From an uncultured Candidatus Saccharibacteria bacterium (lineage in GTDB: Bacteria > Patescibacteriota > Minisyncoccia > Phycocordibacterales > GWA1-40-21): a stretch of DNA of 64,000 nt. Shown in pieces: positions 1-64,000 of the stretch. The position numbers were made by a program, and so were the translations under genes. Position 1 is the first letter of the stretch. Each line of letters begins with the position of its first letter. The notes below the pieces were generated by a model. It saw nothing but the letters and a program-made list of their open reading frames with translations. It ran no database searches and had not been told where the DNA came from. The DNA lies in NCBI GenBank assembly GCA_964567825.1, contig CAZMNX010000001.1, positions 34,775 to 98,774 of the forward strand, written 5' to 3'.

Positions 1-595
1 CAGTCTTGATTGCCAAATTACCACTAACAACCAAACCCGAGCTGGCCACCTTGTCACCCGCCGCTTTATTTACCGGTATCGATTCTCCAGTTAAAGATGA
101 TTCGTCGACTGAGGCCTGACCAGATAAAACCACTCCATCAATCGGAATTCTTTCCCCCAAATCGACTAGGACTGTATCGCCCACCACCACCTCAGCATAA
201 TTAATTTCCAAAATTTCGCCGCTGCGCTCTACTTTAATTTTTACCGGTTTAAGTTTGAGCAGACTTTCTAAACTTTTTTTAGCCTTTGCTTCGTTATAGG
301 CTAAAAGTAATCGAGCAAAAGTCAGCATTAAGTTGATGAAAATGGCCGACAACCATTCTTTTTCAACCAAAGAAAAAACCAAAGCAATGGCCGCCAGAAG
401 ATCGATTGTCACTTTTCGGCTAATCACAACTTTTATCGCGCTCCACACAACAGGTAAAGTACCGATAACCGCCACTAATAGAATAAGCGGATTGTAGATA
501 TCAATATTTAAAACCCTAAGTCCTTCTAAAACCAGAACAATCAGCAAAAAAGCCATCAGGGCAATATCAAAATAGACGGCACGAAGGTATTTCAT
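1..595 (-). CDS. P-type cation/heavy-metal ATPase, N-terminal part (gene runs off the window start)
   Basis: The reverse-strand translation starts at ATG 593-595 with [18 protein letters not shown]. It shows TM helices followed by an actuator-domain-like region ([27 protein letters not shown]). Confidence 0.7.
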
Positions 596-618
596 CAATC
601 TATTTTAGCACACAAAGA

Positions 619-1182
619 TTATTTGTTCAGCTTCACCGCACCCTCACGCAGTACCTCGATTTTATTGTCCTTAATTCTAACCAGAGTTGAGGGTAAAGAA
701 TCTAAATCTCCACCGTCCACGTAAAAATCCACCTTATCACCGAAATATTTCTTGGCCTCCTCTAGGTTTTTCGCCGGCGACTGTCCCTCCAAATTTGCAC
801 TTGGCGCCACCAAGGGTCCAGTTTGTTTGAGGACTTCAATCAAATCCCTCTTATCCGGCAAACGGAAAGCATTACATCCTTCTGGTCGACGGATATGTTC
901 AAACTTAGGACTATTATAAAACATTTCAACACTAACCTTACCTGGCCAATATTTGTTTAAAAACTCACTCACCTCGGTTGAAAGTTTTATACCAAAAAGA
1001 TCTAGGTCAGCAATTGAACTTATCAAGACAATAAAACCTTTGCCATCGGATCGATTTTTAAGCTGGGAAATTCTAGTGACTGTATTAGGCAAATCCGCCC
1101 GACCAACAAGCCCATATATAGTGTCGGTTGGAATAACTCCTATCCCGCCATTTTTAAGAATTTCGGTATTTTCTGGAGACAT
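619..1182 (-). CDS. tsaC: L-threonylcarbamoyladenylate synthase (YrdC/Sua5 family)
   Basis: GGIGVIPTDTIYGL and APSAN motifs typical of YrdC/TsaC; 187 aa. Confidence 0.85.
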   Translation of the reverse strand: MSPENTEILKNGGIGVIPTDTIYGLVGRADLPNTVTRISQLKNRSDGKGFIVLISSIADLDLFGIKLSTEVSEFLNKYWPGKVSVEMFYNSPKFEHIRRPEGCNAFRLPDKRDLIEVLKQTGPLVAPSANLEGQSPAKNLEEAKKYFGDKVDFYVDGGDLDSLPSTLVRIKDNKIEVLREGAVKLNK

Positions 1183-1188
1183 TTTTTC

Positions 1189-1608
1189 TTATTCTAAACC
1201 GGTTCCCCCCTTATTTTCTTTTCCTTCAGTGTAATTTCTGATCACCTGGAAAGCCCGCTCGAACACTTCGCGATAAATTCCATGATGCACACTCTCTAAA
1301 TCAGATAAAATGGCGTCGTGATTTACTCCCTCATCTTTGAATTCTGGATTCAGTAATCTTTTAAGAATCGCGAATTTGTAAATACTGTCGGCCAAGCTCA
1401 GTTGATAGGCCTCATCAGCCTCTTTATTCTCAGATTCCGGTGTTTCGCTTTTTCCAGCTTCTTCAAGCCTTCTGGCCTCATCCATGCGAGCCTCGTATTC
1501 TGCACATTTTCGGGTTAGTTTAGCCACAAGTTCTGGATCGTCTGGTAATCTAATCGCCGCCGGTGCCGATTCTGCGCCCTCTTTTCCTCCTTTAAACATT
1601 CCAAACAT
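1189..1608 (-). CDS. hypothetical protein (139 aa, acidic/coiled-coil)
   Basis: ORF only; no recognizable motif. Confidence 0.35.
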   Translation of the reverse strand: MFGMFKGGKEGAESAPAAIRLPDDPELVAKLTRKCAEYEARMDEARRLEEAGKSETPESENKEADEAYQLSLADSIYKFAILKRLLNPEFKDEGVNHDAILSDLESVHHGIYREVFERAFQVIRNYTEGKENKGGTGLE

Positions 1609-1674
1609 AATTTTTTAAGTTAACTGATAAAAAATAATTATATCAAAAAACATGCTATAATGGTATTAATAAAC

Positions 1675-2733
1675 TCACTTCATCGAATCATAAACACTCC
1701 ACCTTTCCAAACCAAGCGCCCAGGCTGAAAAGCCGCGCAGTTTATTTTGTTTAATTAAAGCAATTTTTTTAGCTACACTTTTAGCATTTTCATACCAAAT
1801 CGTGTAGCCCTTACCGTCCCGACTCCAATAATGAAAATAGGGGGCCTGCTCAGTTGTATCATAACCAAAAGTAACTTTGTATTTTTTAAAAACATTTTCG
1901 ATTCCCTCGTTGCCACCAATTCCCGTTCGCTTACCATCTAGGTCACGCCATTGCCAATAATATAAACCTAGGCCCAAAGAAATTTTCTCGGGCGGAATTT
2001 TAGTTAAACTAAAAGCAACAACCTTAGTTAGCCAAACATAGCCGGTCACCGGACCTTTAGAATAGGGATCATCATAGGACATCAAACTAATAAAATCGGT
2101 GCTGGAAGCCAGACGGGCATAATCATAAACACCAATAATTCTTTCCCATAAATTTTTGGGGTAATCTGGTGGATTTTCTGAAATCTGAGCAATCACCGCC
2201 ACGCTTAATTTCAAATCATTTTCACTAAAGACCACGTAGGCTCGTTCAATGAATTCAGAGAAACGGTCACGGTAAGCCAGTTCCATCTGTTCAAAGTCAA
2301 TTTGCCAACCCCAATAACCAAAGTCCTTGGCCTCCTGAACCAAATCTGCAATCAAAACATCCTGCCGAGTAACATCATCAAGGAAATCACGACTAGTCGT
2401 GGCGTGAAAGTTACCGTTAGTTAATAGCGGCATCACCTTTATTTTATTAAACTTAGCAAAATCTAAAAGATCCGCCTTTACCGAGCCAAAAAGTTTTCCC
2501 TCCTTATCAATTGCATAATTCTGAGGAGCAAAAACGTCAATCGGCCCCGGATGAGCAAAGAATGATTTTCGGGCGTTCGGCCCTTCGCGAAAATAAAATA
2601 ATCTTTCGTATGTTGCCGCCTCCACAACCCCTCCTAAATAAAAAAAGAAGACAACAATTAATAACAATTTAAGTGAAAAACCCCTCATTTCAATAGCATA
2701 ACATAACACCACGTCGTGGAGAAAATATTTCAT
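1675..2733 (-). CDS. glycoside hydrolase family 18-like protein, N-terminal TM anchor
   Basis: GWQIDFEQ matches the GH18 DxxDxDxE catalytic motif, and GFSAWALGLE is chitinase-like; the N-terminus is hydrophobic. Confidence 0.55.
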   Translation of the reverse strand: MKYFLHDVVLCYAIEMRGFSLKLLLIVVFFFYLGGVVEAATYERLFYFREGPNARKSFFAHPGPIDVFAPQNYAIDKEGKLFGSVKADLLDFAKFNKIKVMPLLTNGNFHATTSRDFLDDVTRQDVLIADLVQEAKDFGYWGWQIDFEQMELAYRDRFSEFIERAYVVFSENDLKLSVAVIAQISENPPDYPKNLWERIIGVYDYARLASSTDFISLMSYDDPYSKGPVTGYVWLTKVVAFSLTKIPPEKISLGLGLYYWQWRDLDGKRTGIGGNEGIENVFKKYKVTFGYDTTEQAPYFHYWSRDGKGYTIWYENAKSVAKKIALIKQNKLRGFSAWALGLERWSVYDSMK

Positions 2734-2739
2734 AATAGA

Positions 2740-3276
2740 TTAGGCCGCCTTCTCTTCTAACAAAGCATCCATCTGACTCTCAATCCTATCCATAGACGCC
2801 TTATAGTCAGCGTCACTTATTAAATTTAGGTCGTGTCTAGCTCTTAATATATCCCTCTCATCTCGAGCAAGTGACATCCTTTTTTCTAAATCTTCTTTCT
2901 GCAACCGTTTCTTCTCTTTATCTTGCTCACCTTGTTTTTTTGATTCTAATTCATCACGCTTAGAATCGCCCTGATTCAACCAGGCTTCAACTTCTAAAGC
3001 CTTATTACCTACCCTAGCGGTCATTTCATGAAATTCAACTTGGGCCACTTCATCATTCATTACTTCCATTGTCTGCCCCTCTTCTTCTAACGTATCATAA
3101 GCCTGATTAAGAAAATCAAGTTCTTTCCTTAACTGAGCTGGATCCATCCTAGATAAAACATCGTCAGTCAATTCATCTATTTTGACGTCTGCACCTTTAA
3201 AAAGTGCGTCGAGCATCTCTTCTTTTTCTCCAGGTTTTTTTATATTATCAATTGAGCTCATATAATAAAATATCAT
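2740..3276 (-). CDS. hypothetical coiled-coil protein
   Basis: Charged, low-complexity coiled-coil-like 178 aa. Confidence 0.3.
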   Translation of the reverse strand: MIFYYMSSIDNIKKPGEKEEMLDALFKGADVKIDELTDDVLSRMDPAQLRKELDFLNQAYDTLEEEGQTMEVMNDEVAQVEFHEMTARVGNKALEVEAWLNQGDSKRDELESKKQGEQDKEKKRLQKEDLEKRMSLARDERDILRARHDLNLISDADYKASMDRIESQMDALLEEKAA

Positions 3277-3284
3277 ATCACAAA

Positions 3285-3359
3285 TGGGGTGACTACTGGG
3301 AGTTGAACCCAGACAGAGAGCTCCACAAGCTCGCGTGCTACCGCTACACCATAGCCACC
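3285..3359 (-). tRNA. tRNA-His (GTG), with extra 5' G(-1) and encoded CCA
   Basis: The hand-folded cloverleaf has acceptor GTGGCTA/TAGTCAC, anticodon loop TTGTGGA, T-arm CTGGG-TTCAACT-CCCAG, and a G-1 opposite discriminator C. Confidence 0.8.
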
Positions 3360-3377
3360 ATATTACCGCCAGATTAA

Positions 3378-3911
3378 CTATTTATACTCTGGGGCAGACT
3401 CTTTTATACCACTTTTATGGTTAGCCTGTCTAGCCAAAGCGTATAAAAGACTAGACAGACGATTTAGATAAGATAAGGTGTGCTCCCCGACTTTTACCTT
3501 CCCCTCTTCCGAAACGCCAACAACGCGGCGCTCAGCGCGGCGGGCTAATGTTCTAGCAAAATCAAAATGAGCCGCCAATTCGGTACCACCCGAAACAAAA
3601 AAGGTTTTAATTGGTGGTAATTCTTTTTCAATACTATCTACAATCTTTTCAATATCCTTAACTTTTTCTTCGACGATTTTTTTATCAGCCCCAGCCAATT
3701 CGGCCTGAATCATAAATAAATTTTGTTGAGCATTATTTATTATTTCTGATAATACCAAATCCCGCTGGGCCAGAACCTTACAAATTCCCAAAAAAGAATT
3801 TGTTTCATCTAAAGTTCCAAGCGCCTCAGCGATCGCTGAGCTCTTAGAAATTCTTTGGTCACAACCAAAAGTCTTAGTCGTGCCTTTATCGCCTTTTCTG
3901 GTATATAACAT
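3378..3911 (-). CDS. ATP:cob(I)alamin adenosyltransferase, PduO type
   Basis: N-terminal MLYTRKGDKGTT motif characteristic of PduO-type adenosyltransferase. Confidence 0.8.
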   Translation of the reverse strand: MLYTRKGDKGTTKTFGCDQRISKSSAIAEALGTLDETNSFLGICKVLAQRDLVLSEIINNAQQNLFMIQAELAGADKKIVEEKVKDIEKIVDSIEKELPPIKTFFVSGGTELAAHFDFARTLARRAERRVVGVSEEGKVKVGEHTLSYLNRLSSLLYALARQANHKSGIKESAPEYK

Positions 3912-3934
3912 AGGATAATTATACTCCTTTACTG

Positions 3935-4018
3935 TGCACGGGAGAAGATTTGAACTTCCAAGCCCTTGCGGGCGCTACCACCTCAAGGTAGTGCGTCTAC
4001 CAGTTTCGCCACCCGTGC
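3935..4018 (-). tRNA. tRNA-Leu (GAG), type II with long variable arm
   Basis: Acceptor GCACGGG/CCCGTGC, anticodon stem CTACC/GGTAG with loop TTGAGGT, long variable arm, T-loop TTCAAAT. Confidence 0.75.
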
Positions 4019-4079
4019 AATGCTGGTAATATAGCTTAAAATTAAACAAAAATACAGTGTCGCCACTGTATTTTTGTAA

Positions 4080-4481
4080 TTATTTAGTTTCAGTTGGAGC
4101 TTCAGTTGTTTCGCTTTTAGGTTCTACTGGCTCCTTAGCATTAATGATATTTTTCATCTTACGACGAATTTCCTTGGCCGCTTTTTCACGAACATTATAT
4201 AGTTTTGAACGGCGGGCTTTAGAATTTCTAACAATTTCAATTTTTTCGATATTGGGAGAAAATAAAGGGAAAATTCTTTCGACTCCAACGCCGTCTATTA
4301 CTTTTCTGACGGTCAAAGTACCACCCGCTTCATCACCGTGTTTACGAGCAATGATCATTCCTTCAAAAATCTGAACACGAGACTTATCGCCTTCCACAAT
4401 TTTCTGGTGAACGCGAACAGTATCGCTCGCTTTGAGGTTTAATTTCTTTCTTTCTTCGATGTTTACTGATGAAATTTTCAT
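4080..4481 (-). CDS. rplS: 50S ribosomal protein L19
   Basis: [15 protein letters not shown] and overall L19 pattern. Confidence 0.9.
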
Positions 4482-4519
4482 TAGGCTAATCTAACACAAT
4501 TAAGCTTTTTTCGCAAATT

Positions 4520-5257
4520 TTACTGAACCCTAAAAAACTCCACCGCTTTTTGAAAGTCCGACGGATAAGGAGCGACGATTTTCATTACTTTTCCCTTACC
4601 GTCATCGGTTGGTACTTCAAATTCAATCGCATAAGCGTGTAGGGCCAAACGATTAATGAAAGAATCAATTGGTGACTTGCGATATACCGCGTATTGTTTA
4701 TCTCCAATGATGCCGTGCCCAGTATCGGCAAAATGAACGCGTAACTGGTGCGTTCGCCCGGTTTGCGGATTGGCTTCAATTAACGAAATCTTCTCCTTTC
4801 GAGCTAAGGTTTTATAGTGAGTAATTGCTTCTTTGGTTTCGCCACGAACCGCCTTGCCGGTGGCGCGTTTACGAAAATCGCTTTTATTACGACCAATTGG
4901 CAGATTAATAATTCCCTCATCGTAGCGCACGTCACCATAAACTACGGCATGGTAAAACTTTTCGATCTCCCTTCTAACAAATTGCTTCTTTAAAAAATCA
5001 TAGGTTGCCTGGTTTTTCGCCACCAGAACAATACCCGATGTCTCGCGATCAATCCGATGGACAATTCCCCATCTTTTTATTACTTCACCAATACCGAGCT
5101 TAAGTGGCTCACCCACATTTTCAAGCTTAGGATATTTTTCTTTGATCCAATCAGTTAAAGCTAGCTCTTTAGTTCGACCATCAGTGTGCACAACCAAACC
5201 CGACGGTTTATTAACCGCCAGCAAATTTTTATCTTCATATAGAATTGGAACCTCCAT
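4520..5257 (-). CDS. RluA-family 23S rRNA/tRNA pseudouridine synthase
   Basis: HRIDRETSGIVLVAK catalytic Asp motif; 245 aa. Confidence 0.85.
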   Translation of the reverse strand: MEVPILYEDKNLLAVNKPSGLVVHTDGRTKELALTDWIKEKYPKLENVGEPLKLGIGEVIKRWGIVHRIDRETSGIVLVAKNQATYDFLKKQFVRREIEKFYHAVVYGDVRYDEGIINLPIGRNKSDFRKRATGKAVRGETKEAITHYKTLARKEKISLIEANPQTGRTHQLRVHFADTGHGIIGDKQYAVYRKSPIDSFINRLALHAYAIEFEVPTDDGKGKVMKIVAPYPSDFQKAVEFFRVQ

Positions 5258-5258
5258 G

Positions 5259-5331
5259 TGGGCGATACAGGACTCGAACCTGTGACATCTTCAGTGTAAA
5301 TGAAGCGCTCTACCAACTGAGCTAATCGCCC
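5259..5331 (-). tRNA. tRNA-Val (TAC)
   Basis: GGGCGATTAGCTCAGTTGGTAGAGCGC..., anticodon loop TTTACAC, T-arm CAGGTTCGAGTCCTG. Confidence 0.8.
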
Positions 5332-5346
5332 GTTTCTCCCAGACTG

Positions 5347-5418
5347 TGCCCCCGGTAGGAATCGAACCTACATCAATGCCTTAGAAGAGCACTGCTCGAT
5401 CCATTGAGCTACGAGGGC
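5347..5418 (-). tRNA. tRNA-Arg (TCT)
   Basis: Acceptor GCCCTCG/CGGGGGC, D-arm GCTC-AATGGATC-GAGC, anticodon loop CTTCTAA, T-arm GTAGG-TTCGATT-CCTAC. Confidence 0.75.
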
Positions 5419-5449
5419 AAAACCAAGGGACCACCAGAATATAACAGCT

Positions 5450-5788
5450 TTAGAGAGATGGGTCAACTATTCTGGGGCCGTCCTTTATTTTTTGAAAGTC
5501 GGCCTGCCTAGCCTCGAACAATAACAAGGCTGATTGTAATTTTTTAAGATCTATCGTTTTCGCTGCCGTCGGTTCCGTGATCGGCTCAGATGCTAAATAG
5601 CCGCCACCGATTTCATTACTTAAATAAATTTTCCAAGCATAAAAAGAAATGAGAAACATTATTACCGTAAAAACACAGACGATTATTTTCCAATCTCTGA
5701 CGTAAGATCGATTCGAATACACCGCCGCTTCAGTTTTTACTGATTTGGGGTGTCGCCTGAAAAACTTTTTAAAAGTAATCTTTTTCAT
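5450..5788 (-). CDS. small membrane protein, last gene of the pilus operon
   Basis: One TM helix; position downstream of the pilM/N/O-like genes. Confidence 0.3.
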   Translation of the reverse strand: MKKITFKKFFRRHPKSVKTEAAVYSNRSYVRDWKIIVCVFTVIMFLISFYAWKIYLSNEIGGGYLASEPITEPTAAKTIDLKKLQSALLLFEARQADFQKIKDGPRIVDPSL

Positions 5789-5794
5789 TATTAT

Positions 5795-6355
5795 TTAATT
5801 TTTAAGTTTACCGACAGAAAAATCTAAATCCGCCGACCAGATTCGTTCTCCTTTTGTTGAGCCCAAATCAAAACTATCGTTAAGCGAAACGCTATTTACA
5901 ACCACTACTCTTGGTAAATTTTCAACTGTTTGCAAAAAACGATAAACATTCTCCCAACGCCCAGAGAAATTGACCCTTAACCGAAGAAGATTAGCGGTAT
6001 CTGAAGCGCCCAGCTCGCCAGAATTCTCATAACCAACGAAACCAATTGTTTGAATAACGCCACTGGTTTTGGCCAGTGCTTCAAAATAGCTAATAAAGTC
6101 AGCTGTTTCCCCATTACCACTACCGACAAAGTACTGATCTAGTTTTTGTCGCTCGGCGACCGAACTCGCAATCGAATCTCTTAGGTTCAAATCTCGTTCC
6201 CTCTCGGCTGATGAAATCATCAGTTGTTTAACTTTATCGTTAATACCAACAATCTTGCCGACCAAAAGATTAGAGAAAATTATCGTCAGTGTAATTGTTA
6301 AAACAAAAAAGATTATAACCAGAATAAATATTTTTTTTGAATAATTTAACTTCAT
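5795..6355 (-). CDS. type IV pilus assembly PilO-like protein
   Basis: N-terminal TM, 186 aa, directly downstream of the PilM and PilN-like genes with a 4-nt overlap. Confidence 0.4.
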   Translation of the reverse strand: MKLNYSKKIFILVIIFFVLTITLTIIFSNLLVGKIVGINDKVKQLMISSAERERDLNLRDSIASSVAERQKLDQYFVGSGNGETADFISYFEALAKTSGVIQTIGFVGYENSGELGASDTANLLRLRVNFSGRWENVYRFLQTVENLPRVVVVNSVSLNDSFDLGSTKGERIWSADLDFSVGKLKN

Positions 6356-6897
6356 ATCTCGGTTTTAATATTTATCGTAAAAGGAATATTCGAATCTCTA
6401 ACTAAATCAGAAATTGGCGAGTCAACGACTGAATAGCCAGCTCTGGTTTTTAAATCATTAATAAATGTAACCAAGCCTTGGCGATTTTTCGATATGCCAC
6501 TAACCAAAAACTGGATCTGGTTCTTTTTTACTAAACTAAACGATAGTCGATTGATCTGAACATTAGCATTCCGACTAGTAATAATCTTGGCGAAGTTGGT
6601 TGAGGCGATGGTGTTGTTCCGGCCATAAGCCTCAACCATTTTAATCTCGTCCAATGTTTGGGTTACGATCCTCAACGCACTTTCACCAATATTCTCTTTA
6701 TTTTCAACGTTAATAACCGTCTTAAATTGATCGCCAACCAGCTTGTCTTTTTGACTGACAGAAGCGTAGTAAGGAATAACGTAAGCCAAAAAATAGACTG
6801 AAAGTAAGGCGGCCATTAAAATAACCGCGGTTCCAAGTCGGAGAAAATACTCTGTTCTAATTGTCTTTTTTTGTTTTTCGGTTATTAGATTGGCCAT
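6352..6897 (-). CDS. type IV pilus assembly PilN-like protein
   Basis: Single N-terminal TM, 181 aa, immediately after pilM. Confidence 0.45.
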   Translation of the reverse strand: MANLITEKQKKTIRTEYFLRLGTAVILMAALLSVYFLAYVIPYYASVSQKDKLVGDQFKTVINVENKENIGESALRIVTQTLDEIKMVEAYGRNNTIASTNFAKIITSRNANVQINRLSFSLVKKNQIQFLVSGISKNRQGLVTFINDLKTRAGYSVVDSPISDLVRDSNIPFTINIKTEI

Positions 6898-6900
6898 AAA

Positions 6901-7965
6901 TTAAGATAAACTAAGACCATTCACCGCTGCATAATTTAATGAATCCAGATAACTTAGCTCCGGTGTGTATTGCTCTAATTTAAAGTTATTTATCCAAACA
7001 TTAGCTAAGTCAACCTTTAAATTCAAATTTAGAGACAGGTATTCTGGTAAACCAACAATCGTAGCTTCTTGACCACATAAAATGATCCTATCTACTTCAC
7101 CGACAACATCTTCACGTTCGTTACAGTAAAGGATAAACTTATACAACTCATCTTTGATGGCAGAAATAGTATTAATTAAATAAGAAAAAACTTCCATATT
7201 TTCCTCGTGGCTGTTATAAAGTTTCTCTTTCTTTAGCTTCGAGGCTTCAGCCGGGGAAATCTTAAAATATTTACACAAAGAATCGGTAAACGCCGAACTA
7301 CCAAAATTAATCGAGGAGGTTTGATAGACGACACCGTTTACAACTAAAGATAAGATGATATTAGACTCTTTAATGTTTACCAAAACGATAACCTGCCGAT
7401 TTCCCTCTTTAATTACCGCCCGGGCAACATTGTTGGCTTCACCACCAAAAAAAATAGGGGTTAGGCCCGCCGATTCAAAAACTGCCTGCCAGTCCTCAAT
7501 AAATTTAAGCGGCGAGGCTGTAACAACAACATCTAGTCCGCTTTGTGATTGATTTTTAGGAACAATATCGAAATCAAAAACTGCCTCCTTAGAAGAAAGG
7601 GGAATATTTTCCTCAAGCTTAAAATCTAAAATATCGTGTATCTCCTTAACTTCGAGCTCCGGTAAATGGGTTTTAAAAATATAAGTTTTTTCTTCTGGAA
7701 TAGAAAATCGGACGCAATTAACATTGGTTCTCTGTCTAATTTCCTTTAGCGCCTTAATTACTGAGTCTCTCTTAATAATTTCACTATGAATAATTGACCC
7801 TGCCTCAAAATCAACTTGGCCATACTTTTCTGGCAATAGGCCCTCAGCTCTATTTTTAGTTGAAAGAAAGCAAAAAGCATTATCGACCAATTCCAAAGAG
7901 ACCGCGGGCATGGCTAAAAATTTCGGGGGGGTAAAAAACTTTGAATAATTTGCTTTATGGGCCAT
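6901..7965 (-). CDS. pilM: type IV pilus assembly ATPase-like protein PilM
   Basis: Actin-like ATPase fold motifs (VIVLVNIKESNIILSLVVNGVVYQTSSINFGSSAFTD). The start was moved to the ATG at 7963-7965 (MAHKANYSKFF) because the 8046 ORF start overlaps the upstream DedA gene, and a TATAAT lies about 20 nt upstream. Confidence 0.7.
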   Translation of the reverse strand: MAHKANYSKFFTPPKFLAMPAVSLELVDNAFCFLSTKNRAEGLLPEKYGQVDFEAGSIIHSEIIKRDSVIKALKEIRQRTNVNCVRFSIPEEKTYIFKTHLPELEVKEIHDILDFKLEENIPLSSKEAVFDFDIVPKNQSQSGLDVVVTASPLKFIEDWQAVFESAGLTPIFFGGEANNVARAVIKEGNRQVIVLVNIKESNIILSLVVNGVVYQTSSINFGSSAFTDSLCKYFKISPAEASKLKKEKLYNSHEENMEVFSYLINTISAIKDELYKFILYCNEREDVVGEVDRIILCGQEATIVGLPEYLSLNLNLKVDLANVWINNFKLEQYTPELSYLDSLNYAAVNGLSLS

Positions 7966-7990
7966 AGTATTTCTGGCCTTATTATAGCAT

Positions 7991-8584
7991 TTATTTTTTA
8001 TTTTTAAACCATTCAAAAACACCAGGTAAAATCGAGACAAAAACAATCAGCAAAACGATCGGTAAAAAGTATTTTTCCACTCCGGGAACAAGTTGACCGA
8101 GAAAATAACCAGATGTAATGATAATACTGGGCCATAATACACCCCCGATTATATTCCAGAAAGAGAAACGCTTAAAAGTCATCTCACCAATACCGGCAAA
8201 GATTGGGGCAAAGGTTCTGATCACGGGGATAAAACGGGAGATAACCACGGTCTTGTTACCATACTTCTCAAAGAATCTTTTGGTGTCCTCTAAGTGTTTA
8301 CGATGAAAAAATAGAGAGTCGGCTTTCTCAAACCAACGATGACCAATCGTTTTCCCAAAACCATAACCGACATAGCCGGCTGAAATGGCACAAATAATTG
8401 ATCCGAGAAGCAAAATCGGAAAGTTGAATAAGCCCTGAGATGCTACAAAACCAGCTGTAAATAGAAGCGAATCCCCCGGTAAGAAAAAACCAAAAAATAG
8501 GCCTGATTCAACAAAAACTATAGTCAACACGCCGAATAAACCGACCACCTGAATCAAATACATTATATCGAAAATGTGCGGCAT
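7991..8584 (-). CDS. DedA/SNARE-associated family membrane protein
   Basis: GDSLLFTAGF motif and multiple TM helices; the start was trimmed to MPHIFDIMYL to remove the overlap with the upstream gene. Confidence 0.7.
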   Translation of the reverse strand: MPHIFDIMYLIQVVGLFGVLTIVFVESGLFFGFFLPGDSLLFTAGFVASQGLFNFPILLLGSIICAISAGYVGYGFGKTIGHRWFEKADSLFFHRKHLEDTKRFFEKYGNKTVVISRFIPVIRTFAPIFAGIGEMTFKRFSFWNIIGGVLWPSIIITSGYFLGQLVPGVEKYFLPIVLLIVFVSILPGVFEWFKNKK

Positions 8585-8585
8585 C

Positions 8586-8930
8586 TTATTTAGCTTTAGC
8601 GCCCGGCTTAACATCGACTCCAACTTCAAAAAGTGAAAAGGCCTCCTCCCCGCCCCCAACCGCCAAAACCATGCCATTACTTTCCAAGCCCATTAGTGAT
8701 CTTGGTTCTAAGTTAGTAACAAAAGCACACTTTTTTCCAACTAGGATACTTAAATCAGGAAAATATTTAGAGATCCCCGAGACAATTTGACGGGGCGCAC
8801 CTTCAGCAAAATCAACAGACAACTTCAGAAGCTTCTCCGAATTTTCAATTTTTTCAACAGCTAGGATCTGGCCAATCTTGATTTCTACTTTTTTAAAATC
8901 GTCGTAATTTATTTTTATTTCATCAGTCAT
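8586..8930 (-). CDS. tRNA-binding domain protein (CsaA / MetRS C-terminal EMAP-like)
   Basis: VEIKIGQILAVEKIENSEKLLKLSVDFAEG and SNGMVLA are typical of the OB-fold tRNA-binding domain. Confidence 0.7.
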   Translation of the reverse strand: MTDEIKINYDDFKKVEIKIGQILAVEKIENSEKLLKLSVDFAEGAPRQIVSGISKYFPDLSILVGKKCAFVTNLEPRSLMGLESNGMVLAVGGGEEAFSLFEVGVDVKPGAKAK

Positions 8931-8932
8931 AA

Positions 8933-9310
8933 TTATTTATTTTTATCAATATAACTTTGTAAAATTATCGCCGCTGCTGAAGCATCGATCATATCATTTT
9001 CCCCAGTAATCTGGCTTGCCTGAATTGAAGTCATAAATTCTGGCTCGAAAATAACTTTTAGGCCGATTAATTCCAGCTGTTTTCTAAAACCATCGATCTT
9101 CCACATGATCTCATTAATTTTCCCATGAAAATCACGCGATTCGCCCATCACCACTACTTCCACATTATTTTTAATACACAAATTAGCTATATTTTTCAAT
9201 AAATCACTATCGTTGGTTAAAACAATTTGAGGAAAGGCAATCCTTCCTTCATCATCAGACATAGCAATCCCCACTCTTTTTTCGCCAAAATCAATTCCTA
9301 GATATCGCAT
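8933..9310 (-). CDS. ruvX: Holliday junction resolvase-like protein RuvX/YqgF
   Basis: MRYLGIDFGEKRVGIAMSD N-terminus. Confidence 0.85.
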   Translation of the reverse strand: MRYLGIDFGEKRVGIAMSDDEGRIAFPQIVLTNDSDLLKNIANLCIKNNVEVVVMGESRDFHGKINEIMWKIDGFRKQLELIGLKVIFEPEFMTSIQASQITGENDMIDASAAAIILQSYIDKNK

Positions 9311-9354
9311 CTCCCCATCTTACACTAAAACAAACAATCAATAAATATGTCAAA

Positions 9355-9395
9355 GGGGTGGGGCGAATATTTCGCGCCCCACCCCCCTTTTTTTC
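9355..9395. terminator. GC-rich hairpin GGGGTGGGGCG-AATATTT-CGCGCCCCACCCC followed by T8; boundary of the GC-rich cassette
   Basis: Perfect 11-bp inverted repeat and T-run read directly, 30 nt downstream of the stop of the 9425..10333 gene. Confidence 0.45.
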
Positions 9396-9424
9396 TTCCT
9401 GCTTTCTTTGTACAGACAGACGGC

Positions 9425-10333
9425 TCAACCCTGCCGGTCGAGGATCTGCCGGAGCCGCTCGAGCATCTGCTTGGCTGCTTCCTCCATGGCAATCTCGGAG
9501 TCCTCGGCCGGAATGTGAACAACCTTCCACCCCTTGCGCAGCCCGAGGTTGTTGTGCCCATCAGCCTTCGGAACCGTGTCCCGCACGCCACGCCAGAAGA
9601 TCTGACGTGCCATCGAAACTTGTTCCGTGACGTAACGGTTGCGCGTAACAGCCGCCTCAATCAGACACCTCGCTTCGGCTTCAGATGAAGCCCTGACCTG
9701 ATGGACCGGCTTGAGCTCCGGCACCCGACTGAGGCGCTCGAGGACCACGCCGACACCCAACACGACCGGAGAAACGATTTCCCCGATGATGGTCTCCTCA
9801 CGTTCAAGGCTAACCAGAGGAAACCTTTCCCCCTCGACCTGCGCCGCACTCACCTCCGGCCCGGACATCGCTCGGCGCAAATCGCCGAAGAAGGTCAGCG
9901 CCAAGTGATCAGGCGTCTCAAACAAAGGTGTCGACGAAGCTCGACCACTCGGAGAAACCACCAACCAGCCGTCGCGCAGGGCGATGTCGTTCCAATTCCC
10001 GGGGAAGGTATGCAATACCCCCTGCCAGAAAAGATCGTTCATCATCACGCGAATAGCGTCGATTTCTGTCTGCCGCTCCTGGTGGCTGACCAAGGCCTCA
10101 AAACACGGGCGTTCCCGCCGATAGGTCTGCGTGAAGCTTTCCTCCTCGTCGAGCATGAGCAAGCGAAGCCGCTCGCCTTCACAGTAGAAGTTGCGGATCA
10201 TGGGATCCATCATCGTCCCCACCGAAAGCTCGCCGGGCTGATACTCCCGGTCTGAACCGCCGGTATCGACCACAACCGCAGTGTTGTTAAAGATCCGACG
10301 CGCAGACTCGAACACAGACAACTTGGTAGTCAT
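9425..10333 (-). CDS. GC-rich cassette gene A: unknown 302-aa protein with internal repeat, paralog of the 31093..31947 product
   Basis: About 60% GC ORF in a <40% GC background, with an SD (GAGGGAAA) and a low-GC TTGACA-containing upstream region. Its N-terminus aligns with the 31.9-kb gene (TMMDPMIRNFYCEG vs VLTDPMGRAFYHYG), and the motif LFW.GV..(n)LGLR.GW occurs twice. Confidence 0.5.
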   Translation of the reverse strand: MTTKLSVFESARRIFNNTAVVVDTGGSDREYQPGELSVGTMMDPMIRNFYCEGERLRLLMLDEEESFTQTYRRERPCFEALVSHQERQTEIDAIRVMMNDLFWQGVLHTFPGNWNDIALRDGWLVVSPSGRASSTPLFETPDHLALTFFGDLRRAMSGPEVSAAQVEGERFPLVSLEREETIIGEIVSPVVLGVGVVLERLSRVPELKPVHQVRASSEAEARCLIEAAVTRNRYVTEQVSMARQIFWRGVRDTVPKADGHNNLGLRKGWKVVHIPAEDSEIAMEEAAKQMLERLRQILDRQG

Positions 10334-10431
10334 CGTATTTCCCTCGTTAGACGTTACAGTTCGGTCACACTTCTAATTAATAGACTAATATACAACTAAA
10401 ACTATGTCAACATATCTAAAATAAAGAAATG

Positions 10432-11202
10432 CTAGCCAAAAATCTCCTTAAAATGCTCTGTCAAAATCTCGCTTTTTTCCTCTTTATCTGCCTCACTTAT
10501 TAAATCCTGCCACTCCTTGGCGGTAGAATATCTTTCTTTAACGTGAACCTCAGCCTTGTCTTTCAGATTATTTATATTTAAAGCTGGATGACCAGCTATG
10601 GCCGATACCACTCCAGCTGTTCGGGAAATTTTTTCATCGGCTACCGGGCGGAGGTCTTCTGGTTCAATATAAAATGTATAAACCATACTTGTTGGAGCTA
10701 AACATTTTCGTAAAATTACCGATATACCATCTTTAAATTTAAATCTGGGATTTTTTTTACCAATTCTATCAGTACCGCCAGTTGGATACAGTAAAACAAT
10801 TCCCCCGCTTTCAATGTGCTCCTTTATTGTTCTGATAAAAGATAGGGCCTCGGTCGGATCATCAGTCGCTTTAATTAAGAGCTCTTCACCCACAATTGGT
10901 GCAAAAAAATTATAGTTCGATTCATTGATAACAATTTTTAAATCTTTTCTTTTTAAGGCATTTAGAATGGTAAAAGTATCATAATAACCAGGATGATTAG
11001 CAATAATAATTCCAGCTTCAGTATTCAATTTTTCTCTAGCCTCAGTAAAAGCCGCTTCATCAGACTGCTCGAGAGCGTAAACCGGTTTCAGTTTTGCCTC
11101 TTCTAAAACTTTAGCGCCTGTCGCTTGAAAACCACCCTCAGCCAAATTGAGCTGCAAATTATCCGCCGCTATCTTATACAAATCACCTTTTAATCCCTCC
11201 AT
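10432..11202 (-). CDS. lysophospholipid acyltransferase (PlsC-like)
   Basis: ANHPGYYD matches the H(X)4D acyltransferase motif; 256 aa. Confidence 0.55.
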   Translation of the reverse strand: MEGLKGDLYKIAADNLQLNLAEGGFQATGAKVLEEAKLKPVYALEQSDEAAFTEAREKLNTEAGIIIANHPGYYDTFTILNALKRKDLKIVINESNYNFFAPIVGEELLIKATDDPTEALSFIRTIKEHIESGGIVLLYPTGGTDRIGKKNPRFKFKDGISVILRKCLAPTSMVYTFYIEPEDLRPVADEKISRTAGVVSAIAGHPALNINNLKDKAEVHVKERYSTAKEWQDLISEADKEEKSEILTEHFKEIFG

Positions 11203-11323
11203 GTGTTTTTATTTTTCGCTTAAACATAAAAATATCATACCATTCTATCAAGTTAAAAGTCATCAACGAAAAATACTTACCCGCAGGTCTTTGGATAGAA
11301 TGGAGATTTTAGACAAATGAAAA

Positions 11324-11359
11324 GGCCTCGCACACAAGTGGCGTGAAGTGTGCGAGGCA
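11324..11359 (-). terminator. rho-independent terminator of GC-rich cassette B
   Basis: GGCCTCGCACAC-(12-nt loop)-GTGTGCGAGGC perfect inverted repeat, followed on the minus strand by CTTTTCATTT. Confidence 0.5.
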
Positions 11360-11415
11360 CCCTTCATCCCCCGTACGAGGCCGTAGCGAGAAGATTCTTG
11401 GTTCTCTCAGACCAT

Positions 11416-11892
11416 TTACCAGCCACCGCCCTGCAACCGCCTGGCCACAGTTCTCGGCTTTTCGATGAAGTCGCTCATATCGCTGCCCTGGTAAAAGGGG
11501 CGATACTGATGTTCCTTCATCCAGTCAGCCAAGGCAACGCACCGATTCGCCATACCCATGACGATGGCGTGCGAAGACGGAACGGCTGGTGCGCTCCATC
11601 CTCGACGCTCTTGCCACCACCGCACAATGCGTGAGCGAGCCTCGTGCGTCCAAACCGCGACGTTGCGTTCCCACTGGAGGCGATCGTGAATCTGATCGGC
11701 CGCTTGCCGAAAAAGATTCACAAGCTCTTCTGAGCTGAGTGTCTTCCACTCTTGTCCGCCGTGTATGGGTACCCCCTGAAAGAGGGCCTCGTAACGCCTG
11801 ACGATGGGGCCGGCAAACGAAATGTTATTCGTGTCCGCGCTGCTCACCAACTCAATCCCCCCACCCGTCTTCTTGTAACGAATTATCTTCAC
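11416..11892 (-). CDS. GC-rich cassette gene B: unknown 158-aa protein (GTG start, SD AGGAGA)
   Basis: GC-rich ORF; the GTG start is preceded by ACAGGAGATTCACC; no recognizable motif. Confidence 0.4.
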   Translation of the reverse strand: MKIIRYKKTGGGIELVSSADTNNISFAGPIVRRYEALFQGVPIHGGQEWKTLSSEELVNLFRQAADQIHDRLQWERNVAVWTHEARSRIVRWWQERRGWSAPAVPSSHAIVMGMANRCVALADWMKEHQYRPFYQGSDMSDFIEKPRTVARRLQGGGW

Positions 11893-11977
11893 GGTGAATC
11901 TCCTGTTCTATCCGTTATTTCAACACCTGACTAGAACCCTATATATAACTCTAGCATATTTATTATAAAAAGTCAAA

Positions 11978-12007
11978 TGCGGAGGATATGGGACGACGTT
12001 GGAGCAG
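11978..12007. repeat. 30-bp direct repeat copy 1 (TGCGGAGGATATGGGACGACGTTGGAGCAG)
   Basis: 29/30 identical to the copy at 12730..12759; lies about 85 nt upstream of the cassette-B gene start, in that gene's orientation. Confidence 0.8.
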
Positions 12008-12035
12008 TATTGATAGAAAGTGAAGACGAACCGTG

Positions 12036-12692
12036 TTATTTCTGATATACAATCTTTAGACTTTTAATAGTCACTCCTGAATGCGGAGATGAAAAAGAAA
12101 TTTTTGATAAATAGATTTTTGATAAGCCAGCAAATAGCGCATTAAAATCATCCTGTTCGTAGTGTCGAATAACCCTTTCAATTTTGTTATTCTTGTCGTA
12201 AGAAAAACCGACACTATCTTCCCCTAGGATTTTTTTAGCAATTTGATATCTACTTTTATAGTCGGGTGAATAGGTCGCATCACAAAGCCACAGATATCCT
12301 CCACTTTTTAGAACGCGTATTATTTCTTTAGCGGCAGCTATTTGCTTTTTCTTAGAAATAATACTAGCAAAGACATACGGAACAACGACCGCATCGAATG
12401 TCTCATTGGCAAAAGGGAGTTCGTTAGTTATGTCTGCTCTCTTATAACTAATATTGCCATTTATCTTTTTACCCTCTTTTAAGGCTTTCACATTTAGGTC
12501 AACCCCAGTAACCGTATATCCTTTTCTAAATAAAAAATCAGAGACTTTCCCTATTCCACAACCGACATCGAGAATATTACTTCTCACCTTCAGGTGGTTG
12601 GTCAATTCTGGGCCGGGAAATACTGTCCCTGATAGAATTTTTTCGGGTTGAATATTTTTCCAATATTCTTTATTAAATTTATCACTATCCAT
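12036..12692 (-). CDS. class I SAM-dependent methyltransferase
   Basis: VLDVGCGIGKVSDFL glycine-rich SAM motif I; 218 aa. Confidence 0.75.
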   Translation of the reverse strand: MDSDKFNKEYWKNIQPEKILSGTVFPGPELTNHLKVRSNILDVGCGIGKVSDFLFRKGYTVTGVDLNVKALKEGKKINGNISYKRADITNELPFANETFDAVVVPYVFASIISKKKQIAAAKEIIRVLKSGGYLWLCDATYSPDYKSRYQIAKKILGEDSVGFSYDKNNKIERVIRHYEQDDFNALFAGLSKIYLSKISFSSPHSGVTIKSLKIVYQK

Positions 12693-12729
12693 CGAACGGC
12701 TATTGTAGCAAAATTTATTTGCGGAGGAT

Positions 12730-12759
12730 ATGGGACGACGTTGGAACAGCTTTAAACAA
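12730..12759. repeat. 30-bp direct repeat copy 2 (TGCGGAGGATATGGGACGACGTTGGAACAG)
   Basis: Overlaps the last codons of the ABC-F gene and lies about 38 nt upstream of the methyltransferase start. Confidence 0.8.
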
Positions 12760-14203
12760 TCGTTCCCCCACGGATAGTCAGGGTACGAGTAATTGATATC
12801 TTTTCGATAAAATAGCGATCGTGAGAAACTACAATGATAGAGCCCTTATAATCGACCAACGCGCTTTCAATTATTTCTCGAGAAATAATGTCGAGATGAT
12901 TTGTCGGCTCGTCCAAAACGAGTAGCTCGTTTTCTTGATTTGTTAATTTAGCGAAAATAAGCCTCACCCTTTCACCCAGACTTAAATCGGAAACTTTTTT
13001 AAAAATATCCTGTCCACGAAAAATAAAGGCGCCCAAGATGGCCCTAGGATCCCTTGTCGTGCCAATTAATCTATCAGTGTTTAAGAATTCTTCAATTACA
13101 GTCTTATTCGGGTCTAAGTTTTCATGCTCTTGGGCAAAGTAACCGATATGAACTTTTTCACCAATTCTTACGTTTCCCTCATCTAGCGCGAGGTCGCCGG
13201 CTATTATTTTAAGTAAAGTTGTTTTTCCCGAACCATTATCCCCGGAAAGTAAAATCCTTTCTCCTCCTCTTACCTCAAGATTGATTCTCCAAAGAATATT
13301 TTTTTCGGCAAATCTTTTGGTCACCTCTTTAACTCTAATTATAAGTTTGGAGGCAGCTGTTTCTCCTTTTAGGTCGAGCCCCCGAATCTTATTGTATTCT
13401 CTTGGCTTGATGATTTCTTGACTGTAAATTTCTCTTTCTAATCTTTTTTCCATCGCCCTGATCTGCTTGCCCTTGGCAGGATCTGGATGCACATGTGCCT
13501 CTTGTTTTTTTAGAGCTAACCAAAGTTCCATCCGCTTCTTTTCTTTTTGCTGTCGCCAATAATTATCCTCCTGCCTCAAAAGCTGATTGTTCCTCTCCGT
13601 CACGTAGTCACTATAACCTCCAACGTATTGAGTAAATTTATGATTTACAGGATTAATTTCTAATATCTTACTTACACAGTTATCAAGTAATTTTCTATCG
13701 TGAGAGATTAGTAAGATTGCCCCCTTAAAATCCTTAATGAGGCTTTCGAGCCACTCTACACCCTTCTTATCCAAATGGTTTGTCGGTTCATCAAGTAGTA
13801 AAATGCCGGCCCCTTCAAGTAATATTTTTGCTAGGGCTAGTCTGGTTTTTTGCCCTCCGCTTAATTTATTTACTAATGTGTCAGTTGCTACCTTGCTAAG
13901 CCCAACTTTTTCAAGAATTGATTTCGCCCTACCGACGCTTTCGTCGATTGATAGGAAACTCTTTATTGTGTCAGTACCCTGATGGGACGGTTGTTGTGGC
14001 AAATAGCCAACTCTTTCGTGATCTATCTGAACATTACCCCCATCTGCTTCTATTTCACCAACGATTATCTTCATAAGGGTTGATTTACCAGAACCATTTG
14101 GTCCAACTAAGCCGATTTTATCTTTTTTGTCCAAGGTAAAAGACACCTTTTCAAAGAGGGGCTCACCTAGTATCGATTTTGTTATATTTTTTACGGTAAT
14201 CAT
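12752..14203 (-). CDS. ABC-F family ATPase (EttA-like translation factor), two ABC domains, no TM
   Basis: Two Walker A motifs (GPNGSGKST, GDNGSGKTT), two LSGG signatures and a charged linker; 483 aa. Confidence 0.85.
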   Translation of the reverse strand: MITVKNITKSILGEPLFEKVSFTLDKKDKIGLVGPNGSGKSTLMKIIVGEIEADGGNVQIDHERVGYLPQQPSHQGTDTIKSFLSIDESVGRAKSILEKVGLSKVATDTLVNKLSGGQKTRLALAKILLEGAGILLLDEPTNHLDKKGVEWLESLIKDFKGAILLISHDRKLLDNCVSKILEINPVNHKFTQYVGGYSDYVTERNNQLLRQEDNYWRQQKEKKRMELWLALKKQEAHVHPDPAKGKQIRAMEKRLEREIYSQEIIKPREYNKIRGLDLKGETAASKLIIRVKEVTKRFAEKNILWRINLEVRGGERILLSGDNGSGKTTLLKIIAGDLALDEGNVRIGEKVHIGYFAQEHENLDPNKTVIEEFLNTDRLIGTTRDPRAILGAFIFRGQDIFKKVSDLSLGERVRLIFAKLTNQENELLVLDEPTNHLDIISREIIESALVDYKGSIIVVSHDRYFIEKISITRTLTIRGGTIV

Positions 14204-14424
14204 TTTTTTGTTAAGAATTAAAAAAAACCAGCTAGTGCCGGTTTTTCAAAAAAGATGGTTAAACGCTAGAATTAAGTTAGTTTTTTTGAAATTTTACCCA
14301 GCACAAAACAGCCTGAGTAGTTGCTCCCTTAAAGTTCTTGAACAGAATGTAAAATTTGTCTTTCATGACGTTTATTATAGTACTACAAAAACGCACTAAT
14401 TGCAATATGACACCTAAATATTAT

Positions 14425-14514
14425 TGGCGGAGGAGGTGAGATTCGAACTCACGGCACCCTTGCGAGCGCGACAGTTTTCAAGACTGTTCCTTTAAACCAC
14501 TCAGGCACTCCTCC
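14425..14514 (-). tRNA. tRNA-Ser (TGA), type II, encoded CCA
   Basis: Acceptor GGAGGAG/CTCCTCC, anticodon stem ACAGT/ACTGT with loop CTTGAAA, long variable arm, T-loop TTCGAAT, 3' GCCA. Confidence 0.8.
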
Positions 14515-14561
14515 GTGCTTGAAATATTGCCATATTTTAAGAGTATTTTCAAGCTTAAATC

Positions 14562-15470
14562 TTATTCCGCCTTATTCACTTTATGCCCACCGAATTTATT
14601 ACGCATAGCGGAAATTAATTTACCAGCGTAAGTTGGTGTAGTGCGTGACTGCTCACGGACCTCAAGCGCATTCTCCAAGCTAGGCATCTTACCATCAGCC
14701 TCAGCTAAAAGTTTTTTCATCTCCTCTTCCGTCTCCCCTTTTGGCACATTACCAGAAATAGCATCCAGGTAACCGGTCTCATTAAAAGATTCAGCCAGCC
14801 AGGTCATTAATTTACTGTCCACAATACTACCGTGAGAATAAACTTTAGCAACTTCTTTTAAATCCACATTCAGGCTGGAATTCTTTATTACTTCAAAACC
14901 TTCGCCAAGGGCCGACATCATGCCATATTCGATCCCGTTGTGCACCATCTTTACAAAGTGGCCGGCACCGGAATTTCCCAAATAAGCAAAACCTTCTGGC
15001 CCAGCTAAATCTTTAAAAACATTTTTAGTGTATTCAAAACTTTCTTTATCACCACCAATCATGAGGCACGCTCCATTTCGGGCCCCGCCCATTCCACCAG
15101 AAGTACCACAATCCATAAAACTCACGCCCACCTTCTTTAATTTGGCGTAACGAGCTTGGGAATCTTTATAATAAGAATTACCGCCGTCGATCACGATATC
15201 GCCCTCATTTAAAAGTGGGGTGAGCTCGCCAAGCACTTGATCCAAGGCTTCACCAGCGTTCACCATGAGCCAGATTACTTTCTTTTCTGGCAATAATTTT
15301 ACCAACTCAGAAACTGAAGACGATGGCGCCGCTCCAACCTTAACCACTTCTTGCATTTTTTCCTGAGTACGATTAAAAACTACCACTTCATATTTATGAT
15401 CAAGTAAATTCAAAACCATATTTGAGCCCATGCGGCCGAGACCGATAAAACCAATTTTTAACTTTTCCAT
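14562..15470 (-). CDS. gnd: 6-phosphogluconate dehydrogenase (decarboxylating), short form
   Basis: N-terminal Rossmann motif GFIGLGRMGSNMVLNL; about 300 aa; adjacent to zwf. Confidence 0.8.
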   Translation of the reverse strand: MEKLKIGFIGLGRMGSNMVLNLLDHKYEVVVFNRTQEKMQEVVKVGAAPSSSVSELVKLLPEKKVIWLMVNAGEALDQVLGELTPLLNEGDIVIDGGNSYYKDSQARYAKLKKVGVSFMDCGTSGGMGGARNGACLMIGGDKESFEYTKNVFKDLAGPEGFAYLGNSGAGHFVKMVHNGIEYGMMSALGEGFEVIKNSSLNVDLKEVAKVYSHGSIVDSKLMTWLAESFNETGYLDAISGNVPKGETEEEMKKLLAEADGKMPSLENALEVREQSRTTPTYAGKLISAMRNKFGGHKVNKAE

Positions 15471-16846
15471 ATAATATTATTTTTCTTATTCCAATCGGCT
15501 AGTTCTTTTGGTCCAGAACTACCAATTGGATATTTATAAACTTCCAAATTTCGACGGTCAATTTTGTCTACCACCTTCCAGGCTAATTCGACTTCATCAT
15601 TTCGCACAAAAACCGACTGTTCGCCAGACAAGGCCTGCTCTAATAAAACTTCATAAGCCTCCGGGGTATTCTCGCCATGTGTGCAATGATGGCAATATTC
15701 CATATCAACAGTTTCAACCTCAAAACCTCTTCGTAAGGATTTGGAATTAAGTTCAAAAGAAAAACCCTCTTCTGGTTCAATTCTGATAGTTAGATAGTTA
15801 CTGTCGGAAGGGCAGGTTTTTGAAAGCAAGCAGTCTACTGGTTTAAATCGAATATGAATTACTGCTTCTTTCTTGTTCATATTTTTACCAGAACGAACAA
15901 AGAACGGCACTCCCCGCCATCTCTTATTATTTATTTCCAGTTTGGCTGCAAAAAAAGTTTCTGTTCTAGAATCGGTGCTGACTCCTTTTTCTTGAGCATA
16001 ACCCTCGTACTGCCCCAAAATTAGATCTTTAATTTTTGTCTTCTTTAAAACTTTTACTTTCTGATCACGCAAATATTCGCCGGAAAGAAACTTTGGTGAC
16101 TCCATGGCCACAAGTGAAACCATTTGCAAAATATGATTTTGTAACATGTCTTTTACGGCACCGTATTTATCAAAATAATTACCACGATTTTTGATGCCGA
16201 AATCCTCATCACGAATAATTTGTACGGAGTCAATGTGCTTATTATTCCATAAAGGCTCAAGAATCCGATTGGTAAAACGCAGCAAAGCAATATTCCCCAC
16301 TAATTCCTTACCGAGATAATGGTCCACACGAAAAACATTTTTTTCAGCAAAAACTTTATCAATGCTTTTATTAATTTTTTGAGCCGAAGACAAACCATCG
16401 CCAAACGGCTTTTCGTAAAGTACTCTCTCCCATTTATTATCTTTACTATTTACTAAGCCAACCTTCGCTAAATTCTCACTGGCAACCGTAAAATGTTCAG
16501 GTAGGGTGGCGAGATAAAATAAACGATTTCCAGACAAGCCCTCTCTTTGTTCAATTTCTAAAATTTTATTTTTTAAACTTTCGAAATCAGCCGTCTGATC
16601 AAAATCTAGTCTCTGATAATAGGCCGAGTTACAGAGTTTGGTCCAAACCGCCTCGTCAATATTTTTAATATTTTGTTTGGCCTCAGCTAGAATCGATTGA
16701 ATCGAAACGTCTGAACGGGCCACGCCAATCAGAGCCACTTTAGAAATCGTATTGAGCTTAAGAAGAGTATATAGAGCCGGAATGAGTTTTAACTTAGCCA
16801 GATCCCCTGTCGCTCCCATGATTATAAAAGTAAAATTCCTGTCCAT
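15458..16846 (-). CDS. zwf: glucose-6-phosphate 1-dehydrogenase
   Basis: RVDHYLGKE active-site motif and the N-terminal NADP-binding GATGDLA. Confidence 0.85.
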   Translation of the reverse strand: MDRNFTFIIMGATGDLAKLKLIPALYTLLKLNTISKVALIGVARSDVSIQSILAEAKQNIKNIDEAVWTKLCNSAYYQRLDFDQTADFESLKNKILEIEQREGLSGNRLFYLATLPEHFTVASENLAKVGLVNSKDNKWERVLYEKPFGDGLSSAQKINKSIDKVFAEKNVFRVDHYLGKELVGNIALLRFTNRILEPLWNNKHIDSVQIIRDEDFGIKNRGNYFDKYGAVKDMLQNHILQMVSLVAMESPKFLSGEYLRDQKVKVLKKTKIKDLILGQYEGYAQEKGVSTDSRTETFFAAKLEINNKRWRGVPFFVRSGKNMNKKEAVIHIRFKPVDCLLSKTCPSDSNYLTIRIEPEEGFSFELNSKSLRRGFEVETVDMEYCHHCTHGENTPEAYEVLLEQALSGEQSVFVRNDEVELAWKVVDKIDRRNLEVYKYPIGSSGPKELADWNKKNNIIWKS

Positions 16847-16851
16847 ATTAT

Positions 16852-18282
16852 CTATATCTTACCATAAATCTTATAATGGTAGCCGTAACAGTCCCCTTTG
16901 GCGATTCCTTTTAAATTATCAGTCCTAATAAAAGTTTCACCCCACTCCGACGGGCTAACGTTCATGATATATTTATGATCTCTTAATAAATAACTTATAT
17001 CAGTATGGTAGTCATTAATTAATATAGTCTTTACTAAAAAAATATCTTCAAAATGTTGGTGAGCGGCGATAATTGGCCGGTGTTTCTCCACCCATTCGTT
17101 GAGCCAGCGACTGGTCACAAAGGCAGTATTTAATTTTTCATATTTTGCTATCTGATTTTTAATCACCTGAACACACAAACTCTGCTGGATTTGATCCCCA
17201 TTTTTTTTATTGATATCAACAATATCCGACAAGCCTAACAAAATAAAAACAGCAAAAACTAAAATAAAGTAAGCAGCCTTGTTTTGAAAAAAAATCTTTT
17301 CTAGAACCAAGCAAATACACAGAATAAAAATGGGGTACATTATGAAAAAATAACGCCAGGCGAATAGGGGTGTAATCAAAGTAATAATAGAAGGAAAAGC
17401 GAAGCAGACACCGAGACCAATAATTAAAATTCTTTCGGTCAGGTAAGAGTTACTATTTTTATGATCTTCATTTTTTCGAATAAAATGGCTCGCAATAAAA
17501 TAGGCGAATAAAATCAAAAATGGAATTACTAAAATATCGTTTGACGACATTGCACTAAAAGTGGCATAAATATCACTAAATTTTGTCGGTGGCATCCAAT
17601 TGCCATATGACGTTCCATTAATTTTCCGAATAATTTGAACCAAAATAAAGAACCAGACCGGCAAAGCCGCCACAAAAATTATCAAATGTGACCAGATTAA
17701 TTTTTTAGAATCAACGATTTTCTGCCTAAATTTATATAAGATAACTACATTAAACAATAATACGAATACTCCAAAAATATGAGTATATAGGAGGGCTAAA
17801 TTGGCAAAAATATAGCCCGGTCTAGAATATTTTTTTGGTTTAAATAATAAACTAAATAAAAAGTATAGGGAGATTACGGCCAAAAGAAATAACAACGAAT
17901 ACATTCTCGCTATTTGGGAGTAGGACATATGAAAAATAGAGAGAGAAACGACACCGGTAGCCAAAAGTGCGGCTCTTTTACCAAAAAAGTCCAGGGCAAA
18001 CTTAGCAAAGACAATAATACCGATCACTCCAAAAATTACTGATAATATTCGCAAGTTAATTTCAGACATACCAAAAATAATACTGAAAAGTTTAGCTATA
18101 TAAAAATATAAAGGAACATGAACATCATTGTACATTTGCACATTCATGTCTACAAAACCTCTACCGATAATATCGTAGGTATACCATTCATCATGCGAGA
18201 ATGGAAAATTTAGAGGATAGATTCGTAAAAATACACCGAAAGCGACGATGACACCAATTGCAAAATAATAAGCTTTTTTCAT
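16852..18282 (-). CDS. GT-C fold membrane glycosyltransferase (GT39/ArnT/PMT-like)
   Basis: Polytopic membrane protein (>10 TM) with an HDE motif in the first loop, directly downstream of a polyprenyl-phosphate sugar synthase-like gene. Confidence 0.45.
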   Translation of the reverse strand: MKKAYYFAIGVIVAFGVFLRIYPLNFPFSHDEWYTYDIIGRGFVDMNVQMYNDVHVPLYFYIAKLFSIIFGMSEINLRILSVIFGVIGIIVFAKFALDFFGKRAALLATGVVSLSIFHMSYSQIARMYSLLFLLAVISLYFLFSLLFKPKKYSRPGYIFANLALLYTHIFGVFVLLFNVVILYKFRQKIVDSKKLIWSHLIIFVAALPVWFFILVQIIRKINGTSYGNWMPPTKFSDIYATFSAMSSNDILVIPFLILFAYFIASHFIRKNEDHKNSNSYLTERILIIGLGVCFAFPSIITLITPLFAWRYFFIMYPIFILCICLVLEKIFFQNKAAYFILVFAVFILLGLSDIVDINKKNGDQIQQSLCVQVIKNQIAKYEKLNTAFVTSRWLNEWVEKHRPIIAAHQHFEDIFLVKTILINDYHTDISYLLRDHKYIMNVSPSEWGETFIRTDNLKGIAKGDCYGYHYKIYGKI

Positions 18283-19448
18283 TAGTATTTATTGCGTAAA
18301 AAATTATACTGGATGAACAAAAAATCTCTTAAAGTCAGCAACGTGTCCCGCACTGGTCGCAAACTCGAAGCCCGGTCATCTTTCCATCGAATCGGTACCT
18401 CCAGTATTTTATAATCATAAAATTGCGACACAGCCAAAAACTCCAAATCAAAACCAAATCTTTTAATTTGTTGTTTACCAAAAATTTCTTTGGCAACCTG
18501 GCTTTTCATCAATTTAAAACCACATTGTGTATCCTTAATATCCTTAATAAGGGTAGAACTTAAAATTGAACCCGCGCGGCTGATTATTTTCCGATAAAGG
18601 GGCTGTTTCAGTTCGATTACGCTCTCCTTTAGCTTTCGTGAACCAATTACAACGTCAAATTCACCAATATATTTTTGTAGGTTTAGAAGTTCTTCGATCG
18701 GAGTAGAACTATCGGCATCCGTAAACAAAATATATCTTCCCCTACTATTTTCTATCCCAAGCTTGACCGCATTACCTTTTCCTTGATTCGGAATTACATC
18801 AATTTTTTTCAACACCGCTGTGTTGAATTTAAAATCCGACACTTTTTTCGAAGTATCATCCCTAGATCCATCATTCACTACTATGACCTCGCACTTGTGG
18901 CCAAAAGATTTAAAAAAATTATCAATAGATGCCAAAGTTCGGAGAATTCTATCGCCTTCATTATAGGCCGGAATCACAATCGAATAATCAAAATCATATT
19001 TCACTTCTAAAAATTCTTTTTTTTCAAAAATTTTAAAGGTCCAACGCTTATTGCCCCAATAATTCCAGTATAAGACCAGCAAAGAAGTGATTATTTTAGC
19101 CAAGATGTACCACAGACCAGCGACAATGTGTAAAAAATACATAAGCAAGAGGGTGATACCCAAACCAACCAACGAAATTATCAAAAATTTCAGATATTGG
19201 TGGTGATAAGCCTTGCTTTTATTACCAAAAGTCCAGAGCTTATTCCAAATGAAGTTATTGGTGGCCGCCAAGATAAAGGAGATGGTGGCACCCCAAATGA
19301 CGCCAAAACCCAAATATTCAACCAAAACAAACAAAAAAACTAGGTCAATAATCGTACCGGTAGTCCCCACCACACAATAACGAATCATTCGCTTAATTTC
19401 TTTCATGTTTGTGTGAAAATAATAGCATATTTCAACAAATTTACCCAA
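18282..19448 (-). CDS. GtrA-like TM domain fused to a GT2 polyprenyl-phosphate glycosyltransferase (DPM1-like)
   Basis: N-terminal four-TM GtrA-like region, then VIPAYNE, DGSRDDT and DADSSTP (DXD) motifs. Confidence 0.65.
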   Translation of the reverse strand: MGKFVEICYYFHTNMKEIKRMIRYCVVGTTGTIIDLVFLFVLVEYLGFGVIWGATISFILAATNNFIWNKLWTFGNKSKAYHHQYLKFLIISLVGLGITLLLMYFLHIVAGLWYILAKIITSLLVLYWNYWGNKRWTFKIFEKKEFLEVKYDFDYSIVIPAYNEGDRILRTLASIDNFFKSFGHKCEVIVVNDGSRDDTSKKVSDFKFNTAVLKKIDVIPNQGKGNAVKLGIENSRGRYILFTDADSSTPIEELLNLQKYIGEFDVVIGSRKLKESVIELKQPLYRKIISRAGSILSSTLIKDIKDTQCGFKLMKSQVAKEIFGKQQIKRFGFDLEFLAVSQFYDYKILEVPIRWKDDRASSLRPVRDTLLTLRDFLFIQYNFLRNKY

Positions 19449-19539
19449 AGAACAGGCTTCTTAAGCATCTTATTGCAAGGTAAATACCGATTATGATACA
19501 ATTGTTAGATATTAATTATTTATTACTAATCTTAATCTA

Positions 19540-20112
19540 ATGACTAAAGTCCAAAAGTATCTTCTGCCCATCACTCTAGTTTTAGCAATCATTTTTGGTG
19601 TTTCTACTTCTCTTTTAAAAAGTAAAAATCCTGGCGATGCCATAAGTAATCTCGGCGCCGCCGTCGTCTCAACTATGGGTTCGGGTAGCAGTAGTTCAAG
19701 GTGGACATGTGATCCAGGTCCCGATCCAAGTGGGTGTGTTCCAGGAACGCATATAATGAAAACTTTCGTATTAAGGGGCTGTGGTTGGACCCAAACATAT
19801 GAAGGCTGCTCAGTTAGTTGTGGTGCAGATCCTATGCTTCCCTATCCCAATCCTATGTCGCGCTGTTCTGGAATTAAAACCATAACAAAAGAGTATAAAA
19901 ACTGTAAGTGGGTAGACGGTAGTCCGAAGTGTGAATATAATAGTTGTTCTTTGGCGCGAAAACCTAGAAATGGCTGCGCTAACAATGTTACCTTAACATC
20001 TTGGAATCTGGACCGAGCTTCCTGCTCGTGGAAACCAGTATATTTACCCTGCAGTATGTATGGTCTGACGAGATGTGATCCAAATATTACAGCTGAAAAT
20101 AAGTGCATCTAA
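19540..20112 (+). CDS. Cys-rich secreted/anchored protein 1, with a leader identical to that of the 20997 gene
   Basis: Signal/TM YLLPITLVLAIIFGV plus a Gly/Ser linker; 21 Cys in 136 aa of the mature part; the first 53 codons plus 21 nt upstream are identical to the paralog. Confidence 0.6.
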   Translation: MTKVQKYLLPITLVLAIIFGVSTSLLKSKNPGDAISNLGAAVVSTMGSGSSSSRWTCDPGPDPSGCVPGTHIMKTFVLRGCGWTQTYEGCSVSCGADPMLPYPNPMSRCSGIKTITKEYKNCKWVDGSPKCEYNSCSLARKPRNGCANNVTLTSWNLDRASCSWKPVYLPCSMYGLTRCDPNITAENKCI

Positions 20113-20948
20113 TGGATAAAAAATACCAAAACTTTTTGGAGGTGCTAGGCCCAAAAAATGCTCTTATTATAGGTTTGGTTAGTGGAATATTATTAATCAG
20201 TACTATCGGTTTCATTGTTCTTGGCTCCATGGCCCTAAACGGCGGAGTAAATTGCTCAGCAAACATTGATACTGATCGACTAGCGACCGACAACGCCCAA
20301 CAGCCTTTGACAGAGGCCCCAAAAACCGACAAACCAAAAGTGGAGTTGTTCGTCATGTCTTATTGTCCGTTTGGATTACAAATGGAAAAAGCTTATTTGC
20401 CAGTCATGGAACTATTGGGTAAAAAAGCTGATATTGATATAAAATTCGTCAATTACGCCATGCACGAGAAGAAAGAAGTTGACGAAAATACCAGACAGTA
20501 CTGTATCCAAAAAGAGCAAACCGAAAAATACACCAACTATCTTAAGTGTTTCGCTTCAACGGACAAATTTGATACTTGTTTAGCCGGTGCGCAAATTGAC
20601 GAATACAAACTAACGGCTTGTATTACTAAGGCTGACAAAGAATTCAAAATTAGCAAATCTTACGACGATAAAGCTAACTGGCTAGGTGGACAGTTCCCCG
20701 CGTATCTTATTCATCAAGACTTAAATGTTAAATATGGCGTGCAGGGCTCCCCAACCCTAGTAATTAACGGAGTTCAAGCCGAAGCCGATAGAACCCCAGA
20801 AGCGGTCAAAACAGCCATTTGCAACGCTTTTAACCAGAAACCAGCCGAATGCTCAACAACATTAAGTAACCAAGGTTTCCAGCCAGGATTTGGAACTGAA
20901 GTTGAAGCTGCTGGACCTACGGCTGCGTCAACAGACTCATGTAATTAA
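20103..20948 (+). CDS. membrane-anchored thioredoxin-fold protein (DsbA-like, CPFG variant)
   Basis: N-terminal TM, then VMSYCPFG in a thioredoxin-like context; several further Cys; lies between the two Cys-rich genes. Confidence 0.45.
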   Translation: MHLMDKKYQNFLEVLGPKNALIIGLVSGILLISTIGFIVLGSMALNGGVNCSANIDTDRLATDNAQQPLTEAPKTDKPKVELFVMSYCPFGLQMEKAYLPVMELLGKKADIDIKFVNYAMHEKKEVDENTRQYCIQKEQTEKYTNYLKCFASTDKFDTCLAGAQIDEYKLTACITKADKEFKISKSYDDKANWLGGQFPAYLIHQDLNVKYGVQGSPTLVINGVQAEADRTPEAVKTAICNAFNQKPAECSTTLSNQGFQPGFGTEVEAAGPTAASTDSCN

Positions 20949-20996
20949 AATTAATACTGTGTTAAGATTAGTGGGTTTATTACTAATCTTAATCTA

Positions 20997-21632
20997 ATGA
21001 CTAAAGTCCAAAAGTATCTTCTGCCCATCACTCTAGTTTTAGCAATCATTTTTGGTGTTTCTACTTCTCTTTTAAAAAGTAAAAATCCTGGCGATGCCAT
21101 AAGTAATCTCGGCGCCGCCGTCGTCTCAACTATGGGTTCGGGTAGCAGTTCGAGTAACGGGCCTTGTTCGAATGGCAGGCCATGTTGTGGCGGTAGGCCG
21201 TACTCTGGTTTCGAACGTTGTTGCAATGGCGTAATATACGATAGTGAATCTTGGCAGGGCATTAATCCAGATGGCAGTATCAGTGACCATGACCGAGTTT
21301 GTTGTGGTGGTAGGGTTGTGGTAGTTGGGAATGATAGTCGCTGGGTAGGTACTATATGTTGTCAAAATATCAATACTGTTAAGACTTATAATCGTCGCCA
21401 TTGGGATTGTAGCTCCACGGGAATATGTCTACTAAATGAGACCAGAGTTTGTGGTGGTTGCGCAAATCAGCCTAATCCACTAGAGGCACCTTATTGTGTT
21501 CAATATGATACGGGGGCACATATGATTCACCGCACATGGAATAGTCAAAGATGTGCTTATGGTGATTTCCAATGGACCGATTGTGGTCCTGGTTCTCGAT
21601 GTAATAGCACAGGGACAGCTTGTCAAAGATAG
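20997..21632 (+). CDS. Cys-rich secreted/anchored protein 2, with the identical leader module
   Basis: Same 53-aa N-terminus, then a different Cys-rich domain (CCGG repeats; 26 Cys). Confidence 0.6.
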   Translation: MTKVQKYLLPITLVLAIIFGVSTSLLKSKNPGDAISNLGAAVVSTMGSGSSSSNGPCSNGRPCCGGRPYSGFERCCNGVIYDSESWQGINPDGSISDHDRVCCGGRVVVVGNDSRWVGTICCQNINTVKTYNRRHWDCSSTGICLLNETRVCGGCANQPNPLEAPYCVQYDTGAHMIHRTWNSQRCAYGDFQWTDCGPGSRCNSTGTACQR

Positions 21633-21668
21633 TTTTGTTTTGGTGTCTGATTTTTATGCTATAATAGT

Positions 21669-22136
21669 GTGAGTATGGAAAAAGTATCACTTACTTGGCA
21701 AGCACCTGAATATAGTCATTACAAAAGGAGTACTGACTGGTTTTGGGCGGTGGGAATTATTACTATCTGCATTGCGATATTAGCCTTCGTTTTTCACAAT
21801 GCCCTTTTTGGAATTTTAATTTTATTATCTGCCGGTATCTTAGTTTTTTATACTATTCGTGAGCCCGGCACGGTTGAGTATGAAATAAATCAACGCGGTA
21901 TTGTAATTGGTAAGGAATTACACCCCTATCTGACGATCGAAGCTTTTTGGATTGAAACTCGTACCGGTGAACCAAAAATAATTTTGCGTTCGAAAAAAAA
22001 TGTCTTGCCTTACATTATAATTCCCCTCCATGAGGAAAGTGTAGACGATGTCGCCTCGGTTTTATCTGAATTTCTGGAAGAAAAAGAATTGCAAGAACCG
22101 GCCTCTCATAAAATCATGGAGTATTTGGGTTTTTAG
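21669..22136 (+). CDS. hypothetical membrane protein (two TM, PH-like C-terminus?)
   Basis: ORF with two hydrophobic helices (WFWAVGIITICIAILAFVF, LFGILILLSAGILVF). Confidence 0.35.
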   Translation: MSMEKVSLTWQAPEYSHYKRSTDWFWAVGIITICIAILAFVFHNALFGILILLSAGILVFYTIREPGTVEYEINQRGIVIGKELHPYLTIEAFWIETRTGEPKIILRSKKNVLPYIIIPLHEESVDDVASVLSEFLEEKELQEPASHKIMEYLGF

Positions 22137-22179
22137 TCTTCTTATGTTAAAGTCTCTTTTAAGCTCCTAGCGGAGTAAT

Positions 22180-22254
22180 GCTCTCGTCGTTCAATGGATA
22201 GGACACTTCCCTGCGAAGGAAGAAATCCAGGTTCGATTCCTGGTGGGGGCACCA
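22180..22254 (+). tRNA. tRNA-Arg (anticodon GCG by hand folding), encoded CCA
   Basis: Acceptor GCTCTCG/TGGGGGC (three G-U pairs), D-arm GTTC-AATGGATA-GGAC, anticodon stem CTTCC/GGAAG with loop CTGCGAA, T-arm CCAGG-TTCGATT-CCTGG, then ACCA. Confidence 0.6.
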
Positions 22255-22287
22255 TAATAAAAAACCACCCATTCATTGGGTGATTTT

Positions 22288-22554
22288 TTATTTACTATTT
22301 TTTGCTATAAGTTTGGCTAATCTAGATTTCTTTCTTGAAGCCGTATTCTTGTGAATTAAGTGGGTCTTGCAAGCTTTATCTATCGCCTGATAAGCGGTAG
22401 CCAATAAAGCCTCAGCTTCTTTAACTTTCTTTTCTGATACTAGTTTTTTAATTTTCTTAACTGTCTCAGAAATCGCATCTTTTCGGCGAGCATTAAAAAG
22501 TGCCTTATTTTTTGAGGCGCGTAGGGCTTTTTTGGCTGATGAAGTAATCGGCAT
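22288..22554 (-). CDS. rpsT: 30S ribosomal protein S20
   Basis: MPITSSAKKALRASKNKALFNARRK... typical S20. Confidence 0.85.
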   Translation of the reverse strand: MPITSSAKKALRASKNKALFNARRKDAISETVKKIKKLVSEKKVKEAEALLATAYQAIDKACKTHLIHKNTASRKKSRLAKLIAKNSK

Positions 22555-22621
22555 TGATTTATTTATAACTTAACTGTCTGCCTAACTTAACATAAAGTTA
22601 ACTAGAATGCAAGAAGTGTCC

Positions 22622-23338
22622 TTAGCGAATAATCTTGTAATCCGACTTCTTTTGTAAAAAATGAGGTAGATTAGCAACGACAATCCACTGAAAAAATAAC
22701 CTCCACCAACCAACCCGCTCGAATCGTCTGGTTGAGGTTAGGACCGTTTTGGTTTGGAAGAAAACAAATTTACCAAATTTAAGCGCTTGTTTAAGAAACT
22801 TCAGGTCTTCCCCGGCCGATAATTGTTCATCAAATTTAATATTTCCAAGAATAGAAGACTTTACAATTTGAATTGAATAAGAAACCTTAAATAAGCGATG
22901 GCACAAATCATAAAAGGCAAACCACAACTTCGCCCTATTAGAAAAAGGATCGGGTTCAAGTGAGGTCGTGCCCGCAACATAGTTCTTCGAATTATTATTC
23001 TGCAAAAAAATATTTAAATCATTTAAGAAATCTGACTTCAGGACGGTGTCGGCATCAAGAAAAACCGTCCAATCGCTACCAGCCTTTATCATGCTGATGC
23101 CAAGATTTCGCGCCGCCGAAACTCCTTTTTTCGGAGAGGAAATAACTTCAATATTGTTGCCAGCAAAAGCCCTGGCCTTTTCAAAAGTTTTATCGGTTGA
23201 GCCGTTTTCTATAGTTAAAACAGTGTACTTGTCCTTAGGATAATTGAGCTCGGTCAGATGTCTTAACGTGGCCTCAATATACTTCTCCTCGTTATGGGCC
23301 GGGATAATTATCGAAAAAAATAAGTGCTGATTTTCCAT
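22622..23338 (-). CDS. GT2 family glycosyltransferase
   Basis: IIIPAHNEEKYI N-terminus and DADTV (DXD). Confidence 0.7.
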   Translation of the reverse strand: MENQHLFFSIIIPAHNEEKYIEATLRHLTELNYPKDKYTVLTIENGSTDKTFEKARAFAGNNIEVISSPKKGVSAARNLGISMIKAGSDWTVFLDADTVLKSDFLNDLNIFLQNNNSKNYVAGTTSLEPDPFSNRAKLWFAFYDLCHRLFKVSYSIQIVKSSILGNIKFDEQLSAGEDLKFLKQALKFGKFVFFQTKTVLTSTRRFERVGWWRLFFQWIVVANLPHFLQKKSDYKIIR

Positions 23339-23346
23339 ATAACAGT

Positions 23347-23940
23347 TTAGTTATTTTCTAATTTCTTGCCTAAATATTTAATATATCTAAAAATTAAGAC
23401 AATAATTACTAGGCCGGCGGCCACTAAAAATATCTTACCGGCCACACTTGTAATCTGCACATAAAGATTTCCGAAATAAAAGCCGATAGCGAGAAGCACG
23501 CCGGACCAAATCAATTGACCGAGGACATTAATAAACACATAGCGCCAAAAAGGAATTTTTGACAGGCCGGCCGTAAATAAAACAACGATGGCAAAGCCTA
23601 GGCCGTTACTAATCTTAGACAAAAATAAAACCGGATTTTTGTACTGGTGAAATAAATCCGAAGCCTTGGTAATGTGATCCTCAGTAATGTTAAAACGTTT
23701 ACCAAAACGGGTGGCGAAGCCGTGGCCATAACGAAATCCCAAATAATACCAGACCACATCTCCGATCAAATCTCCCAACATTAATGAAACATAGAGTGGA
23801 ATTAGGCTAAAATAGCCAGCAAACAATAGACCGCCTAAAAATAGAGACAAAAATGGCCCCTCCAACATGGCAATAATTACTACAACAGCGTAAATCAAGA
23901 TCGAGTGACTTAGACTAAACGCCAGGAGGTATTCGTGCAT
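23347..23940 (-). CDS. DedA/VTT-domain membrane protein
   Basis: Multi-TM protein with a VTT/DedA-like core (GYFSLIPLYVSLMLGDLIGDVVWYYLG). Confidence 0.6.
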   Translation of the reverse strand: MHEYLLAFSLSHSILIYAVVVIIAMLEGPFLSLFLGGLLFAGYFSLIPLYVSLMLGDLIGDVVWYYLGFRYGHGFATRFGKRFNITEDHITKASDLFHQYKNPVLFLSKISNGLGFAIVVLFTAGLSKIPFWRYVFINVLGQLIWSGVLLAIGFYFGNLYVQITSVAGKIFLVAAGLVIIVLIFRYIKYLGKKLENN

Positions 23941-23943
23941 AGA

Positions 23944-24969
23944 TTATTTATCACTATCAAACTTATCCTCAATCGTTTTGATTTTCTCGTGGAGTTTGGT
24001 AATAGATGTGTGAATCTTTTGAGTCAGAGTTGGCGACTCGATCGAAACAACGGCCGCCGAAGCAGTAATTGGTACGACATTTTCAACCGTTCGATCATAA
24101 AGATAAGCACCACCGCCCATCAAACCAAAAACCAAAAGGGAGAGGCTCACCTTGGTATAAAGCATGGCTCGTTTAAAATCCTGAACACTAGTTTTAAATG
24201 GGGATTGGTCCTTAGCCGGCTTGCGAATATCGATATGAGAAGTTAAAAATGGTTTGTTAAAAAAGATTGTCCAAAAGAAGTTCATTGAGTACTTATAGCA
24301 CATGGTCAAAATCCCCTCCTCTTTAAGACGACGGCCGGAAGAATAAATTGGTAGCTTGAAAGTAAAAACTACGGGACCAAGCGGATTTAATTTTTTTGCA
24401 ATATGAGTATCCTCACCCCAAAAGGAAAAATCCGGATTAAAGCCGCCGATCTTTTCTAAGGCCGAACGACGAATCACAAAGTTTCCACCTTGTAACAAGG
24501 AACTGATTCTCAAAACAAAACGATTAACAAAGTAGAAATAATAATCGATCAAATATTGTAATCGAACAATTAGATTCGAATAGATCGGTAGATCATGAAA
24601 GATGAACGGGCCACTTAAGGCGACAAGCTTGGGATTTTTTGAGAATCGATCCATAACCGTATCGATCCAACCGGGAGTGAGGACCGAATCAGAATCGATA
24701 TTAGCAATCAAATCGCCAGAAGAAGCAAGAAAACCAGCCTGCCTAGCGGCCGATAGACCCTTCTTGGGCTCATCAACTACTTTTACCCCAGGAAATGAAG
24801 AAGCAACCTCTTTGGTTCGATCAGTACTGGCATTATTAACCACAATTATCTCCATATCATATAGCCCTTTTTGCTTTTCCTTAAGCACGGCTTCAAGGCA
24901 CATTGGTAGATATGCCTCCTCATTATAGGCCGGTATAATGAAACTTAATTTCATATCTATAGTATACAT
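23944..24969 (-). CDS. GT2 family glycosyltransferase with C-terminal TM
   Basis: IIPAYNEEAYL and DSDS motifs; a TM helix near the C-terminus. Confidence 0.7.
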   Translation of the reverse strand: MYTIDMKLSFIIPAYNEEAYLPMCLEAVLKEKQKGLYDMEIIVVNNASTDRTKEVASSFPGVKVVDEPKKGLSAARQAGFLASSGDLIANIDSDSVLTPGWIDTVMDRFSKNPKLVALSGPFIFHDLPIYSNLIVRLQYLIDYYFYFVNRFVLRISSLLQGGNFVIRRSALEKIGGFNPDFSFWGEDTHIAKKLNPLGPVVFTFKLPIYSSGRRLKEEGILTMCYKYSMNFFWTIFFNKPFLTSHIDIRKPAKDQSPFKTSVQDFKRAMLYTKVSLSLLVFGLMGGGAYLYDRTVENVVPITASAAVVSIESPTLTQKIHTSITKLHEKIKTIEDKFDSDK

Positions 24970-25039
24970 TAAAAATGGTTTTTTTCAATTGTCTAGACCA
25001 GAAGCTTTTACCATAAAAATATGTATAATTAGGCTTATG

Positions 25040-25606
25040 ATCTCGCAGATTACTGGCAAAATAATCCTAAAAACCGAAAAATATCTCGTTATTGATACCA
25101 ATAATATCGGTTATAAAGTTTTTAGTACCAGCACCCTTCTAAATCAAAGCAAGTTGGAAGCTGAAGTAAGGGTTTGGACCTATCTTGCTGTCCGGGAAAA
25201 TGCCCTAGATTTATACGGTTTCGCTGGTAAAGATGAATTAGATTTTTTTGAATTACTCATCACCATTTCGGGCGTCGGGCCCAAAACAGCTTTGGGAATA
25301 TTGAACGTAGCAACCGTTAATTCTCTACGTAAAGCGATTTCCAGCGGCGAAACAGCCCATCTCACTAAAGTTTCGGGCCTAGGTAAAAAAATGGCTGATA
25401 AAATTGTTTTAGAACTAAAAGGAAAATTGGGAAGCTACGAAGAAGTGAGTATGGGACTTAAAGAAGAAATCGATGCCCTCGAAGCTCTAAAATCTTTGGG
25501 TTACTCCCACAAGGAAGGTCGCGAAGCGCTTCAAGAGATTGATAAAAGCATTACCACCACCAGCGGACGGGTCAAAGCCGCCCTAAAACATTTGGGTAAA
25601 AATTAG
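25040..25606 (+). CDS. ruvA: Holliday junction branch migration protein RuvA
   Basis: MISQITGKII..EKYLVIDTNNIGYKV and the helix-hairpin-helix motif ISGVGPKTALGIL; the start was moved to the ATG at 25040. Confidence 0.85.
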   Translation: MSQITGKIILKTEKYLVIDTNNIGYKVFSTSTLLNQSKLEAEVRVWTYLAVRENALDLYGFAGKDELDFFELLITISGVGPKTALGILNVATVNSLRKAISSGETAHLTKVSGLGKKMADKIVLELKGKLGSYEEVSMGLKEEIDALEALKSLGYSHKEGREALQEIDKSITTTSGRVKAALKHLGKN

Positions 25607-25618
25607 TAAAATAAAACT

Positions 25619-26878
25619 ATGATAGAAAAAGTTTTGCGTCGTATCAAAAAAATAATTCCGAAAAAAGTCTTTACCTTTTTTCAGCCAGCTTACCACTATA
25701 GTCTAGCGCTGGCTGGAGCTTTAATTTATCGCCTTCCCTCTCGAAAAATTAAAGTGGTAGCGGTGACCGGTACCAAAGGAAAAACTTCAACCGTCGAACT
25801 CATTAATGCCATTTTGGAAGAAGCAGGTTTTGTTACAGCTCTAGCTAGTACTTTGCGCTTTAAAATCCGAGATGATTCAAAACCAAATATGCTTAAAATG
25901 ACCATGCCTGGTCGGTTTTTCATTCAAAGATTCTTGCGCCAAGCAGTCGACAAACATTGTGACTACATTGTACTTGAGATTTCTTCCGGTGCGGTTTTAC
26001 AGTATCGTCATCTGTTCATAGATTTAGATGCTTTAATTTTTACCAACATTGCACCGGAACATATCGAACAGCATGGTTCATTTGAAAAATATTTGGAAGC
26101 AAAATTAAAAATTGCTAAAGCACTAGAAAAATCACCCAAGAAAAATAAAATCATTGTCGCAAATATTGATGATAAAGAAGGACACAAATTTTTGGCCATT
26201 AATGTTGAAAAAAAGGCCCCCTACTCTCTTAAAGATGGTGAGCCAATAGTGTGCCACGAAAATGGTAGCAAATTTGTCTGCGAAGAAATTGAAATCGAGT
26301 CTAAATTGCCTGGTAAATTTAATGTCTATAATATGTTGGCCGCTATTTCTTATACTCGAGCCCTCGGCATCACCATGGAGACAATCAAAACTGGTCTAGA
26401 AAAAGTAACCGAAATAAAAGGCCGAGCCCAAAAAATCCCAAATAATTTAGGAATAGACGTGGTTGTTGATTATGCCCATACCCCAGACTCACTTAAGGCA
26501 ATTTACGAAGCCTTTCCTCAAAAAAAGATTTGTGTTTTAGGAAACTGTGGCGGTGGTCGTGATAAATGGAAAAGAAAAGAAATGTCGGCAATTGCTGATA
26601 AATATTGTTCAGAAATAATCGTGACCGACGAGGATCCCTATGACGACGATCCGTTGGAAATCGCCCAGCAAATGGCCGCCGAAATTAAAAATAAAAAACC
26701 AAAATTAATTATTGATCGCCGTGAAGCCATCGCTTCGGCCATAAAACTTGCCCAGAAAGGCGATGCTGTATTAATAACTGGCAAAGGTACCGATCCCTAT
26801 ATCATGCGGGCTAACGGTAAAAAAGAGCCCTGGAGCGACGCGAAAGTGGCCGAGGAAGAGATTAAGAAGTTAAGCTAA
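25619..26878 (+). CDS. Mur ligase family protein (MurE-like; lacks a recognizable N-terminal domain)
   Basis: VTGTKGKTST P-loop, EISSGAVLQYRHLF, TNIAPEHIEQHGSFEKY, DYAHTPDSL; 419 aa. Confidence 0.55.
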   Translation: MIEKVLRRIKKIIPKKVFTFFQPAYHYSLALAGALIYRLPSRKIKVVAVTGTKGKTSTVELINAILEEAGFVTALASTLRFKIRDDSKPNMLKMTMPGRFFIQRFLRQAVDKHCDYIVLEISSGAVLQYRHLFIDLDALIFTNIAPEHIEQHGSFEKYLEAKLKIAKALEKSPKKNKIIVANIDDKEGHKFLAINVEKKAPYSLKDGEPIVCHENGSKFVCEEIEIESKLPGKFNVYNMLAAISYTRALGITMETIKTGLEKVTEIKGRAQKIPNNLGIDVVVDYAHTPDSLKAIYEAFPQKKICVLGNCGGGRDKWKRKEMSAIADKYCSEIIVTDEDPYDDDPLEIAQQMAAEIKNKKPKLIIDRREAIASAIKLAQKGDAVLITGKGTDPYIMRANGKKEPWSDAKVAEEEIKKLS

Positions 26879-27797
26879 AAACGGTCGCCTTCTTTTCAAA
26901 AAAATTAGTCAGGGCCTTAGCTGTCGCCTCGGCCATTTTGTCCATAAATACCCGACGCATTTCTTTAGTTCTTAATTTGCCTTCATAAATGTAGGCGTAT
27001 TCGATCAAAGCACTTAAAGTGTCCGAGGTATTAAATCGCCCAATTGCAATTAAATCCTGATCCTGAACAACGCCCGCTGATTCTTGGGGCATGGTACTTA
27101 CACCACTAACCGTCGATAGACCAGACAGTAAATCATTGGCCAGTTCAATACTAGAAGTGGAATTTGAATATTGTTTTTCTGGTACATAAATAGCGAAGCC
27201 ACTGAAATTTGGTCGACCGTTTATTTTAGGATTATCATTAAAGTGAATGTGCAGGGTAATATCAATTTTATTCTCATTGGCCCACTTATTTATTCCATAA
27301 AGGTGTGTTGCAACCAAAGTCGGCGCGCTATTATGTTGAACGGAGTCAATTAGATTTATTCTCCCCTCGTTCACCAGGGTCGTCATCTCCTTTTTCTGTT
27401 CGTTTCTCCAATCCTGAATGGCCGCTAGATTATTGGTAAAATAATTATCTAAATCAGTGTTCCATTTATTAAAATCACGAGAAACAACGACTTCAAACTT
27501 ATCATTAGTAGACAAATAAGCTTCTAGTCTTTGCGCCAGGGCCACATTCAAATCTCTTTCAATAATCGATCCGTACTCTGCCCCACCATAATCTGGCTCA
27601 TGGCCCGGTACTAATAAGATCTGAATCTTACCTTGGCTCGGCGCATTATCATATTTCAAAACTACCTCTTTCACGGTTTTACCTTGAGAAAAGAAAACAG
27701 CGGCATATTGTGGAAAGGCTGCGGTGAGTAAATTAACGAGAAGAACGATCATCGCCAAAAGACAAAGTAAGCCGGCAATGATCTGTTTTTTGGTCAT
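26862..27797 (-). CDS. N-acetylmuramoyl-L-alanine amidase (Amidase_3-like), N-terminal TM
   Basis: ILLVPGHEPDYGGAEYGSIIERDLNVALAQRLEAYL and HIHFND resemble Amidase_3 metal-binding regions. Confidence 0.5.
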   Translation of the reverse strand: MTKKQIIAGLLCLLAMIVLLVNLLTAAFPQYAAVFFSQGKTVKEVVLKYDNAPSQGKIQILLVPGHEPDYGGAEYGSIIERDLNVALAQRLEAYLSTNDKFEVVVSRDFNKWNTDLDNYFTNNLAAIQDWRNEQKKEMTTLVNEGRINLIDSVQHNSAPTLVATHLYGINKWANENKIDITLHIHFNDNPKINGRPNFSGFAIYVPEKQYSNSTSSIELANDLLSGLSTVSGVSTMPQESAGVVQDQDLIAIGRFNTSDTLSALIEYAYIYEGKLRTKEMRRVFMDKMAEATAKALTNFFEKKATVFSLTS

Positions 27798-27872
27798 TGA
27801 AATATTATAGCAAAATTATATTTACCTGTAACGCTATTTTACTTTTTACAGCATTGGGCTTAAACTAAAAAT

Positions 27873-28733
27873 ATGCCTGAATTACCCGAAGTCGAAACCC
27901 TAAAAAGAGAGCTGGAAAAATCCTTGATTGGAAAGAAAATAAAAAAAGTAGAGATACTCTGGCCCAAGGCGGTCTCTCCTCTTTTACCAGCGACATTTCA
28001 AAAACACTTAGTTGATCAAAAGATAACCGGCCTAAATCGCCGAGCTAAGATGCTGATCCTAAATATCGGCAAAGAAAAACATCTAGCCTTTCATTTAAAA
28101 ATGACCGGCCAACTCATTTTTGTTCCCCAAAATGATGAAATCGTGGGTGGCGGCCATCCAACGAACGATGTTCAAACACCAGGTAAGCACACTCGCCTAA
28201 TCTTTTCGTTCAGTAACGGCGATCATTTGTATTTTAATGATTTACGTAAATTTGGTTGGTCACGACTTTTAAATAGGGAGGAACTAAAAAACTCAACTAA
28301 ACATTACGGCCCAGAACCACTCGGCCCCGATTTTACACTCGAACATTTCGAAAACATTTTTAAAAGATATCCTGGACGCACAGTGAAACAACTACTTCTT
28401 GATCAAACCCTAATCGCCGGTATTGGTAATATTTATGCCGACGAAGCCGCCTTCCTTTCCGGAGTTTTACCGATGCGAAAAGCCGCTAAAGTCAGCCCGA
28501 AAGAACTGAAGGATTTGCATAAAAACATTATTGCCGTCCTGAATTTGTCCATCAAGCACAAAGGAACGTCTTCCAGAAACTACCGTCGCTCCGATGGCAC
28601 TAAAGGTAACTTCGTCAATAAACTTTTTGTCTATGGTCGCAAAGGTTTACCTTGTAAAAAATGTGGTTCTTCTATTCAAAAAATTAAACACGTCGGTAGG
28701 GGTACGCATTATTGTTCGAGGTGTCAGAAGTAG
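27873..28733 (+). CDS. mutM: formamidopyrimidine-DNA glycosylase
   Basis: MPELPEVET N-terminus and a C-terminal CxxC-x-CxxC zinc finger (CKKCGSSIQKIKHVGRGTHYCSRCQK). Confidence 0.9.
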   Translation: MPELPEVETLKRELEKSLIGKKIKKVEILWPKAVSPLLPATFQKHLVDQKITGLNRRAKMLILNIGKEKHLAFHLKMTGQLIFVPQNDEIVGGGHPTNDVQTPGKHTRLIFSFSNGDHLYFNDLRKFGWSRLLNREELKNSTKHYGPEPLGPDFTLEHFENIFKRYPGRTVKQLLLDQTLIAGIGNIYADEAAFLSGVLPMRKAAKVSPKELKDLHKNIIAVLNLSIKHKGTSSRNYRRSDGTKGNFVNKLFVYGRKGLPCKKCGSSIQKIKHVGRGTHYCSRCQK

Positions 28734-28734
28734 T

Positions 28735-29235
28735 TTAGATTTCTAGCATCCGAAACATCGCCACTCCAAAAGCCACCGAGACGTTAAGGGACTCCTTACT
28801 TCCCAGCATGGGAATCTCGGCAACCTTGTCGGCTAGTTTTAGAATTGACCTGGAGACGCCGTCAACTTCATTGCCAATCACAAAGGCCACTTTTGAACCC
28901 TTAGTGAATTTTATTTTCTTATAATCCACTGATTTATCAGACTGTTCAATACAAACAATTTTAAAGCCCTCTTTTTTTAATTGTTTAATCACCCATAAAG
29001 ATTTCGGGAAATATTCCCAATCAACGTTTATTTCAGCACCCAAAGAAACTTTGGAAATGTCTTCTCGTAACCGCCCAAAACGATCCCGTGGAGTGGGAGT
29101 GGTACCGCAAAGTATAAGCTTGCTAATATCCAAGGCATCGGAAGTTCGAAAAATTGAGCCCACATTGAAAGTGCTGCGGATATTATCTAAAACCACGATG
29201 GTCTCAACCTTGTTTTTTGGTGAATACTTCGACAT
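28735..29235 (-). CDS. SpoU/TrmH-family (SPOUT) RNA 2'-O-methyltransferase
   Basis: VAFVIGNEVDGVS and IPMLGSKESLNVSVAFGVAMF motifs. Confidence 0.7.
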   Translation of the reverse strand: MSKYSPKNKVETIVVLDNIRSTFNVGSIFRTSDALDISKLILCGTTPTPRDRFGRLREDISKVSLGAEINVDWEYFPKSLWVIKQLKKEGFKIVCIEQSDKSVDYKKIKFTKGSKVAFVIGNEVDGVSRSILKLADKVAEIPMLGSKESLNVSVAFGVAMFRMLEI

Positions 29236-29305
29236 CTTTTCATTCTAAGCTTTCACTAAATATTCGCAAGTAGTTAAAAGTTGATAACTTTGCTATAATA
29301 TTTTC

Positions 29306-29722
29306 ATGCCTCACACCTTCAATATTTTCCCCGAATTATTTTCTTTTTCTCTAATTGCACCAAGTATTTTAAGGGTTATTTTGGGTTTGCTCTTTCTCAA
29401 CCTAGGCTCACTTAAGCTCGGAAAAGAGCGATCGGGATGGGTATCCTCGTTTAAGCTTTTAAATATTCACCCAGCCGGATTCTTCACTGGTCTACTGGGA
29501 ATTGTTGAAACAGTTGGTGGCTTTTTACTGATAATCGGTGCTTATACCCAGCTTACCGCTTTAATTTTGTTAATCATTTCAATCTGCGAACTAATGATCG
29601 AGTACCGAGAAGAATCAGTTCTCAAAAGAGATTTTGTTTTCTACTTACTACTAGCAACCATTTGTGTCTCACTTCTACTCACCGGTGCCGGTTTGTTTGC
29701 GGTGGATATTCCAATCCTATAA
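29306..29722 (+). CDS. DoxX family membrane protein
   Basis: Four TM; ILGLLFLNLGSLKL and ETVGGFLLIIG DoxX-like motifs. Confidence 0.55.
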   Translation: MPHTFNIFPELFSFSLIAPSILRVILGLLFLNLGSLKLGKERSGWVSSFKLLNIHPAGFFTGLLGIVETVGGFLLIIGAYTQLTALILLIISICELMIEYREESVLKRDFVFYLLLATICVSLLLTGAGLFAVDIPIL

Positions 29723-29761
29723 AAACGTAAAAGGTCCGGCGCGATGTGCTCGCGCCGGACC
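29721..29761 (-). terminator. rho-independent terminator of GC-rich cassette C
   Basis: GGTCCGGCGCG-ATGTGCT-CGCGCCGGACC perfect 11-bp stem, followed on the minus strand by TTTTACGTTTTT. Confidence 0.55.
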
Positions 29762-29785
29762 CCTCCCTAACCTCCACCCAGACTC

Positions 29786-30220
29786 TTACTCTGTCTGGTA
29801 TTCCTCGATGATTGTAATGAACGAATACCGCTTGACCCCATAGGCGTAACCACGCATGATGTCCCTCATCCCCCGATACTCTTCGCGATAGCCGAAGTTG
29901 AACGAGAAACGATTGTACCACCAATAGTAGTACCAGCCTTCAGTCTGCACGAACTCGCGCCAAGCCTGCGGGTTGAACTGGACGAGTTTTGCACTGTAGC
30001 CCCGCCCCGCTGAAGTTATTGCCACTCGCATAGGCCGAGTGTCAATTCGTGTCACCCACACCCAAGGGGCCGACACGTGCCATCCGCCTCGTTCTTGTAA
30101 CCACATCTTGCCATTGAACCAATTCCTGGCAAGGCCAACCTGAGTGAGGTCGGTGTAGTTCAGAAAAGACAGATAGAAAAGCAGGACAAAGGCCAGAACG
30201 GCCACAATCTTCCTTTTCAT
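29786..30220 (-). CDS. GC-rich cassette C gene 2: SPFH/band-7-like small membrane protein
   Basis: Start MKRKIVAVLAF is a TM helix; GWHVSAPWVWVTRIDTRPMRVAI and AKLVQFNPQ resemble the N-terminal half of an SPFH domain; the ATG overlaps the upstream stop (ATGA). Confidence 0.4.
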   Translation of the reverse strand: MKRKIVAVLAFVLLFYLSFLNYTDLTQVGLARNWFNGKMWLQERGGWHVSAPWVWVTRIDTRPMRVAITSAGRGYSAKLVQFNPQAWREFVQTEGWYYYWWYNRFSFNFGYREEYRGMRDIMRGYAYGVKRYSFITIIEEYQTE

Positions 30221-30768
30221 TTTCCACTTCCGACCGAGGCGGTAGGCACACCAGCCTGACTCGGCGCAAGCTCTTTGCCGACGATGAGAAACGGGCAATC
30301 CCGCCCAGCTTCACTGTCAAACGCGTAGCACCGAAGAATTTCCGCCAGGTCGTTACGGCTGTCTCCAGCCTTCCGACCATGCCAGCGCAGAAAAACGTCG
30401 AGGCCCTTCGGATCAAACTGCACAAGCTTGGCATTCAGTACCCGGCTGCTTATGCTGCCGACACCCCCACCACCCGACGACGTTCCGTTGAGCCCGCCAG
30501 TGATCTGCACCTGAATTGGGCGTAGATCGATCGCGTGCACGCTGTAATGGAACGGATTGCGGATGAAGTAGCCGGTGCGATCAAGATGCTCGATCTCTCC
30601 GGTGTACTTGTTGAAGGTGAACGGAAATTCGTAGTTGTCCACGAACGTCACGAACACGACCCGGAAGAACAGCAAAGCGATGAGCGCAACGCCCAACGAA
30701 ATGCCGCCCCAGACCAGGACGCCCGACAGGCTGATGCGAAAACGAAACTTGCTCGATGTATCATTCAT
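30217..30768 (-). CDS. GC-rich cassette C gene 1: SPFH/band-7-like small membrane protein
   Basis: Start MNDTSS preceded by SD AGAGG; TM helix; GYFIRNPFHYSVHAIDLRPIQVQI and NAKLVQFDPKG are stomatin/HflK-like. Confidence 0.4.
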   Translation of the reverse strand: MNDTSSKFRFRISLSGVLVWGGISLGVALIALLFFRVVFVTFVDNYEFPFTFNKYTGEIEHLDRTGYFIRNPFHYSVHAIDLRPIQVQITGGLNGTSSGGGGVGSISSRVLNAKLVQFDPKGLDVFLRWHGRKAGDSRNDLAEILRCYAFDSEAGRDCPFLIVGKELAPSQAGVPTASVGSGK

Positions 30769-30868
30769 CTCGAACCTCTTAGTTTTGACGAACACACAGA
30801 TCTCTTGGCGAAATACCAAGTTTAATCTCCGTCGCAAGGTTATCACACAATAGACTATTTGTCAACTG

Positions 30869-30941
30869 TCCGCCCAGTTGGAATCGAACCAACGACCTTC
30901 TCCTTAAAAGGGAGCTGCTCTACCAGCTGAGCTATGGGCGG
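30869..30941 (-). tRNA. tRNA-Lys (TTT)
   Basis: Acceptor CCGCCCA/TGGGCGG, D-arm GCTC-AGCTGGTA-GAGC, anticodon loop CTTTTAA, T-arm GTTGG-TTCGATT-CCAAC; the 3' end faces cassette C. Confidence 0.75.
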
Positions 30942-31008
30942 ATTGAAAAGAATATAACAAGAAAAAACCCAAATGTCCAATAATATTCCGACTATACAAT
31001 ATCAAAAA

Positions 31009-31052
31009 AGAGGCCGGTGGTGGGAATCGAACCCACACACCGCCTCCCATAT
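31009..31052 (-). terminator. tRNA T-arm-like hairpin plus T6: terminator of cassette D, or a tRNA 3' remnant
   Basis: On the minus strand GGCGGTGTGTGGG-TTCGATT-CCCACCACCGGCC is followed by TCTTTTTTGA. It has a T-loop-like TTCGATTCC, but no complementary 5' acceptor strand could be found. Confidence 0.4.
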
Positions 31053-31092
31053 TTGTTCTCCACCTCCAAACTAGATGTCTGTCGAGCCCCGT

Positions 31093-31947
31093 TCAGCCAA
31101 CGCCGACCATAACCTCCTGTGGCGGGAACGACGTCAGCATCCAACCCGCCCGGAGGCCAAGTGAGGACGTCTGCTCGCCATCGAGCATCTTCTCGACCAC
31201 CCCCGCCCAGAACAGATCGGCGGCCAAGTCACTGCGAGTTCGCGCGCGTTCCATGGCGACCAGAACCTTCCTGACGTAACCGATGGAGTGCGAAGCCACG
31301 AAGGCATTCATACCCGTCTTGTCGTTCATGAAGGGAATCTCGGCTTTGGCATCGTCCCGAATCTGAGACGAAACGTTCCAGAGTGCCCGCAGAGCTGGAT
31401 CATCGATCGTCGCCATTTCGGCTTCGCCCTCTTCGAGTGGCGAATCCACGTCAAACGAAGCTTCGGCCGCCGTTCCGCTGTCGCCCTTCAGAGCTGCAGT
31501 CACCTCATCCAGAAAGTTCGGATGGGGATTCTTCACGTCACCACCGAACTGACCGAATAGCCCGTCCTTCTTGGCGAACACCCGGAACCCAGAGCAGATC
31601 ACTCCCTGGTCGAAGATGCCGCGCATGGCCGGCAACTCGCGCAAAATGCATTCCCAAGCGAAACGCATCAGCAGGTTGCCGTCCTCCCTCGCCCGCTGCG
31701 CGCTCTGAATCCGCCTGCCGAACTCGCCGAGATTGGGCAGACTGATCAGGCCGCCGGACAGCGACTCCATCACTTTCTCGCGACCGTAATGGTAGAACGC
31801 CCGCCCCATGGGATCGGTCAGGACACCGATCTCCTCGTAACCCCCTGGGGCCTCTGTTCTATTGACAGTGCAGATCTCCGACGGGACGTGCCCGTTCAAA
31901 ATCTCACCCACCAAAACGAACGCCGACTTACTCTTGCTTGTGCTCAT
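31093..31947 (-). CDS. GC-rich cassette gene D: unknown protein, paralog of the 9425..10333 product
   Basis: About 60% GC; ATG at 31945-31947 preceded by GAAAGG; shares DPMGRAFYHYG and ADLFWAGVV..(n)..LGLRAGW motifs with cassette A. Confidence 0.5.
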   Translation of the reverse strand: MSTSKSKSAFVLVGEILNGHVPSEICTVNRTEAPGGYEEIGVLTDPMGRAFYHYGREKVMESLSGGLISLPNLGEFGRRIQSAQRAREDGNLLMRFAWECILRELPAMRGIFDQGVICSGFRVFAKKDGLFGQFGGDVKNPHPNFLDEVTAALKGDSGTAAEASFDVDSPLEEGEAEMATIDDPALRALWNVSSQIRDDAKAEIPFMNDKTGMNAFVASHSIGYVRKVLVAMERARTRSDLAADLFWAGVVEKMLDGEQTSSLGLRAGWMLTSFPPQEVMVGVG

Positions 31948-32050
31948 GGCACTGCCTTTCTGGTCCAATAATGTGGACCGATTGACTAACCAACAACCGA
32001 ACAGACATCAAAAAACTACTAAACCTAAAAAGGAGATTAGCACGAATAAT

Positions 32051-32692
32051 CTATTGTGTCAAAGCGGCATCAATCTGGGCTTTAAGAGTTTGCAGATCCG
32101 TAACCTCTACCCCATTTAAAAGCAAAAAGGGTGTGTAGTCCAAAGCCAAAGCCTTGGCATCATTCAAATCAGCCTGAATAAAATCAGCAAATTTCTTTTG
32201 ATCAATATCGGCTTTAAATTTTACAATGTCTAAACCAACAGTTTTAGCGTAACTCACAAAAAGAGCCGTCGGATCTTTTATCTCGGCCCAATCATTTTGA
32301 TTTTTGTAAAGTAATTCACTCATTTCCCAATATTTACCCTGAGCATTTGCCGCCTCAGCAGCTTCGGCTGAAGGAAAAGCATTAATGTGTTGAGATAATG
32401 GAAAATTACGATACACAAAATTAAAATTGGGGTTGGTTTTATAAGAATCGGCAATTTGTTTTACAAAAGGTGAAACCGTAGCACAGGCTGGACATTGAAA
32501 ATCACCAAACTCTACTAAGGTAACTTTCGCTGTTGTTGTACCAGTCATGTGGCTATTTGGTCTAACCAACAAACTAAGGTCGCGGGCCTTACCATCATTA
32601 GGCTTCGGAGCAAACCAAATAAAAGCTCCGAGTAAAACTACGCAGATAACGACAATGCCAACAATCATTTTTACTTCACTATTTATTTTCAT
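32051..32692 (-). CDS. DsbA-family thiol:disulfide oxidoreductase, N-terminal TM
   Basis: FGDFQCPAC CxxC active site in a thioredoxin-fold context. Confidence 0.7.
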   Translation of the reverse strand: MKINSEVKMIVGIVVICVVLLGAFIWFAPKPNDGKARDLSLLVRPNSHMTGTTTAKVTLVEFGDFQCPACATVSPFVKQIADSYKTNPNFNFVYRNFPLSQHINAFPSAEAAEAANAQGKYWEMSELLYKNQNDWAEIKDPTALFVSYAKTVGLDIVKFKADIDQKKFADFIQADLNDAKALALDYTPFLLLNGVEVTDLQTLKAQIDAALTQ

Positions 32693-33098
32693 ATTTTCGA
32701 TAAATTAAAGTTAAACCGACAATAATAAGTGAAGCAATTAAAGATAAAAATGGAATGGTAATAATGCCGAACAGTTGTAAATCAACATCTGTACAAGAGA
32801 TGCCGTCTCGGCAGGGAACAAAATTTTCAGGAATCACTCCCCAATACAATAAATTATGAAAAAGGGCGACCAGAGTGGCCAAGATAGACAAGGGTAAAAT
32901 GTAGCGATAAGCTTTGGCATCCTTATAAATAATCGCCACGGCACTGATTACAACTAATGGGTAAACTAAAATTCTTTGATACCAACACAAAATACACGGT
33001 GCCCAGCCCAAAACATCGCTAAAATACAAGCTGCCCAGGGTGGCTAATAAAGAAAGGGCAAAAATCGAATATAAGCTATATTTTTTAATAAAAATCAT
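32679..33098 (-). CDS. disulfide bond formation protein B-like (DsbB/BdbC)
   Basis: Four TM with Cys pairs (CILCWYQR and CRDGISC) in the loops; overlaps the dsbA-like gene start. Confidence 0.6.
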   Translation of the reverse strand: MIFIKKYSLYSIFALSLLATLGSLYFSDVLGWAPCILCWYQRILVYPLVVISAVAIIYKDAKAYRYILPLSILATLVALFHNLLYWGVIPENFVPCRDGISCTDVDLQLFGIITIPFLSLIASLIIVGLTLIYRKYENK

Positions 33099-33132
33099 AA
33101 CCTTTTGATTATAACAGGTTTGAAAGATATGG

Positions 33133-33858
33133 CTAGATTCTGGCCAAAAAGACTTTTTCCAAAATTTTATCTCTCAAAATTTCCTCGCCAACACCGGTAT
33201 GTACCAAAACACCCTTATCCAAAATATATGCCCGATCAGTAATTGCTAAAATAGACTTTATATTGTGCTCTACAATCACAATCGCCATTTTCCTCTTCTC
33301 GTTTATCTCCCTTATTTTTTCAAAAACTTCCTTAACGACTTTGGGCGCCAAACCGAGCGACGGTTCGTCTAATAAAAGTAATTTTGGATCAGTAATCAAA
33401 CCTCGAGCGATAGCCACCATCTGCTGTTGCCCGCCAGATAAATTTCCGGTTTTTTCATTTAACTTCGCTTTTAAATCTGGAAATAAAGCTAAAACCTCAG
33501 CCAATCTTTCTTTTAAAATATCACGGTCGTTTATCGTAATGCCCCCGAGTTCTAAATTTTCCTTCACGGTCAAATATCTAAACACTCTTCGGCCTTGAGG
33601 CACAAAAGAAATACCCATTTTTACCACCTCGTGTGAAATTGGTTTAATCACTTGCTCGTGCCAAGAAACCTTTCCCTGAGCGGTTTCCACCAAACCAAAG
33701 ATTACTTTCAAAACGGTAGACTTCCCCGCCCCATTTGGCCCCATCAAGGCCACAATTTCCCCCTCATCAAAAGACAGCGAAACATCTTTCAGAGCATGCA
33801 CCCCGCCAAAATTTACACTGATGTTTTCGAGCCGCAGTAGTTGTTCGTTATTCCGCAT
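33133..33858 (-). CDS. livF: branched-chain amino acid-type ABC transporter ATP-binding protein (LivF-like)
   Basis: GPNGAGKST Walker A, LSGGQQQM signature, LLLDEP Walker B; 241 aa. Confidence 0.75.
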   Translation of the reverse strand: MRNNEQLLRLENISVNFGGVHALKDVSLSFDEGEIVALMGPNGAGKSTVLKVIFGLVETAQGKVSWHEQVIKPISHEVVKMGISFVPQGRRVFRYLTVKENLELGGITINDRDILKERLAEVLALFPDLKAKLNEKTGNLSGGQQQMVAIARGLITDPKLLLLDEPSLGLAPKVVKEVFEKIREINEKRKMAIVIVEHNIKSILAITDRAYILDKGVLVHTGVGEEILRDKILEKVFLARI

Positions 33859-33863
33859 AATAC

Positions 33864-34634
33864 CTATATCTTAACTTGCTTTTCTTCTTCAACCAAGTCC
33901 CAGATCAAATCAAACTTTTGCTTTTCACTAAAAGCGATCTCTTTGCTTTCTATCATTAATACCACGAGCTCTTTGCCTCCACCAAAAATAATCACTCGAT
34001 CATCGTATATTAAAGTTGAGGTATTATGATTATATTTTGTCGGCAAATATTTTACCTCTCGCAATTCCTTCTCGTTATTCTCCTGGCCTACCCACTTTTT
34101 TGTTTTATCAAATAGATCATCAAAAAAAATCCCCCTCATAGAAATATTCATCTTAACCCGCCTAGGTAGATAATGATTTAAGTCGTACTCCTCACTTACG
34201 ACCTGATGTAATTCTTTTAATGACCCAATATAACGTAAAACTGCGCCGGGCGTCTTTAGGCTGTCCTCAGCTACCACCTTAAAGGCCTCCTTACCTTCAT
34301 ACAAAACTATCTTTGGTTGATAAGGTTTACTGCTAGCTAAGGCTTTAAACTGAGGCAATAAACTAGAAAGCTCTTTGAGTCTTCGCTCTTCTCTGGTGAA
34401 AAACATCTCGGGTTTGGTAGCAATAAAGTGCAGGCCGTCTCTCATTTTTAAACTACCCATCAAACCCCTTGCCTCCAATCCTTTAAATGTTAAATAGGCC
34501 GTAGAACGCTTGATTTTAGCCCTTTTGGCGATAGCGGACATGCCGGATTCACCCAGCTCAAGACTGGCCAAATACAAAGAGGCCTCTCTTTCTTCTAGGC
34601 CGTAATCCACTAATTTTTTAAATAATTCTTCCAT
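33864..34634 (-). CDS. TrmB-family transcriptional regulator (module 1)
   Basis: N-terminal winged HTH (GLEEREASLYLASLELGESGMSAIAKRAKIKRSTAYLTFKGLEARGLMGS) plus a C-terminal TrmB-type domain; divergent to the SBP gene. Confidence 0.65.
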   Translation of the reverse strand: MEELFKKLVDYGLEEREASLYLASLELGESGMSAIAKRAKIKRSTAYLTFKGLEARGLMGSLKMRDGLHFIATKPEMFFTREERRLKELSSLLPQFKALASSKPYQPKIVLYEGKEAFKVVAEDSLKTPGAVLRYIGSLKELHQVVSEEYDLNHYLPRRVKMNISMRGIFFDDLFDKTKKWVGQENNEKELREVKYLPTKYNHNTSTLIYDDRVIIFGGGKELVVLMIESKEIAFSEKQKFDLIWDLVEEEKQVKI

Positions 34635-34805
34635 TGTCGTTATTTATGACAACAGTATATCACAGCCAATTATGTTGTAAAGCCCTTTATCCACAGCCTA
34701 TTTTAGAAAGTTAAAAAGTTTACTTTTATCGTATAGTCATATTTCGTGACTTATTGACAATTTCTATTATAATTACAGAGTTATTTAATAGGATAATTTA
34801 AAGAC

Positions 34806-35861
34806 ATGAAAAACAAAATAATTATAAGTATAGTCGCCATTGCACTAATAGTCTTTGGTTTTACAATACAGAGCACAAGAACAGAGACAGCTCCGATAAA
34901 AATCGGTGTTATTCTCCCTCTAAGCGGAGATCTGTCTTTTATTGGCGAGCCGGCTAAGTATGGCGCGGAAATGGCTTTGGAAAATTTCAAAGACACTAAA
35001 CATAAATACGAGTTGGTCTTTGAGGACGATCAGTTTGATGGAAAAAAAGCCGTCACAGCTGCCCAAAAACTAATTTCGGTTGATAAAGTAAATGTCTTGG
35101 TGACCTTTGGTTCATCCGGTGGTAATTCGGTGAAACCACTAGCAGAAACAAATAAAATTCTGCACTTTACTGTCGCCTCGGATCAAAAGATCGCTGATGG
35201 TAAATATAATTTTAACCATTGGACTTCCCCAAAAGAAGAAGTCACCACCATGGTGGCTGAACTTATCAAAAACAATATTAAAACTGTAAGTATTTTGACA
35301 ATGAACCAAGACGGTATGATTTCCACAACCAATGAACTAAAGGAGCAATTAAAAAATACTAATATTCGAATAATTGATGACGAAAAATTTAATGTCGGGA
35401 CAAGAGACTTCAGAACTTTAGCTGCTAAAGTTAAGCTAAATCAACCTGAACAGATCATCATGGTAAACTACTCTCCTGAGCTTGAGATACTTGGTAGACA
35501 AATACGAGAAACTGGCATAAAGGTTCCCATGACGTCCTTCGAGGGCTTAGACGCCACCACCGATCCAAAATTATTTGCTGGCTCCTGGTATTCTACCGCC
35601 AGTGATGTGACAGAAGCCTTTAAAAATACATTCAAAGCTAAGTATAGTGTCGCCCCAATAGTAGGAACGGGTAATGTTCACGACGTTATATCTATGCTTA
35701 TTACAGCGACTGAAAATGTTCGAGGTTCGGTCACAACAGAAAAAATCGCTTCGGAACTATTAAAAATAAAAGACTTTGACGGTTCTATCGGTCGTATCTC
35801 CATGGATCAGAACGGTTCAGTTGTATCTAAGGCAGTCATAAAAACTGTGGTAGCCAAATAA
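34806..35861 (+). CDS. Liv-type (Peripla_BP_6) ABC substrate-binding protein (module 1)
   Basis: N-terminal TM/signal, then IKIGVILPLSGDLSFIGEPAKYGAEMALE, typical of LivJ/K-like SBPs. Confidence 0.7.
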   Translation: MKNKIIISIVAIALIVFGFTIQSTRTETAPIKIGVILPLSGDLSFIGEPAKYGAEMALENFKDTKHKYELVFEDDQFDGKKAVTAAQKLISVDKVNVLVTFGSSGGNSVKPLAETNKILHFTVASDQKIADGKYNFNHWTSPKEEVTTMVAELIKNNIKTVSILTMNQDGMISTTNELKEQLKNTNIRIIDDEKFNVGTRDFRTLAAKVKLNQPEQIIMVNYSPELEILGRQIRETGIKVPMTSFEGLDATTDPKLFAGSWYSTASDVTEAFKNTFKAKYSVAPIVGTGNVHDVISMLITATENVRGSVTTEKIASELLKIKDFDGSIGRISMDQNGSVVSKAVIKTVVAK

Positions 35862-35868
35862 GACACAG

Positions 35869-36672
35869 CTACTCCCGAAGCTCCCCATTCCCCCAGGCGA
35901 TCTCGAAGACCATTTTCATCATATCGTGAATGATTTGGTCTTCGATGATTACCCCGATAATATTTAGACCGCCAAGTTTTACAATTGAAACTTTATTTTT
36001 GCCATAAATAGTAATCTCGGCTTCATAAGGAAACTTTTCGGCTGGTATATAGCGTGCCTTGGGCCACAATTCTTTTTTTATATTCTCAAATACCTCTGGG
36101 CTGTAAGACCGATTCTCTGGTGTGTCAGGAAGAATCCCTCTGGTAGTAATATTCAAACGCTCCTTTGCTTTAATAAAAGCTTTCAACTGTATTGGGGTCA
36201 TAACATTTTTAAATTTATCAGCATTGGAAAAGGCCATCATCTCATAATTACCCTCTCGAGAAACTGCATCATTACAAATATTTAAAATAGTGTCTGGACC
36301 CTCGAAGAATAAAACTTTGGGACGATCGGCCATCAAAGAAAAGATTTCTTCAATATCCGGCAAGATTTTTTCGATTCTCTCTAAACTCGACTTAGCCATT
36401 TCAATTCGACTATTGGAATACTGGGCAAGTTTATGTGGTTTATCGATTTGATAAAATATTTTATTTCTTTTTTCTACTTCATTAACCAAACCTCGAACCG
36501 ATAGTGTGGCCAAAACATTATAAGTCGTGGCCCGCTTTAGGCCACAGTATTCAGCGATTCTGGAAGGATAGGCCCCACCGAGCTCAAGCAAGGACACATA
36601 AACCAAAGCTTCTTTGTCTGTAAAACCTGTACTTTCGAGTTTTTTAACTAGAGATTGATTCTTTATTTGCAT
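35869..36672 (-). CDS. TrmB-family transcriptional regulator (module 2)
   Basis: GFTDKEALVYVSLLELGGAYPSRIAEYCGLKRATTYNVLATLSVRGLV wHTH. Confidence 0.65.
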   Translation of the reverse strand: MQIKNQSLVKKLESTGFTDKEALVYVSLLELGGAYPSRIAEYCGLKRATTYNVLATLSVRGLVNEVEKRNKIFYQIDKPHKLAQYSNSRIEMAKSSLERIEKILPDIEEIFSLMADRPKVLFFEGPDTILNICNDAVSREGNYEMMAFSNADKFKNVMTPIQLKAFIKAKERLNITTRGILPDTPENRSYSPEVFENIKKELWPKARYIPAEKFPYEAEITIYGKNKVSIVKLGGLNIIGVIIEDQIIHDMMKMVFEIAWGNGELRE

Positions 36673-36888
36673 ATAAACAGTATATCAGGTGCCAAATTTA
36701 TTGTCAAACTAAACCGACAAAATAACCCACCTAGGCCTAAATCCTATTAAAATAAAGCTATTTTAGCCTTATTTGTCATTTGCTTCACCTAAAGTATTGA
36801 CAACCGTGTATACTTGTATCAGAACAAGCACGTTGAAATTTCGGTCAAAACAGGCTTATTAATTTAAAAATTAACATTTAAAACATTT

Positions 36889-37977
36889 ATGAAAAAATAT
36901 CTTGGAATTATATTAGCAATTATTGTCGTCATCGTCGGTATCCTAATCTTTAGTCAAAAAGAAACTAAATCACAAACGAGCGAGAAGCAAACGGTAAAAA
37001 TCGGTTTGAGTCTTCCCCTCTCTGGTGGTGTCGCCTTTCTCGGTGAACCAGCTAAGAAAGCAGCCGAGCTGGCCTTGAAGGATGCCGGCAAGACGAAATA
37101 CAATTATGAATTAGTTTTCGAAGACGATCAGTTCAGTCCAAAAATTGCCGCGAGCACAGCAAGTAAACTCATCAACGTGGACAAAGTTTTGGCGATAATC
37201 GAATTCGGTTCTGGTACCGGTAATGCTATCAATAGCATTGCAGAAAAGGGACAGACAGTTGAATTCGCTCTTGCCTCTGATCCAACGGTCGCTAAAGGAG
37301 TGTACAACTACGTTCACTGGACTCCGCCATTCAAGGAGGGACAATTACTGGCACAGGAGTTGATCCAGAGAGGATACAAAAAAGTATCAATTATTGATAC
37401 CAATCATCCCGGTCCTTTAGCGGTTACTGATGCAGTAAAAGAATTTGTAAAAGGTTCTGGTGTAGAGATTGTTTCTTATGATCTAACAAATATTGGAGAG
37501 AAAGATTTTAAAACAATTATTACTAAAATAAAGAAAGCTAACCCAGACATTGTTATTTTAGAGATGTTCTCACCAGAAATTGAAATCGCCGCTCGTCAAA
37601 TGAAAGAGTTGGGTGTAAATATACCCGTTACGTCAGTCGAGACATTTGAATGGAGCAGCAATCCGGAATTGTTTGAAGGTTCCTGGTTCGTCTCAGATTC
37701 AATCGTGCCGAACTTTACCGCTAAGTTTAAGTCAGCTTACGGCACCGATCCACAAGCCGGCTCATCTTACGTCTACGACTTGGTCAGCCTACTCATCAAG
37801 CTTCAAGAGAAATCGGACACCGTGATCGCGCCTAAAGATCTACCGGCGGCCATCACCCAAATGGGTGACTGGAATTCTCCGGTCTTTGGACAGGTAAAGA
37901 TCGACAGTGAAGGTTTCTTCATCACCGAACCATCGGTCAAAATGATCAAGGATGGCAAGGTTATCTCGGCCCAATAA
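36889..37977 (+). CDS. Liv-type ABC substrate-binding protein (module 2)
   Basis: VKIGLSLPLSGGVAFLGEPAKKAAELALKD. Confidence 0.7.
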   Translation: MKKYLGIILAIIVVIVGILIFSQKETKSQTSEKQTVKIGLSLPLSGGVAFLGEPAKKAAELALKDAGKTKYNYELVFEDDQFSPKIAASTASKLINVDKVLAIIEFGSGTGNAINSIAEKGQTVEFALASDPTVAKGVYNYVHWTPPFKEGQLLAQELIQRGYKKVSIIDTNHPGPLAVTDAVKEFVKGSGVEIVSYDLTNIGEKDFKTIITKIKKANPDIVILEMFSPEIEIAARQMKELGVNIPVTSVETFEWSSNPELFEGSWFVSDSIVPNFTAKFKSAYGTDPQAGSSYVYDLVSLLIKLQEKSDTVIAPKDLPAAITQMGDWNSPVFGQVKIDSEGFFITEPSVKMIKDGKVISAQ

Positions 37978-37983
37978 GCCAAC

Positions 37984-38014
37984 AAAAAACCACCCGCATC
38001 ATGGGTGGTTTTTT
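37984..38014. terminator. bidirectional rho-independent terminator (AAAAAACCACCC-GCATCAT-GGGTGGTTTTTTG)
   Basis: Perfect 8-bp stem flanked by A6 and T6, between the convergent SBP2 and livG genes. Confidence 0.7.
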
Positions 38015-38015
38015 G

Positions 38016-38768
38016 TTACTTCCCCAAATACGCCTCGATGACTTCGGGCTTAGACAGGACACTCACGGGCTCACCCTCGGCCAATAGTTTGCCGCTATCT
38101 AAAACGATCACATGGTCGGACAGGTCGCGAATGAGGTCCATATTATGCTCGATCAGCACCACAGTTTTGCCCTGAGTCCGCAATTCCTTTAAAAGACCAG
38201 AAACGATTTGAATCATCTCGGGAAACAGCCCAGCAAAAGGCTCGTCAAAAAAGATCGTATGCAAACCATCATCTTCTCCCAAATCCATCGCCAACACTCG
38301 CCCGATTTCTAATAATTTCCTCTGCCCGTAAGATAGATTGTGAGCGAGTTCATTTCTTTTTTCCCACAAATTCACTTTTTTCAAAACTTGCTCGGCAATA
38401 TCCAGATGAAATTTTTTATGCTTTTCAAAAAGAGATCCGAAGACGCCCCTCGAAGTAATCACAATCAAAATATTGTCCAAAACCGGCATTTGTTCGAACA
38501 AACGCACGTCTTGAAAGGTCCTGGTAATGCCAAAACTGGGTATATCAAAGGCTTTGATTTTTTTCAAAACGGTATGCTCGCCCACTTTCACCAAACCACT
38601 ATCATACGGAGTAAAACCGGTCAGCAAATTCACCAAGGTTGATTTCCCCGACCCATTTGGCCCAATCACGCCGGTGATTTTTCCTTCGGGAAAAGAAATA
38701 GATAGACCGTCCACTGCCTTCACTCCCCCAAAGTGCTTCTTGATATTTTCTGTTTTCACAATCGGCAT
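38016..38768 (-). CDS. livG: branched-chain amino acid-type ABC transporter ATP-binding protein (LivG-like)
   Basis: GPNGSGKST, LSYGQRKLLEIGRVL, IFFDEPFAG; 250 aa. Confidence 0.75.
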   Translation of the reverse strand: MPIVKTENIKKHFGGVKAVDGLSISFPEGKITGVIGPNGSGKSTLVNLLTGFTPYDSGLVKVGEHTVLKKIKAFDIPSFGITRTFQDVRLFEQMPVLDNILIVITSRGVFGSLFEKHKKFHLDIAEQVLKKVNLWEKRNELAHNLSYGQRKLLEIGRVLAMDLGEDDGLHTIFFDEPFAGLFPEMIQIVSGLLKELRTQGKTVVLIEHNMDLIRDLSDHVIVLDSGKLLAEGEPVSVLSKPEVIEAYLGK

Positions 38769-38823
38769 TCATACAGTATAACAAAAAACCATTGACAGCA
38801 AAATCACGTTTGTTATACTTTAA

Positions 38824-39282
38824 CTACTTACGGCCTTCGGGCTCGGAACCACCTTTACAAGAGGTGGTTTCATATTTACGTTCTTTATCATCAATGACGT
38901 CTTTCATCCTGTTTTTTATTTCTAAAAAATTTTCCTCATTAATATAACCGATTTTATCAATCAATCTCTTGCTATCGATTAACTTTATTTGAGAAAGGTT
39001 GACTGTATTCTTGGTCTCAACACTAAAAACATCAAAACTGAAATAGTACTTCCCCAATTTGTGTTGTGAAGTCAAAGAAAGTCCCCAGAAAGTTTCGGCA
39101 TTAAACTTTTTGAATATTAAAACCGGTCTTCTAAATTCATCGCCCTTCCCATCTTGTTCATATCCGACATTCAGACCTAAGTGACACCACCAGACTTCTC
39201 TAGTGCGAAAAAACACATTATCTATGTCTTTCAGATTGATAATCTTTTTCTTCTCATTCCACCGATCAAAATCTTTCCCCAT
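38824..39282 (-). CDS. MazF/PemK-family endoribonuclease toxin-like protein, no adjacent antitoxin ORF
   Basis: VWWCHLGLNVGYEQDGKGDEFRRPVLIF...LSLTSQHK and C-terminal SQIKLIDSKRLIDKIGYI fit the PemK/MazF fold pattern; only 83 nt of non-coding DNA lie upstream. Confidence 0.6.
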   Translation of the reverse strand: MGKDFDRWNEKKKIINLKDIDNVFFRTREVWWCHLGLNVGYEQDGKGDEFRRPVLIFKKFNAETFWGLSLTSQHKLGKYYFSFDVFSVETKNTVNLSQIKLIDSKRLIDKIGYINEENFLEIKNRMKDVIDDKERKYETTSCKGGSEPEGRK

Positions 39283-39365
39283 ATCGCCCGACAGTCTAAC
39301 ACAAGAAAAAAGACAGATTTTAAACTAAAATGTGGATAAATCGAGGGAGTATTTTTTGTGAGGTA

Positions 39366-40517
39366 CTAGTACTTCACCCAGCCATCCTTGGTGTAAGTTT
39401 GAAGATAAGTTTTTCTGTTTGAATTACCCAAATTATCAAATGAAAGCTCCCCAGCCGCACCGTTCATCTTGATCTGACGTAAGTTGTCCGCCACCTCCTT
39501 GGTATTATTTATATCTTTGCTTTTTTCTAGGGCCCATTTTAAAGCATAAACGTCATCATAGGCATAAGTAGCATCGGCAATTAGTAAGTCCACACCATAG
39601 GCTATTTTGTAATTCTTTTGAAACTCAATCGCTTTTATATTATTTGAATCTAAATCATAGTTATTATCTACCACCCTCATCTTTACTAAAGTTTCTTTAA
39701 ATTGCTCATACATAAATGGTAAAACATATACAGTGGAACCCGAATACAATCTCTTGTTATCCAGACCAAAGACTTTCAGTTGTTTGGTTATATTTATAGT
39801 CTCAGACCCTGGAAAACCATAAACCACAATGGCGTCAGGATTAAAAGATTTGATTTTCGCCATTTGAGTCTTAAAATCTAAATCTCCAAAGCTAAACATT
39901 TGATCTAAAAACTGAGAACTAACAGCTTCGGATTTAAGCCCGGCCAGAAAGACCTCGGTATCACCAAAATTTACAGCCATAATCCCCACTTTTTTCATGC
40001 CATCATTATTCAAGGCCTGACCAATAGAACGACCCACTTCCTCCATATCCCAATAATCCCTGAACACGTAGTTACCTGTCCCAACTCGAGAAACGGTGGC
40101 TGTAATATAAAGAACTTTATTCTGTTCCGCCACCGGCGCCGAGGCGAGTGACTGGCTAGAAAAAGCGGTAAAAAGATACCTTACCTCATCTATATTAATT
40201 AACTTTTGTACAGCACTAACAGATTTTGTAACATCGCCCCAATCATCCTCAAAAAGAACTTCCAGTCTCTTTCCATCAACCCCACCATTACCGTTAATTT
40301 CTTTTACGGCTAATTCAATTCCCCTTTTGTATTCAATACCATAAGTAGAAAACTGCCCCGTTAAAGGATAGACAGCTCCGATTTTAATAAAATTATTGTC
40401 GTTTGATTTTGTAACACCAGTCAGGACAGCTAAAATTACTATAACCGTTATCGCCGACCATAAGATGTACCTTGTTTTATTTTTCATCACATGAGTATTG
40501 TGCCACAACATCGCCAT
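39366..40517 (-). CDS. Liv-type ABC substrate-binding protein (module 3)
   Basis: IKIGAVYPLTGQFSTYGIEYKRGIELAVKEINGNGGVDGK. Confidence 0.7.
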   Translation of the reverse strand: MAMLWHNTHVMKNKTRYILWSAITVIVILAVLTGVTKSNDNNFIKIGAVYPLTGQFSTYGIEYKRGIELAVKEINGNGGVDGKRLEVLFEDDWGDVTKSVSAVQKLINIDEVRYLFTAFSSQSLASAPVAEQNKVLYITATVSRVGTGNYVFRDYWDMEEVGRSIGQALNNDGMKKVGIMAVNFGDTEVFLAGLKSEAVSSQFLDQMFSFGDLDFKTQMAKIKSFNPDAIVVYGFPGSETINITKQLKVFGLDNKRLYSGSTVYVLPFMYEQFKETLVKMRVVDNNYDLDSNNIKAIEFQKNYKIAYGVDLLIADATYAYDDVYALKWALEKSKDINNTKEVADNLRQIKMNGAAGELSFDNLGNSNRKTYLQTYTKDGWVKY

Positions 40518-40617
40518 CTAGTCCTTATTTTAGAATAAGCAAACAATACATTTTAATTATAGCTTGTATATAAAGCATATTATGCTATACTAAAGTCGTC
40601 CAAAGTTTGGACTTATT

Positions 40618-41358
40618 ATGAATACGCTAAACAAATTGATCCGGTACGGCCTCAGCAAATTCGAAGCCACCGTATATCTAGACGTCCTTTCCCACCTGGA
40701 TTCATCTGCTTTTGCTATCTATAAAAGAGTTGGGCTACCAAAAACTAGCGTCTATCATATTTTGGAATCGTTAAGAAAACGAGGCCTGGTAGAATCTTGG
40801 AAAAAAAATAACATCCAGCACTTTTCAGCTGGTAGTCCAAAAAGACTTCTATTTGAGCTAAAGGAAAAAGAAGATCTTCTACAATCCCTCGTTCCAGACC
40901 TCACTACTCTTTCCAATCAAGAAAACCAGACCAACTCTGTAAAAATGTACGAGGGAGCGAATAATTTAAAAAAGGTTATGCGGGAGGCATTAGAATATTG
41001 CGCAAAGCATAAAACCAACAGCATGCTAACGGCCGCCACAGATTCCATATCGTCCGATATGCCAAAATTTATGGATGACTGGCTCAAAGAAAGAGAAAAA
41101 ATGAATATCTTTGTAAAAATGCTTATACCTAAAGGCAAAATACCATTAGGCTTTCAGTCAAATAGCCTTCGAGAAACAAAGTTTCTACCAGAAAATTTCT
41201 TCCTACCAGGCATAATAAACATTTATGGCAACCGAGTAGATCTGTTCTCATTCAAGAACAATAAAATAAACTCTGTGGTCATTGATTCCGAAGCCTACAC
41301 CGACCTGTTGCGTAACTTCTTCTTGCTTACTTGGAATAACGCCGAGAAAACAAACTAA
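40618..41358 (+). CDS. TrmB-family transcriptional regulator (module 3)
   Basis: GLSKFEATVYLDVLSHLDSSAFAIYKRVGLPKTSVYHILESLRKRGLV. Confidence 0.65.
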   Translation: MNTLNKLIRYGLSKFEATVYLDVLSHLDSSAFAIYKRVGLPKTSVYHILESLRKRGLVESWKKNNIQHFSAGSPKRLLFELKEKEDLLQSLVPDLTTLSNQENQTNSVKMYEGANNLKKVMREALEYCAKHKTNSMLTAATDSISSDMPKFMDDWLKEREKMNIFVKMLIPKGKIPLGFQSNSLRETKFLPENFFLPGIINIYGNRVDLFSFKNNKINSVVIDSEAYTDLLRNFFLLTWNNAEKTN

Positions 41359-41360
41359 CC

Positions 41361-42392
41361 CTACCTCACACATTTCCCGCCTTCAATCTTAGTCAACACC
41401 AAATCTCGCTCGACGACATTGTTTTTGTTAAAAGTAATGTCGCCATAGACCCCTTCAATTTTGTTTGTTTTGAGATATGACAGAGCCTTTTCGGGATTAT
41501 TATTGGTTGCCTTCATGGCGTAAAGCGCCGTCAAAGTATTTTCGTAGGCTAAACCGTAAAAAGTCGAGTAGCTGGCGCCGAGTTTTGATATAGGATATTC
41601 ATAACTGTAATTACCGTCCAAACTAAATCTCTTATCAGTCAAAACACCAGGAAAAGTACAAGACAGGTAGGTCAGATACGGAACCTTAACTCCCAAGGTC
41701 GACAAATCAGCAAAAACTTGATTAAGAGACGGACCATACCCCACGACAACCAAGACATCTGGTTGAAACTTCTTTATCTTCAAAGCCTCGGTCTTGAAAT
41801 CGGTGGTTGTCTTTTCAAAAGAAAAAGTTGCCACCGCTCGATCCGAGGCAATCGTCTTCTGCCATTCGTTTTTCCAAATGTTTCCAAACTCATCATTGAT
41901 GTTCACGATGGCTACCCTTTTCCAATTCGAATTAGCATTTACCTGCTTACTCACATCATTTAATGACGGCACTAAACCTTGAAACAAATAGGTTTTGTCT
42001 TTAGTCAAACCATAACCAGCCGCATCGGTAATCAAAACGACCTTGGCTTTTTCTGCGAGTGGCGCCACCGCATTGGTCACCCCACTTAAACCAGTCACAG
42101 CAAATTTTACTTGATCTATCTCGAATAGTTTATTAGCTGCCGACACCGCCACCTTAGGATCATTAGCTGAATCCTCTAAAATTAAATCAACTTTTATGCC
42201 AGTTTGCTCTTCAAAATGTCTCACCGCATCTTTTACCCCCTGAGCCGAAAGCTCACCAAAGATCGCTGAAGGGCCAGACAAAGCATACAAAGCACCAATC
42301 TTTAAGGTTCCAGTTTTTGTTCTATTAAAACCGAAATAAACGCCGATTACTAGTAAAGCTACAACGACTAAAGCAATAATTATCTTTTTCAT
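41361..42392 (-). CDS. Liv-type ABC substrate-binding protein (module 4)
   Basis: LKIGALYALSGPSAIFGELSAQGVKDAVRHFEEQTG. Confidence 0.7.
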   Translation of the reverse strand: MKKIIIALVVVALLVIGVYFGFNRTKTGTLKIGALYALSGPSAIFGELSAQGVKDAVRHFEEQTGIKVDLILEDSANDPKVAVSAANKLFEIDQVKFAVTGLSGVTNAVAPLAEKAKVVLITDAAGYGLTKDKTYLFQGLVPSLNDVSKQVNANSNWKRVAIVNINDEFGNIWKNEWQKTIASDRAVATFSFEKTTTDFKTEALKIKKFQPDVLVVVGYGPSLNQVFADLSTLGVKVPYLTYLSCTFPGVLTDKRFSLDGNYSYEYPISKLGASYSTFYGLAYENTLTALYAMKATNNNPEKALSYLKTNKIEGVYGDITFNKNNVVERDLVLTKIEGGKCVR

Positions 42393-42477
42393 ACTTGCAT
42401 ATTATCAAACAAATGGTAACATATATCAATAAGCAGTTTTGTCGGAAAATATCGACATAATTGTGATAATAATCACA

Positions 42478-43221
42478 ATGAATATTCAGGAACTAGAAAA
42501 AATCGGCTTAACAGGCAAGAAAGCGAGAGTTTATTTAGCAGTCCTAGAGGTTGGCCAAGCTACAATTATTCAAATCGCTAGAAAGACCCTGATTAAAAGA
42601 ACGACTCTATATGATCTGGTAGCCGACCTAACAGCCCAAGGCTACTTATCAGAAATTAAAAAAGGTAATAAAAATATTATCATCGCCGAGGATCCTGCGG
42701 TTTTGATTAAAACTTTCGAGAATCGATTGGACGAGGTGAGAGACTTAGCGCCAACTCTATTTAAAATCTTCAACTCCGTCACTTCCCGCCCCCAGATTCG
42801 TTTCTATGAAGGAGTCGAGGGCATAAGGCATATGATGGAAGAGGCTTTGGTAATGAAACAAAAAGAAGTTCACTATTGGGGCCCGGCGGATAATATTATT
42901 GAGATTTTGGGAAATGTTTATATTGATAAATGGTTGAAAAGAAGAGTCCGAGCGGGTATCCAGACTCACGGCCTCCTCACCCAAAATGCCCCACGAGGCT
43001 CAAAACCGTTCCTGAAAACCGATAAAAACGCCTTGCGTGAGGTGCGTTGGCTATCCACCAAAACTATTTTTGATGGCATCCTCTGGCTTTATGATAATAA
43101 AGTGATGTACATCGCTTCGGCTAAGGATTCCTTTGGCTTCATCATCGAAAGTGACAACTTCACCCAATTTATGAAGGTTATTTTCCAAAGTATGTGGGAG
43201 ACAGCGAGGGAGGATAGGTAG
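42478..43221 (+). CDS. TrmB-family transcriptional regulator (module 4)
   Basis: MNIQELEKIGLTGKKARVYLAVLEVGQATIIQIARKTLIKRTTLYDLVADLTAQGYL; the start was moved from 42439 to 42478 by alignment with the paralogs. Confidence 0.65.
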   Translation: MNIQELEKIGLTGKKARVYLAVLEVGQATIIQIARKTLIKRTTLYDLVADLTAQGYLSEIKKGNKNIIIAEDPAVLIKTFENRLDEVRDLAPTLFKIFNSVTSRPQIRFYEGVEGIRHMMEEALVMKQKEVHYWGPADNIIEILGNVYIDKWLKRRVRAGIQTHGLLTQNAPRGSKPFLKTDKNALREVRWLSTKTIFDGILWLYDNKVMYIASAKDSFGFIIESDNFTQFMKVIFQSMWETAREDR

Positions 43222-43223
43222 AA

Positions 43224-43254
43224 CAAAAAACACCCAGGAAGGGGTGTTTTTTGT
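43224..43254. terminator. bidirectional rho-independent terminator (AAAAAACACCC-AGGAA-GGGGTGTTTTTTG)
   Basis: Hairpin flanked by A and T runs, between the convergent regulator-4 and SBP5 genes. Confidence 0.7.
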
Positions 43255-43277
43255 TTACCATAATCAATGTCCCGAGT

Positions 43278-44405
43278 TTAGATTTTTGTAGGGACACCTT
43301 TAACTAGCTTGAAGGCTGATTCAACGATTGGTGCCGCACCGTTATTATCAATAGTCACTAAACCAGTTGAACCTTGATAATTTGAGATTTTAAGGAGACT
43401 AGATTTTACAGCACTCGCAGTAATCTCGCCCTTAATACCCGGCAATACCTTGGTCAACAAAATATTTGTTGCATCGTAGGCTGGGTGTGTGGTCAGAGGA
43501 AGAATTGGACCTCGACCAACTAAAGCCTTAAACTTGGCGTCAAAAGCTGCAGCTTGACCGTTGGTTGCATCAGCATCCCAATAAGCGAAGGTCGTTCCTT
43601 CAGCCTTACCATCTGCCAATTGCTGTGCTATTGGGCTAGTAATAGTACCAGTGGTGTAGAAAGATTGTTTCATTCCTAAATCTCGAGTTTGTTTCATAAT
43701 CAAGCCAGTTTCATCATGACCCAGCAAAACCAAACCCTCAACATTCCCCGTCTTAAGTTTTAATAATTGAGTTCTAAAATCTTTATCTTCATAGTTGAAT
43801 GATTCGATTTGTACTTTACCACCCTTACTTTCAAACTCTTTCTTGAATGAGTTCGCCACAATCGCCATGAAAGTATCTTTGGTTGAATACATAATACCGG
43901 CGCTCTTTTTACCCTCGGCCGCCATCTGATCGGCTAGTGAAATACCAATTGATTCGGTTTCTGTCGCTAAACAAAACACATTTTTGGAAGCATTAGCCAC
44001 CTCCTTATTACAATCCAGCGGATTAATTATTACGACCCCATCCTGAGCCGCCTTATCCATCACCGCGAACAAACCGCCATAACTAGCGACTAAAATAACT
44101 TTTACTTTATCGACGTTCACAAGCTTCTCGTAAGCTGAAACCGTATTCTTGGTTAAGTACTGATCGTCTTCAGAAATTAGCTCGACTTGTCTACCATTTA
44201 CCCCGCCAGCCTTGTTAACATCGGCAACCGCAATTTCCACCGCTTTCACCGCGTCCATACCCAGCACCGCTGATGGACCAGTAAGCGGACCAATGTAACC
44301 AATCTTGATTGGCTCAGTTGTGCCGACAGGTGAAACTCTGCTAAAATACATACTAAGGCCGATAATCACGATTATTAGAACGATAATGCTTAATGTCTTT
44401 TTCAT
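43278..44405 (-). CDS. Liv-type ABC substrate-binding protein (module 5)
   Basis: IKIGYIGPLTGPSAVLGMDAVKAVEIAVADVNKAGGVNG. Confidence 0.7.
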   Translation of the reverse strand: MKKTLSIIVLIIVIIGLSMYFSRVSPVGTTEPIKIGYIGPLTGPSAVLGMDAVKAVEIAVADVNKAGGVNGRQVELISEDDQYLTKNTVSAYEKLVNVDKVKVILVASYGGLFAVMDKAAQDGVVIINPLDCNKEVANASKNVFCLATETESIGISLADQMAAEGKKSAGIMYSTKDTFMAIVANSFKKEFESKGGKVQIESFNYEDKDFRTQLLKLKTGNVEGLVLLGHDETGLIMKQTRDLGMKQSFYTTGTITSPIAQQLADGKAEGTTFAYWDADATNGQAAAFDAKFKALVGRGPILPLTTHPAYDATNILLTKVLPGIKGEITASAVKSSLLKISNYQGSTGLVTIDNNGAAPIVESAFKLVKGVPTKI

Positions 44406-44527
44406 ATAAATTATTTGTTATTAAGATTGATAAACTTGACCGTATATCCATCTTAGCATATAATATATTAATTGTCAACCAAAAAGGGTGACAATAATGA
44501 GTAAAAAGACAAAAAAGGGCTAAAAAT

Positions 44528-45289
44528 ATGAATATTTCCAAAGAAATTCAAAAACTGCTAGACCTCGATTTCACTCCAAATGAGGCTTCCGTCTACTCAA
44601 TCCTGATCCAGAGCGGTTCGACCAAGGCAGGCGTGATAATCAGCAAAACCGGGCTCCATCGTAACCTAGTTTATACCGCTTTGGATCATTTAATTGCCCG
44701 AAAAATCGTCTCGGTTCAGGATTCCAAGAGCGGGCGAGTCTATACCGCTATTTCACCAAACATTTTAATTGAGGAGTATGACCATAAAAAAGAATTGGCC
44801 GAGGAGCTAACAAAAAGTTTTAAACAAAAAAGTTTTATCGGCGATCAAGAAATTTCTGTGCATGAGGGCAATGAAGACTATTTAAAACTTTTGACTAGTG
44901 TGATCAATTCCCTACCCCAAGGCTCAACCAAGCTCGTTTTGGGTACTGGCGGGGCGGATTTTATGCGCCATACCATGTTGTCGATTTGGGACAAATACCA
45001 TGAGGTAGCGAAAAAACAACAGATAAAGATAAAGATGCTCGCTTACGGCGAACAAAGAGGTGCCCTAGAGAAAGTAACGGCCGCCGAAGGAATTTACAAC
45101 ATTAAATACCTGCCAGCTGATACAGAAAACCCCGCTGGTATTCATATTTATCCCGAAATAAATACTGTCTTAAACATTATTTACTCCACTGAATTCCAAC
45201 CAGTTACGGCCATAAAAATCAAAAATAAATCCTTAACCCAGGGTTATCTAAATTTATTCAATAATCTGTGGAAGGAGGGAGAGAAGTAA
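44528..45289 (+). CDS. TrmB-family transcriptional regulator (module 5)
   Basis: LDFTPNEASVYSILIQSGSTKAGVIISKTGLHRNLVYTALDHLIARKIV. Confidence 0.6.
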   Translation: MNISKEIQKLLDLDFTPNEASVYSILIQSGSTKAGVIISKTGLHRNLVYTALDHLIARKIVSVQDSKSGRVYTAISPNILIEEYDHKKELAEELTKSFKQKSFIGDQEISVHEGNEDYLKLLTSVINSLPQGSTKLVLGTGGADFMRHTMLSIWDKYHEVAKKQQIKIKMLAYGEQRGALEKVTAAEGIYNIKYLPADTENPAGIHIYPEINTVLNIIYSTEFQPVTAIKIKNKSLTQGYLNLFNNLWKEGEK

Positions 45290-45335
45290 AATTTGACAGT
45301 AAAATCACACCCGCTATAATGATTGTAATAGACGT

Positions 45336-45369
45336 GAACGGCATCCTAAATGGGTGCCGTTCGTTTTTT
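45336..45369 (+). terminator. rho-independent terminator (GAACGGCA-(11-nt loop)-TGCCGTTC-GTTTTTT)
   Basis: 8-bp stem plus T-run after the regulator-5 stop. Confidence 0.6.
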
Positions 45370-46000
45370 ATAAATCTGTACGTTTTAGGTGCTCTCGGAG
45401 GTAAGTGAAATCCATAAATTTATCCCCGGCAAATCTCCTAATTTCTTTCGCTGTTCTTAGCCCACTAGCTAACACCATAACTTTTTTCTCGTCAACATTA
45501 CGTAAATATTTCAAAACGGGCAAAAAGTCTCCGTCACCAGAAAGTACAAGAACCTGCCCAAACAAACCCCTATCACGCATTAAGTAAAAAGCCATTTCCA
45601 CATCACAATTTGCTTTACGTTTTTTACTACCAGCCTCATCTTCATAAATCTTTACCGGCTTCAAGACAAGTTTGTACTTAAACTCTTCCAGTTTTTTATA
45701 AAAACGGACTTGTTTTAGATGACGTTCGAGAATAGTAAGTTCAACATTAGTAAAACTTTTGCTATTTTTCTCAACATAATCTATAAGGTATTTTTCTAGA
45801 TCCGCCAAAGAAACGGTGTCGTTTGTCAGGTAATCAAAGGAAAACTTGTGAATTTCTACACCTCCAAAATAATAGATTTTGGATACTCCGAACTTACCTC
45901 GGAGATATTTATGAAGTTTTTCAAAATCAATTTTCCAACCCAAACTTTTCTCCCCTCCATAGAATAAATTGGATGCATCAATATAAGCGAATGTTTCCAT
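45368..46000 (-). CDS. NYN-domain (LabA-like, PIN-fold) putative RNase
   Basis: AYIDASNLFYGG ... VLSGDGDFLPVLKYL, characteristic of NYN/LabA domains. Confidence 0.6.
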   Translation of the reverse strand: METFAYIDASNLFYGGEKSLGWKIDFEKLHKYLRGKFGVSKIYYFGGVEIHKFSFDYLTNDTVSLADLEKYLIDYVEKNSKSFTNVELTILERHLKQVRFYKKLEEFKYKLVLKPVKIYEDEAGSKKRKANCDVEMAFYLMRDRGLFGQVLVLSGDGDFLPVLKYLRNVDEKKVMVLASGLRTAKEIRRFAGDKFMDFTYLREHLKRTDL

Positions 46001-46097
46001 ATCGCCAGGCAGTCTAGCACGAGAAAAAAGAGGTCCTGGCGAAGAACTGTGGATAAAAACAACCCTATTTTACAAGGAAGGAGACCTACTACTCGTT

Positions 46098-46964
46098 TTA
46101 CAATTTATACTCCCCAACCAGCCCCTGTGGCCTATATAGCATAAGTAAGACTAAGAGAAGACCGTACACCACTTGGCGCATTTGGGCAGCGACATCGGTG
46201 GGAAAACCAACGAAACGGAGAATTTCGGGGAGAAGAATGAGGAAAATAGCGCCGACGACTGAGCCTTTCAGGCTGGCCATACCGCCGAGGATAATGATAG
46301 CGAGAATAAAGATACTTTCGTTCAAACCAAAAGTGGAGGGGTCAATAAAAGTAATATACGTCGCAAAAAGTCCACCAGCCAAACCGGCCATCCCAGCGGT
46401 AATAATAAAAATAGTTAGTTTAAATAATTTGGTGTTGTAACCAAACACCGATAAGGCTTTCTCGTCTTCTCTAATACCTTTCAAGACTCGGCCAAAAGAG
46501 GATTTGGTGATTCCTAAACTAATTAAATAAACCAGACCCGCACCAACGATCGTTAGAATCAGAAAAGATAAATTACTACTTAATTCAAAGCCAAACAATG
46601 ACGGCCGATTGATACCGGGAATGCCGAGTGGGCCGCGAGTTAAACTTTCCCAATTTAGAAAGATGCTGTAGATAATAATGTTGAAACCAAAAGACACTAA
46701 AGCATAGTAATCATCTTTAAAACGGCTCAAGATCAGGCCAAGGAGGCCCGCAATGAGCCCCGCCAGGATAATCCCCACGAGCAAGGCTAGAAAAAAGTTC
46801 CAGCCATATACCGTCATCAGAATCGCCACAGCATAGGCGCCAATGCCATAAAAAGCGGCGTGAGTGACGGAAAGTAACCCCGTATACCCCACCACCAAAT
46901 TTAGTGAGAGTGCTAGTGGCACATATATTCCGATTAGAATGGCGAGATGAATAAAGTATTCCAT
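46098..46964 (-). CDS. livM: branched-chain amino acid-type ABC transporter permease (LivM-like)
   Basis: VGYTGLLSVTHAAFYGIGAYAVAIL and about 8 TM. Confidence 0.7.
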   Translation of the reverse strand: MEYFIHLAILIGIYVPLALSLNLVVGYTGLLSVTHAAFYGIGAYAVAILMTVYGWNFFLALLVGIILAGLIAGLLGLILSRFKDDYYALVSFGFNIIIYSIFLNWESLTRGPLGIPGINRPSLFGFELSSNLSFLILTIVGAGLVYLISLGITKSSFGRVLKGIREDEKALSVFGYNTKLFKLTIFIITAGMAGLAGGLFATYITFIDPSTFGLNESIFILAIIILGGMASLKGSVVGAIFLILLPEILRFVGFPTDVAAQMRQVVYGLLLVLLMLYRPQGLVGEYKL

Positions 46965-46981
46965 TAGTTTTAGATTATATC

Positions 46982-47728
46982 TTATTTTCTAACTTCAGAC
47001 ACCAGCCACAAGGCACTAAATAAGCCACGCATGGTATTTGAGAACTCTTTACTCTCAACAATAAAACCAAAATTTTCTTGTGGAGTAGAAATAATCGCCA
47101 CTTTATTATCATAAATAAAGATCGTCTCTGTGATGTGTATGCCTTCAGGGGCAATTCTCAATTCTCGCATTATATTAGTTTGGTAGATATCCTCCATTAC
47201 TTCAGTATTTTTCATTCGAATACTCTTGGCAGTAATGTTCTTTTCAACCCTCAGTTTCAACCATTGATCAATATAATCTTTTCCCACAGTGTCGATAACA
47301 TCTTTCCCCGATCCAATATATAAATATTCTCGGCTTTTAACTTTCAAAACATCGTCAAAAATACCCTGAACAGCTTTTTGACCCGAAAAATACCTCATAG
47401 TTGGGCCGTCTGTTTTCTGCCTGAATACTTTCAACAAATCCCCCGACAGTCTTTGGGCAATTACCATCTGAGTCTCAGCTTGTTTTTTCAAAATCTCGGG
47501 AGATTCCGCCTTATATTTAACTTTCTTCGAGCCAGGCACGACCGAAACTAACCCTTTTTCTAATAATTCATCCAGAACGAGATAGCAAGTTGGCCTTTTG
47601 ATTCCTGCTCTACCCGCTAATTCAGAGACAGAGAAAGTGTCCAGTTCTAAGGAGCGGACATAGACGATCGCCTGTCTTTCTGTCAGCCCTAATGATATAA
47701 GTTTATTTTTAGATTCAATAAAATCCAT
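46982..47728 (-). CDS. TrmB-family transcriptional regulator (module 6)
   Basis: GLTERQAIVYVRSLELDTFSVSELAGRAGIKRPTCYLVLDELLEKGLV. Confidence 0.65.
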   Translation of the reverse strand: MDFIESKNKLISLGLTERQAIVYVRSLELDTFSVSELAGRAGIKRPTCYLVLDELLEKGLVSVVPGSKKVKYKAESPEILKKQAETQMVIAQRLSGDLLKVFRQKTDGPTMRYFSGQKAVQGIFDDVLKVKSREYLYIGSGKDVIDTVGKDYIDQWLKLRVEKNITAKSIRMKNTEVMEDIYQTNIMRELRIAPEGIHITETIFIYDNKVAIISTPQENFGFIVESKEFSNTMRGLFSALWLVSEVRK

Positions 47729-47905
47729 ATACCGACCATATTAGCAAAAGCCGAATAATTTGTCAACATCTGTGACAACTTATTGTAAATTAGACAGTAG
47801 CGTTGTTTCTAGCCACATTTTAGTGTTATGTGTCCCAGTTTTTGACACAAACCAAAGAACCTGCTATACTTTAAATAGAAAATTATAAATTATTACATAA
47901 TATAA

Positions 47906-48988
47906 ATGAATAAAACATATAAAATAGCGTTGGCGATTGTAGTCTTGATACTTATTGGATCTGCTTTATTTTGGAACGCGGGCCATAAAAGCAATAATGT
48001 GGCGGTTGGTGCCATATTATCTCTAACTGGTCCGGCTCAATATTTTGGTGAGGAAACCAAAAAGGGCATGGATTTGGCTAACCAGGACGGCGCGGTGAAT
48101 TTTGTTTACGAGGATAGCCGATCGGATGCAACTACGGCGGTCTCGGCTTATAACAAACTTAAATCACAGAATATTAAGGCCGTAGTCCTATCGCTGAGCA
48201 ATGTGGCCGAAGTGGTTGTTCCCCTAACCGAAAAAGATCAGATATTTTCTGTACAAAATCTTGTCTCGGCTAGAAAGGTTCAGGGTGATATGTCGGTACG
48301 GTTTTTCACCTCGGCTGAACAAGAAGCGCCAATCATGGCAAATTTTGCGGCGAGTAACCTGAAATTAAATAGGGTTGCGATATTAGCCAGCACCGATGCC
48401 TACGGTAAGACTTACGCTGAAGTCTTCAAAACTACTTTTGAAAATTTTGGTGGTCAGGTCGTCATAAATGAAAGTTATGACAAGAAAGACCAAGATTTCA
48501 AAACCCAGCTGGCAAAAATAAAGATTTCTGATGCCGAAGGTGTCTATATCATTGGTCTTGATACTCATTTGGTCAGTATATTCAAGCAAATGAATGAGCT
48601 TGGATTAAAACAAATTAAAATGACTAATTGGATAATGGCCTCTCCAGGCGTTCAGGCCAAAGTCGGGGCTAATAGTGAAGGTGTGTATATGACGACCCCA
48701 GATTACTATATTGCCGGCAATAAAAAAGTGGCTGATTTTACCGAAGCTTATCAGAAGAAATATGGAACGCTCCCAAGTGCTTACTCGGCTATCGGTTACG
48801 ATACAACTAGTTTGTTTAGGGAAGCAGTAAAGGGCGCAAAAAGCTCTCAGGATATTCAGAATAATTTCAAAAATATCAAGAACTTTGACGGCTTGATGGG
48901 TAAATTAAATGTAAATGAAAAGGGAGAAATAACCATTCCGCTTATTCCAGCCAAGATGGAAGGTGGAAAGATGGTTGTGATAAAATAA
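47906..48988 (+). CDS. Liv-type ABC substrate-binding protein (module 6)
   Basis: VAVGAILSLTGPAQYFGEETKKGMDLANQ. Confidence 0.7.
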   Translation: MNKTYKIALAIVVLILIGSALFWNAGHKSNNVAVGAILSLTGPAQYFGEETKKGMDLANQDGAVNFVYEDSRSDATTAVSAYNKLKSQNIKAVVLSLSNVAEVVVPLTEKDQIFSVQNLVSARKVQGDMSVRFFTSAEQEAPIMANFAASNLKLNRVAILASTDAYGKTYAEVFKTTFENFGGQVVINESYDKKDQDFKTQLAKIKISDAEGVYIIGLDTHLVSIFKQMNELGLKQIKMTNWIMASPGVQAKVGANSEGVYMTTPDYYIAGNKKVADFTEAYQKKYGTLPSAYSAIGYDTTSLFREAVKGAKSSQDIQNNFKNIKNFDGLMGKLNVNEKGEITIPLIPAKMEGGKMVVIK

Positions 48989-49008
48989 GTATCTTCACAA
49001 ATAAAATA

Positions 49009-49043
49009 ACAAAAAACTAGCCTGTAATGTGGGCTAGTTTTTT
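49009..49043. terminator. bidirectional rho-independent terminator (AAAAAACTAGCC-TGTAATGTG-GGCTAGTTTTTTG)
   Basis: Perfect stem with A6/T6 flanks, between the convergent SBP6 and SBP7 genes. Confidence 0.7.
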
Positions 49044-49069
49044 GTTATCTTAGATCCTATTAAACGCTA

Positions 49070-50200
49070 TTACTCCCCCAACTTCACAAACTGACCGTCT
49101 TTTACCGTCTTCATAAAGATGTTTCTGGTCACGTCTCCGTTTTGATCAAAACTAAATTTACCAGAAGCACCGTCGAAATCTTTTATTCCGAGGAGAGCTT
49201 GTTTAATTTTGTCAGTATCAGTTGCTCCAGCCTCATCTATTGCCAAAGCTATAACTTTAAGAATGTCGTGTCCAGAAGCGACGAAAAAGTCCGCTGTTTT
49301 ACCCGCACCACGTACTCGATCTGCAAAACCTTTTGAAATTACGGAATCAGACTCGTTATACATGAATGGGTAAATTATTCCCTCGATCTCTTTTGGATAT
49401 TGTTTGAGCAAGGCACCGTTTTCTGTCGCCCAAGTAGAAACATATTGAGCCTTAATACCTAGCTGATTAGCCTGAGAAATCAAAAGTCCGATAGAAGGCC
49501 CAGAGTTATGAATATCAAAAATAACATCTGGGTTTTTTGGTTTAATTCTTGTCAGCTCGGTGCGCACATCCAAACCAGGCGAGGCAAATTGCTCATCCGC
49601 CACCACCTGGCCACCAAGCTTCTCAAACTCCGCTTTAAAATCGGTATAATGTTCTTGAGTAAAAGCCGCGGTTACCCTAGCAAAAGCCACGGTCTCTACC
49701 CCACTCTCCTTTAGATAGGAAGCTAAAGGTTTAACAAGTTCTGCCGTTGTGGGTATTAACCTAAACATATAGTCGTCCTTAGTAAAGACATCTAGAGATG
49801 AGTTTGGCGAAATTACAATAATTTTCTTTTCGGTAGTATAAGGCAATATTGTCAAAGTGGTTCCATTCCAGGAATCACCGATAATCACCTTCACACCATC
49901 AACGTCTATCAGTTTTTTAGCAACGGTCAGCGCAGTGGTATTATCGGTTTTACTATCCTCAATAATCAAACTAACTTTTTGACCATCAATACCGCCATTA
50001 GCGTTTATACCAGCCAAGGCTAATTGCAAACCATTCACCAATTGCTCGCCAAAATAAGCTCCTGGGCCAGTCAGAGAGGCAATAACACCAATCTTTAACT
50101 CACCCTTATTACTTGGCTTATTAAATAAGCCAAGACCAATGATAGCAATGACCACCAGCACTATTCCTAATATTAACCATTTCTTATTCTTATTTTCCAT
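49070..50200 (-). CDS. Liv-type ABC substrate-binding protein (module 7)
   Basis: LKIGVIASLTGPGAYFGEQLVNGLQLALAGINANGGIDG. Confidence 0.7.
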   Translation of the reverse strand: MENKNKKWLILGIVLVVIAIIGLGLFNKPSNKGELKIGVIASLTGPGAYFGEQLVNGLQLALAGINANGGIDGQKVSLIIEDSKTDNTTALTVAKKLIDVDGVKVIIGDSWNGTTLTILPYTTEKKIIVISPNSSLDVFTKDDYMFRLIPTTAELVKPLASYLKESGVETVAFARVTAAFTQEHYTDFKAEFEKLGGQVVADEQFASPGLDVRTELTRIKPKNPDVIFDIHNSGPSIGLLISQANQLGIKAQYVSTWATENGALLKQYPKEIEGIIYPFMYNESDSVISKGFADRVRGAGKTADFFVASGHDILKVIALAIDEAGATDTDKIKQALLGIKDFDGASGKFSFDQNGDVTRNIFMKTVKDGQFVKLGE

Positions 50201-50372
50201 GTAATTTATAAATCTTAATTAATAACAACCCTCGACATAGATAAGGATACCATGTTATAATATATTAGTCACATTTGTCTTTACACAAATTGAAGCTTGC
50301 AAAAAAGCCTTTTGTAATATAGACTTATTTAGTCGATATTTTGTCTTTTATTTCCGACATATCCAAGAAAAA

Positions 50373-51119
50373 ATGCAAATAAACAAATATAAAAATGCCC
50401 TGATTGGCTTTGGTCTTAAAGAAAACGAGGCAGATGTTTATGTTACAGCCCTCAAATTAGGCCCCACCCCCATCCTCCCCATCGCCCGAGAGACCGGCAT
50501 AAGACGAACTACCGTGTATGAAATAATAAAGTCTTTGATTGCTAAAGGACTGATCACCGCCGAACTTAAGGGGTTCAAGAAACTTTTCTGTGCTACTCAC
50601 CCCAAAAATTTGATCTCTATTTTTGAAAATAAAAGAGAAACACTAGAAACAGTGATCCCAAGCCTAACTACCCTTTACAAGACTCAAGGCAATACTGATT
50701 CAATTAAAACTTATGAAAGCCTCGAGTCTATAAAGTCACTCTATTCGGAAATACTGGACAATTTTCGTTCTGGTGATTTTTGTTATGTAATTGGTGATAC
50801 TGACAAATTTATCCAGAACGACCCTAAATTTTTCATGAAATATGTCGAGGAGAGGGCGAAGAAAAATATTGATATCAAACTTATCCTATCAGACAGTGAA
50901 ATGTCTATCGAAAGAAAGAAGTATGCGAAAAATTTTAATTCGCAAATAAGGCTTTTACCCAAAAATACTGTTCTGTCAGCAAATTTTACGGTGACAAAAA
51001 ACCTTCTTTTGACCCAAGCTGTTGGTGGGGGTCAGTTGGCAGTGACTATTAATAATCAAGAAATTATAAATCTCCAAAAGAACCTTTTTGAGGTCCTTTG
51101 GAATTCCTTGCCAGAATAA
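50373..51119 (+). CDS. TrmB-family transcriptional regulator (module 7)
   Basis: GLKENEADVYVTALKLGPTPILPIARETGIRRTTVYEIIKSLIAKGLI. Confidence 0.65.
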   Translation: MQINKYKNALIGFGLKENEADVYVTALKLGPTPILPIARETGIRRTTVYEIIKSLIAKGLITAELKGFKKLFCATHPKNLISIFENKRETLETVIPSLTTLYKTQGNTDSIKTYESLESIKSLYSEILDNFRSGDFCYVIGDTDKFIQNDPKFFMKYVEERAKKNIDIKLILSDSEMSIERKKYAKNFNSQIRLLPKNTVLSANFTVTKNLLLTQAVGGGQLAVTINNQEIINLQKNLFEVLWNSLPE

Positions 51120-51120
51120 A

Positions 51121-52197
51121 CTATTTTACCTCTACGAAACCACTACCATTCCAAGTCTTAACCACCTGTTCCAAATCAAATGATCCGTCGCCCAGATATC
51201 TATATCCTCCAGATACGCCAGTAAAGTCTTGCCTCAATAGCTTCATAACCCCTGTATTTAGGCCGTCTTCTTTGATGAGGGTATTGGCAAGTTGGGTCAC
51301 AGCATCGTACAGATTATCCCCAGCTGTGGCCGGATACATATTATATTTGGCAAAATATTTATTTAGAAAATCAGCATTTTGATCTCCCACAAACAGTTGA
51401 TTATCTAGTGCACCCTCGGCAATCTTTATCTGGCCTGAAGACTCAAAATTTAAAATGCCAACTAATGGCACTTCCCAGCCAAGGTCTTGAATTTGTTTAG
51501 CAAACGAGCCGACTTGGGGCGATAAATAAACAATCACTACATCAGGTTTTGCGGATTTCAATTTGGCGATTGCTGTTCTGAAATCATTTTCGCCCTTAGC
51601 CACTGATTCATTGGCGACTATCTCATAACCAAGAGTTGGTAGCCTCTTCGCTGTTTCATCAGCGTTAGCTTTTGGTCCGTCAGCCTGATTCCAAATTATC
51701 GCTATTTTTTTGTATTTATCTTTTAGAATAAGGTTCTCTAGGGCGGTTATAAGTAACGGTGAACTTGGCACATACCTAACTACCCACTTCTTATTTAGAT
51801 TAATATCTGAGGAATTACCCAAGCCAATCATAGGAATTTCTGCCTTCTCGGCCACATACGAAGCAGCAACTGAAGCGGCTGAACTATATGTAACTAATGC
51901 TCTCACTCGATCCACCTGAATTAATTTTTGGGCGGCCGAAACGGTCAGCTTTGGATCTAGTTGATCATCCTCAAAAATAATTTCAATTTTTTCTCTCACA
52001 GCAGGAGAAAGATCAGCTAAGGCCATCTCCACCACCTTTTTACTTGCCTCTCCGGCCGCCTGAGCTGGACCGGTCAAGGGAAGAATAACGCCAATCTTTA
52101 TGGCCTCATTATTTCTGGGGTTTGAAATAGTGCCTAAATAAAACACCCCGGCAACGACCACCACCAAAATAACGACAATACTTAATGTTTTTCTCAT
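51121..52197 (-). CDS. Liv-type ABC substrate-binding protein (module 8)
   Basis: IKIGVILPLTGPAQAAGEASKKVVEMALADL. Confidence 0.7.
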   Translation of the reverse strand: MRKTLSIVVILVVVVAGVFYLGTISNPRNNEAIKIGVILPLTGPAQAAGEASKKVVEMALADLSPAVREKIEIIFEDDQLDPKLTVSAAQKLIQVDRVRALVTYSSAASVAASYVAEKAEIPMIGLGNSSDINLNKKWVVRYVPSSPLLITALENLILKDKYKKIAIIWNQADGPKANADETAKRLPTLGYEIVANESVAKGENDFRTAIAKLKSAKPDVVIVYLSPQVGSFAKQIQDLGWEVPLVGILNFESSGQIKIAEGALDNQLFVGDQNADFLNKYFAKYNMYPATAGDNLYDAVTQLANTLIKEDGLNTGVMKLLRQDFTGVSGGYRYLGDGSFDLEQVVKTWNGSGFVEVK

Positions 52198-52353
52198 ATT
52201 ATATTTTTATTATTAATAGAACGACACGTAAAGCATATCAAGTAAATAGTATTTAATCTATAATAATTAGACGATTATCTTACTTTTACCAAAAAACTCT
52301 TGCTTTACATAGTTTAAAATGCTAGAATAAGTAGTCATAAATGATGACTTTTT

Positions 52354-53127
52354 ATGCAAAATACAAAAACAATTAGTTCATTGGTAGAGCTTGGCCTAGA
52401 TAAAGAAGAGGCAGAAATATATCTATATCTCACAAAAGTGGGGTCTAATAAGAAAGAAAATACGGCTTTTGCTATCGGGAAGAACCTAGGCATACCCAGA
52501 AGCTCCGCCTATTTATATATAGAGAGGCTCATGAATAAGGACCTGGTTTCATCCTACAAAATTAACAACAAAAAACATTTCTTAGCCGAAAATCCAAACA
52601 GGATCGAAAAATCTTTAGATAAAAAGAAGGAAATTCTTGGTTCAATAGTTGCTGACATAAAAAATATGGCCGAGAGTCAGGAAAAGGATTTTTCCACAAG
52701 GGTATATCGCGGTTCCGGCAGTTTAGAGCGCGTTTATGATGAAATTTTTGACAAAAGAGAGATGGCGAAATTCAAAAATATTTATGTCTTGACCAATACC
52801 CTACTCAGCAAGCTGCTACCCAAAAACTTACCGATAGAATTAGATAAAGTAAAAAAAATAAACAACATTTACACCAAAATGATCCTTATCCCTGATAAAT
52901 CAGATCTGGGCTCCTATTTCCAAAGCGACAGTCACCGAGAAGTACGGACCTTACCAGAAGGTTCTGTCTTCAACGGTTCTATTTATATTTATGGAGACAA
53001 AATGGCCCTATTTTCTCTAGACGAAAAGGACCCACTTTCTATGATCATAGAATCCCCCACAATCGTACAGATGGTCAAATCTTTCTTTTTGTGTACTTGG
53101 GAGCTACTAGACAAAAAAGTTTCCTGA
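52354..53127 (+). CDS. TrmB-family transcriptional regulator (module 8)
   Basis: GLDKEEAEIYLYLTKVGSNKKENTAFAIGKNLGIPRSSAYLYIERLMNKDLV. Confidence 0.6.
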   Translation: MQNTKTISSLVELGLDKEEAEIYLYLTKVGSNKKENTAFAIGKNLGIPRSSAYLYIERLMNKDLVSSYKINNKKHFLAENPNRIEKSLDKKKEILGSIVADIKNMAESQEKDFSTRVYRGSGSLERVYDEIFDKREMAKFKNIYVLTNTLLSKLLPKNLPIELDKVKKINNIYTKMILIPDKSDLGSYFQSDSHREVRTLPEGSVFNGSIYIYGDKMALFSLDEKDPLSMIIESPTIVQMVKSFFLCTWELLDKKVS

Positions 53128-53179
53128 TAAGACTATGGCTACAATATCCCATCAATATAAACACTGAGTTTAAAAACTT

Positions 53180-54049
53180 CTACTTCCTCCCGAAAATTCC
53201 TCGCGCACGGAAGAGGAGAAAGATAATGAGTAAACCAAAGGCGATGGCGTCTTTCCACTCGCCGGAGATTTTCCAGATACCGAAATTTTCGACAAAACCC
53301 AGGAGAAAAGCACCGAGGATACCGCCAGACAAACTGCCGACTCCACCGATAATTGAGGCGATGACTCCTTTCAGAAGCAGGCTCATACCCATGGTTGGCT
53401 CGAGTCCGGTGTCAAAACCAGCCAAAATTCCGGCATAGCCAGCAATCGCCGAACCGACAAAGAAAATAATGCCGATTACTTTATTAGTATTGATGCCGAC
53501 GATACGAGAAACTTCTTCGTCGTCGCTGACAGCCTTGATCGATTTGCCAAACAAAGTAAATTTCAAAATAATTCCCAAGCCGATGGCGATAACAAAAACG
53601 GAAATAAACATGTAAAGCTGAATGTCGGTAATAATTCCTCCACCGATATCAAATATTTTAGAGACGCTGTTCTGGCGGCTTAAGGTTTGAAACTGGCTAG
53701 TGAATAAAATAGCGATAATAGCTTGGATAGCCGTGAGCAGGCCGAGAGAAGCGACCAGCAAAACCATATGTGAGCTTTTGCGGTTCCGTAGTTTGCGATA
53801 AACCAAAACTTCGGACAAATAACCAAGCAAACCAGCCACCAAAACTCCTAAAATAATACTGATTATAATCGGCCAACCTAAAATTTTCGTTAAAAAGAAA
53901 ACGGTATAACCGCCGGCCACCGCCAAGGCACCGTGCGCTAGATTAAAAAACTTAGTCGCACCGTAAATTAAGTTGAAACCAATCGCCACCAAAGCATATA
54001 GCGATCCGGCAATTAAGCTGTTGGCAATAAGTTGGGGTAAAATATCCAT
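53180..54049 (-). CDS. livH: branched-chain amino acid-type ABC transporter permease (LivH-like)
   Basis: ANSLIAGSLYALVAIGFNLIYGATKFFNLAHGAL N-terminus typical of LivH. Confidence 0.7.
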   Translation of the reverse strand: MDILPQLIANSLIAGSLYALVAIGFNLIYGATKFFNLAHGALAVAGGYTVFFLTKILGWPIIISIILGVLVAGLLGYLSEVLVYRKLRNRKSSHMVLLVASLGLLTAIQAIIAILFTSQFQTLSRQNSVSKIFDIGGGIITDIQLYMFISVFVIAIGLGIILKFTLFGKSIKAVSDDEEVSRIVGINTNKVIGIIFFVGSAIAGYAGILAGFDTGLEPTMGMSLLLKGVIASIIGGVGSLSGGILGAFLLGFVENFGIWKISGEWKDAIAFGLLIIFLLFRARGIFGRK

Positions 54050-54055
54050 AGAATA

Positions 54056-54529
54056 TTACATAATTGCAAGGAAACCGCCGTAGCCAATGATGACCAGTAG
54101 ATAAATCAATTTAAAGACTTTTTGAGCCCAGGAATGAGGATTACCCTTTATATTAATGGCGGTGTAGACGATCATCAAAATAGTAAACAAGGAAAAATAA
54201 CCATAGGCCAAGTTGGAATTAAATTTAGCCGCCACTAAACCAATAGCGTTTAGAACAAAAAGATTTCCGGTGGTGTTTGTAAACCAACCAAAGACATCCC
54301 AAACATAGGTGTCCTTCCAATAACCAATTTTAGAATAGGCTAAGCTGGCGACATACAATAAAGGTATAGCTAAAACCAATTGGAAAATTACTAACTCGGA
54401 AAAACGATTGGGGTCTAGAGTTATTATTAAGGTTAGGACAAAAAATAACGAACCCATCATGAAACTGTTGATGGTCACCTTATTAGCGGACTTTTGGGGA
54501 TTGGTACTAAATAATTTTATAGAAGGCAT
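54056..54529 (-). CDS. hypothetical membrane protein (4 TM)
   Basis: ORF with hydrophobic helices. Confidence 0.35.
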   Translation of the reverse strand: MPSIKLFSTNPQKSANKVTINSFMMGSLFFVLTLIITLDPNRFSELVIFQLVLAIPLLYVASLAYSKIGYWKDTYVWDVFGWFTNTTGNLFVLNAIGLVAAKFNSNLAYGYFSLFTILMIVYTAINIKGNPHSWAQKVFKLIYLLVIIGYGGFLAIM

Positions 54530-54555
54530 AATTTTCTTTATTAATAATACTTAAT

Positions 54556-55056
54556 CTAATACACGCCGAGAATTGGTAAAACTCCGAGAAAAACGATCAG
54601 AGAAATATGAACAATTTCTCTAAAAATTCTTCGTTTCAAGTTTTGGGGCTTATAGGAAACGACGATACTGGCTCTAACCAGGGTAAGTGCCGTATTGACC
54701 CCAAGAAAAACTAGGGAAATATAGACGGCCGAAATGAAAGAAAGCAAGAGGCCAATCGAGTTTATAAAAAAACCATAAGCGATAGTAAAGCTAATAAAAC
54801 CCAACTTTGTCCAACGATGAGAATCGGAATAAACCGCTTCTTTTATTCTGGCTAGCAAGCCACACATAAAAAATGGGACAGCCAAAACTAACTGTAAAGT
54901 AAAAAATGGATTGCTAGAAATTATTTCTGGTTTAATTGTAGCGACTAAACCAAAAAGGGTGATGCAGATACCGAGCAAGGTGACATCGATCAGGTTTCGA
55001 GTGTCGGTTTTAAATCTACTTCTCTCCTTCTTTTTTAAAGCATCGTCTTCTGGCAT
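54556..55056 (-). CDS. hypothetical membrane protein (4 TM)
   Basis: ORF with hydrophobic helices. Confidence 0.35.
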   Translation of the reverse strand: MPEDDALKKKERSRFKTDTRNLIDVTLLGICITLFGLVATIKPEIISSNPFFTLQLVLAVPFFMCGLLARIKEAVYSDSHRWTKLGFISFTIAYGFFINSIGLLLSFISAVYISLVFLGVNTALTLVRASIVVSYKPQNLKRRIFREIVHISLIVFLGVLPILGVY

Positions 55057-55059
55057 GGT

Positions 55060-55413
55060 TTAGCTTTGTAAATCTAAATCCTCGAATGGAGTAGCAAGAC
55101 CTTTTGGTTTAAAATCTGGCGCCACCTCTAGGGCCGCCACCATCGTCCTCCCATTTTCGATTTGTCTTTGCATTAATAAAATAGACTCGTTTAGCTCATG
55201 AATTGCCTTCTCCTGTTCTATTATAAGCTGATTGACGGTCTCGATCGCCTCAAGTCTAGATATCTCATGAATATCGTCAATACCGTCATCACAAGTATCG
55301 ATGGTTACCGTATCACCAGAATAAAGAACCTTAACGCTACCTCTCTCACTATTAGTCCTAAAAATGGCCATTTTATTTACAAATTTTTCTCCTGTTGGTG
55401 CGGCTTCGTTCAT
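55060..55413 (-). CDS. hypothetical protein (117 aa, acidic)
   Basis: ORF only. Confidence 0.3.
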   Translation of the reverse strand: MNEAAPTGEKFVNKMAIFRTNSERGSVKVLYSGDTVTIDTCDDGIDDIHEISRLEAIETVNQLIIEQEKAIHELNESILLMQRQIENGRTMVAALEVAPDFKPKGLATPFEDLDLQS

Positions 55414-55490
55414 TTTTATTTAAAATTATTCTAATAAATCAATTTTTATAACTCCATTCTACTCTCCCTGCTTTATTATGCAAATTTTAA

Positions 55491-55510
55491 AGAGCTCGAC
55501 CGAAGTCGAG
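55491..55510 (-). terminator. hairpin GCTCGAC-CGAAGT-CGAGC downstream of cassette E
   Basis: Inverted repeat followed on the minus strand by CTTTAAAATTT. Confidence 0.35.
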
Positions 55511-55583
55511 CCCTGTTGATAGTGGTTCCGGACATATCAGGTCCGTTGCAGAGTAATCTGCGTAGAAGTTAGGAAAAGGACCG

Positions 55584-56405
55584 CTAGTCCTTCATGAGGA
55601 TCTCGAGCGCCGCCGCCCAATCCTTGGTGCCGTCCGCGTTCATCGGCGCGTGCATCATGACCGTCTTCGCCCCATCGATCTTCACCGAGAAGGACGAGTA
55701 GTAGTCAAATGCCGCCGAGAACGGATCCGCGTGATGGTTCAAGTCGGTGACCACCGCAACAAACTTGGCTCCACGATGCGCCGCCTCGACCATGAGGAGA
55801 ACACCGTAGGGAACGAGCTCGCCGAGCTTGAAGTTGCTGCCCATTGTCTTGGAAGACATCGGGAGATGCAAGTCCGTGAGAACGACGTCGAACTTCTCGC
55901 TGCCGAGAGTCTTCATCGCTTCCTCGTAGCCCGTCGCCGTCGTGAGCTTCTGTCCGGCCAGGCCAGACTTCGCGCTCACGATGTGTGTGGCCGTATCGTC
56001 GATGACGAGGATGCGGAGAGCATCAGGGCGGAGAGGAACTGCTTCCTCAACCACTTTGGCCACCGGAACTTCCAGCGGTTGGAGTCTCGCACGAATCCCG
56101 TTGATGACATCAACGAGACCAACCAGGATATTCACCGTGGGGATGATCAAGCAGTTCTCGGGCAACCGCAAGCGCTCCTCACGATTCGACAGCCTGAGGC
56201 AGGCGTACGACTTCTCCTGGCTGTACCCACGCTCAATCTCACGCACGTCTGTGAAGATGACGAGATCCGCCTCGTCCACCGTTTCCACGAACACATGCGA
56301 AGTTTCGTTGCCGACGATCGGCAAGACCTGCTTGATCGAGCGTGGGAGGGGTCCGTCCTCCATCGCGAGACGAATTCGAACCGGTCGGTTTGTTGTTGTG
56401 CTCAT
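55584..56405 (-). CDS. GC-rich cassette E gene 2: unknown N-terminal domain plus C-terminal receiver (REC)-like domain
   Basis: ILVIDDTATHIVSAKSG...KFDVVLTDLHLPM...VAVVTD resembles CheY-like DD / D-phosphoacceptor / T spacing; start ATG at 56403-56405 with SD AAAGGAAAAG. Confidence 0.45.
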   Translation of the reverse strand: MSTTTNRPVRIRLAMEDGPLPRSIKQVLPIVGNETSHVFVETVDEADLVIFTDVREIERGYSQEKSYACLRLSNREERLRLPENCLIIPTVNILVGLVDVINGIRARLQPLEVPVAKVVEEAVPLRPDALRILVIDDTATHIVSAKSGLAGQKLTTATGYEEAMKTLGSEKFDVVLTDLHLPMSSKTMGSNFKLGELVPYGVLLMVEAAHRGAKFVAVVTDLNHHADPFSAAFDYYSSFSVKIDGAKTVMMHAPMNADGTKDWAAALEILMKD

Positions 56406-56557
56406 TGGCACTTTTCCTTTCTGTTGTTGTAAAGATCTTTTCCGTTTCGTCCTTTTGGACTCATCAGGTAAAGTACTCACTTTACTACGGAGGGGCATTT
56501 ACTATGGCGCCCCAGATGCCATGAAAGTTTCTTAGCACTTACAACAGATGAAGGTCC

Positions 56558-56994
56558 CTAGTCCCGCTTCGGATCGGCCCAGAAGATCGCGTAGGCGATC
56601 ATTTCCGGGGTGACGTTTGTCACCTGGCCGATCTCATCGAAGTACCACGGAGTGGCCCGATTCAGGTCCATACCATCGGTACAGACGATGAGACCGAGCT
56701 TCTGCCGACTCTCCTGGCTCATGTCCAGGGCATTCCCCGCGATCATGAGCTTCCAGCCGGTGGCCTGCAGGAAATTCTGCAGATCGCCAGCCTTGATCGG
56801 AACGACCAGCCGGCCGTCCACGTACCGAACGCACCGCTCCTGAGGAACGATGACGTCGGCGGCCGCCTGCGCCTCGCCGCATCCCGGACAGGGCTTAGCT
56901 CCGCCCACCGAGACGCGGACCAGAGCCGCCGCCAGAAACAAGCCGACCCCGACCACCGCAATCACCCACAGGGTATCGCAAATGCGCTTCATCA
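56558..56994 (-). CDS. GC-rich cassette E gene 1: membrane-anchored hypothetical protein
   Basis: MMKRICDTLWVIAVVGVGLFLAAALV TM; SD AAGGGAGAG before the ATG; GC-rich. Confidence 0.4.
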
Positions 56995-57131
56995 TGACTT
57001 TCTCTCCCTTTATTTCAATCACCTATTGATCGCGTTGTGCGACCCGGGGTAGGTGAAACCCCACTGTCTAGTATGATAGCATACTTTAGGCTAAAAGTCA
57101 AGCACTTTTTAAGGCCCTAGGGAGGGAGTGT

Positions 57132-57824
57132 TTATAGGGCTAAGATAAAGCGTTCTAGAGCCACCGCGAAGTCTATTTCGCCACGATGAGCCTCGTGATA
57201 CATATTAAAAAGCTGTGAGGACATCTTTTTGAGCTTTTTTGAATCATAGTTTCGAAATTGCTGATCAGAAAGCATCTTTTTAACTTTCCAAAAGAAAATG
57301 CCGTGCACCTCTTCCGATGGCACTTTTTCCGCTAAAGCATCTTGATACAAAGTCCACAATTCCTTTTTATTTTTATCGCCTAAAGCATTAGCAAATTCAA
57401 AAAAATCAATCTTCTCCCCTTTTAAGGCTAGGGCCTCTTTTTTATTTAATTTTTTTTCTGGTTTTACAAATTCCTCAATCTTATTATTTTCACTCTCATA
57501 TTTCTTAAATTTCTCCAGTTCTTTTTTATTTAGCTTACCCTCTAAAAACACAAAAAAGTTTGGCGAGGTGCTGATATCCTTTATTTTTCCCAACAAAACT
57601 TCCCCGGTCTCTTCTTCATCACAAAGGTGATCAGCAAAAACTAAAGTTTTAGCAAAAAACAAACCCTGACTGGCGATCAATTCATCCAGCTTACTTTCTG
57701 AAAAATTCTCGACGTTTAATTTAAAAAAACCAGCATCCGCATGCTTCTTTTTAGCGGCCACAATATTCTTTTGGGCCACATTTCGGGCCTTGGCCGTGTC
57801 GGTACCGTGGAATAAGAAAAACAT
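57132..57824 (-). CDS. holA: DNA polymerase III delta subunit-like (HolA)
   Basis: N-terminal FFLFHGTD (y-l-y-G-D type motif), C-terminal GEIDFAVALERFIL, directly downstream of polA. Confidence 0.5.
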   Translation of the reverse strand: MFFLFHGTDTAKARNVAQKNIVAAKKKHADAGFFKLNVENFSESKLDELIASQGLFFAKTLVFADHLCDEEETGEVLLGKIKDISTSPNFFVFLEGKLNKKELEKFKKYESENNKIEEFVKPEKKLNKKEALALKGEKIDFFEFANALGDKNKKELWTLYQDALAEKVPSEEVHGIFFWKVKKMLSDQQFRNYDSKKLKKMSSQLFNMYHEAHRGEIDFAVALERFILAL

Positions 57825-57841
57825 GATTTAACTATAACCTA

Positions 57842-60229
57842 TTATTTAACTTTTTCCATCTCGCCCCAATTGTCCCCAATGGCAATTTCCGCCACACAAA
57901 CCACCCCCTTAGTATCCTTTGGGTCAATTACACTTTCCATTATTTTCTTAATTTTGGGAGCTAAATCTTTAATTAATTCTTCTTTTATTTCATACACCAG
58001 TTCATCGTGTACTTGTAATAGTAAATGAGCGTTAGTGGCACCGAGAAACTCATCCACCTTCACCATCGCCAATTTTACAATGTCCGCCTCGGTTCCCTGC
58101 ACCGGCGCATTGATCGCCATACGCTCGGCCATCGCCCGCATGAATGGTAATTTCGATTTTAAACCCTCAAAATAGCGACGACGACCAAAAAAAGTTTCGG
58201 TGTAGCCGGTACGTAAAGCGTCGGCTTTCACTGAATCTAAATATTTGGCCAAACCAGAAAATTTAGCAAAGTAATCATCGTAGAACTTTTGCGCTTCAGC
58301 GCGATCGGTACCAAGATTTACCTTCAAAGCCGAAACGCCCATCCCATACATGATGCCGAAGTTAATTATTTTCGCTCGACGACGCATTTCTTTATCTACC
58401 TTCTCAAGTGGCACGCCAAACACCTCGGAAGCGACCGCCGTGTGCACGTCCTCTCCTGTTTTAAAAATCTCAATTAATTTTTTATCGCTCGATAAAAAAG
58501 CAGCGATTCGTAATTCGATTTGTGAATAATCAAAAGCGACTAATTTATAACCAGGCGTGGCACAAAAAGCTTGGCGAATTTCTCGTCCCAAATCCGTTCT
58601 ATTCGGAATGTTTTGAAGATTTGGATCAGCCGAAGACATCCTCCCTGTTGTGGTCCCGGTTTGTAAAAATTTTGCGTGCAACCTACCATCTTCCGCCACC
58701 ATATTGGGAATATTATCAATATAAGTGGAGAGCATTTTTTGCAATTCGCGATATTCCAAAATAAGTGGAATTATGGGGCTCAAATCCTTCATTTTTTCAA
58801 GCTCACTTTCTTTAGTTGAAACCTTACCACCAGCCGTTTTTTTCTGATTCTTCACTTTCAAACCCATCTTCACAAACAAAACTTCCCCCATTTGTTTTGG
58901 TGAATTGATATTAAATTCCCCACCAGCTAAATCCCAAATTTTCTTTTCTAAAATTGCTAGTTCTTTATGATGAGTGACTGAAAGTTTATTCAAAAGTTCT
59001 TTATCTACCACAATTCCACGATTTTGCATTTTCTCAATCACTGGAATTAATGGTTTTTCAATCTTGTCAAAAACTTTGTCTAATTTTTTATCCTTTATTT
59101 CTTGCATCAAAGATTGATGCGCTTCTTTCAAAGTTTTCTTGGCCGAAAAACTTAAAATATCATTCAAATCTGGACTCGTTAGAGTTGAATTAATAATCCA
59201 CAGAGCAATAGCTGATTCCTTAAGCAGCGCCTCGTCAATAATTTCTATTACTGAATCCTTAACCTCGTCCACTAAACTCGACTGGGTTGGCACGGCGCCC
59301 ATCACCTCTTTAAATCTCGCACTCAATGTTCTGAACTCCAAATCAATCCACACCTTCGCAATTTTTTCAAAATCCAAATTTTCCTGCCAATTTTTAGCTG
59401 GAATTTCAAACTCAATTGGCGCATCTTTGCGAATGGTACCGAGCATTTTAGAAAACAAAGCCTCTTCCTCACCCTCTTCGAGTAATTTAAAAATTCGTTC
59501 GGTAATTCCGACTTTTTTGAAGGTCTCTAGTGCCCCCTTAGCCTTTAATTTTTTATAAATATCTTCGATGGTGCCAAAATTTTGAATTAGAATACTGGCC
59601 GTTTTTTCACCAATGCCTTTAATACCAATAATGTTATCTGATGGGTCACCACGCAGACCTTTATAATCTGGCAAAAGTTTCGGTTCAAAGCCAAACCTTT
59701 CCAGCACCGCCTTCTCGTTGTAAATGATAGTATCTTTAATACCCTTTTTTAAAGTGTAAACTCGCACTTTGTCGTCTACCACCAATTGCAAAGTATCCAT
59801 ATCGCCCGAAGCGATTACTACTTCATTTTGTTTAGCATTTTCTAAATCTTCAGAAATTATTTTAGACAAGGTGCCGATCATATCGTCGGCTTCAAAACCC
59901 TCTTTGGCAAAAATAGGAATATTTAGGGCTTCAAAAATTTCTCGCGATCTTTTTAATTGCGCCACGAGAGCATCATCGGTTTTGGCGCGGCCGGCCTTAT
60001 ATTCTTTATACGCTTCATGACGGTAAGTCGGTTTCGGTAAATCGTAGCAAGCCAAAATATAATCCGGTTTTAAATCGTCAATAATCTTGATCAGCATAGT
60101 CGACAAACCATACAAAGCCCCCGTCGGCTCGCCTTTACTGGTCGCAAAATCTGGCAAGGCATGATAAGCACGATGAATAATCGCGTGAACGTCGAGCAAG
60201 ACAAATTTTTGAACTTCTTTCTTAATCAC
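57842..60229 (-). CDS. polA: DNA polymerase I (5'-3' exonuclease plus polymerase domains)
   Basis: N-terminal 5'-nuclease region and C-terminal family A polymerase motifs (DYSQIELR, LLLQVHDELVYE); 795 aa. Confidence 0.9.
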   Translation of the reverse strand: MIKKEVQKFVLLDVHAIIHRAYHALPDFATSKGEPTGALYGLSTMLIKIIDDLKPDYILACYDLPKPTYRHEAYKEYKAGRAKTDDALVAQLKRSREIFEALNIPIFAKEGFEADDMIGTLSKIISEDLENAKQNEVVIASGDMDTLQLVVDDKVRVYTLKKGIKDTIIYNEKAVLERFGFEPKLLPDYKGLRGDPSDNIIGIKGIGEKTASILIQNFGTIEDIYKKLKAKGALETFKKVGITERIFKLLEEGEEEALFSKMLGTIRKDAPIEFEIPAKNWQENLDFEKIAKVWIDLEFRTLSARFKEVMGAVPTQSSLVDEVKDSVIEIIDEALLKESAIALWIINSTLTSPDLNDILSFSAKKTLKEAHQSLMQEIKDKKLDKVFDKIEKPLIPVIEKMQNRGIVVDKELLNKLSVTHHKELAILEKKIWDLAGGEFNINSPKQMGEVLFVKMGLKVKNQKKTAGGKVSTKESELEKMKDLSPIIPLILEYRELQKMLSTYIDNIPNMVAEDGRLHAKFLQTGTTTGRMSSADPNLQNIPNRTDLGREIRQAFCATPGYKLVAFDYSQIELRIAAFLSSDKKLIEIFKTGEDVHTAVASEVFGVPLEKVDKEMRRRAKIINFGIMYGMGVSALKVNLGTDRAEAQKFYDDYFAKFSGLAKYLDSVKADALRTGYTETFFGRRRYFEGLKSKLPFMRAMAERMAINAPVQGTEADIVKLAMVKVDEFLGATNAHLLLQVHDELVYEIKEELIKDLAPKIKKIMESVIDPKDTKGVVCVAEIAIGDNWGEMEKVK

Positions 60230-60266
60230 GATTAAGGTATTATAGCATTTTCAAAACTTAATCTTG

Positions 60267-61661
60267 TCACTGTAAATATGGATAGCTACTTCCTTCATCA
60301 ATGATCCAAACGGAATCGAAATCCCAATCGGTGAAAGTCTCCTGTTGATACATGGCTGAGGTTGTGGTGCCTGTACCCAGAGCACTTTCCAACATTCCTG
60401 AAGTTTCGATATCCCAAAAAGAATAATTCACAGTACAACCAAAGGAAGAAAGACCAATTAGACCTCCGCGACCATCTCCGTCTCCACCAACAATCAAACC
60501 AGTAGAGTAAGAATTACTAATACTAGCCATGGAACACTGCCCAGCTAACCCGCCAACAGCACTAGACCCTTCTACACTCGCCAAAGAATATGAATTCGTA
60601 ATTCCACTATGACTCCCGATCGATCCGACCAAACCACCAACAGCATTCAACCCATTAACACTACCGGTCACATATGAATTTAAAGTGTCAGAATCCGCCA
60701 GTGCTCCAACCAAACCACCTACCGCGTTACCCCCAAAAATATTTACATCAACTAAGCCTAGATTAGAGATACTGCCCATTGAAAATCCAAAAAGACCGAC
60801 GTATCCAGTTTCTGGTAAATTGATAGTTAAATCGGATATTGTATAATTTTGTCCGTTTAAAGTACCGGCGAACTTATTTGATGGATTGCCGATCGGCTGC
60901 CAATCTGCTCCAAACTCATCATAACCGAAGGTATCAACATCGAGATTATTATTCAAAACAAAATAAGAATTTATAAGATAATATCTAATATTATTCAGTT
61001 GAGCCCAATTACAAATCTGATATGGGTTACCTTCAGATCCATCCCCTCCACAGAACTCTGGGGAGTATTCTCCGGCCACCCCTAAATAAGTTACCCCCTC
61101 TGCGACAAAAGGGGCTTTATCAACACCAAGCTGAGACAACAACTCGTAAATTTGAACCAAATTACACATGGAATTATTTGGAGGACCAGAAGGAGAACTG
61201 GCGTGGGCGGCGGCAGTCGTGGTGGTGTTGTTGTTAATCAAATTACAAATATCTTCTAAAGAATAACCAGTGGGATCACCGGGTGAACCGTGGGGAGTGA
61301 GAGAAGAAGCGATGACACTAGTGGTGGCATAAACAGGATCAGGATTTCCATAATCACCAGTGACTCCGAGGTAAACAGTACCGGTAGCCACATTTTCTCT
61401 TTTAATTAAATTTGCCAGGTCAGCATAAAGTTGCGATATGGAGTATGAAGAAGTGGCTGTGGGTGAAGTAGTTGGAGAAAAAGAATGATCACCCTCTACC
61501 GCTGTATCAATACTATGAATCAAATTATAAATATCAGTTGTTGTGTAATACATGGGCCTGACTTCTCCGGTGTTATATGCAAACTCAGCAACAACAAGAA
61601 CAGTAGACAAGATCAAAATCAAACAAACAAAAAATATTACTGAGCTAAAATTAGCTTTCAT
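60267..61661 (-). CDS. secreted GLUG-motif repeat protein
   Basis: Signal peptide, then repeated G-GLVG..N.Y..G.V.G...VGGLVG units (GLUG-like), Thr/Ser-rich linker. Confidence 0.55.
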   Translation of the reverse strand: MKANFSSVIFFVCLILILSTVLVVAEFAYNTGEVRPMYYTTTDIYNLIHSIDTAVEGDHSFSPTTSPTATSSYSISQLYADLANLIKRENVATGTVYLGVTGDYGNPDPVYATTSVIASSLTPHGSPGDPTGYSLEDICNLINNNTTTTAAAHASSPSGPPNNSMCNLVQIYELLSQLGVDKAPFVAEGVTYLGVAGEYSPEFCGGDGSEGNPYQICNWAQLNNIRYYLINSYFVLNNNLDVDTFGYDEFGADWQPIGNPSNKFAGTLNGQNYTISDLTINLPETGYVGLFGFSMGSISNLGLVDVNIFGGNAVGGLVGALADSDTLNSYVTGSVNGLNAVGGLVGSIGSHSGITNSYSLASVEGSSAVGGLAGQCSMASISNSYSTGLIVGGDGDGRGGLIGLSSFGCTVNYSFWDIETSGMLESALGTGTTTSAMYQQETFTDWDFDSVWIIDEGSSYPYLQ

Positions 61662-61718
61662 GAGAAAATTATATCACTCTGTGGTGAATTTTACATCTAT
61701 ATATAGACCATATGAGTG

Positions 61719-62162
61719 TCACCACACTATTTCCCGCTCGTTCTCCGAGATAAATTTAAAATTAAGTCTGATTAAATCTTTTGGCAAGACATCAATCACC
61801 CGCTCTGGCCATTCTAATAAAATTAAATTGCTTTTATCTTGGAGTATTTTTTCAAAACCCAAAACCTGTAACTCTCTTCCGGAGTCAAGACGATAAGCAT
61901 CAATGTGAATTAAGTTTTTAAAATTATTTTTACCGTCGAGCTGATATATTTTTTCAATTACAAAAGTTGGACTGGTCATAAACTCATTAATTCCCAAATG
62001 GCGACCGAGAGCTTGCGAAAAAGTGGTTTTACCAGAACCGAGGTCGCCAAACAAGCCGATGAGGGTGGCCGTTTCCTTTCCCTTTTCTAATTTAATAATC
62101 TTACTTAAAAAATCACCCGCAATCTTATTCGTCTCTTCTAAACTTTTACTTAAAAATTTCAT
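61719..62162 (-). CDS. tsaE: tRNA threonylcarbamoyladenosine biosynthesis protein TsaE
   Basis: LFGDLGSGKTTFSQALGRHLGI P-loop and HIDAYRL; 147 aa. Confidence 0.85.
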   Translation of the reverse strand: MKFLSKSLEETNKIAGDFLSKIIKLEKGKETATLIGLFGDLGSGKTTFSQALGRHLGINEFMTSPTFVIEKIYQLDGKNNFKNLIHIDAYRLDSGRELQVLGFEKILQDKSNLILLEWPERVIDVLPKDLIRLNFKFISENEREIVW

Positions 62163-62185
62163 CGCTATATTTTAGCATAAAAAAA

Positions 62186-62230
62186 GGAGCGCGCTGGGAG
62201 ATTTTCCTCTCCCAAACGCGCCAGGCCCTT
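62186..62230 (-). terminator. rho-independent terminator of GC-rich cassette F
   Basis: Compound hairpin GCGCG-CT-GGGAGA-TTTTCC-TCTCCC-AAA-CGCGC, followed on the minus strand by TCCTTTTTTT. Confidence 0.6.
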
Positions 62231-62236
62231 AGGCCT

Positions 62237-62575
62237 TCACCGTTGCCGTGGTGGTAATTGGGGCAACAGCCCCTGGAACTCCTGGCCCGATGGGGACTGA
62301 CTGACACCAGCCTGAGACCCGCCACCACTCGTTCCCCAACTCCAGTTCCCGCTGGTGTGCCAGGTACCACCATTGTATGGCACAACCGCCGCGCCATTGC
62401 CCGTGCTGCGGGCTTTGTTGTGATAGGTTGTCGTTTCCTTGATCGTACCATCGGGCAGGGTCACCCGCTCGTAGGTGGTTTCCCCGCTGTTTTCGGATTC
62501 TGACACCTGTGGTGCCGTCATGCACCCGCCCGCCAGCACGAGCCCAATCATCGCAAAGAACACTGTCGTTTTCAT
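62237..62575 (-). CDS. GC-rich cassette F: small lipoprotein (lipobox LAGGC), Gly/Ser/Thr/Trp-rich
   Basis: MKTTVFFAMIGLVLAGGC signal/lipobox; SD AGGGGA; GC-rich. Confidence 0.5.
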   Translation of the reverse strand: MKTTVFFAMIGLVLAGGCMTAPQVSESENSGETTYERVTLPDGTIKETTTYHNKARSTGNGAAVVPYNGGTWHTSGNWSWGTSGGGSQAGVSQSPSGQEFQGLLPQLPPRQR

Positions 62576-62634
62576 ATCGCATCCCCTGGTTAACCCACAC
62601 TATCACTCGGAATTTCGAAAACTACTATTCCACT

Positions 62635-62663
62635 ATTATACACCCAAACGTCTTTCCTGTCAA
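62635..62663 (-). promoter_or_regulatory. consensus sigma70-like promoter (TTGACA-17-TATAAT) for the cassette F lipoprotein gene
   Basis: Minus strand reads TTGACAGGAAAGACGTTTGGGTGTATAAT about 60 nt upstream of the ATG at 62575. Confidence 0.5.
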
Positions 62664-62722
62664 GCACAATTATTCCCCCTAAACCCTTACAGCTCAAGCC
62701 TATTTTGTGGTATTATATTGGC

Positions 62723-64000
62723 ATGACCACCTTTGACAATGAAGACAAGCAAGAAAAAAGGCTTGAGGAATTACGTAAAAAAGAAGAGGAGGATGTAGTT
62801 CAAATTTTGGCCACCAAATATGGCTTGGATTTTATTGATCTTAGACCAATTCCAATTAATACCGACGCCCTTCGTTTGATTCCTGAGGATCTAGCTCGCG
62901 AAGCTAAAATAGCGGCCTATGATCGCGTGGCTAAAAAAATTCAAATCGTGGTTTTCTCTCCAAAAAATGAAAAGGCGGCAATTATTTTAAAGAAACTAGA
63001 AGCCGACGGTTACAAATTACAGATCAGTATGGCCACCACGGCCAGCCTAGAAAAAGCCTGGGAGCGCTATAAAGATTTATCTTATGCCGTAAATAGCACG
63101 GCCGGAACTTTTGATATTTCTACCGCCCAAGTGACCGACTTCATGGCTAAGATAAAAAAAATTGAAGATGTTTCTTTAATCATAAAAGATATTTTGGCCC
63201 TAAAGAAAGCTTATAAGATTTCCAAGATGATGGAGGCGATGATCGCCGGGGCTCTCGCTCTCTCGGCTTCCGATGTTCACGTCGAGCCGGAAGAAAAATA
63301 TGTTCGAATTCGTTTCCGACTTGATGGTGTGCTCTTAAATGTTTTTGATTTCGACGTGGAAACCTACGAGCTTCTACTTTCTCGTATTAAATTATTGTCG
63401 GGAATGAAATTAAACGTCAAAAATACCTCCCAAGACGGCCGTTTCAGTGTGAAAATTTTGGATAATGATATTGAAATCCGTTCCTCGATCTTGCCAGGAG
63501 CTTACAATGAATCCATTGTTATGCGCTTACTTAATCCTAAATCCATCGCCGTACCACTTGAAGAATTAGGTATCGAGGAAAGAACTTTAAACTCACTCAT
63601 GGAGCAAATTAACAAGCCAAACGGTATGCTTTTAATTACTGGTCCGACTGGTTCTGGTAAAACCACGACCCTCTATGCCTTCATGAAAAAGATTTCCACT
63701 CCGGATATTAAAATAATCACGATTGAAGATCCAATCGAGTATCACTTACCGGGAATTGTTCAAACTCAGGTGGAAGAAGAAAAAGATTACACTTTCCTAT
63801 CGGGTTTGCGCTCAGCCTTAAGACAAGACCCCGACGTAATCATGGTTGGAGAAATTCGAGACAGTGAAACGGCCACCATTGCCATTAACTCGGCCCTAAC
63901 TGGCCACTTGGTTTTTTCAACCCTACACACCAACACGGCCGCCGGAGCCTTCCCCCGCTTAATTGATCTCGGAGTTAATCCAAAAATTATTTCTTCCGCA
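62723..64000 (+). CDS. pilB: type IV pilus / type II secretion assembly ATPase (PilB/GspE family), C-terminus beyond the window
   Basis: LLITGPTGSGKTTTLYA Walker A, DPDVIMVGEIRD Walker B/Asp box, FSTLHTN His box; the frame stays open to the window end. Confidence 0.85.
   Translation, partial: MTTFDNEDKQEKRLEELRKKEEEDVVQILATKYGLDFIDLRPIPINTDALRLIPEDLAREAKIAAYDRVAKKIQIVVFSPKNEKAAIILKKLEADGYKLQISMATTASLEKAWERYKDLSYAVNSTAGTFDISTAQVTDFMAKIKKIEDVSLIIKDILALKKAYKISKMMEAMIAGALALSASDVHVEPEEKYVRIRFRLDGVLLNVFDFDVETYELLLSRIKLLSGMKLNVKNTSQDGRFSVKILDNDIEIRSSILPGAYNESIVMRLLNPKSIAVPLEELGIEERTLNSLMEQINKPNGMLLITGPTGSGKTTTLYAFMKKISTPDIKIITIEDPIEYHLPGIVQTQVEEEKDYTFLSGLRSALRQDPDVIMVGEIRDSETATIAINSALTGHLVFSTLHTNTAAGAFPRLIDLGVNPKIISSA

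Follow-up and report, generated by a model that had tools for sequence, protein, structure and literature searches.

Organization of the locus

The window analysed here, a stretch of DNA of 64 kb, contains a group of three genes on the plus strand. Gene A (19540–20112) encodes 190 amino acids, consisting of a leader shared with gene B and a 137-residue ORFan ectodomain with 14 Cys. Its stop codon overlaps the start of the next gene (TAATG), which encodes a TM-anchored protein of probable thioredoxin fold (Trx) with 278 amino acids with C-P-F-G behind the TM helix (20112–20948). After a 27-nt spacer, a second copy of the leader opens gene B (20997–21632), whose 211-residue product carries a 158-residue ectodomain with 18 Cys. 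The sequence-only reading had counted 21 and 26 Cys in these two proteins; the counts of 14 and 18 replace them, and all of these residues lie in the mature parts. Divergent from gene A, on the minus strand, are the genes for a PMT_2 glycosyltransferase (16852–18282) and a GtrA-GT2 fusion (18282–19448), both of them in synteny with the relative's B orthologue. The PMT_2 and GT2 proteins may be glycosylation partners for the Ser-rich linker of the leader.

The only promoter-like site found before gene A is located at 19473–19502 on the plus strand (TTGCAA-18-TACAAT, with TG before the -10 element), and in L001–L003 the B orthologue is preceded by the conserved TGATACAAT element. No terminator-like sites were found between gene A, the Trx gene and gene B, and this one promoter probably serves all three genes. 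A promoter had been placed inside the repeated module, which does not hold, since only 21 nt of the repeat precede the ATG and the extended -10 element, which is conserved, lies upstream of the repeat. The A-Trx-B locus sits at a synteny break; inverted repeats near it are weak (72–78% complementary), and no recombinase was noticed among the Pfam-scanned neighbours.

An exact direct repeat encodes a shared signal-anchor-like leader

Comparison of the window with itself showed that 19519–19692 (copy 1) and 20976–21149 (copy 2), both on the plus strand and offset by 1457 nt, form a direct repeat with 174 of 174 nt identical. Each copy comprises 21 nt 5' of the ATG and 51 codons, and beyond either end identity falls to the random level at once, giving sharp edges. 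The earlier figure of 53 identical codons holds for the protein, as the peptides are identical through residue 53 because codons 52 and 53 spell Ser-Ser in both genes, though with different codons; for the DNA the figure is 51 codons. An exact 174-mer repeat within 64 kb cannot have arisen by chance. A short match, TGTTA(A)GAT, is present about 8 nt upstream of both copies.

The leader consists of charged N-terminal residues, a hydrophobic helix of 19–20 residues, a conserved NLGAAVVSTMGS segment and a Gly/Ser linker. Its hydrophobic core (residues 8–26, KD19 = 2.33) is long for a cleaved signal. The 53-residue leader contains no Cys, and thus no lipobox Cys of a lipoprotein signal peptide; the first Cys is residue 57 in gene A and residues 57–58 in gene B. 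Based on the length of the core and the architecture of the B family described below, the leader looks like an uncleaved signal-anchor rather than a secretion signal, so that 'secreted', as the proteins had been called, suits them less well than membrane-anchored.

The window contains no third copy of the repeat: neither a 14-mer comparison covering both DNA strands nor tblastn of the leader peptide revealed one. When 5.8 billion proteins were searched for relatives of A and B, no other leader-bearing protein came up, and a degenerate DNA pattern of the leader, run against genome and metagenome collections (the window's own genome not among them), matched only the relative's contig. The proposal of a polymorphic exoprotein arrangement is therefore not borne out, as the leader occurs twice in the window and elsewhere was matched only in that contig by protein and pattern searches. 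The arrangement does not suit a diversity-generating retroelement either. The two copies are 100% identical and so lack mismatches at A positions, what they encode is the N-terminal anchor where a C-terminal variable region would be expected, and a reverse transcriptase was not noticed.

The ectodomains of gene A and gene B

No homologues of the gene A ectodomain were found among 5.8 billion proteins or among 1.84 billion representative proteins, and by these searches it is a true ORFan. Neither gene A nor gene B has a Pfam or NCBIfam domain, and viral-contig scans for gene A and for the B family gave no match. The AF2 model of gene A, made from a single sequence, is unusable (pLDDT 48.7). The Cys spacing in gene A is regular, and an internal repeat is weakly supported (p = 0.02–0.2 in a shuffle test). 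The view that gene A encodes a functional protein rests on its open frame of 190 codons, the same sequence in three assemblies and this regular spacing. A coding test by codon usage was uninformative, as the bona fide B domain scores equally poorly.

Gene B is one of a very small family without a name, which was found in four lineages and includes P0003, P0005 and P0006. AF2 models the ectodomain of B as all-beta (pLDDT 78.9), with no fold match in the PDB. P0003 and P0006 possess a TM helix, a segment of the D-x-[VI]-x-N-[LI]-G type and poly-Ser, like the leader, while in P0005 the domain is fused to PG_binding_1, an extracytoplasmic wall-binding domain. The Cys counts are all even (14, 18, 18, 16 and 16), and in P0006 two adjacent Cys are lost together. 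No sequence or fold match to knottin, defensin, granulin, EGF or FN1 was obtained for the Cys-rich domains, and a literature search on cysteine-rich or disulfide proteins of Patescibacteria yielded nothing relevant.

By eye, units of the form C-x(11-16)-C-x-W-x(5)-C-x(3-6)-C hint at homology between the two ectodomains, which was rejected as BLASTP (E = 1.4), a Smith-Waterman comparison against shuffles (p = 0.40) and an HMM built from the three Cys units of A, which did not match B, are all unsupportive. As far as sequence tells, then, the claim that the mature domains are unrelated is upheld, and with it the central observation that an identical leader, down to an exact 174-nt repeat, precedes payloads with no detectable similarity.

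The thioredoxin-like gene and the disulfide machinery

The Trx gene lies between A and B as described before, with C-P-F-G behind a TM helix, and belongs to a large family of Patescibacteria with more than 2500 homologues. In this family S-Y-C-P-[YF]-G is invariant, together with a GSPT cis-Pro-type loop; C85, P86 and G88 are invariant in 24 of 24 members and position 87 is Y or F. A CxxC active site is absent from the gene, which has the monothiol C-P-F-G instead. Against curated models it scored below the cut-off both for GILT (19.1 bits, cut-off 22.4) and for Thioredoxin_2 (16.1 bits, cut-off 27), while several homologues have precomputed matches to PF13098 or PF03227. A profile search of the PDB gave a weak match at the cis-Pro loop region only (E = 0.0085). 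In three other genomes inspected the family gene adjoins recJ, and linkage to a Cys-rich gene was not found in them. The monothiol motif, the size of the family and the position by recJ speak against the Trx-like protein being a dedicated oxidase of A and B, a role that had been suggested for it.

The DsbA/DsbB pair reported near 32.0–33.1 kb is real: the DsbA-like gene (32051–32692) and the DsbB gene (32679–33098), both on the minus strand, have Pfam matches above the cut-off. Judged by these domains, the pair is the canonical extracytoplasmic disulfide-forming machinery of the organism.

Comparison with the nearest relative and a recombination tract in gene B

In the nearest relative, a Ca. 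Paceibacterota MAG, PMT_2 and GT2 are followed directly by leader-B, with neither A nor Trx, and its homology to the window extends without a break over the left border of copy 1 and over the right border of copy 2. Hence the block at 19693–21149 (plus strand), comprising the A ectodomain, the Trx gene, the 27-nt spacer and the second leader, is an indel with the repeat at its borders; at the level of sequence, the comparison with this sister lineage shows an indel of 1457 bp. The GC and GC3 of the block match those of the host, so that it bears no foreign mark. A phage or mobile origin of the block was rejected on the same GC and GC3 values and on negative viral-contig scans. The leader itself evolves fast, with 62% amino acid identity and 33% same-codon usage relative to the nearest relative. 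Considering that there are no differences between the two copies in the window, the event should be very recent.

Moreover, a mosaic tract is present inside gene B (21189–21497, plus strand), which has 7 mismatches in 309 nt against the L001–L003 lineage. Its nucleotide identity to the nearest relative is 98%, against a background of about 69% and about 55–75% for the flanks and the leader. In the tract 94% of the conserved residues use the same codon, compared with 42–47% in PMT_2/GT2, and outgroups show no DNA-level constraint at this position (40–52%). Since synonymous sites are conserved as well, this pattern shows a recent inter-lineage recombination tract, exchanged with a lineage about 30% diverged. 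The tract spans the N-terminal subdomain and ends at the low-confidence stretch between two strand blocks of the AF2 model. The occurrence of such an exchange at the same locus suggests that this is a recombination-prone locus for surface proteins.

Support from independent assemblies

Two Logan unitigs from other runs contain the unique segment between the repeats, L004 with 30 nt of the repeat at both ends and L005 with 30 nt at the 3' end only. In addition, a 3020-nt contig from sample 3300059473 begins within A, contains Trx and the complete second leader and reaches into B, and this independent contig has the A ectodomain in frame with at least 75 nt of leader. The agreement of these three sequences rules out collapse or duplication by a single assembler, and the concern that the repeat is an assembly artefact is answered as far as these junctions are concerned. 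The link from the upstream flank to leader-A is seen in the 145-kb contig only. In another assembly of the same sample there are two breaks, one at about 19194 and one within the repeat at 19618, and its PMT_2 contig ends about 325 nt before the repeat; no second contig joins the upstream flank to A, and the exact GT2 product is not on record.

Probable origin of the duplicated leader

The locus would represent a small operon of surface proteins in a Paceibacteria-type CPR bacterium, in the order leader-A, Trx-fold gene and leader-B. A and B would share an N-terminal signal-anchor helix that fixes them in the membrane, and their disulfide-bonded ectodomains would be displayed outside the cell on the Gly/Ser linker, with the disulfides most likely supplied by the DsbA/DsbB pair 11 kb away. 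It is most likely that, in a recent recombination, the anchor of an existing gene was copied and a unique domain and a Trx-like gene came to lie behind the copy. More specifically, we consider it somewhat more probable than the opposite that the leader was recently duplicated or captured by recombination at a recombination-prone surface-protein locus, and not as part of a multi-member polymorphic system. The leader would be native to the B family, and the ancestral order promoter-leader-B would be the one still present in the nearest relative. Homologous recombination may then have inserted an ORFan Cys-rich domain and a relocated copy of a Trx-fold gene between leader and B, leaving one copy of the leader on each side. 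This could have been a Campbell-type integration, by a single crossover, of a circle carrying leader-A-Trx, or else an unequal exchange with the same effect. As a result, A would have taken over the translation start, anchor and linker of B, with B intact, and the same locus would also have exchanged about 309 nt of the N-terminal subdomain of B with a lineage about 30% diverged. Whereas the repeat, the indel, the mosaic tract, the ORFan status of A and the family memberships are shown by the sequences, we infer the topology, the disulfides, how the operon is built, whether the event was an insertion here or a deletion in the relative, and the mechanism. No donor locus for A or the Trx gene is known, and the block may instead have dropped out of the relative's locus when the repeats recombined. 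The relative without the block and the 98% tract of 309 nt inside B both favour the recombinational origin that had been proposed for the shared leader; such an origin, whether by duplication or by gene conversion, is the only one that is reasonable.

Gene conversion would also explain the identity of the leaders if A and B are old paralogues in the leader only and a recent event has overwritten one diverged copy, a form of concerted evolution that we regard as unlikely. The conversion tract would stop where homology stops, at the 5' leader and the Ser linker, and its edges do coincide with the limits of conceivable homology, given that the mature domains have nothing in common. Exchange resembling conversion is demonstrated for this locus by the 309-nt tract in B, and TGTTA(A)GAT upstream of both copies might be a remnant of an older homology. 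However, this match is short and could be due to chance, the explanation still requires that leader-A-Trx had entered before, at the precise point where the conserved promoter meets the leader of B, and there is no trace of A or Trx at the relative's locus. It is also conceivable, with very low probability, that the contig represents one path through a mixed population or assembly, in which leader-B stands alone or in another arrangement and the 1457 bp exist as a circle or a tandem amplification. The graph (flank-R, R-A', A'-R and R-B', R being the repeat) indeed also permits flank-R-B' plus a circle or an array, and the single contig with the flank-leader-A join and the breaks at about 19194 and 19618 fit this as well. 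Yet the independent contig has A' in frame with at least 75 nt of leader and continues from Trx into a full second leader and B, the unitigs of two further runs agree with the contig, and a 1.46-kb replicon without a replication gene is implausible. Under every version both genes keep the identical leader.

Barely plausible in our judgement is programmed surface variation, with the constant leader as an expression and recombination handle by which Cys-rich ectodomains are swapped as cassettes, in the manner of Mycoplasma vsp/vsa loci or the orphan arrays of polymorphic toxins. The constant leader with unrelated payloads, the module-sized exchange of the N-terminal subdomain of B between lineages and the location at a synteny break would all be expected from it, but there are just two copies, both of them complete genes, without silent cassettes in the 64 kb, without a further leader-bearing protein in database searches and without a recombinase noticed near the locus. 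Furthermore, direct repeats could recombine only to a deletion, by which the conserved Trx gene would be lost too. Another reading, which is also decidedly unlikely, is that the leader serves as a recombination handle in CPR cells which, with DNA uptake by pili and ComEC, would capture and swap modules of disulfide-rich ectodomains behind a single promoter, anchor and linker. In that case the surface domain of A would have been captured lately or have only just arisen, the movement of modules between lineages about 30% diverged would be directly documented by the 309-nt tract in B, and a modular mechanism for diversifying surface proteins in episymbiotic bacteria would be implied.

If the favoured reading of a recent recombinational duplication or capture of the leader is right, the locus gives a dated snapshot of a bacterium making a new surface protein, in which recombination made a second copy of a start-anchor-linker module and joined it to an ORFan domain while the original gene was kept. 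In addition, the tract in B provides a sharply bounded case of recent recombination between strongly diverged CPR lineages within a surface-protein gene, and two subjects in CPR biology are flagged, namely a family of all-beta ectodomains with 18 Cys and no PDB fold match, and a very widespread family of membrane-anchored monothiol C-P-[YF]-G proteins of probable thioredoxin fold. In kind, the locus is ordinary genome tinkering and not a new type of system; its value is that of a clean case study.

Comparison with known systems

In Campbell-type integration of a circle, the homologous segment is duplicated as identical direct repeats around the insert and the flanking junctions remain ancestral. 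The A/B locus has exactly the form of such a product, but no circular donor, plasmid or phage is known for the block. Conotoxin and defensin gene families combine a conserved signal sequence with a hypervariable Cys-rich mature peptide, and A and B likewise have a constant N-terminal targeting region and divergent disulfide-rich payloads. An orphan array of polymorphic toxins of the CDI-Rhs kind was considered and rejected, as A and B have no Pfam or NCBIfam domain and the downstream Trx gene, in place of a variable immunity gene, represents a conserved family with over 2500 members that adjoins recJ in the three other genomes inspected.

The vsp cluster of Mycoplasma bovis, a set of variable surface lipoprotein genes like the related vlp and vsa clusters, varies by site-specific inversion. 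In this cluster, the N-terminal signal/anchor is more than 99% identical among genes whose exposed parts differ, and the proteins are anchored N-terminally (PMC9630594); it comprises 13 members, which have lipoprotein signal peptides with a lipobox Cys and internally repetitive mature regions (PMC9630594). The A/B locus resembles it in its clustered genes, constant N-terminal anchor and divergent exposed parts, and differs in that it has two members only, with a Cys-free leader and without tandem repeats, and in that a recombinase was not noticed among the neighbours scanned. In Helicobacter pylori, babA, babB and babC are paralogous genes for outer-membrane adhesins with shared 5' segments, and intragenomic recombination within the first 60–240 bp or so yields chimeras that carry one 5' end on another body (PMC4552749). 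The bab genes are homologous over their full length and occupy separate loci, whereas A and B share the leader only, are adjacent and bracket an unrelated gene, and the A/B locus has no phase-variable repeat. Nevertheless, an identical 5' segment on otherwise distinct genes is common to both systems, and the 174-nt leader found here fits the size and position of the bab tracts.

The leader repeat and its occurrence in independent assemblies

The two Cys-rich genes, A (19540-20112, 190 aa, 14 Cys) and B (20997-21632, 211 aa, 18 Cys), open with the same 174 nt, repeated directly and without a mismatch (copy 1, 19519-19692; copy 2, 20976-21149); the copies start 1457 nt apart. Each copy starts 21 nt 5' of the ATG and ends at codon 51, and the identity of the copies vanishes abruptly beyond either edge. 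The sequence-only reading had described an identical leader of 53 codons before domains with 21 and 26 Cys; the repeat is borne out at 100% identity and the proteins are indeed identical up to residue 53, but the DNA identity stops at codon 51, the two following Ser codons being synonymous spellings, and both Cys counts were too high. The search for further leader copies proposed with that reading gave these two only and no third one in the 64-kb window, using DNA 14-mers on both strands and tblastn with the protein.

The unique segment is matched at 100% identity by two Logan unitigs (L004 and L005) of different sequencing runs. L004 includes the last 30 nt of copy 1 and the first 30 nt of copy 2, and L005 reaches from 19697, just past copy 1, to 30 nt into copy 2, which is the expected behaviour of k=31 unitigs at a true repeat. 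A separate 3020-nt contig (JGI sample 3300059473) begins within copy 1 and contains the A ectodomain, the thioredoxin-like (Trx) gene, the full copy 2, B and then two downstream genes. Thus, the leader is present on both genes in independent assemblies, which speaks against the assembly artefact considered earlier; the link of the upstream flank to A comes from the 145-kb parent contig only, the other assembly ending ~325 nt short of the repeat.

Leader peptide and transcription

The leader peptide consists of MTKVQK, a hydrophobic core of 19-20 residues (8-26; KD19 = 2.33) and KSKNPGDAISNLGAAVVSTMGSGSSSS, in this order, and, being free of Cys, is not a lipoprotein signal. Given the length of its core, it is more suggestive of a signal-anchor than of a signal that is cleaved off, which, with two copies in the window, does not fit the secreted polymorphic exoprotein family postulated before. 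Nor is the repeat a promoter module, as had been claimed, since no promoter was found within it and the sole promoter-like site 5' of A is outside it, at 19473-19502 (TTGCAA-18-TACAAT preceded by TG); its TGATACAAT element is kept ahead of the orthologous gene of the nearest relative. No promoter was called ahead of copy 2, where TGTTAAGAT at ~20960 was judged by eye to be a possible weak extended -10, and no terminator-like sites were found between A, Trx and B. Most simply, the three genes form one operon.

Comparison with the relative's locus and origin of the repeat

The B orthologue of the relative (P0003) is encoded on a 66.7-kb contig (JBAYUW010000003.1) of a Ca. Paceibacterota MAG, and the same sequence occurs in two further samples (L002 and L003). 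At that locus, PMT_2 (minus) and GtrA-GT2 (minus) are followed immediately by leader-B (plus), and the A and Trx genes are absent. Homology between the window and the relative is unbroken from PMT_2 through GT2 and the promoter region to the leader (68.9% nucleotide identity over 16873-19695), and picks up again in B. This continuity indicates that both outer junctions, to the left of copy 1 and to the right of copy 2, are ancestral. The repeat thus brackets an indel, the 1457-bp block 19693-21149, made up of the A ectodomain, Trx, a 27-nt spacer and the second leader. The leaders of the two lineages share 62% amino acid identity and the same codon at 33% of the conserved residues; such fast evolution, together with zero differences between the copies, means that the age of the event is a very small part of the time since the lineages split.

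The simplest account, which we favour by a modest degree, is that the leader was duplicated by Campbell-type integration or an equivalent unequal exchange. The ancestral locus would have been promoter-leader-B, and a single crossover with a circular leader-A-Trx piece, or the equivalent exchange, would have duplicated the leader, joining A to the start, anchor and linker of B and keeping B intact. Other B-family members have the same leader architecture, which marks the leader as native to B. The main rival, gene conversion that made two older leaders identical, would explain the tract edges equally well, but it requires a prior precise insertion that left no trace in the relative, and we regard it as possible though rather unlikely. 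As the mirror image of insertion, the block might instead have been deleted in the relative by recombination of repeat with repeat.

The presence of the flank-to-A link in one contig formally admits a population or assembly mixture, including a 1.46-kb circle or array; this seems very improbable, as both genes bear the leader in independent assemblies. A programmed cassette-switching system is very improbable, because there are just two complete genes and no silent cassettes in the 64-kb window, no recombinase was noticed among the neighbours scanned by Pfam, and recombination between direct repeats would only delete a conserved gene.

Downstream, synteny with the relative stops precisely at the B stop codon (window 21633-22300 versus 10619-11900 of the relative's contig L001). 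In the window, a 153-aa two-TM protein with a weak DUF5673 match, tRNA-Arg(gcg) (22180-22254) and rpsT follow, and in the relative SET-domain, GIY-YIG and SWIB genes; PilB lies ~7 kb past B in the relative versus 42 kb off in the window.

A near-identical tract inside B

Within B, the tract 21189-21497 differs from the relative at 7 of 309 positions, with one difference in the first 207 nt, and 60-nt windows over the flanks, the leader and the 3' end of B give 0.45-0.87. The same codon is used for 94% of the identical residues in the tract, for 33% in the leader, 42-47% in PMT_2 and GT2, and 67% in the C-terminal part of B. In the more distant B-family members, the DNA of the tract is conserved to an ordinary degree (40-52%). 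Selection, whether on the protein or on some DNA element within its gene, was therefore rejected: the tract stems from recent recombination and is common to lineages that have diverged by ~30% in the neighbouring genes. A chimera made by the assembler is unlikely, because mismatches every 10-15 nt at the 5' edge leave no common k-mers and because both versions recur in independent assemblies, the relative's in three and that of the B gene of the window in two. The 3' end of the tract is near a low-confidence stretch separating the two strand blocks of the B model.

The Cys-rich ectodomains and the Trx-like protein

Neither ectodomain matches Pfam or NCBIfam, and the two are unrelated to each other, as had been noted (E=1.4; shuffle p=0.40; HMMs without cross-hit). 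In a word-indexed search of 5.8 billion proteins, and with phmmer run over all of 1.84 billion cluster representatives, the A ectodomain matched only itself, and it was not found in viral contigs; it is a genuine ORFan. AF2 run on the single sequence gave no usable model (pLDDT 48.7), and a three-fold 4-Cys repeat spotted by eye has marginal support (p=0.02-0.2).

B belongs to a tiny family with P0003 (80% identity to B, present in three samples), P0005 (57%) and P0006 (49%), the Cys counts being 18, 18, 16 and 16. In P0006 two neighbouring Cys are gone together (alignment A2 of the family, around B residues 138-144), which predicts a disulfide between these two in the other members; the W-D-C-S-S-T-G-I-C segment reads W-V-W-G-P-T-G-V-G there. 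In P0005 (366 aa; L006 865-1965, L007 1816-2916), a TM helix and an extra CC-rich motif precede a PG_binding_1 wall-binding domain and then the B domain, and the gene directly 5' of it encodes a type IV pilin-like (N_methyl) protein of 318 aa. This fusion and this neighbour argue that the B domain is extracytoplasmic, and hint that it acts at the cell wall or pilus interface.

The ATG of the Trx-like gene (20112-20948, 278 aa) overlaps the A stop codon (TAATG), and its product has the TM helix and C-P-F-G motif recognized before. Its homologues (2506 matches at E<=1e-3, 50-64% identity) are from Patescibacteria, Magasanikbacteria names included. Invariant in the family alignment (A1) are S-Y-C-P-[YF]-G, a GSPT loop and seven Cys, namely the motif Cys and six more. 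The family is mostly below curated Pfam thresholds, and the window protein falls narrowly below the thioredoxin/GILT models. The motif indicates a monothiol active site rather than CxxC, and in three other genomes the gene adjoins recJ with no Cys-rich neighbour, which makes its place beside A and B peculiar to this genome. The oxidation of A and B that had been suggested for it is therefore not supported as a dedicated role; some redox or chaperone role on the co-translated Cys-rich partners is possible, and the family appears to represent a conserved, uncharacterised redox protein of the CPR envelope.

Other features of the window

About 2.2 kb at 55-62% GC (29750-32000), in a 40% GC genome, surround tRNA-Lys (30868-30941, minus) and abut the DsbA/DsbB pair. 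The three ORFs there (29786-30298, 30217-30846 and 31093-31968, all minus) have no Pfam match, and Rfam found only the tRNA; possible explanations are a foreign island and a structured element that has escaped recognition. Furthermore, ~20 kb (33100-54100) are taken up by gene pairs in which a TrmB-family HTH regulator (~250 aa) accompanies a Peripla_BP_6 (LivJ-type) substrate-binding protein (~350-380 aa). The ORF list has about eight such pairs, two of which were confirmed by Pfam; ABC permease and ATPase genes of the branched-chain-amino-acid type and a gene for a PemK toxin lie between them. This paralogue expansion is unusually large for a small CPR genome.

Putative function and known systems

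The DsbA/DsbB pair (32051-33098) noted before has Pfam matches above cut-off, and we infer that A and B are membrane-anchored, disulfide-bonded ectoproteins, oxidised by DsbA/DsbB and acting at the surface of an episymbiotic CPR cell. In both lineages, PMT_2 and a GtrA-GT2 fusion of the polyprenyl-phosphate-sugar synthase type (window 16852-19448, minus; L001 7334-9876) are syntenic and divergent from the Cys-rich gene, which, together with the poly-Ser linker, suggests that this pair possibly O-glycosylates the linker.

A polymorphic-toxin array was rejected, as there is no toxin domain and a conserved housekeeping-type gene fills the 'immunity' position, and a DGR was also rejected as the identity of the locus. 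The process most like it is the 5'-end gene conversion of the bab adhesin genes of H. pylori (PMC4552749), and the architecture most like it is that of the clustered vsp genes of Mycoplasma bovis, with signal/anchor sequences >99% identical (PMC9630594). The locus belongs to neither system, having two copies and not a family, no lipobox, no homology between A and B outside the leader and no recombinase noticed. It is a fresh case of a known event, the recombinational duplication or capture of a leader at a surface-protein locus, in which an ORFan fused to a borrowed anchor and an inter-lineage recombination tract are worth keeping.

What the first reader, a model, noticed from the sequence alone, without database searches (positions are those of the whole stretch)
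29786..30768. GC-rich tandem pair of truncated SPFH/band-7-like membrane proteins with an ATGA stop-start overlap, directly abutting the tRNA-Lys 3' end
Both products have an N-terminal TM helix, then an SPFH-like beta region (GYFIRNPFHYSVHAIDLRPIQVQI / GWHVSAPWVWVTRIDTRPMRVAI) and the shared AKLVQF(D/N)P motif. They are only about 140-180 aa, roughly half an SPFH domain. The genes are translationally coupled (AATGA). The cassette begins 100 nt from the 3' end of tRNA-Lys(TTT), a classic integration position, and ends in an 11-bp GC hairpin terminator.
Basis: partly seen in the sequence, partly recalled or inferred. Interest (0 to 1): 0.6.

Follow-up and report, generated by a model that had tools for sequence, protein, structure and literature searches.

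The report
Compact SPFH-like membrane protein gene pair
Two overlapping genes next to a lysine tRNA encode a previously unnamed, unusually short pair of SPFH (band-7/HflK-HflC-like) membrane proteins; the pair recurs in many Paceibacteria (CPR) genomes and some very large phages, and here it sits on a small piece of compositionally foreign DNA.

Summary
Gene A (30768-30217, 183 aa) and gene B (30220-29786, 144 aa) lie on the minus strand with an ATGA stop/start overlap. They start 99 nt after tRNA-Lys(UUU) and end in a strong GC hairpin terminator. Their GC3 is 0.66-0.68 against 0.31-0.43 for host genes.

They are not truncated remnants. They belong to a small family (206 clusters among 1.84 billion representatives, listed hits 87-255 aa) that lacks the SPFH coiled-coil and cap. 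A always precedes B (73/73 loci), usually with a 4-nt overlap (58/73). The pair also occurs in four phage contigs, including a 636-kb megaphage.

The integration idea is only partly supported. The composition is foreign, and the nearest relative has the orthologous tRNA-Lys without the pair. But there is no integrase and no att repeat, and tRNA adjacency is seen at about 6% of cassette flanks in other loci.

Likely function (inferred): an extracytoplasmic HflK/C-like heteromer.

The parts
30217..30768 (-). Gene A: 183-aa single-pass membrane protein. It has an N-terminal signal-anchor helix (residues about 14-39), a compact SPFH-fold domain, a Gly/Ser-rich disordered loop (residues about 91-108), and two co-varying cysteines (C147, C158).
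29786..30220 (-). Gene B: 144-aa paralogue of A. It has an N-terminal signal-anchor helix (residues 2-17), a compact SPFH-fold domain, and a Trp/Tyr/Arg-rich conserved segment (EGWYYYWWYNRFSFNFGY.EEYRGMRDI.RGYAY).
30217..30220 (-). ATGA stop/start overlap (A stop TGA, B start ATG), implying translational coupling.
   Evidence: Read directly from the sequence. The same 4-nt overlap (ATGA or GTGA, in frame) is present in 58/73 metagenome loci and in megaphage LR756504.1.
29729..29765 (-). Intrinsic terminator of the cassette: a GC-rich hairpin followed by a T-run. It marks the distal edge of the GC-rich segment, 7 nt from the stop codon of the convergent DoxX gene.
   Evidence: Terminator scan: 16 pairs, 10 of them GC, tail ACGTTTTTAT; 12-bp perfect arms (I18); folding energy -31.5 kcal/mol.
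30769..30867 (-). 99-nt leader between the tRNA-Lys 3' end and the A start. It holds a promoter-like TTGACA (30865-30860), a 17-nt spacer containing the palindrome AATAGTCTATT, TGaTAACCT (30845-30837), and the RBS AAGAGG (30780-30775). No terminator separates it from the tRNA on this strand.
   Evidence: Sequence. There is no minus-strand terminator between 30868 and 30768. The promoter call is my reading: the -10 element matches only 3/6 and the scan tool did not list it.
30868..30941 (-). Native tRNA-Lys(UUU), a neighbour and not part of the cassette. Its promoter lies at about 30979-30951.
   Evidence: ARAGORN and Rfam. It is 70/74 identical to the tRNA-Lys of the closest relative L016, with compensatory T-stem changes and a conserved upstream promoter region. 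Promoter scan match 10/12.

Best explanation
A and B are two paralogous single-pass membrane proteins. Each consists of an N-terminal signal-anchor helix and a compact SPFH-fold domain, and each lacks the coiled-coil and C-terminal cap of canonical SPFH proteins.

They are made in a fixed ratio from one transcript by translational coupling (shown: the conserved 4-nt overlap). Most likely they assemble into a hetero-oligomer on the outer face of the cytoplasmic membrane, as HflK/HflC, PHB1/2, erlin1/2 and flotillin1/2 do. That step is inferred from paralogy, strict co-occurrence, the positive-inside rule and a co-varying Cys pair. By analogy such a complex would organise or shield membrane clients, but without the coiled-coil it could not form a closed cage (inferred).

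The two-gene module is self-contained and has no conserved neighbour. It occurs in many Paceibacteria/Parcubacteria and in large phages. In this genome it arrived by horizontal transfer as a roughly 1.1-kb cassette with its own terminator, directly downstream of the native tRNA-Lys gene. It may be transcribed by read-through from the tRNA promoter as well as from its own promoter-like site (inferred).

For: Pairing: A and B are paralogues. A lies upstream of B in 73/73 loci that have enough upstream sequence; the 7 loci without A are cut within 300 nt of a contig end. The overlap is ATGA/GTGA in 58/73 loci.

Compactness: 206 family clusters among 1.84 billion representatives, the 150 listed being 87-255 aa with no full-length SPFH protein among them.

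Topology: the N-termini MNDTSSKFRFR and MKRK are positively charged. Two Cys in A co-vary. DsbA/DsbB are encoded at 32051-33098.

No partner gene: the most recurrent neighbour family occurs in 4 of 67 distinct loci.

Horizontal origin: GC3 is 0.66-0.68 against 0.31-0.43. Across 30 distinct loci, cassette 4-fold GC tracks the host with a slope of only 0.45 and averages +0.067 (Wilcoxon p 0.015). The relative L016 has the orthologous tRNA-Lys beside Fpg-SpoU without the pair.

Phage copies: three IMG/VR contigs carrying endolysin, rIIA, RtcB or HNH genes, plus the 636-kb megaphage LR756504.1 with the same 4-nt overlap.
Confidence: 0.55

Rival explanations
1. The pair is a phage-host conflict module. 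It would be a phage-derived 'moron' or exclusion/defence cassette (for example superinfection exclusion, or manipulation of the host membrane protease), fixed in CPR genomes rather than serving a housekeeping scaffold role. This concerns function and is compatible with the SPFH fold.
For: The pair is carried by genuine phage contigs with native phage composition. It sits in variable positions with no conserved neighbours. It is compositionally foreign here and often elsewhere. This genome holds several other GC-rich one- or two-gene islands.
Against: There are no PADLOC or PHROG matches. In the bacterial contigs inspected, the pair lies among housekeeping genes rather than prophage genes. It is strongly conserved across many CPR lineages. 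The phage copies number only four and are not monophyletic in a rough NJ tree, so the direction of transfer is unknown.
Confidence: 0.25
2. This is the first reader's reading: the cassette is, or is the remnant of, an integrase-mediated genomic island that targeted the 3' end of tRNA-Lys.
For: It starts 99 nt from the tRNA 3' end, is co-oriented with it, and has foreign composition. A second GC-rich ORFan island flanks the other side of the same tRNA and ends in a tRNA-minihelix-like sequence. In other genomes a co-oriented tRNA lies within 400 nt upstream of A in 4/49 loci, plus L004; background density is 0.05 tRNA per kb.
Against: There is no direct repeat of the tRNA-Lys 3' end at the distal border or anywhere in 29200-32300. 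There is no integrase-sized ORF in or next to the island. The adjacent tRNAs in other genomes are of different species (Gln, Arg, Phe, Leu, Asp), and over 90% of loci have none. The tRNA is intact and orthologous to that of a relative.
Confidence: 0.15
3. The pair is vertically inherited, and its high GC3 reflects selection or mutation bias on this gene pair (mRNA structure or stability, codon choice) rather than transfer.
For: Cassette GC3 exceeds flank GC3 in most genomes, not only here: mean +0.10, above +0.05 in 23/35 loci. A directional bias of this kind is not what random exchange would give.
Against: The excess shrinks to +0.067 at 4-fold sites, with 10/30 loci negative and a regression slope of 0.45, which indicates weak coupling to host composition. 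The shift here is extreme (+0.25 to +0.29) and is shared with unrelated ORFan islands in the same window. Ribosomal-protein genes next to one cassette are not GC3-rich (L010). The nearest relative lacks the pair at this locus.
Confidence: 0.15
4. The SPFH resemblance is only a shared fold, and the proteins are extracytoplasmic enzymes or ligand-binding proteins rather than scaffolds.
Against: One family member passes the Band_7 gathering score over the same N-terminal beta region. The top structural hits are all SPFH, with a sharp drop afterwards. The paralogous-pair arrangement mirrors HflK/C (established knowledge).
Confidence: 0.1

Closest known systems
HflK/HflC (bacterial SPFH pair, modulator of FtsH; PDB 7vhp/7vhq)
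   Different: A and B are 144-183 aa, against the 267-299-residue chains in the structures. They lack the CC1/CC2 coiled-coil and the C-terminal cap that build the 24-subunit cage. No ftsH or hflX linkage is seen. The window proteins have no Pfam Band_7 match.
Prohibitin 1/2, erlin 1/2, flotillin 1/2, stomatin (eukaryotic and archaeal SPFH proteins)
   Same: The core fold is the same. Several of these also work as obligate paralogue heteromers (established knowledge).
   Different: Those proteins are full-length with coiled-coils and form closed cages or rings. Sequence identity to A and B is only 7-16%.
Viral Band 7 / SPFH proteins (giant viruses, Caudovirales; BFVD entries)
   Same: They are SPFH-fold proteins encoded by viruses. 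The A/B pair is also phage-borne.
   Different: Most BFVD hits are single proteins of about 270-470 aa and include the coiled-coil. None is reported there as a short overlapping pair. No PHROG family matches A or B.
tRNA-associated genomic islands
   Same: The cassette lies directly 3' of a tRNA gene and has atypical composition.
   Different: There is no integrase and no att duplication, the cassette is only about 1.1 kb, and the tRNA association is not conserved.

Membership tests
SPFH / Band 7 (Pfam PF01145) | Sequence match to the Band_7 profile at or above the gathering score | tested here: not met
   A and B give no Pfam hit at E<=10. Among homologues, 9/47 A-type and 1/45 B-type hit weakly. 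Only P0047 passes (25.7 against 23.6 bits), covering profile positions 2-62 of 176.
SPFH / Band 7 (Pfam PF01145) | SPFH alpha/beta core fold | tested here: met
SPFH / Band 7 (Pfam PF01145) | N-terminal membrane anchor | tested here: met
   Hydrophobic N-terminal helices at A 14-39 and B 2-17, preceded by positively charged N-termini.
SPFH / Band 7 (Pfam PF01145) | C-terminal coiled-coil (CC1/CC2) and cap that drive assembly into a cage or ring | tested here: not met
   Both proteins end one strand after the core helices. All 150 listed family representatives are 87-255 aa.
HflK/HflC-type heteropair | Two adjacent paralogous SPFH genes that always co-occur | tested here: met
   Paralogy. A lies upstream of B in 73/73 informative loci, with a 4-nt overlap in 58.
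HflK/HflC-type heteropair | Physical hetero-oligomer and association with FtsH or another client | not testable with these tools
The gene-neighbourhood proxy shows no conserved partner.
tRNA-targeting integrative island | Location at the 3' end of a tRNA gene, with atypical composition | tested here: met
   99 nt from the tRNA-Lys 3' end. GC3 is 0.66-0.68 against 0.31-0.43.
tRNA-targeting integrative island | Direct repeat of the tRNA 3' end (att) at the distal border | tested here: not met
   No such repeat was found in 29200-32300 with seed 7.
tRNA-targeting integrative island | Integrase or recombinase gene in the island | tested here: not met
   The island holds only A and B. The flanking genes are DoxX, SpoU methylase, Fpg, DsbA and DsbB.
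tRNA-targeting integrative island | Empty site in a related genome | tested here: inconclusive
   L016 (Fpg 69% identical) has Fpg-SpoU, a 259-aa membrane protein, then the orthologous tRNA-Lys, with no A/B and no GC-rich DNA. However, the tRNA is inverted and the flanking genes differ.
Intrinsic (Rho-independent) terminator | GC-rich hairpin followed by a U-run, downstream of the last gene | tested here: met
   At 29765-29729 on the minus strand: 16 pairs, -31.5 kcal/mol, followed by a T-run, starting 21 nt after the B stop.

The most novel reading that the evidence does not exclude
The A/B pair is a mobile two-gene membrane module exchanged between CPR bacteria and megaphages. It would build a new kind of SPFH assembly, a coiled-coil-less heteromer on the outer membrane face, that acts in phage-host conflict or in the membrane biology of lipid-scavenging CPR cells. 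In this lineage, conserved tRNA genes would serve as anchors for capturing promoter-gene-terminator cassettes, several of which dot this genome as GC-rich ORFan islands.
Probability: 0.15. Interest if true: 0.7.

Novelty: new variant of a known kind. Interest (0 to 1): 0.42.

Why it matters
Recent cryo-EM structures show SPFH proteins (HflK/C, prohibitins, erlins, flotillins, stomatin) forming closed cages held together by their coiled-coil and cap regions. A strongly conserved natural family that keeps only the membrane anchor and the SPFH core, always as a translationally coupled paralogue pair, is a minimal test case for what the core does on its own.

The family is absent from Pfam, NCBIfam, PHROGs and PADLOC. 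It is confined, as far as sampled, to CPR/Paceibacteria and a few large phages. That gives an annotation to hundreds of 'hypothetical proteins' and points to gene flow between megaphages and CPR bacteria.

The locus also illustrates small foreign cassettes being gained on both sides of a native tRNA gene without any integrase.

Tried and rejected
Direct family searches with A, B and the neighbouring ORF C291 found nothing: Pfam, NCBIfam, PHROGs and PADLOC.

Profile searches of A1 and A2 against PDB sequences gave only chance hits (lactoylglutathione lyase E 0.13; maltose-binding protein E 1.4).

AFDB50 Foldseek was not available.

The search for att-type repeats of the tRNA-Lys 3' end found none.

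The exact-protein look-ups for DoxX and DsbA aimed to find island-free strains. Every contig that reaches beyond DoxX (2 of 3) continues into B/A, and both DsbA contigs continue into C291; only three samples are involved. The third DoxX contig (L014) stops 15 nt after the DoxX stop. Contig breaks at the tRNA and at the hairpin are uninformative, because they are probably assembly-graph artefacts.

C291 has no homologue among 5.8 billion proteins. C291, G302 and G304 have no match in the phage collection, so a phage origin of the other GC islands could not be shown.

The conserved-neighbour analysis was negative.

A rough NJ tree of B did not resolve the direction of phage/CPR transfer.

The weak BLAST similarity between B and the lipoprotein-like ORF at 62237-62575 (E 2e-4 in a 10-sequence database) was judged compositional (Gly/Trp/Ser-rich) and was not pursued.

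Literature searches for SPFH combined with CPR or Patescibacteria found no description of this family.

Full report
**1. The observation**

The region holds two minus-strand ORFs. Gene A runs 30768->30217 (183 aa from the ATG, preceded by AAGAGG at 30780-30775). Gene B runs 30220->29786 (144 aa). The plus strand reads TCAT at 30217-30220, which is ATGA on the coding strand, so the stop of A overlaps the start of B.

tRNA-Lys(UUU) is at 30868-30941 on the same strand, 99 nt upstream of A. Twenty-one nt after the B stop lies a hairpin at 29765-29729: 12 perfect base pairs, 16 when extended, -31.5 kcal/mol, followed by a T-run. It matches the intrinsic-terminator pattern.

The window averages 40.6% GC; the cassette is 52-57% GC. 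GC3 is 0.66-0.68, against 0.31-0.43 in ten neighbouring genes. GC at 4-fold sites is 0.675, against a host median of 0.425.

**2. What the proteins are**

A and B are paralogues. BLASTP gives E 6e-10, and profile-profile comparison gives probability 99.6% with E 1e-23 over the whole domain.

Neither protein matches any Pfam, NCBIfam, PHROG or PADLOC model, even at E<=10. Family profiles do not reach any PDB sequence.

Both have many homologues. A has 47 clusters at 40-63% identity, and B has 97 at 48-75%. Where sources give a name, it is Pacebacteria, Paceibacterota or Parcubacteria.

AlphaFold2 models built on these alignments are confident (pLDDT 86.9 and 88.2). Each shows an N-terminal helix, a seven-stranded beta region, two or three helices and a final strand.

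At sequence level, 9 of 47 A homologues give weak Band_7 hits.

I therefore accept SPFH-fold homology, while noting that the window proteins fail the Pfam membership test.

**3. Not truncated remnants but a compact family**

An exhaustive HMM search of 1.84 billion cluster representatives with the A profile finds only 206 proteins at E<=1e-3. The 150 listed are all 87-255 aa, and none is a canonical-length SPFH protein.

Both models end right after the SPFH core. The coiled-coil and cap that build the cages of HflK/C, prohibitins, erlins, flotillins and stomatin are absent. That these segments build the cages is established knowledge.

Conservation is high: mean column identity is 40% for A and 53% for B, with many invariant polar residues.

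**4. A strict, translationally coupled pair**

In 80 metagenome loci retrieved with the B profile, A lies immediately upstream on the same strand in all 73 loci with enough upstream sequence. The other seven are cut within 300 nt of the contig end.

In 58 of the 73, the A stop overlaps an in-frame ATG or GTG (ATGA/GTGA). Most of the rest show TAATG or spacers of at most about 20 nt. The same holds in the individually inspected contigs.

No other gene is conserved nearby. Among 67 distinct loci the most recurrent neighbour family occurs in four. This points to a self-contained two-subunit unit made in a fixed ratio.

**5. Topology (inferred)**

Both N-termini carry three positive charges before the hydrophobic helix. 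This predicts an N-in, domain-out orientation, as for HflK/C.

Two cysteines of A (C147, C158) co-vary across the family: both present in 43 sequences, both absent in 77, mixed in 10. That is what a disulfide would give. DsbA and DsbB genes lie 1.3 kb away. I could not measure the Cys-Cys distance in the model.

**6. Phage copies**

The A profile finds the pair on three IMG/VR contigs of 26, 49 and 247 kb. Their neighbours match phage families: endolysin, RtcB, HNH endonuclease, rIIA and GIY-YIG homing endonuclease. The pair's GC on those contigs is typical of the contig.

tblastn against GenBank phages finds one record, the 636-kb 'megaphage' LR756504.1. There A and B again overlap by 4 nt.

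A rough NJ tree does not group the phage copies together, so the direction of transfer is open.

**7. Is it an insertion at the tRNA?**

Evidence for foreign origin:
- The extreme GC3 shift.
- The tRNA-Lys and its promoter are native. They are 70/74 identical to the tRNA of the closest species-level relative found (L016, a Paceibacteria MAG with Fpg 69% identical), with two compensatory T-stem changes and a conserved upstream region.
- That relative has Fpg-SpoU, a membrane protein and then tRNA-Lys, with no A/B and no GC-rich DNA.
- Across 30 distinct loci, cassette composition follows host composition only weakly: slope 0.45, mean excess +0.067 at 4-fold sites, p 0.015; GC3 excess +0.10. This fits repeated exchange.

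Evidence against a classical integrase-mediated island:
- No repeat of the tRNA 3' end.
- No integrase-sized ORF in or beside the cassette.
- In other genomes a tRNA lies within 400 nt in only 7 of 109 flanks, about 2 being expected. The tRNA species vary (Gln, Arg, Phe, Leu, Asp).
- The L016 site is rearranged, so it is not a clean empty site.

My reading is horizontal acquisition next to a conserved tRNA gene, by an unknown and probably non-integrase route. The tRNA gene may have acted as a homology anchor, which is inference.

No terminator separates the tRNA from A on the coding strand. Read-through co-transcription is therefore possible, in addition to a weak promoter-like site: TTGACA, 17 nt, TGaTAACCT at 30865-30837.

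**8. Mechanism and comparison**

Best-supported model (confidence 0.55): a compact HflK/HflC-like heteromer on the outer face of the membrane. It is shown to be SPFH-fold, paralogous, strictly paired and translationally coupled. It is inferred to be heteromeric, extracytoplasmic and scaffold-like, and to be unable to form a closed cage because the coiled-coil is missing.

Rivals:
- A phage-conflict role (0.25; compatible with the fold).
- A degenerate tRNA-targeted island (0.15).
- Vertical inheritance with selected GC (0.15).
- A non-scaffold enzymatic or binding function (0.1).

Literature searches found no description of such a family in CPR bacteria.

**9. Verdict**

The finding is real and its SPFH idea is right at fold level. 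The proteins are not truncated; they form a distinct, unnamed compact SPFH pair family shared by Paceibacteria and some large phages. The tRNA integration claim is only partly supported. Novelty: a new variant of a known kind. Interest is moderate (0.42), mainly for SPFH structural biology and for CPR/megaphage gene exchange.

Noticed in passing
window 31093-31968 (-): A second GC-rich segment (59% GC, GC3 0.74) lies on the other side of the native tRNA-Lys promoter. It encodes a 273-291-aa ORFan ('C291'). It has no Pfam, NCBIfam, PHROG or PADLOC hit, no homologue other than itself among 5.8 billion proteins, and no match in the phage collection. The tRNA gene is therefore bracketed by two foreign cassettes.
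   Followed up: partly
window 31006-31056 (-): The terminator hairpin after C291 (-26 kcal/mol, followed by T6) looks like a tRNA minihelix: an acceptor-like stem GGCGGUG/CACCGGC stacked on a T-arm GUGGG-UUCGAUU-CCCAC. It shares GGTTCGATTCC with tRNA-Lys. Its best Rfam hits, all below threshold, are the tRNA-like mascRNA and the tmRNA T-arm. It could be a relic of a tRNA or att site, or a tRNA-like 3' processing signal. It matches none of the seven tRNAs in the window.
   Followed up: partly
window 9301-10350, 11251-11950, 55451-57100, 62151-62650: Four more GC-rich islands (53-58% GC in a 40% GC genome) were seen. For the first three, the ORFs have GC3 0.67-0.79 and each island has an AT-rich promoter-like region and a GC hairpin terminator. 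They encode ORFs of 302 aa; 158 aa; and 154 + 304 aa. The fourth (62151-62650) holds overlapping ORFs with GC3 0.53-0.67, one of them a lipoprotein-like 112-aa ORF; its flanks were not read. There are no confident Pfam hits; the 304-aa ORF has a sub-threshold Response_reg match. The genome seems dotted with small foreign expression cassettes.
   Followed up: partly
window 31093-31968 and 9425-10333 (-): C291 and the 302-aa island ORF share a short repeated motif (LFWxGV...LGLRxGW.V...P; BLASTP E 5e-5 in a small database, and the motif occurs twice in the 302-aa ORF). This suggests that the ORFan islands come from a common gene pool.
   Followed up: no
window 30865-30837, 32062-32034, about 10412-10379 (all -): Promoter-like sites upstream of three GC-rich cassettes (A/B, C291, the 302-aa ORF) share TTGACA followed by a palindrome AATAG(N2)TATT; the first two also have TGnTAAnCT. 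TTGACANNATAGNNTATT has 5 matches with up to 2 mismatches, against 0.59 expected. The short palindrome alone is not enriched (16 against 10.7). This may be a shared operator.
   Followed up: partly
L105 (LR756504.1) 4303-5369; L022 7908-9616; L023 7983-8935; L024 7953-8847: The A/B pair occurs in a 636-kb megaphage and on three IMG/VR phage contigs. vWA-domain-like ORFs (judged by eye from the translations, not scanned) lie nearby in two of them, and an endolysin lies 2.6 kb upstream in one. The megaphage copy keeps the 4-nt overlap.
   Followed up: partly
gene A residues C147 and C158 (window about 30330-30295): The two cysteines are gained or lost together across the family (CC 43, neither 77, mixed 10). 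The phage copies lack both. This is consistent with a disulfide in the CPR subfamily. DsbA/DsbB genes lie at 32051-33098.
   Followed up: partly
L016 11506-11579 vs window 30868-30941: The tRNA-Lys genes of the two Paceibacteria differ only by two compensatory base-pair changes in the T-stem (TT..AA against CA..TG), and their upstream promoter regions are conserved. However, the gene is inverted relative to the Fpg-SpoU block, so the locus has been rearranged.
   Followed up: yes

Follow-up and report, generated by a model that had tools for sequence, protein, structure and literature searches.

What is a tRNA T-arm doing between a protein-coding gene and the gene for tRNA-Lys? The initial annotation of the 64,000-nucleotide stretch of DNA analyzed here (the window) had read a T-loop and a 5-bp T-stem on the minus strand and had taken them either for the 3' remnant of a tRNA, marking an integrase-mediated insertion, or for a terminator that imitates a T-arm.

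A hairpin with a consensus T-arm

The minus-strand letters of the T-loop and T-stem are exactly as that annotation gave them. From 31046 to 31004 the strand reads GAGGCGGTG-T-GTGGG-TTCGATT-CCCAC-CACC-G-GCCTC-TTTTTT, and this 43-nt element has a predicted folding energy of -24.6 kcal/mol (z = -4.4) that none of 200 dinucleotide-preserving shuffles equalled. Within it lies a consensus T-arm, GTGGG-TTCGATT-CCCAC (31036-31020), with a 5-bp stem, a loop of the form UUCRANY and the G53-C61 pair. The hairpin starts 46 nt downstream of the stop codon (31095-31093) of an open reading frame. On its other side the 5' end of tRNA-Lys(UUU), at 30941, lies 62 nt past the T run, and the -35 element of the tRNA-Lys promoter, which is conserved in relatives, begins about 24 nt beyond the hairpin. 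The initial annotation had reported no complementary 5' acceptor strand within 120 nt. That strand is present: the complementary sequence is GGCGGTG, which directly abuts the T-arm, rather than a strand some 50 nt upstream. The features of the locus and of the wider window are collected in Table 1.

Table 1 Coordinates of the hairpin element, its neighbors and the GC-rich segments of the window
Feature	Position	Strand	Evidence or remark
Stem-loop, very probably tRNA-Leu-derived; 37 bases, 14 bp, two single-base bulges (T 31037, G 31015), 7-nt loop	31010..31046	-	
5' arm, GAGGCGGTG	31046-31038	-	
Bulged T	31037	-	
T-stem 5' strand, GTGGG	31036-31032	-	
Loop, TTCGATT	31031-31025	-	
T-stem 3' strand, CCCAC	31024-31020	-	
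CACC	31019-31016	-	
Bulged G	31015	-	
GCCTC	31014-31010	-	
T run, TTTTTT, abutting the stem (predicted terminator U tract)	31004-31009	-	
26-nt block, GTGTGGGTTCGATTCCCACCACCGGC, equal to tRNA-Leu(CAA) positions about 47-72 (variable-arm end, T-arm, 3' acceptor strand)	31013..31038	-	26/26 nt identical
GGCGGTG + T, abutting the T-stem; matches the tRNA-Leu 5' acceptor strand and U8 (GCCGGTGT) at 7/8 positions	31037..31044	-	compared with tRNA-Leu 5' ends
Intact tRNA-Lys(UUU), downstream of the element	30868..30941	-	ARAGORN; Rfam 69.9 bits
tRNA-Lys promoter, TTGGACA, 17 nt, TATATT; conserved in relatives	30951..30980	-	by-eye alignment with L123 and L127
Cassette D gene, 284 aa from ATG (291 aa from TTG 31968), rare two-module family	31093..31947	-	
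Direct repeat ATTATTGGAC, 10 nt	31972-31963 and 30984-30975	-	brackets cassette D and hairpin
Cassette C, two overlapping tandem paralogues directly downstream of tRNA-Lys	29786-30298 and 30217-30846	-	BLASTP E 5e-10
Six GC-rich segments	9306-10382, 11274-11940, 29634-30860, 30990-32001, 55477-57093, 62143-62636		

The initial annotation had also left room for a complete tRNA gene at this position, and there is none: ARAGORN with default settings and Rfam RF00005 at its gathering score reported no tRNA or tmRNA at 31000-31110, and none of the tRNAs found in the whole window (seven by ARAGORN, six by Rfam) lies at the element. A permissive Rfam scan of 30850-32100 aligned the 17-nt T-arm alone, to the tmRNA model RF00023, with 15.5 bits against a gathering score of 47, and the tmRNA mode of ARAGORN returned nothing at the element even with lowered thresholds. 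A tmRNA or permuted tmRNA was ruled out, the match being confined to the T-arm.

Nor does the 3' end recur elsewhere in the window. The search for a tRNA with a matching 3' end that had been proposed gave a single tRNA-Leu, the Leu(GAG) gene at 3934-4018, and its 3' end is unrelated; overall 0 of 7 window tRNAs share the element's 3' end. The element is also not a copy of the neighboring tRNA-Lys 3' end, as the two T-arms are similar at only 15 of 17 nt and the acceptor strands differ. The tRNA-Leu(GAG) gene, which lies on the minus strand, is an ARAGORN call that is missing from the list of Rfam hits above the gathering score.

Identity with tRNA-Leu(CAA)

A match was found outside the window. 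The 26-nt block in Table 1, a 3' part of tRNA-Leu(CAA), is shared in full with tRNA-Leu(CAA) genes in many public genomes and metagenomes. Scanning a degenerate 22-mer, GGGTTCRANTCCCACCACCGGC, against one genome per species gave at least 120 loci. Among the matches listed, ARAGORN classified 102 as tRNA-Leu(CAA), 4 as tRNA-Leu(UAA) and 6 as tRNA-Thr, and the taxa represented were Firmicutes, Actinobacteria, Chloroflexi and CPR lineages (Doudnabacteria and Saccharibacteria). Again among the matches listed, the T-stem and acceptor strand are common to more than 100 tRNA-Leu(CAA) genes from Firmicutes, Actinobacteria and the CPR (the last being Doudnabacteria, L069). An exact 23-mer that includes the TTCGATT loop of the element itself matched 51 contigs, 49 metagenomic and 2 viral. 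Of these, 26 carry a full tRNA-Leu(CAA), 3 another tRNA-Leu and 12 a tRNA-Thr, and nearly all 51 are real tRNA genes or fragments thereof. The 26 complete tRNA-Leu(CAA) genes read ...CGTGTGGGTTCGATTCCCACCACCGGCA(CCA). The GTGT prefix is compatible with tRNA-Leu and incompatible with tRNA-Thr.

An nhmmer profile built from 73 distinct tRNA-Leu(CAA) genes matched 31046..31013 with E = 7.5e-9 in a search space of 1.2 kb, which by our own linear scaling corresponds to roughly 1e-6 for the whole window. The alignment covers only positions 50-83 of the 84 in the model, with no homology 5' of position 50, and upstream of the element it finds no D-arm, anticodon arm or variable arm. On the same grounds, the alignment ending at model position 50, we discarded the idea that a decayed tRNA-Leu pseudogene of full length precedes the T-arm. 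Taken together, the 26-nt identity, the recurrence of the exact 23-mer and the profile E value indicate a resemblance to tRNA that goes beyond chance. Judged by its sequence, the element is very probably a relic derived from tRNA-Leu, and its source isoacceptor was most likely CAA. One position departs from that source: position 73 (31012) is a C, such that the discriminator A73 of leucine identity is absent. In the search matches this position is A in every tRNA-Leu, and the only other base, T, is found in tRNA-Thr.

The 5' arm fits the same source. The tRNA-Leu 5' end used in the comparison was GCCGGTG followed by U8. On paper, the layout of the element is that of acceptor positions 1-7, U8, the T-arm (49-65) and acceptor positions 66-72, with positions 9-48 missing, and it differs from a straight deletion product at two positions, C2->G and A73->C. 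In the tRNA register the first of these gives a G-G mismatch at 2:71. When the register is slipped by one base, both changes pair (G2-C72 and G1-C73), and the helix, together with flanking A-U and G-C pairs, reaches 14 bp and extends to the U tract. Folding of the alternative registers gave the slipped one as the minimum-energy structure. Such changes would be expected of a relic that had been kept as a terminator or remodelled into one. In any hairpin, however, a 5' strand able to pair with CACCGGC would resemble that of a tRNA, and deletion and later selection for a hairpin are inseparable by sequence.

A GC-rich cassette in a variable slot

The element lies at the edge of DNA whose composition stands apart from its surroundings. 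The genome has about 40% GC, and the window carries housekeeping genes of the CPR type (fpg, spoU, doxX, dsbB-like, dsbA, ABC transporters and a Mur ligase). Interspersed in it are six GC-rich segments with a total of eight minus-strand ORFs, whose GC3 is 0.64-0.79 compared with 0.31-0.43 in their neighbors. No transposase, integrase or terminal repeats were seen in these segments. The two paralogues of cassette C share the motif AKLVQF(N/D)P and an N-terminal hydrophobic segment, and neither they (C1 and C2) nor the cassette D protein matched Pfam or PHROG. An integron attC was rejected as a candidate because the sequence lacks R''/R' cores (RYYYAAC ... GTTRRRY). As to other integron traits, the cassettes of the window are dispersed rather than arrayed, and no integrase was found.

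The gene upstream of the element, that of cassette D, has a GC3 of 0.74 compared with 0.31-0.43 in neighboring genes. Among 5.8 billion sequences its protein had no close homologue but itself, and an exhaustive HMMER search recovered 12 distant relatives of 211-349 aa; cassette A of the window is a paralogue. Cassette D had no DNA match in phage or plasmid collections, and a phage or plasmid donor was dropped as a candidate on that account. At four loci that encode relatives of the protein (L180, L182, L184 and L185), the gene likewise exceeds its flanks in GC content, and a strong terminator lies downstream of it. The hairpins of these terminators are mutually unrelated and none of the four is tRNA-like, which disposes of a tRNA-like 3' element conserved in cassette D homologues.

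We compared the site with loci encoding DsbA homologues of 62-100% identity, the close ones of which are labelled Candidatus Paceibacterota. In an independent assembly (L121), the same cassette is present with an identical hairpin. Elsewhere the interval is filled differently. In L127 (DsbA 65%), just 46 nt separate dsbA from the same promoter and tRNA-Lys, and the slot is empty. In L123 and L124 (72%) the slot holds a 165-aa low-GC ORF, and in L125 (69%) and L128 (62%) an unrelated membrane protein of 145-155 aa. The module of tRNA-Lys promoter plus gene is inverted relative to dsbA in L122 (90%; 4065-4140) and L125 (7148-7221 and 7225-7300). No tRNA-Leu or T-arm-like element occurs at the slot in the relatives L122-L128 (DsbA 62-90%). 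The gene content of the dsbA / tRNA-Lys / doxX interval thus differs in every relative examined, which marks it as a recombination hot spot, and the variation in slot contents among relatives indicates that cassette D and its hairpin are a strain-level insertion. Homology to the relatives begins at the -35 hexamer of the tRNA-Lys promoter, placing the hairpin on the inserted side of the junction.

Two further observations concern the same neighborhood. In L125 the 5' end of tRNA-Lys (CAGCTATGGGCGGATT) is duplicated about 60 nt away. L121, which ends at 5783 inside tRNA-Lys, and a 2950-bp contig (GCA_041443045.1 / JGI 3300059473) belong to two independent assemblies of this strain, and both are interrupted inside the tRNA-Lys / cassette C junction or shortly beyond it; these assembly breaks may reflect strain heterogeneity or a change of coverage at GC-rich cassettes.

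The shape and placement of the hairpin point to a role for it. In the window, each GC-rich cassette ends, on its coding strand, with a strong GC-rich hairpin and a T run, and only that of cassette D is tRNA-like. When 291 hairpin-plus-T-run candidates in the window were ranked with RNAfold, the top four were the 3' ends of cassettes C, F, A and D, with the element in fourth place. A simple consensus terminator scan did not list it because the bulges break its stem. The element has the attributes of an intrinsic terminator, namely a stable GC-rich hairpin immediately followed by six U residues, on the strand of the gene and 46 nt past its stop codon. Since its position and shape match the other cassette ends, these are also those of an intrinsic terminator for cassette D. 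We infer that the element is likely to be the intrinsic terminator of a foreign cassette gene, placed just ahead of the tRNA-Lys promoter. The combined claim, that a tRNA-Leu relic which arrived in foreign DNA is now serving as a predicted intrinsic terminator, asks for more, and we hold it with somewhat less assurance as the better-supported account of the locus. The two options of the initial annotation, tRNA 3' remnant and terminator mimicking a T-arm, therefore both apply, the first through the 26-nt identity with tRNA-Leu(CAA) and the second through terminator shape and position; what fell away is mimicry by chance.

This account can be put as a series of steps. The element would be a non-functional relic of tRNA-Leu in which the T-arm and the 3' acceptor strand survive, the latter paired with a 5' strand. 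It would form the 3' edge of a GC-rich cassette of one gene, gained by horizontal transfer. The cassette would fill a variable slot that runs from dsbA to the tRNA-Lys promoter in a Paceibacterota-like (CPR) genome. There, the hairpin and six T residues would most likely terminate the cassette gene independently of Rho and shield the tRNA-Lys promoter from read-through. By what we infer to be the simplest route, a tRNA-Leu gene would have lost positions 9-48 by deletion at a GTG microhomology (G7-U8-G9 and G47-U48-G49). The changes C2->G and A73->C would have followed, both pairing in the slipped register and lengthening the helix to 14 bp. Alternatively, a fragment left by integration (att) in the donor genome could have gained its complementary 5' arm later. 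The fragment may well have started out in a GC-rich donor, as an att scar or as a tRNA-Leu gene already damaged, and have been carried in with the cassette.

Alternatives and known counterparts

An origin by integration at this very site is a different matter. Here an integrase-bearing element with cassette D would have integrated beside tRNA-Lys, and the fragment would be the displaced or imported 3' end of its target tRNA. That tRNA-Leu(CAA) serves as an integration target in public contigs is clear. Orphan 3' fragments of this gene were among the matches, at nine loci (L031, L072, L089, L144, L146, L157, L167, L173 and L177), of which L144 and L146 show the classic layout of a full tRNA-Leu, 1.9 kb and the fragment, and tRNA fragments derived from integration are pervasive (PMC9897764, PMC4383910). 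Cassette D is, moreover, bracketed by the 10-nt direct repeat ATTATTGGAC. Against this, we found no integrase or recombinase within about 10 kb of the element, and ten of the larger flanking ORFs, from 22.6 to 42.4 kb, are housekeeping genes. No intact tRNA-Leu lies in direct orientation, the minus strand of the window being free of tRNA genes above 31046. The target would be the neighborhood of tRNA-Lys and not tRNA-Leu, and the relatives' site never carries a tRNA-Leu. The discriminator is C, compared with A in all Leu matches, and the clearest scars begin in the anticodon loop or T-stem and have no obvious complementary 5' arm. The repeat does not tip the balance: repeats of at least 10 nt occurred at 32 of 400 random boundary pairs (p about 0.08), such that ATTATTGGAC is not significant. 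Integration at this site is therefore unlikely, and we do not retain the initial proposal that the fragment marks an integrase-mediated insertion.

The downstream copy of ATTATTGGAC overlaps the -35 element of the tRNA-Lys promoter, and the repeat may be the insertion junction. No flanking direct repeats or target-site duplications were found at the other cassettes, and target-site duplication around cassettes in general was set aside, only cassette D having such a repeat. Separately, the metagenome contigs L144 (8340-10400), L146, L167 and L173, of 64-68% GC, carry a full tRNA-Leu(CAA) and, about 1.9 kb further on, a 3' fragment of the same gene that begins in the anticodon loop. Gene and fragment enclose a very small island without an integrase, which codes for a Big_13 (bacterial Ig-like) protein.

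A more speculative idea is that the GC-rich single-gene cassettes of this Paceibacterota lineage are moved by an integrase-independent capture that favors slots beside tRNA genes. The minihelix would then take an active part as a folded site of recombination or processing, at which, for instance, RNase P would cut or the CCA-adding enzyme would add nucleotides, instead of being a dead relic. We give this quite a low probability.

Another alternative is decay in place. An ancestral tRNA-Leu upstream of tRNA-Lys in a tandem cluster could have been destroyed by insertion of the cassette or by deletion; tRNA genes often cluster, and the element is co-oriented with tRNA-Lys and just 62 nt from it. 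However, six related loci (L122, L123, L125, L127, L128 and the short L124/L126) are free of tRNA-Leu and of any T-arm-like element, and homology to the relatives starts downstream of the hairpin. An ancestral resident tRNA-Leu at the slot is thus unlikely, and this route as a whole very improbable.

It is about equally improbable that the element is a functional tRNA-like module, recognized by RNase P, RNase Z, the CCA-adding enzyme, TruB or TrmA, through which the cassette mRNA would have its 3' end processed, tagged or made more stable. RNase P and the CCA-adding enzyme accept minihelices of acceptor stem and T-arm as minimal substrates, and the element has a perfect consensus T-arm with the G53-C61 closing pair and a UUCGAUU loop. 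Exact and degenerate patterns, however, recovered no other minihelix copy in the viral and metagenome collections scanned, and the four homologous cassettes have ordinary terminators; these two findings argue against a conserved, functional module. In addition, the tRNA register has the mismatch at 2:71 and is less stable than the slipped one, the U tract starts 3 nt after position 73, and an intrinsic terminator accounts for every feature.

Chance mimicry, in which an ordinary GC-rich terminator came to resemble a T-arm, could appeal to the Rfam models, which score just the 17-nt T-arm, and to the GC-rich terminators on all cassettes, one of which might by luck look T-arm-like. It is effectively refuted by 26 contiguous identical nucleotides that include the acceptor strand of one specific isoacceptor, by the 51 independent public contigs with the exact 23-mer and by the profile E value. 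Least credible of all is an unusual but genuine tRNA gene (with an intron, split or armless): lowered ARAGORN thresholds do give a 99-nt call at 31010-31108, but this pseudo-call, which is not credible, shifts identity with the options (Asn, or Pro with an intron), overlaps the stop codon of the ORF and is joined at the next lower threshold by two calls inside the ORF, the Rfam tRNA and tmRNA models and the 5' part of the tRNA-Leu profile go unmatched, and a tRNA split by cassette D as its intron fails because GCCGGTG is absent from the minus strand within cassette D and at its far edge, which has no 5' acceptor strand.

The preferred reading, a tRNA-Leu relic acting as a predicted terminator, makes the locus a worked example of a tRNA fragment with neither partner gene nor integrase whose hairpin is placed where a terminator is needed. 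Such relics can mislead tRNA annotation and island-finding methods that rely on fragments. In this CPR genome, the element also dates and delimits a recent foreign insertion beside tRNA-Lys. Its wider context may be of greater importance: several single-gene cassettes, each with a strong terminator of its own and a GC3 of 0.64-0.79, are scattered through a genome of 40% GC, and at least one of them encodes a member of a rare protein family whose genes remain rich in GC in other genomes of low GC. These dispersed high-GC3 cassettes with their own terminators are a more unusual feature than the element itself, which adds one more case to two familiar classes, tRNA gene fragments and Rho-independent terminators, the one apparently serving as the other.

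Three known systems invite comparison. The first is att scars; Williams (2002) reportedly described 3' fragments of tRNA genes left behind by integrative elements. Like these, the element is identical to a tRNA 3' end and lies at the edge of compositionally foreign DNA beside a tRNA gene. It differs in having no intact partner tRNA-Leu, integrase or matching direct repeat, in its changed discriminator and in a complementary 5' arm fused to it to give a long hairpin with a U tract. Fragments of this kind are the basis of the Islander method (PMC4383910) and have been reviewed (PMC9897764).

The second is minihelices, which are experimental minimal substrates and are known as laboratory constructs or hypothetical ancestors (PMC4695843, PMC11392972). 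The likeness on paper takes in both acceptor strands, 5' and 3', of 7 nt each, together with U8 and a 5-bp T-stem capped by the UUCGAUU loop, whereas the element has the G-G mismatch at 2:71, no CCA and a more stable slipped register.

The third is intrinsic terminators. The 14-bp GC-rich stem, the 7-nt loop and the six U residues directly after it, 46 nt past a stop codon, follow the same plan as the hairpins of the other cassettes in the window and of homologous cassettes elsewhere. What sets this predicted terminator apart is that its stem-loop very probably derives from a tRNA-Leu gene and has kept a perfect T-loop.
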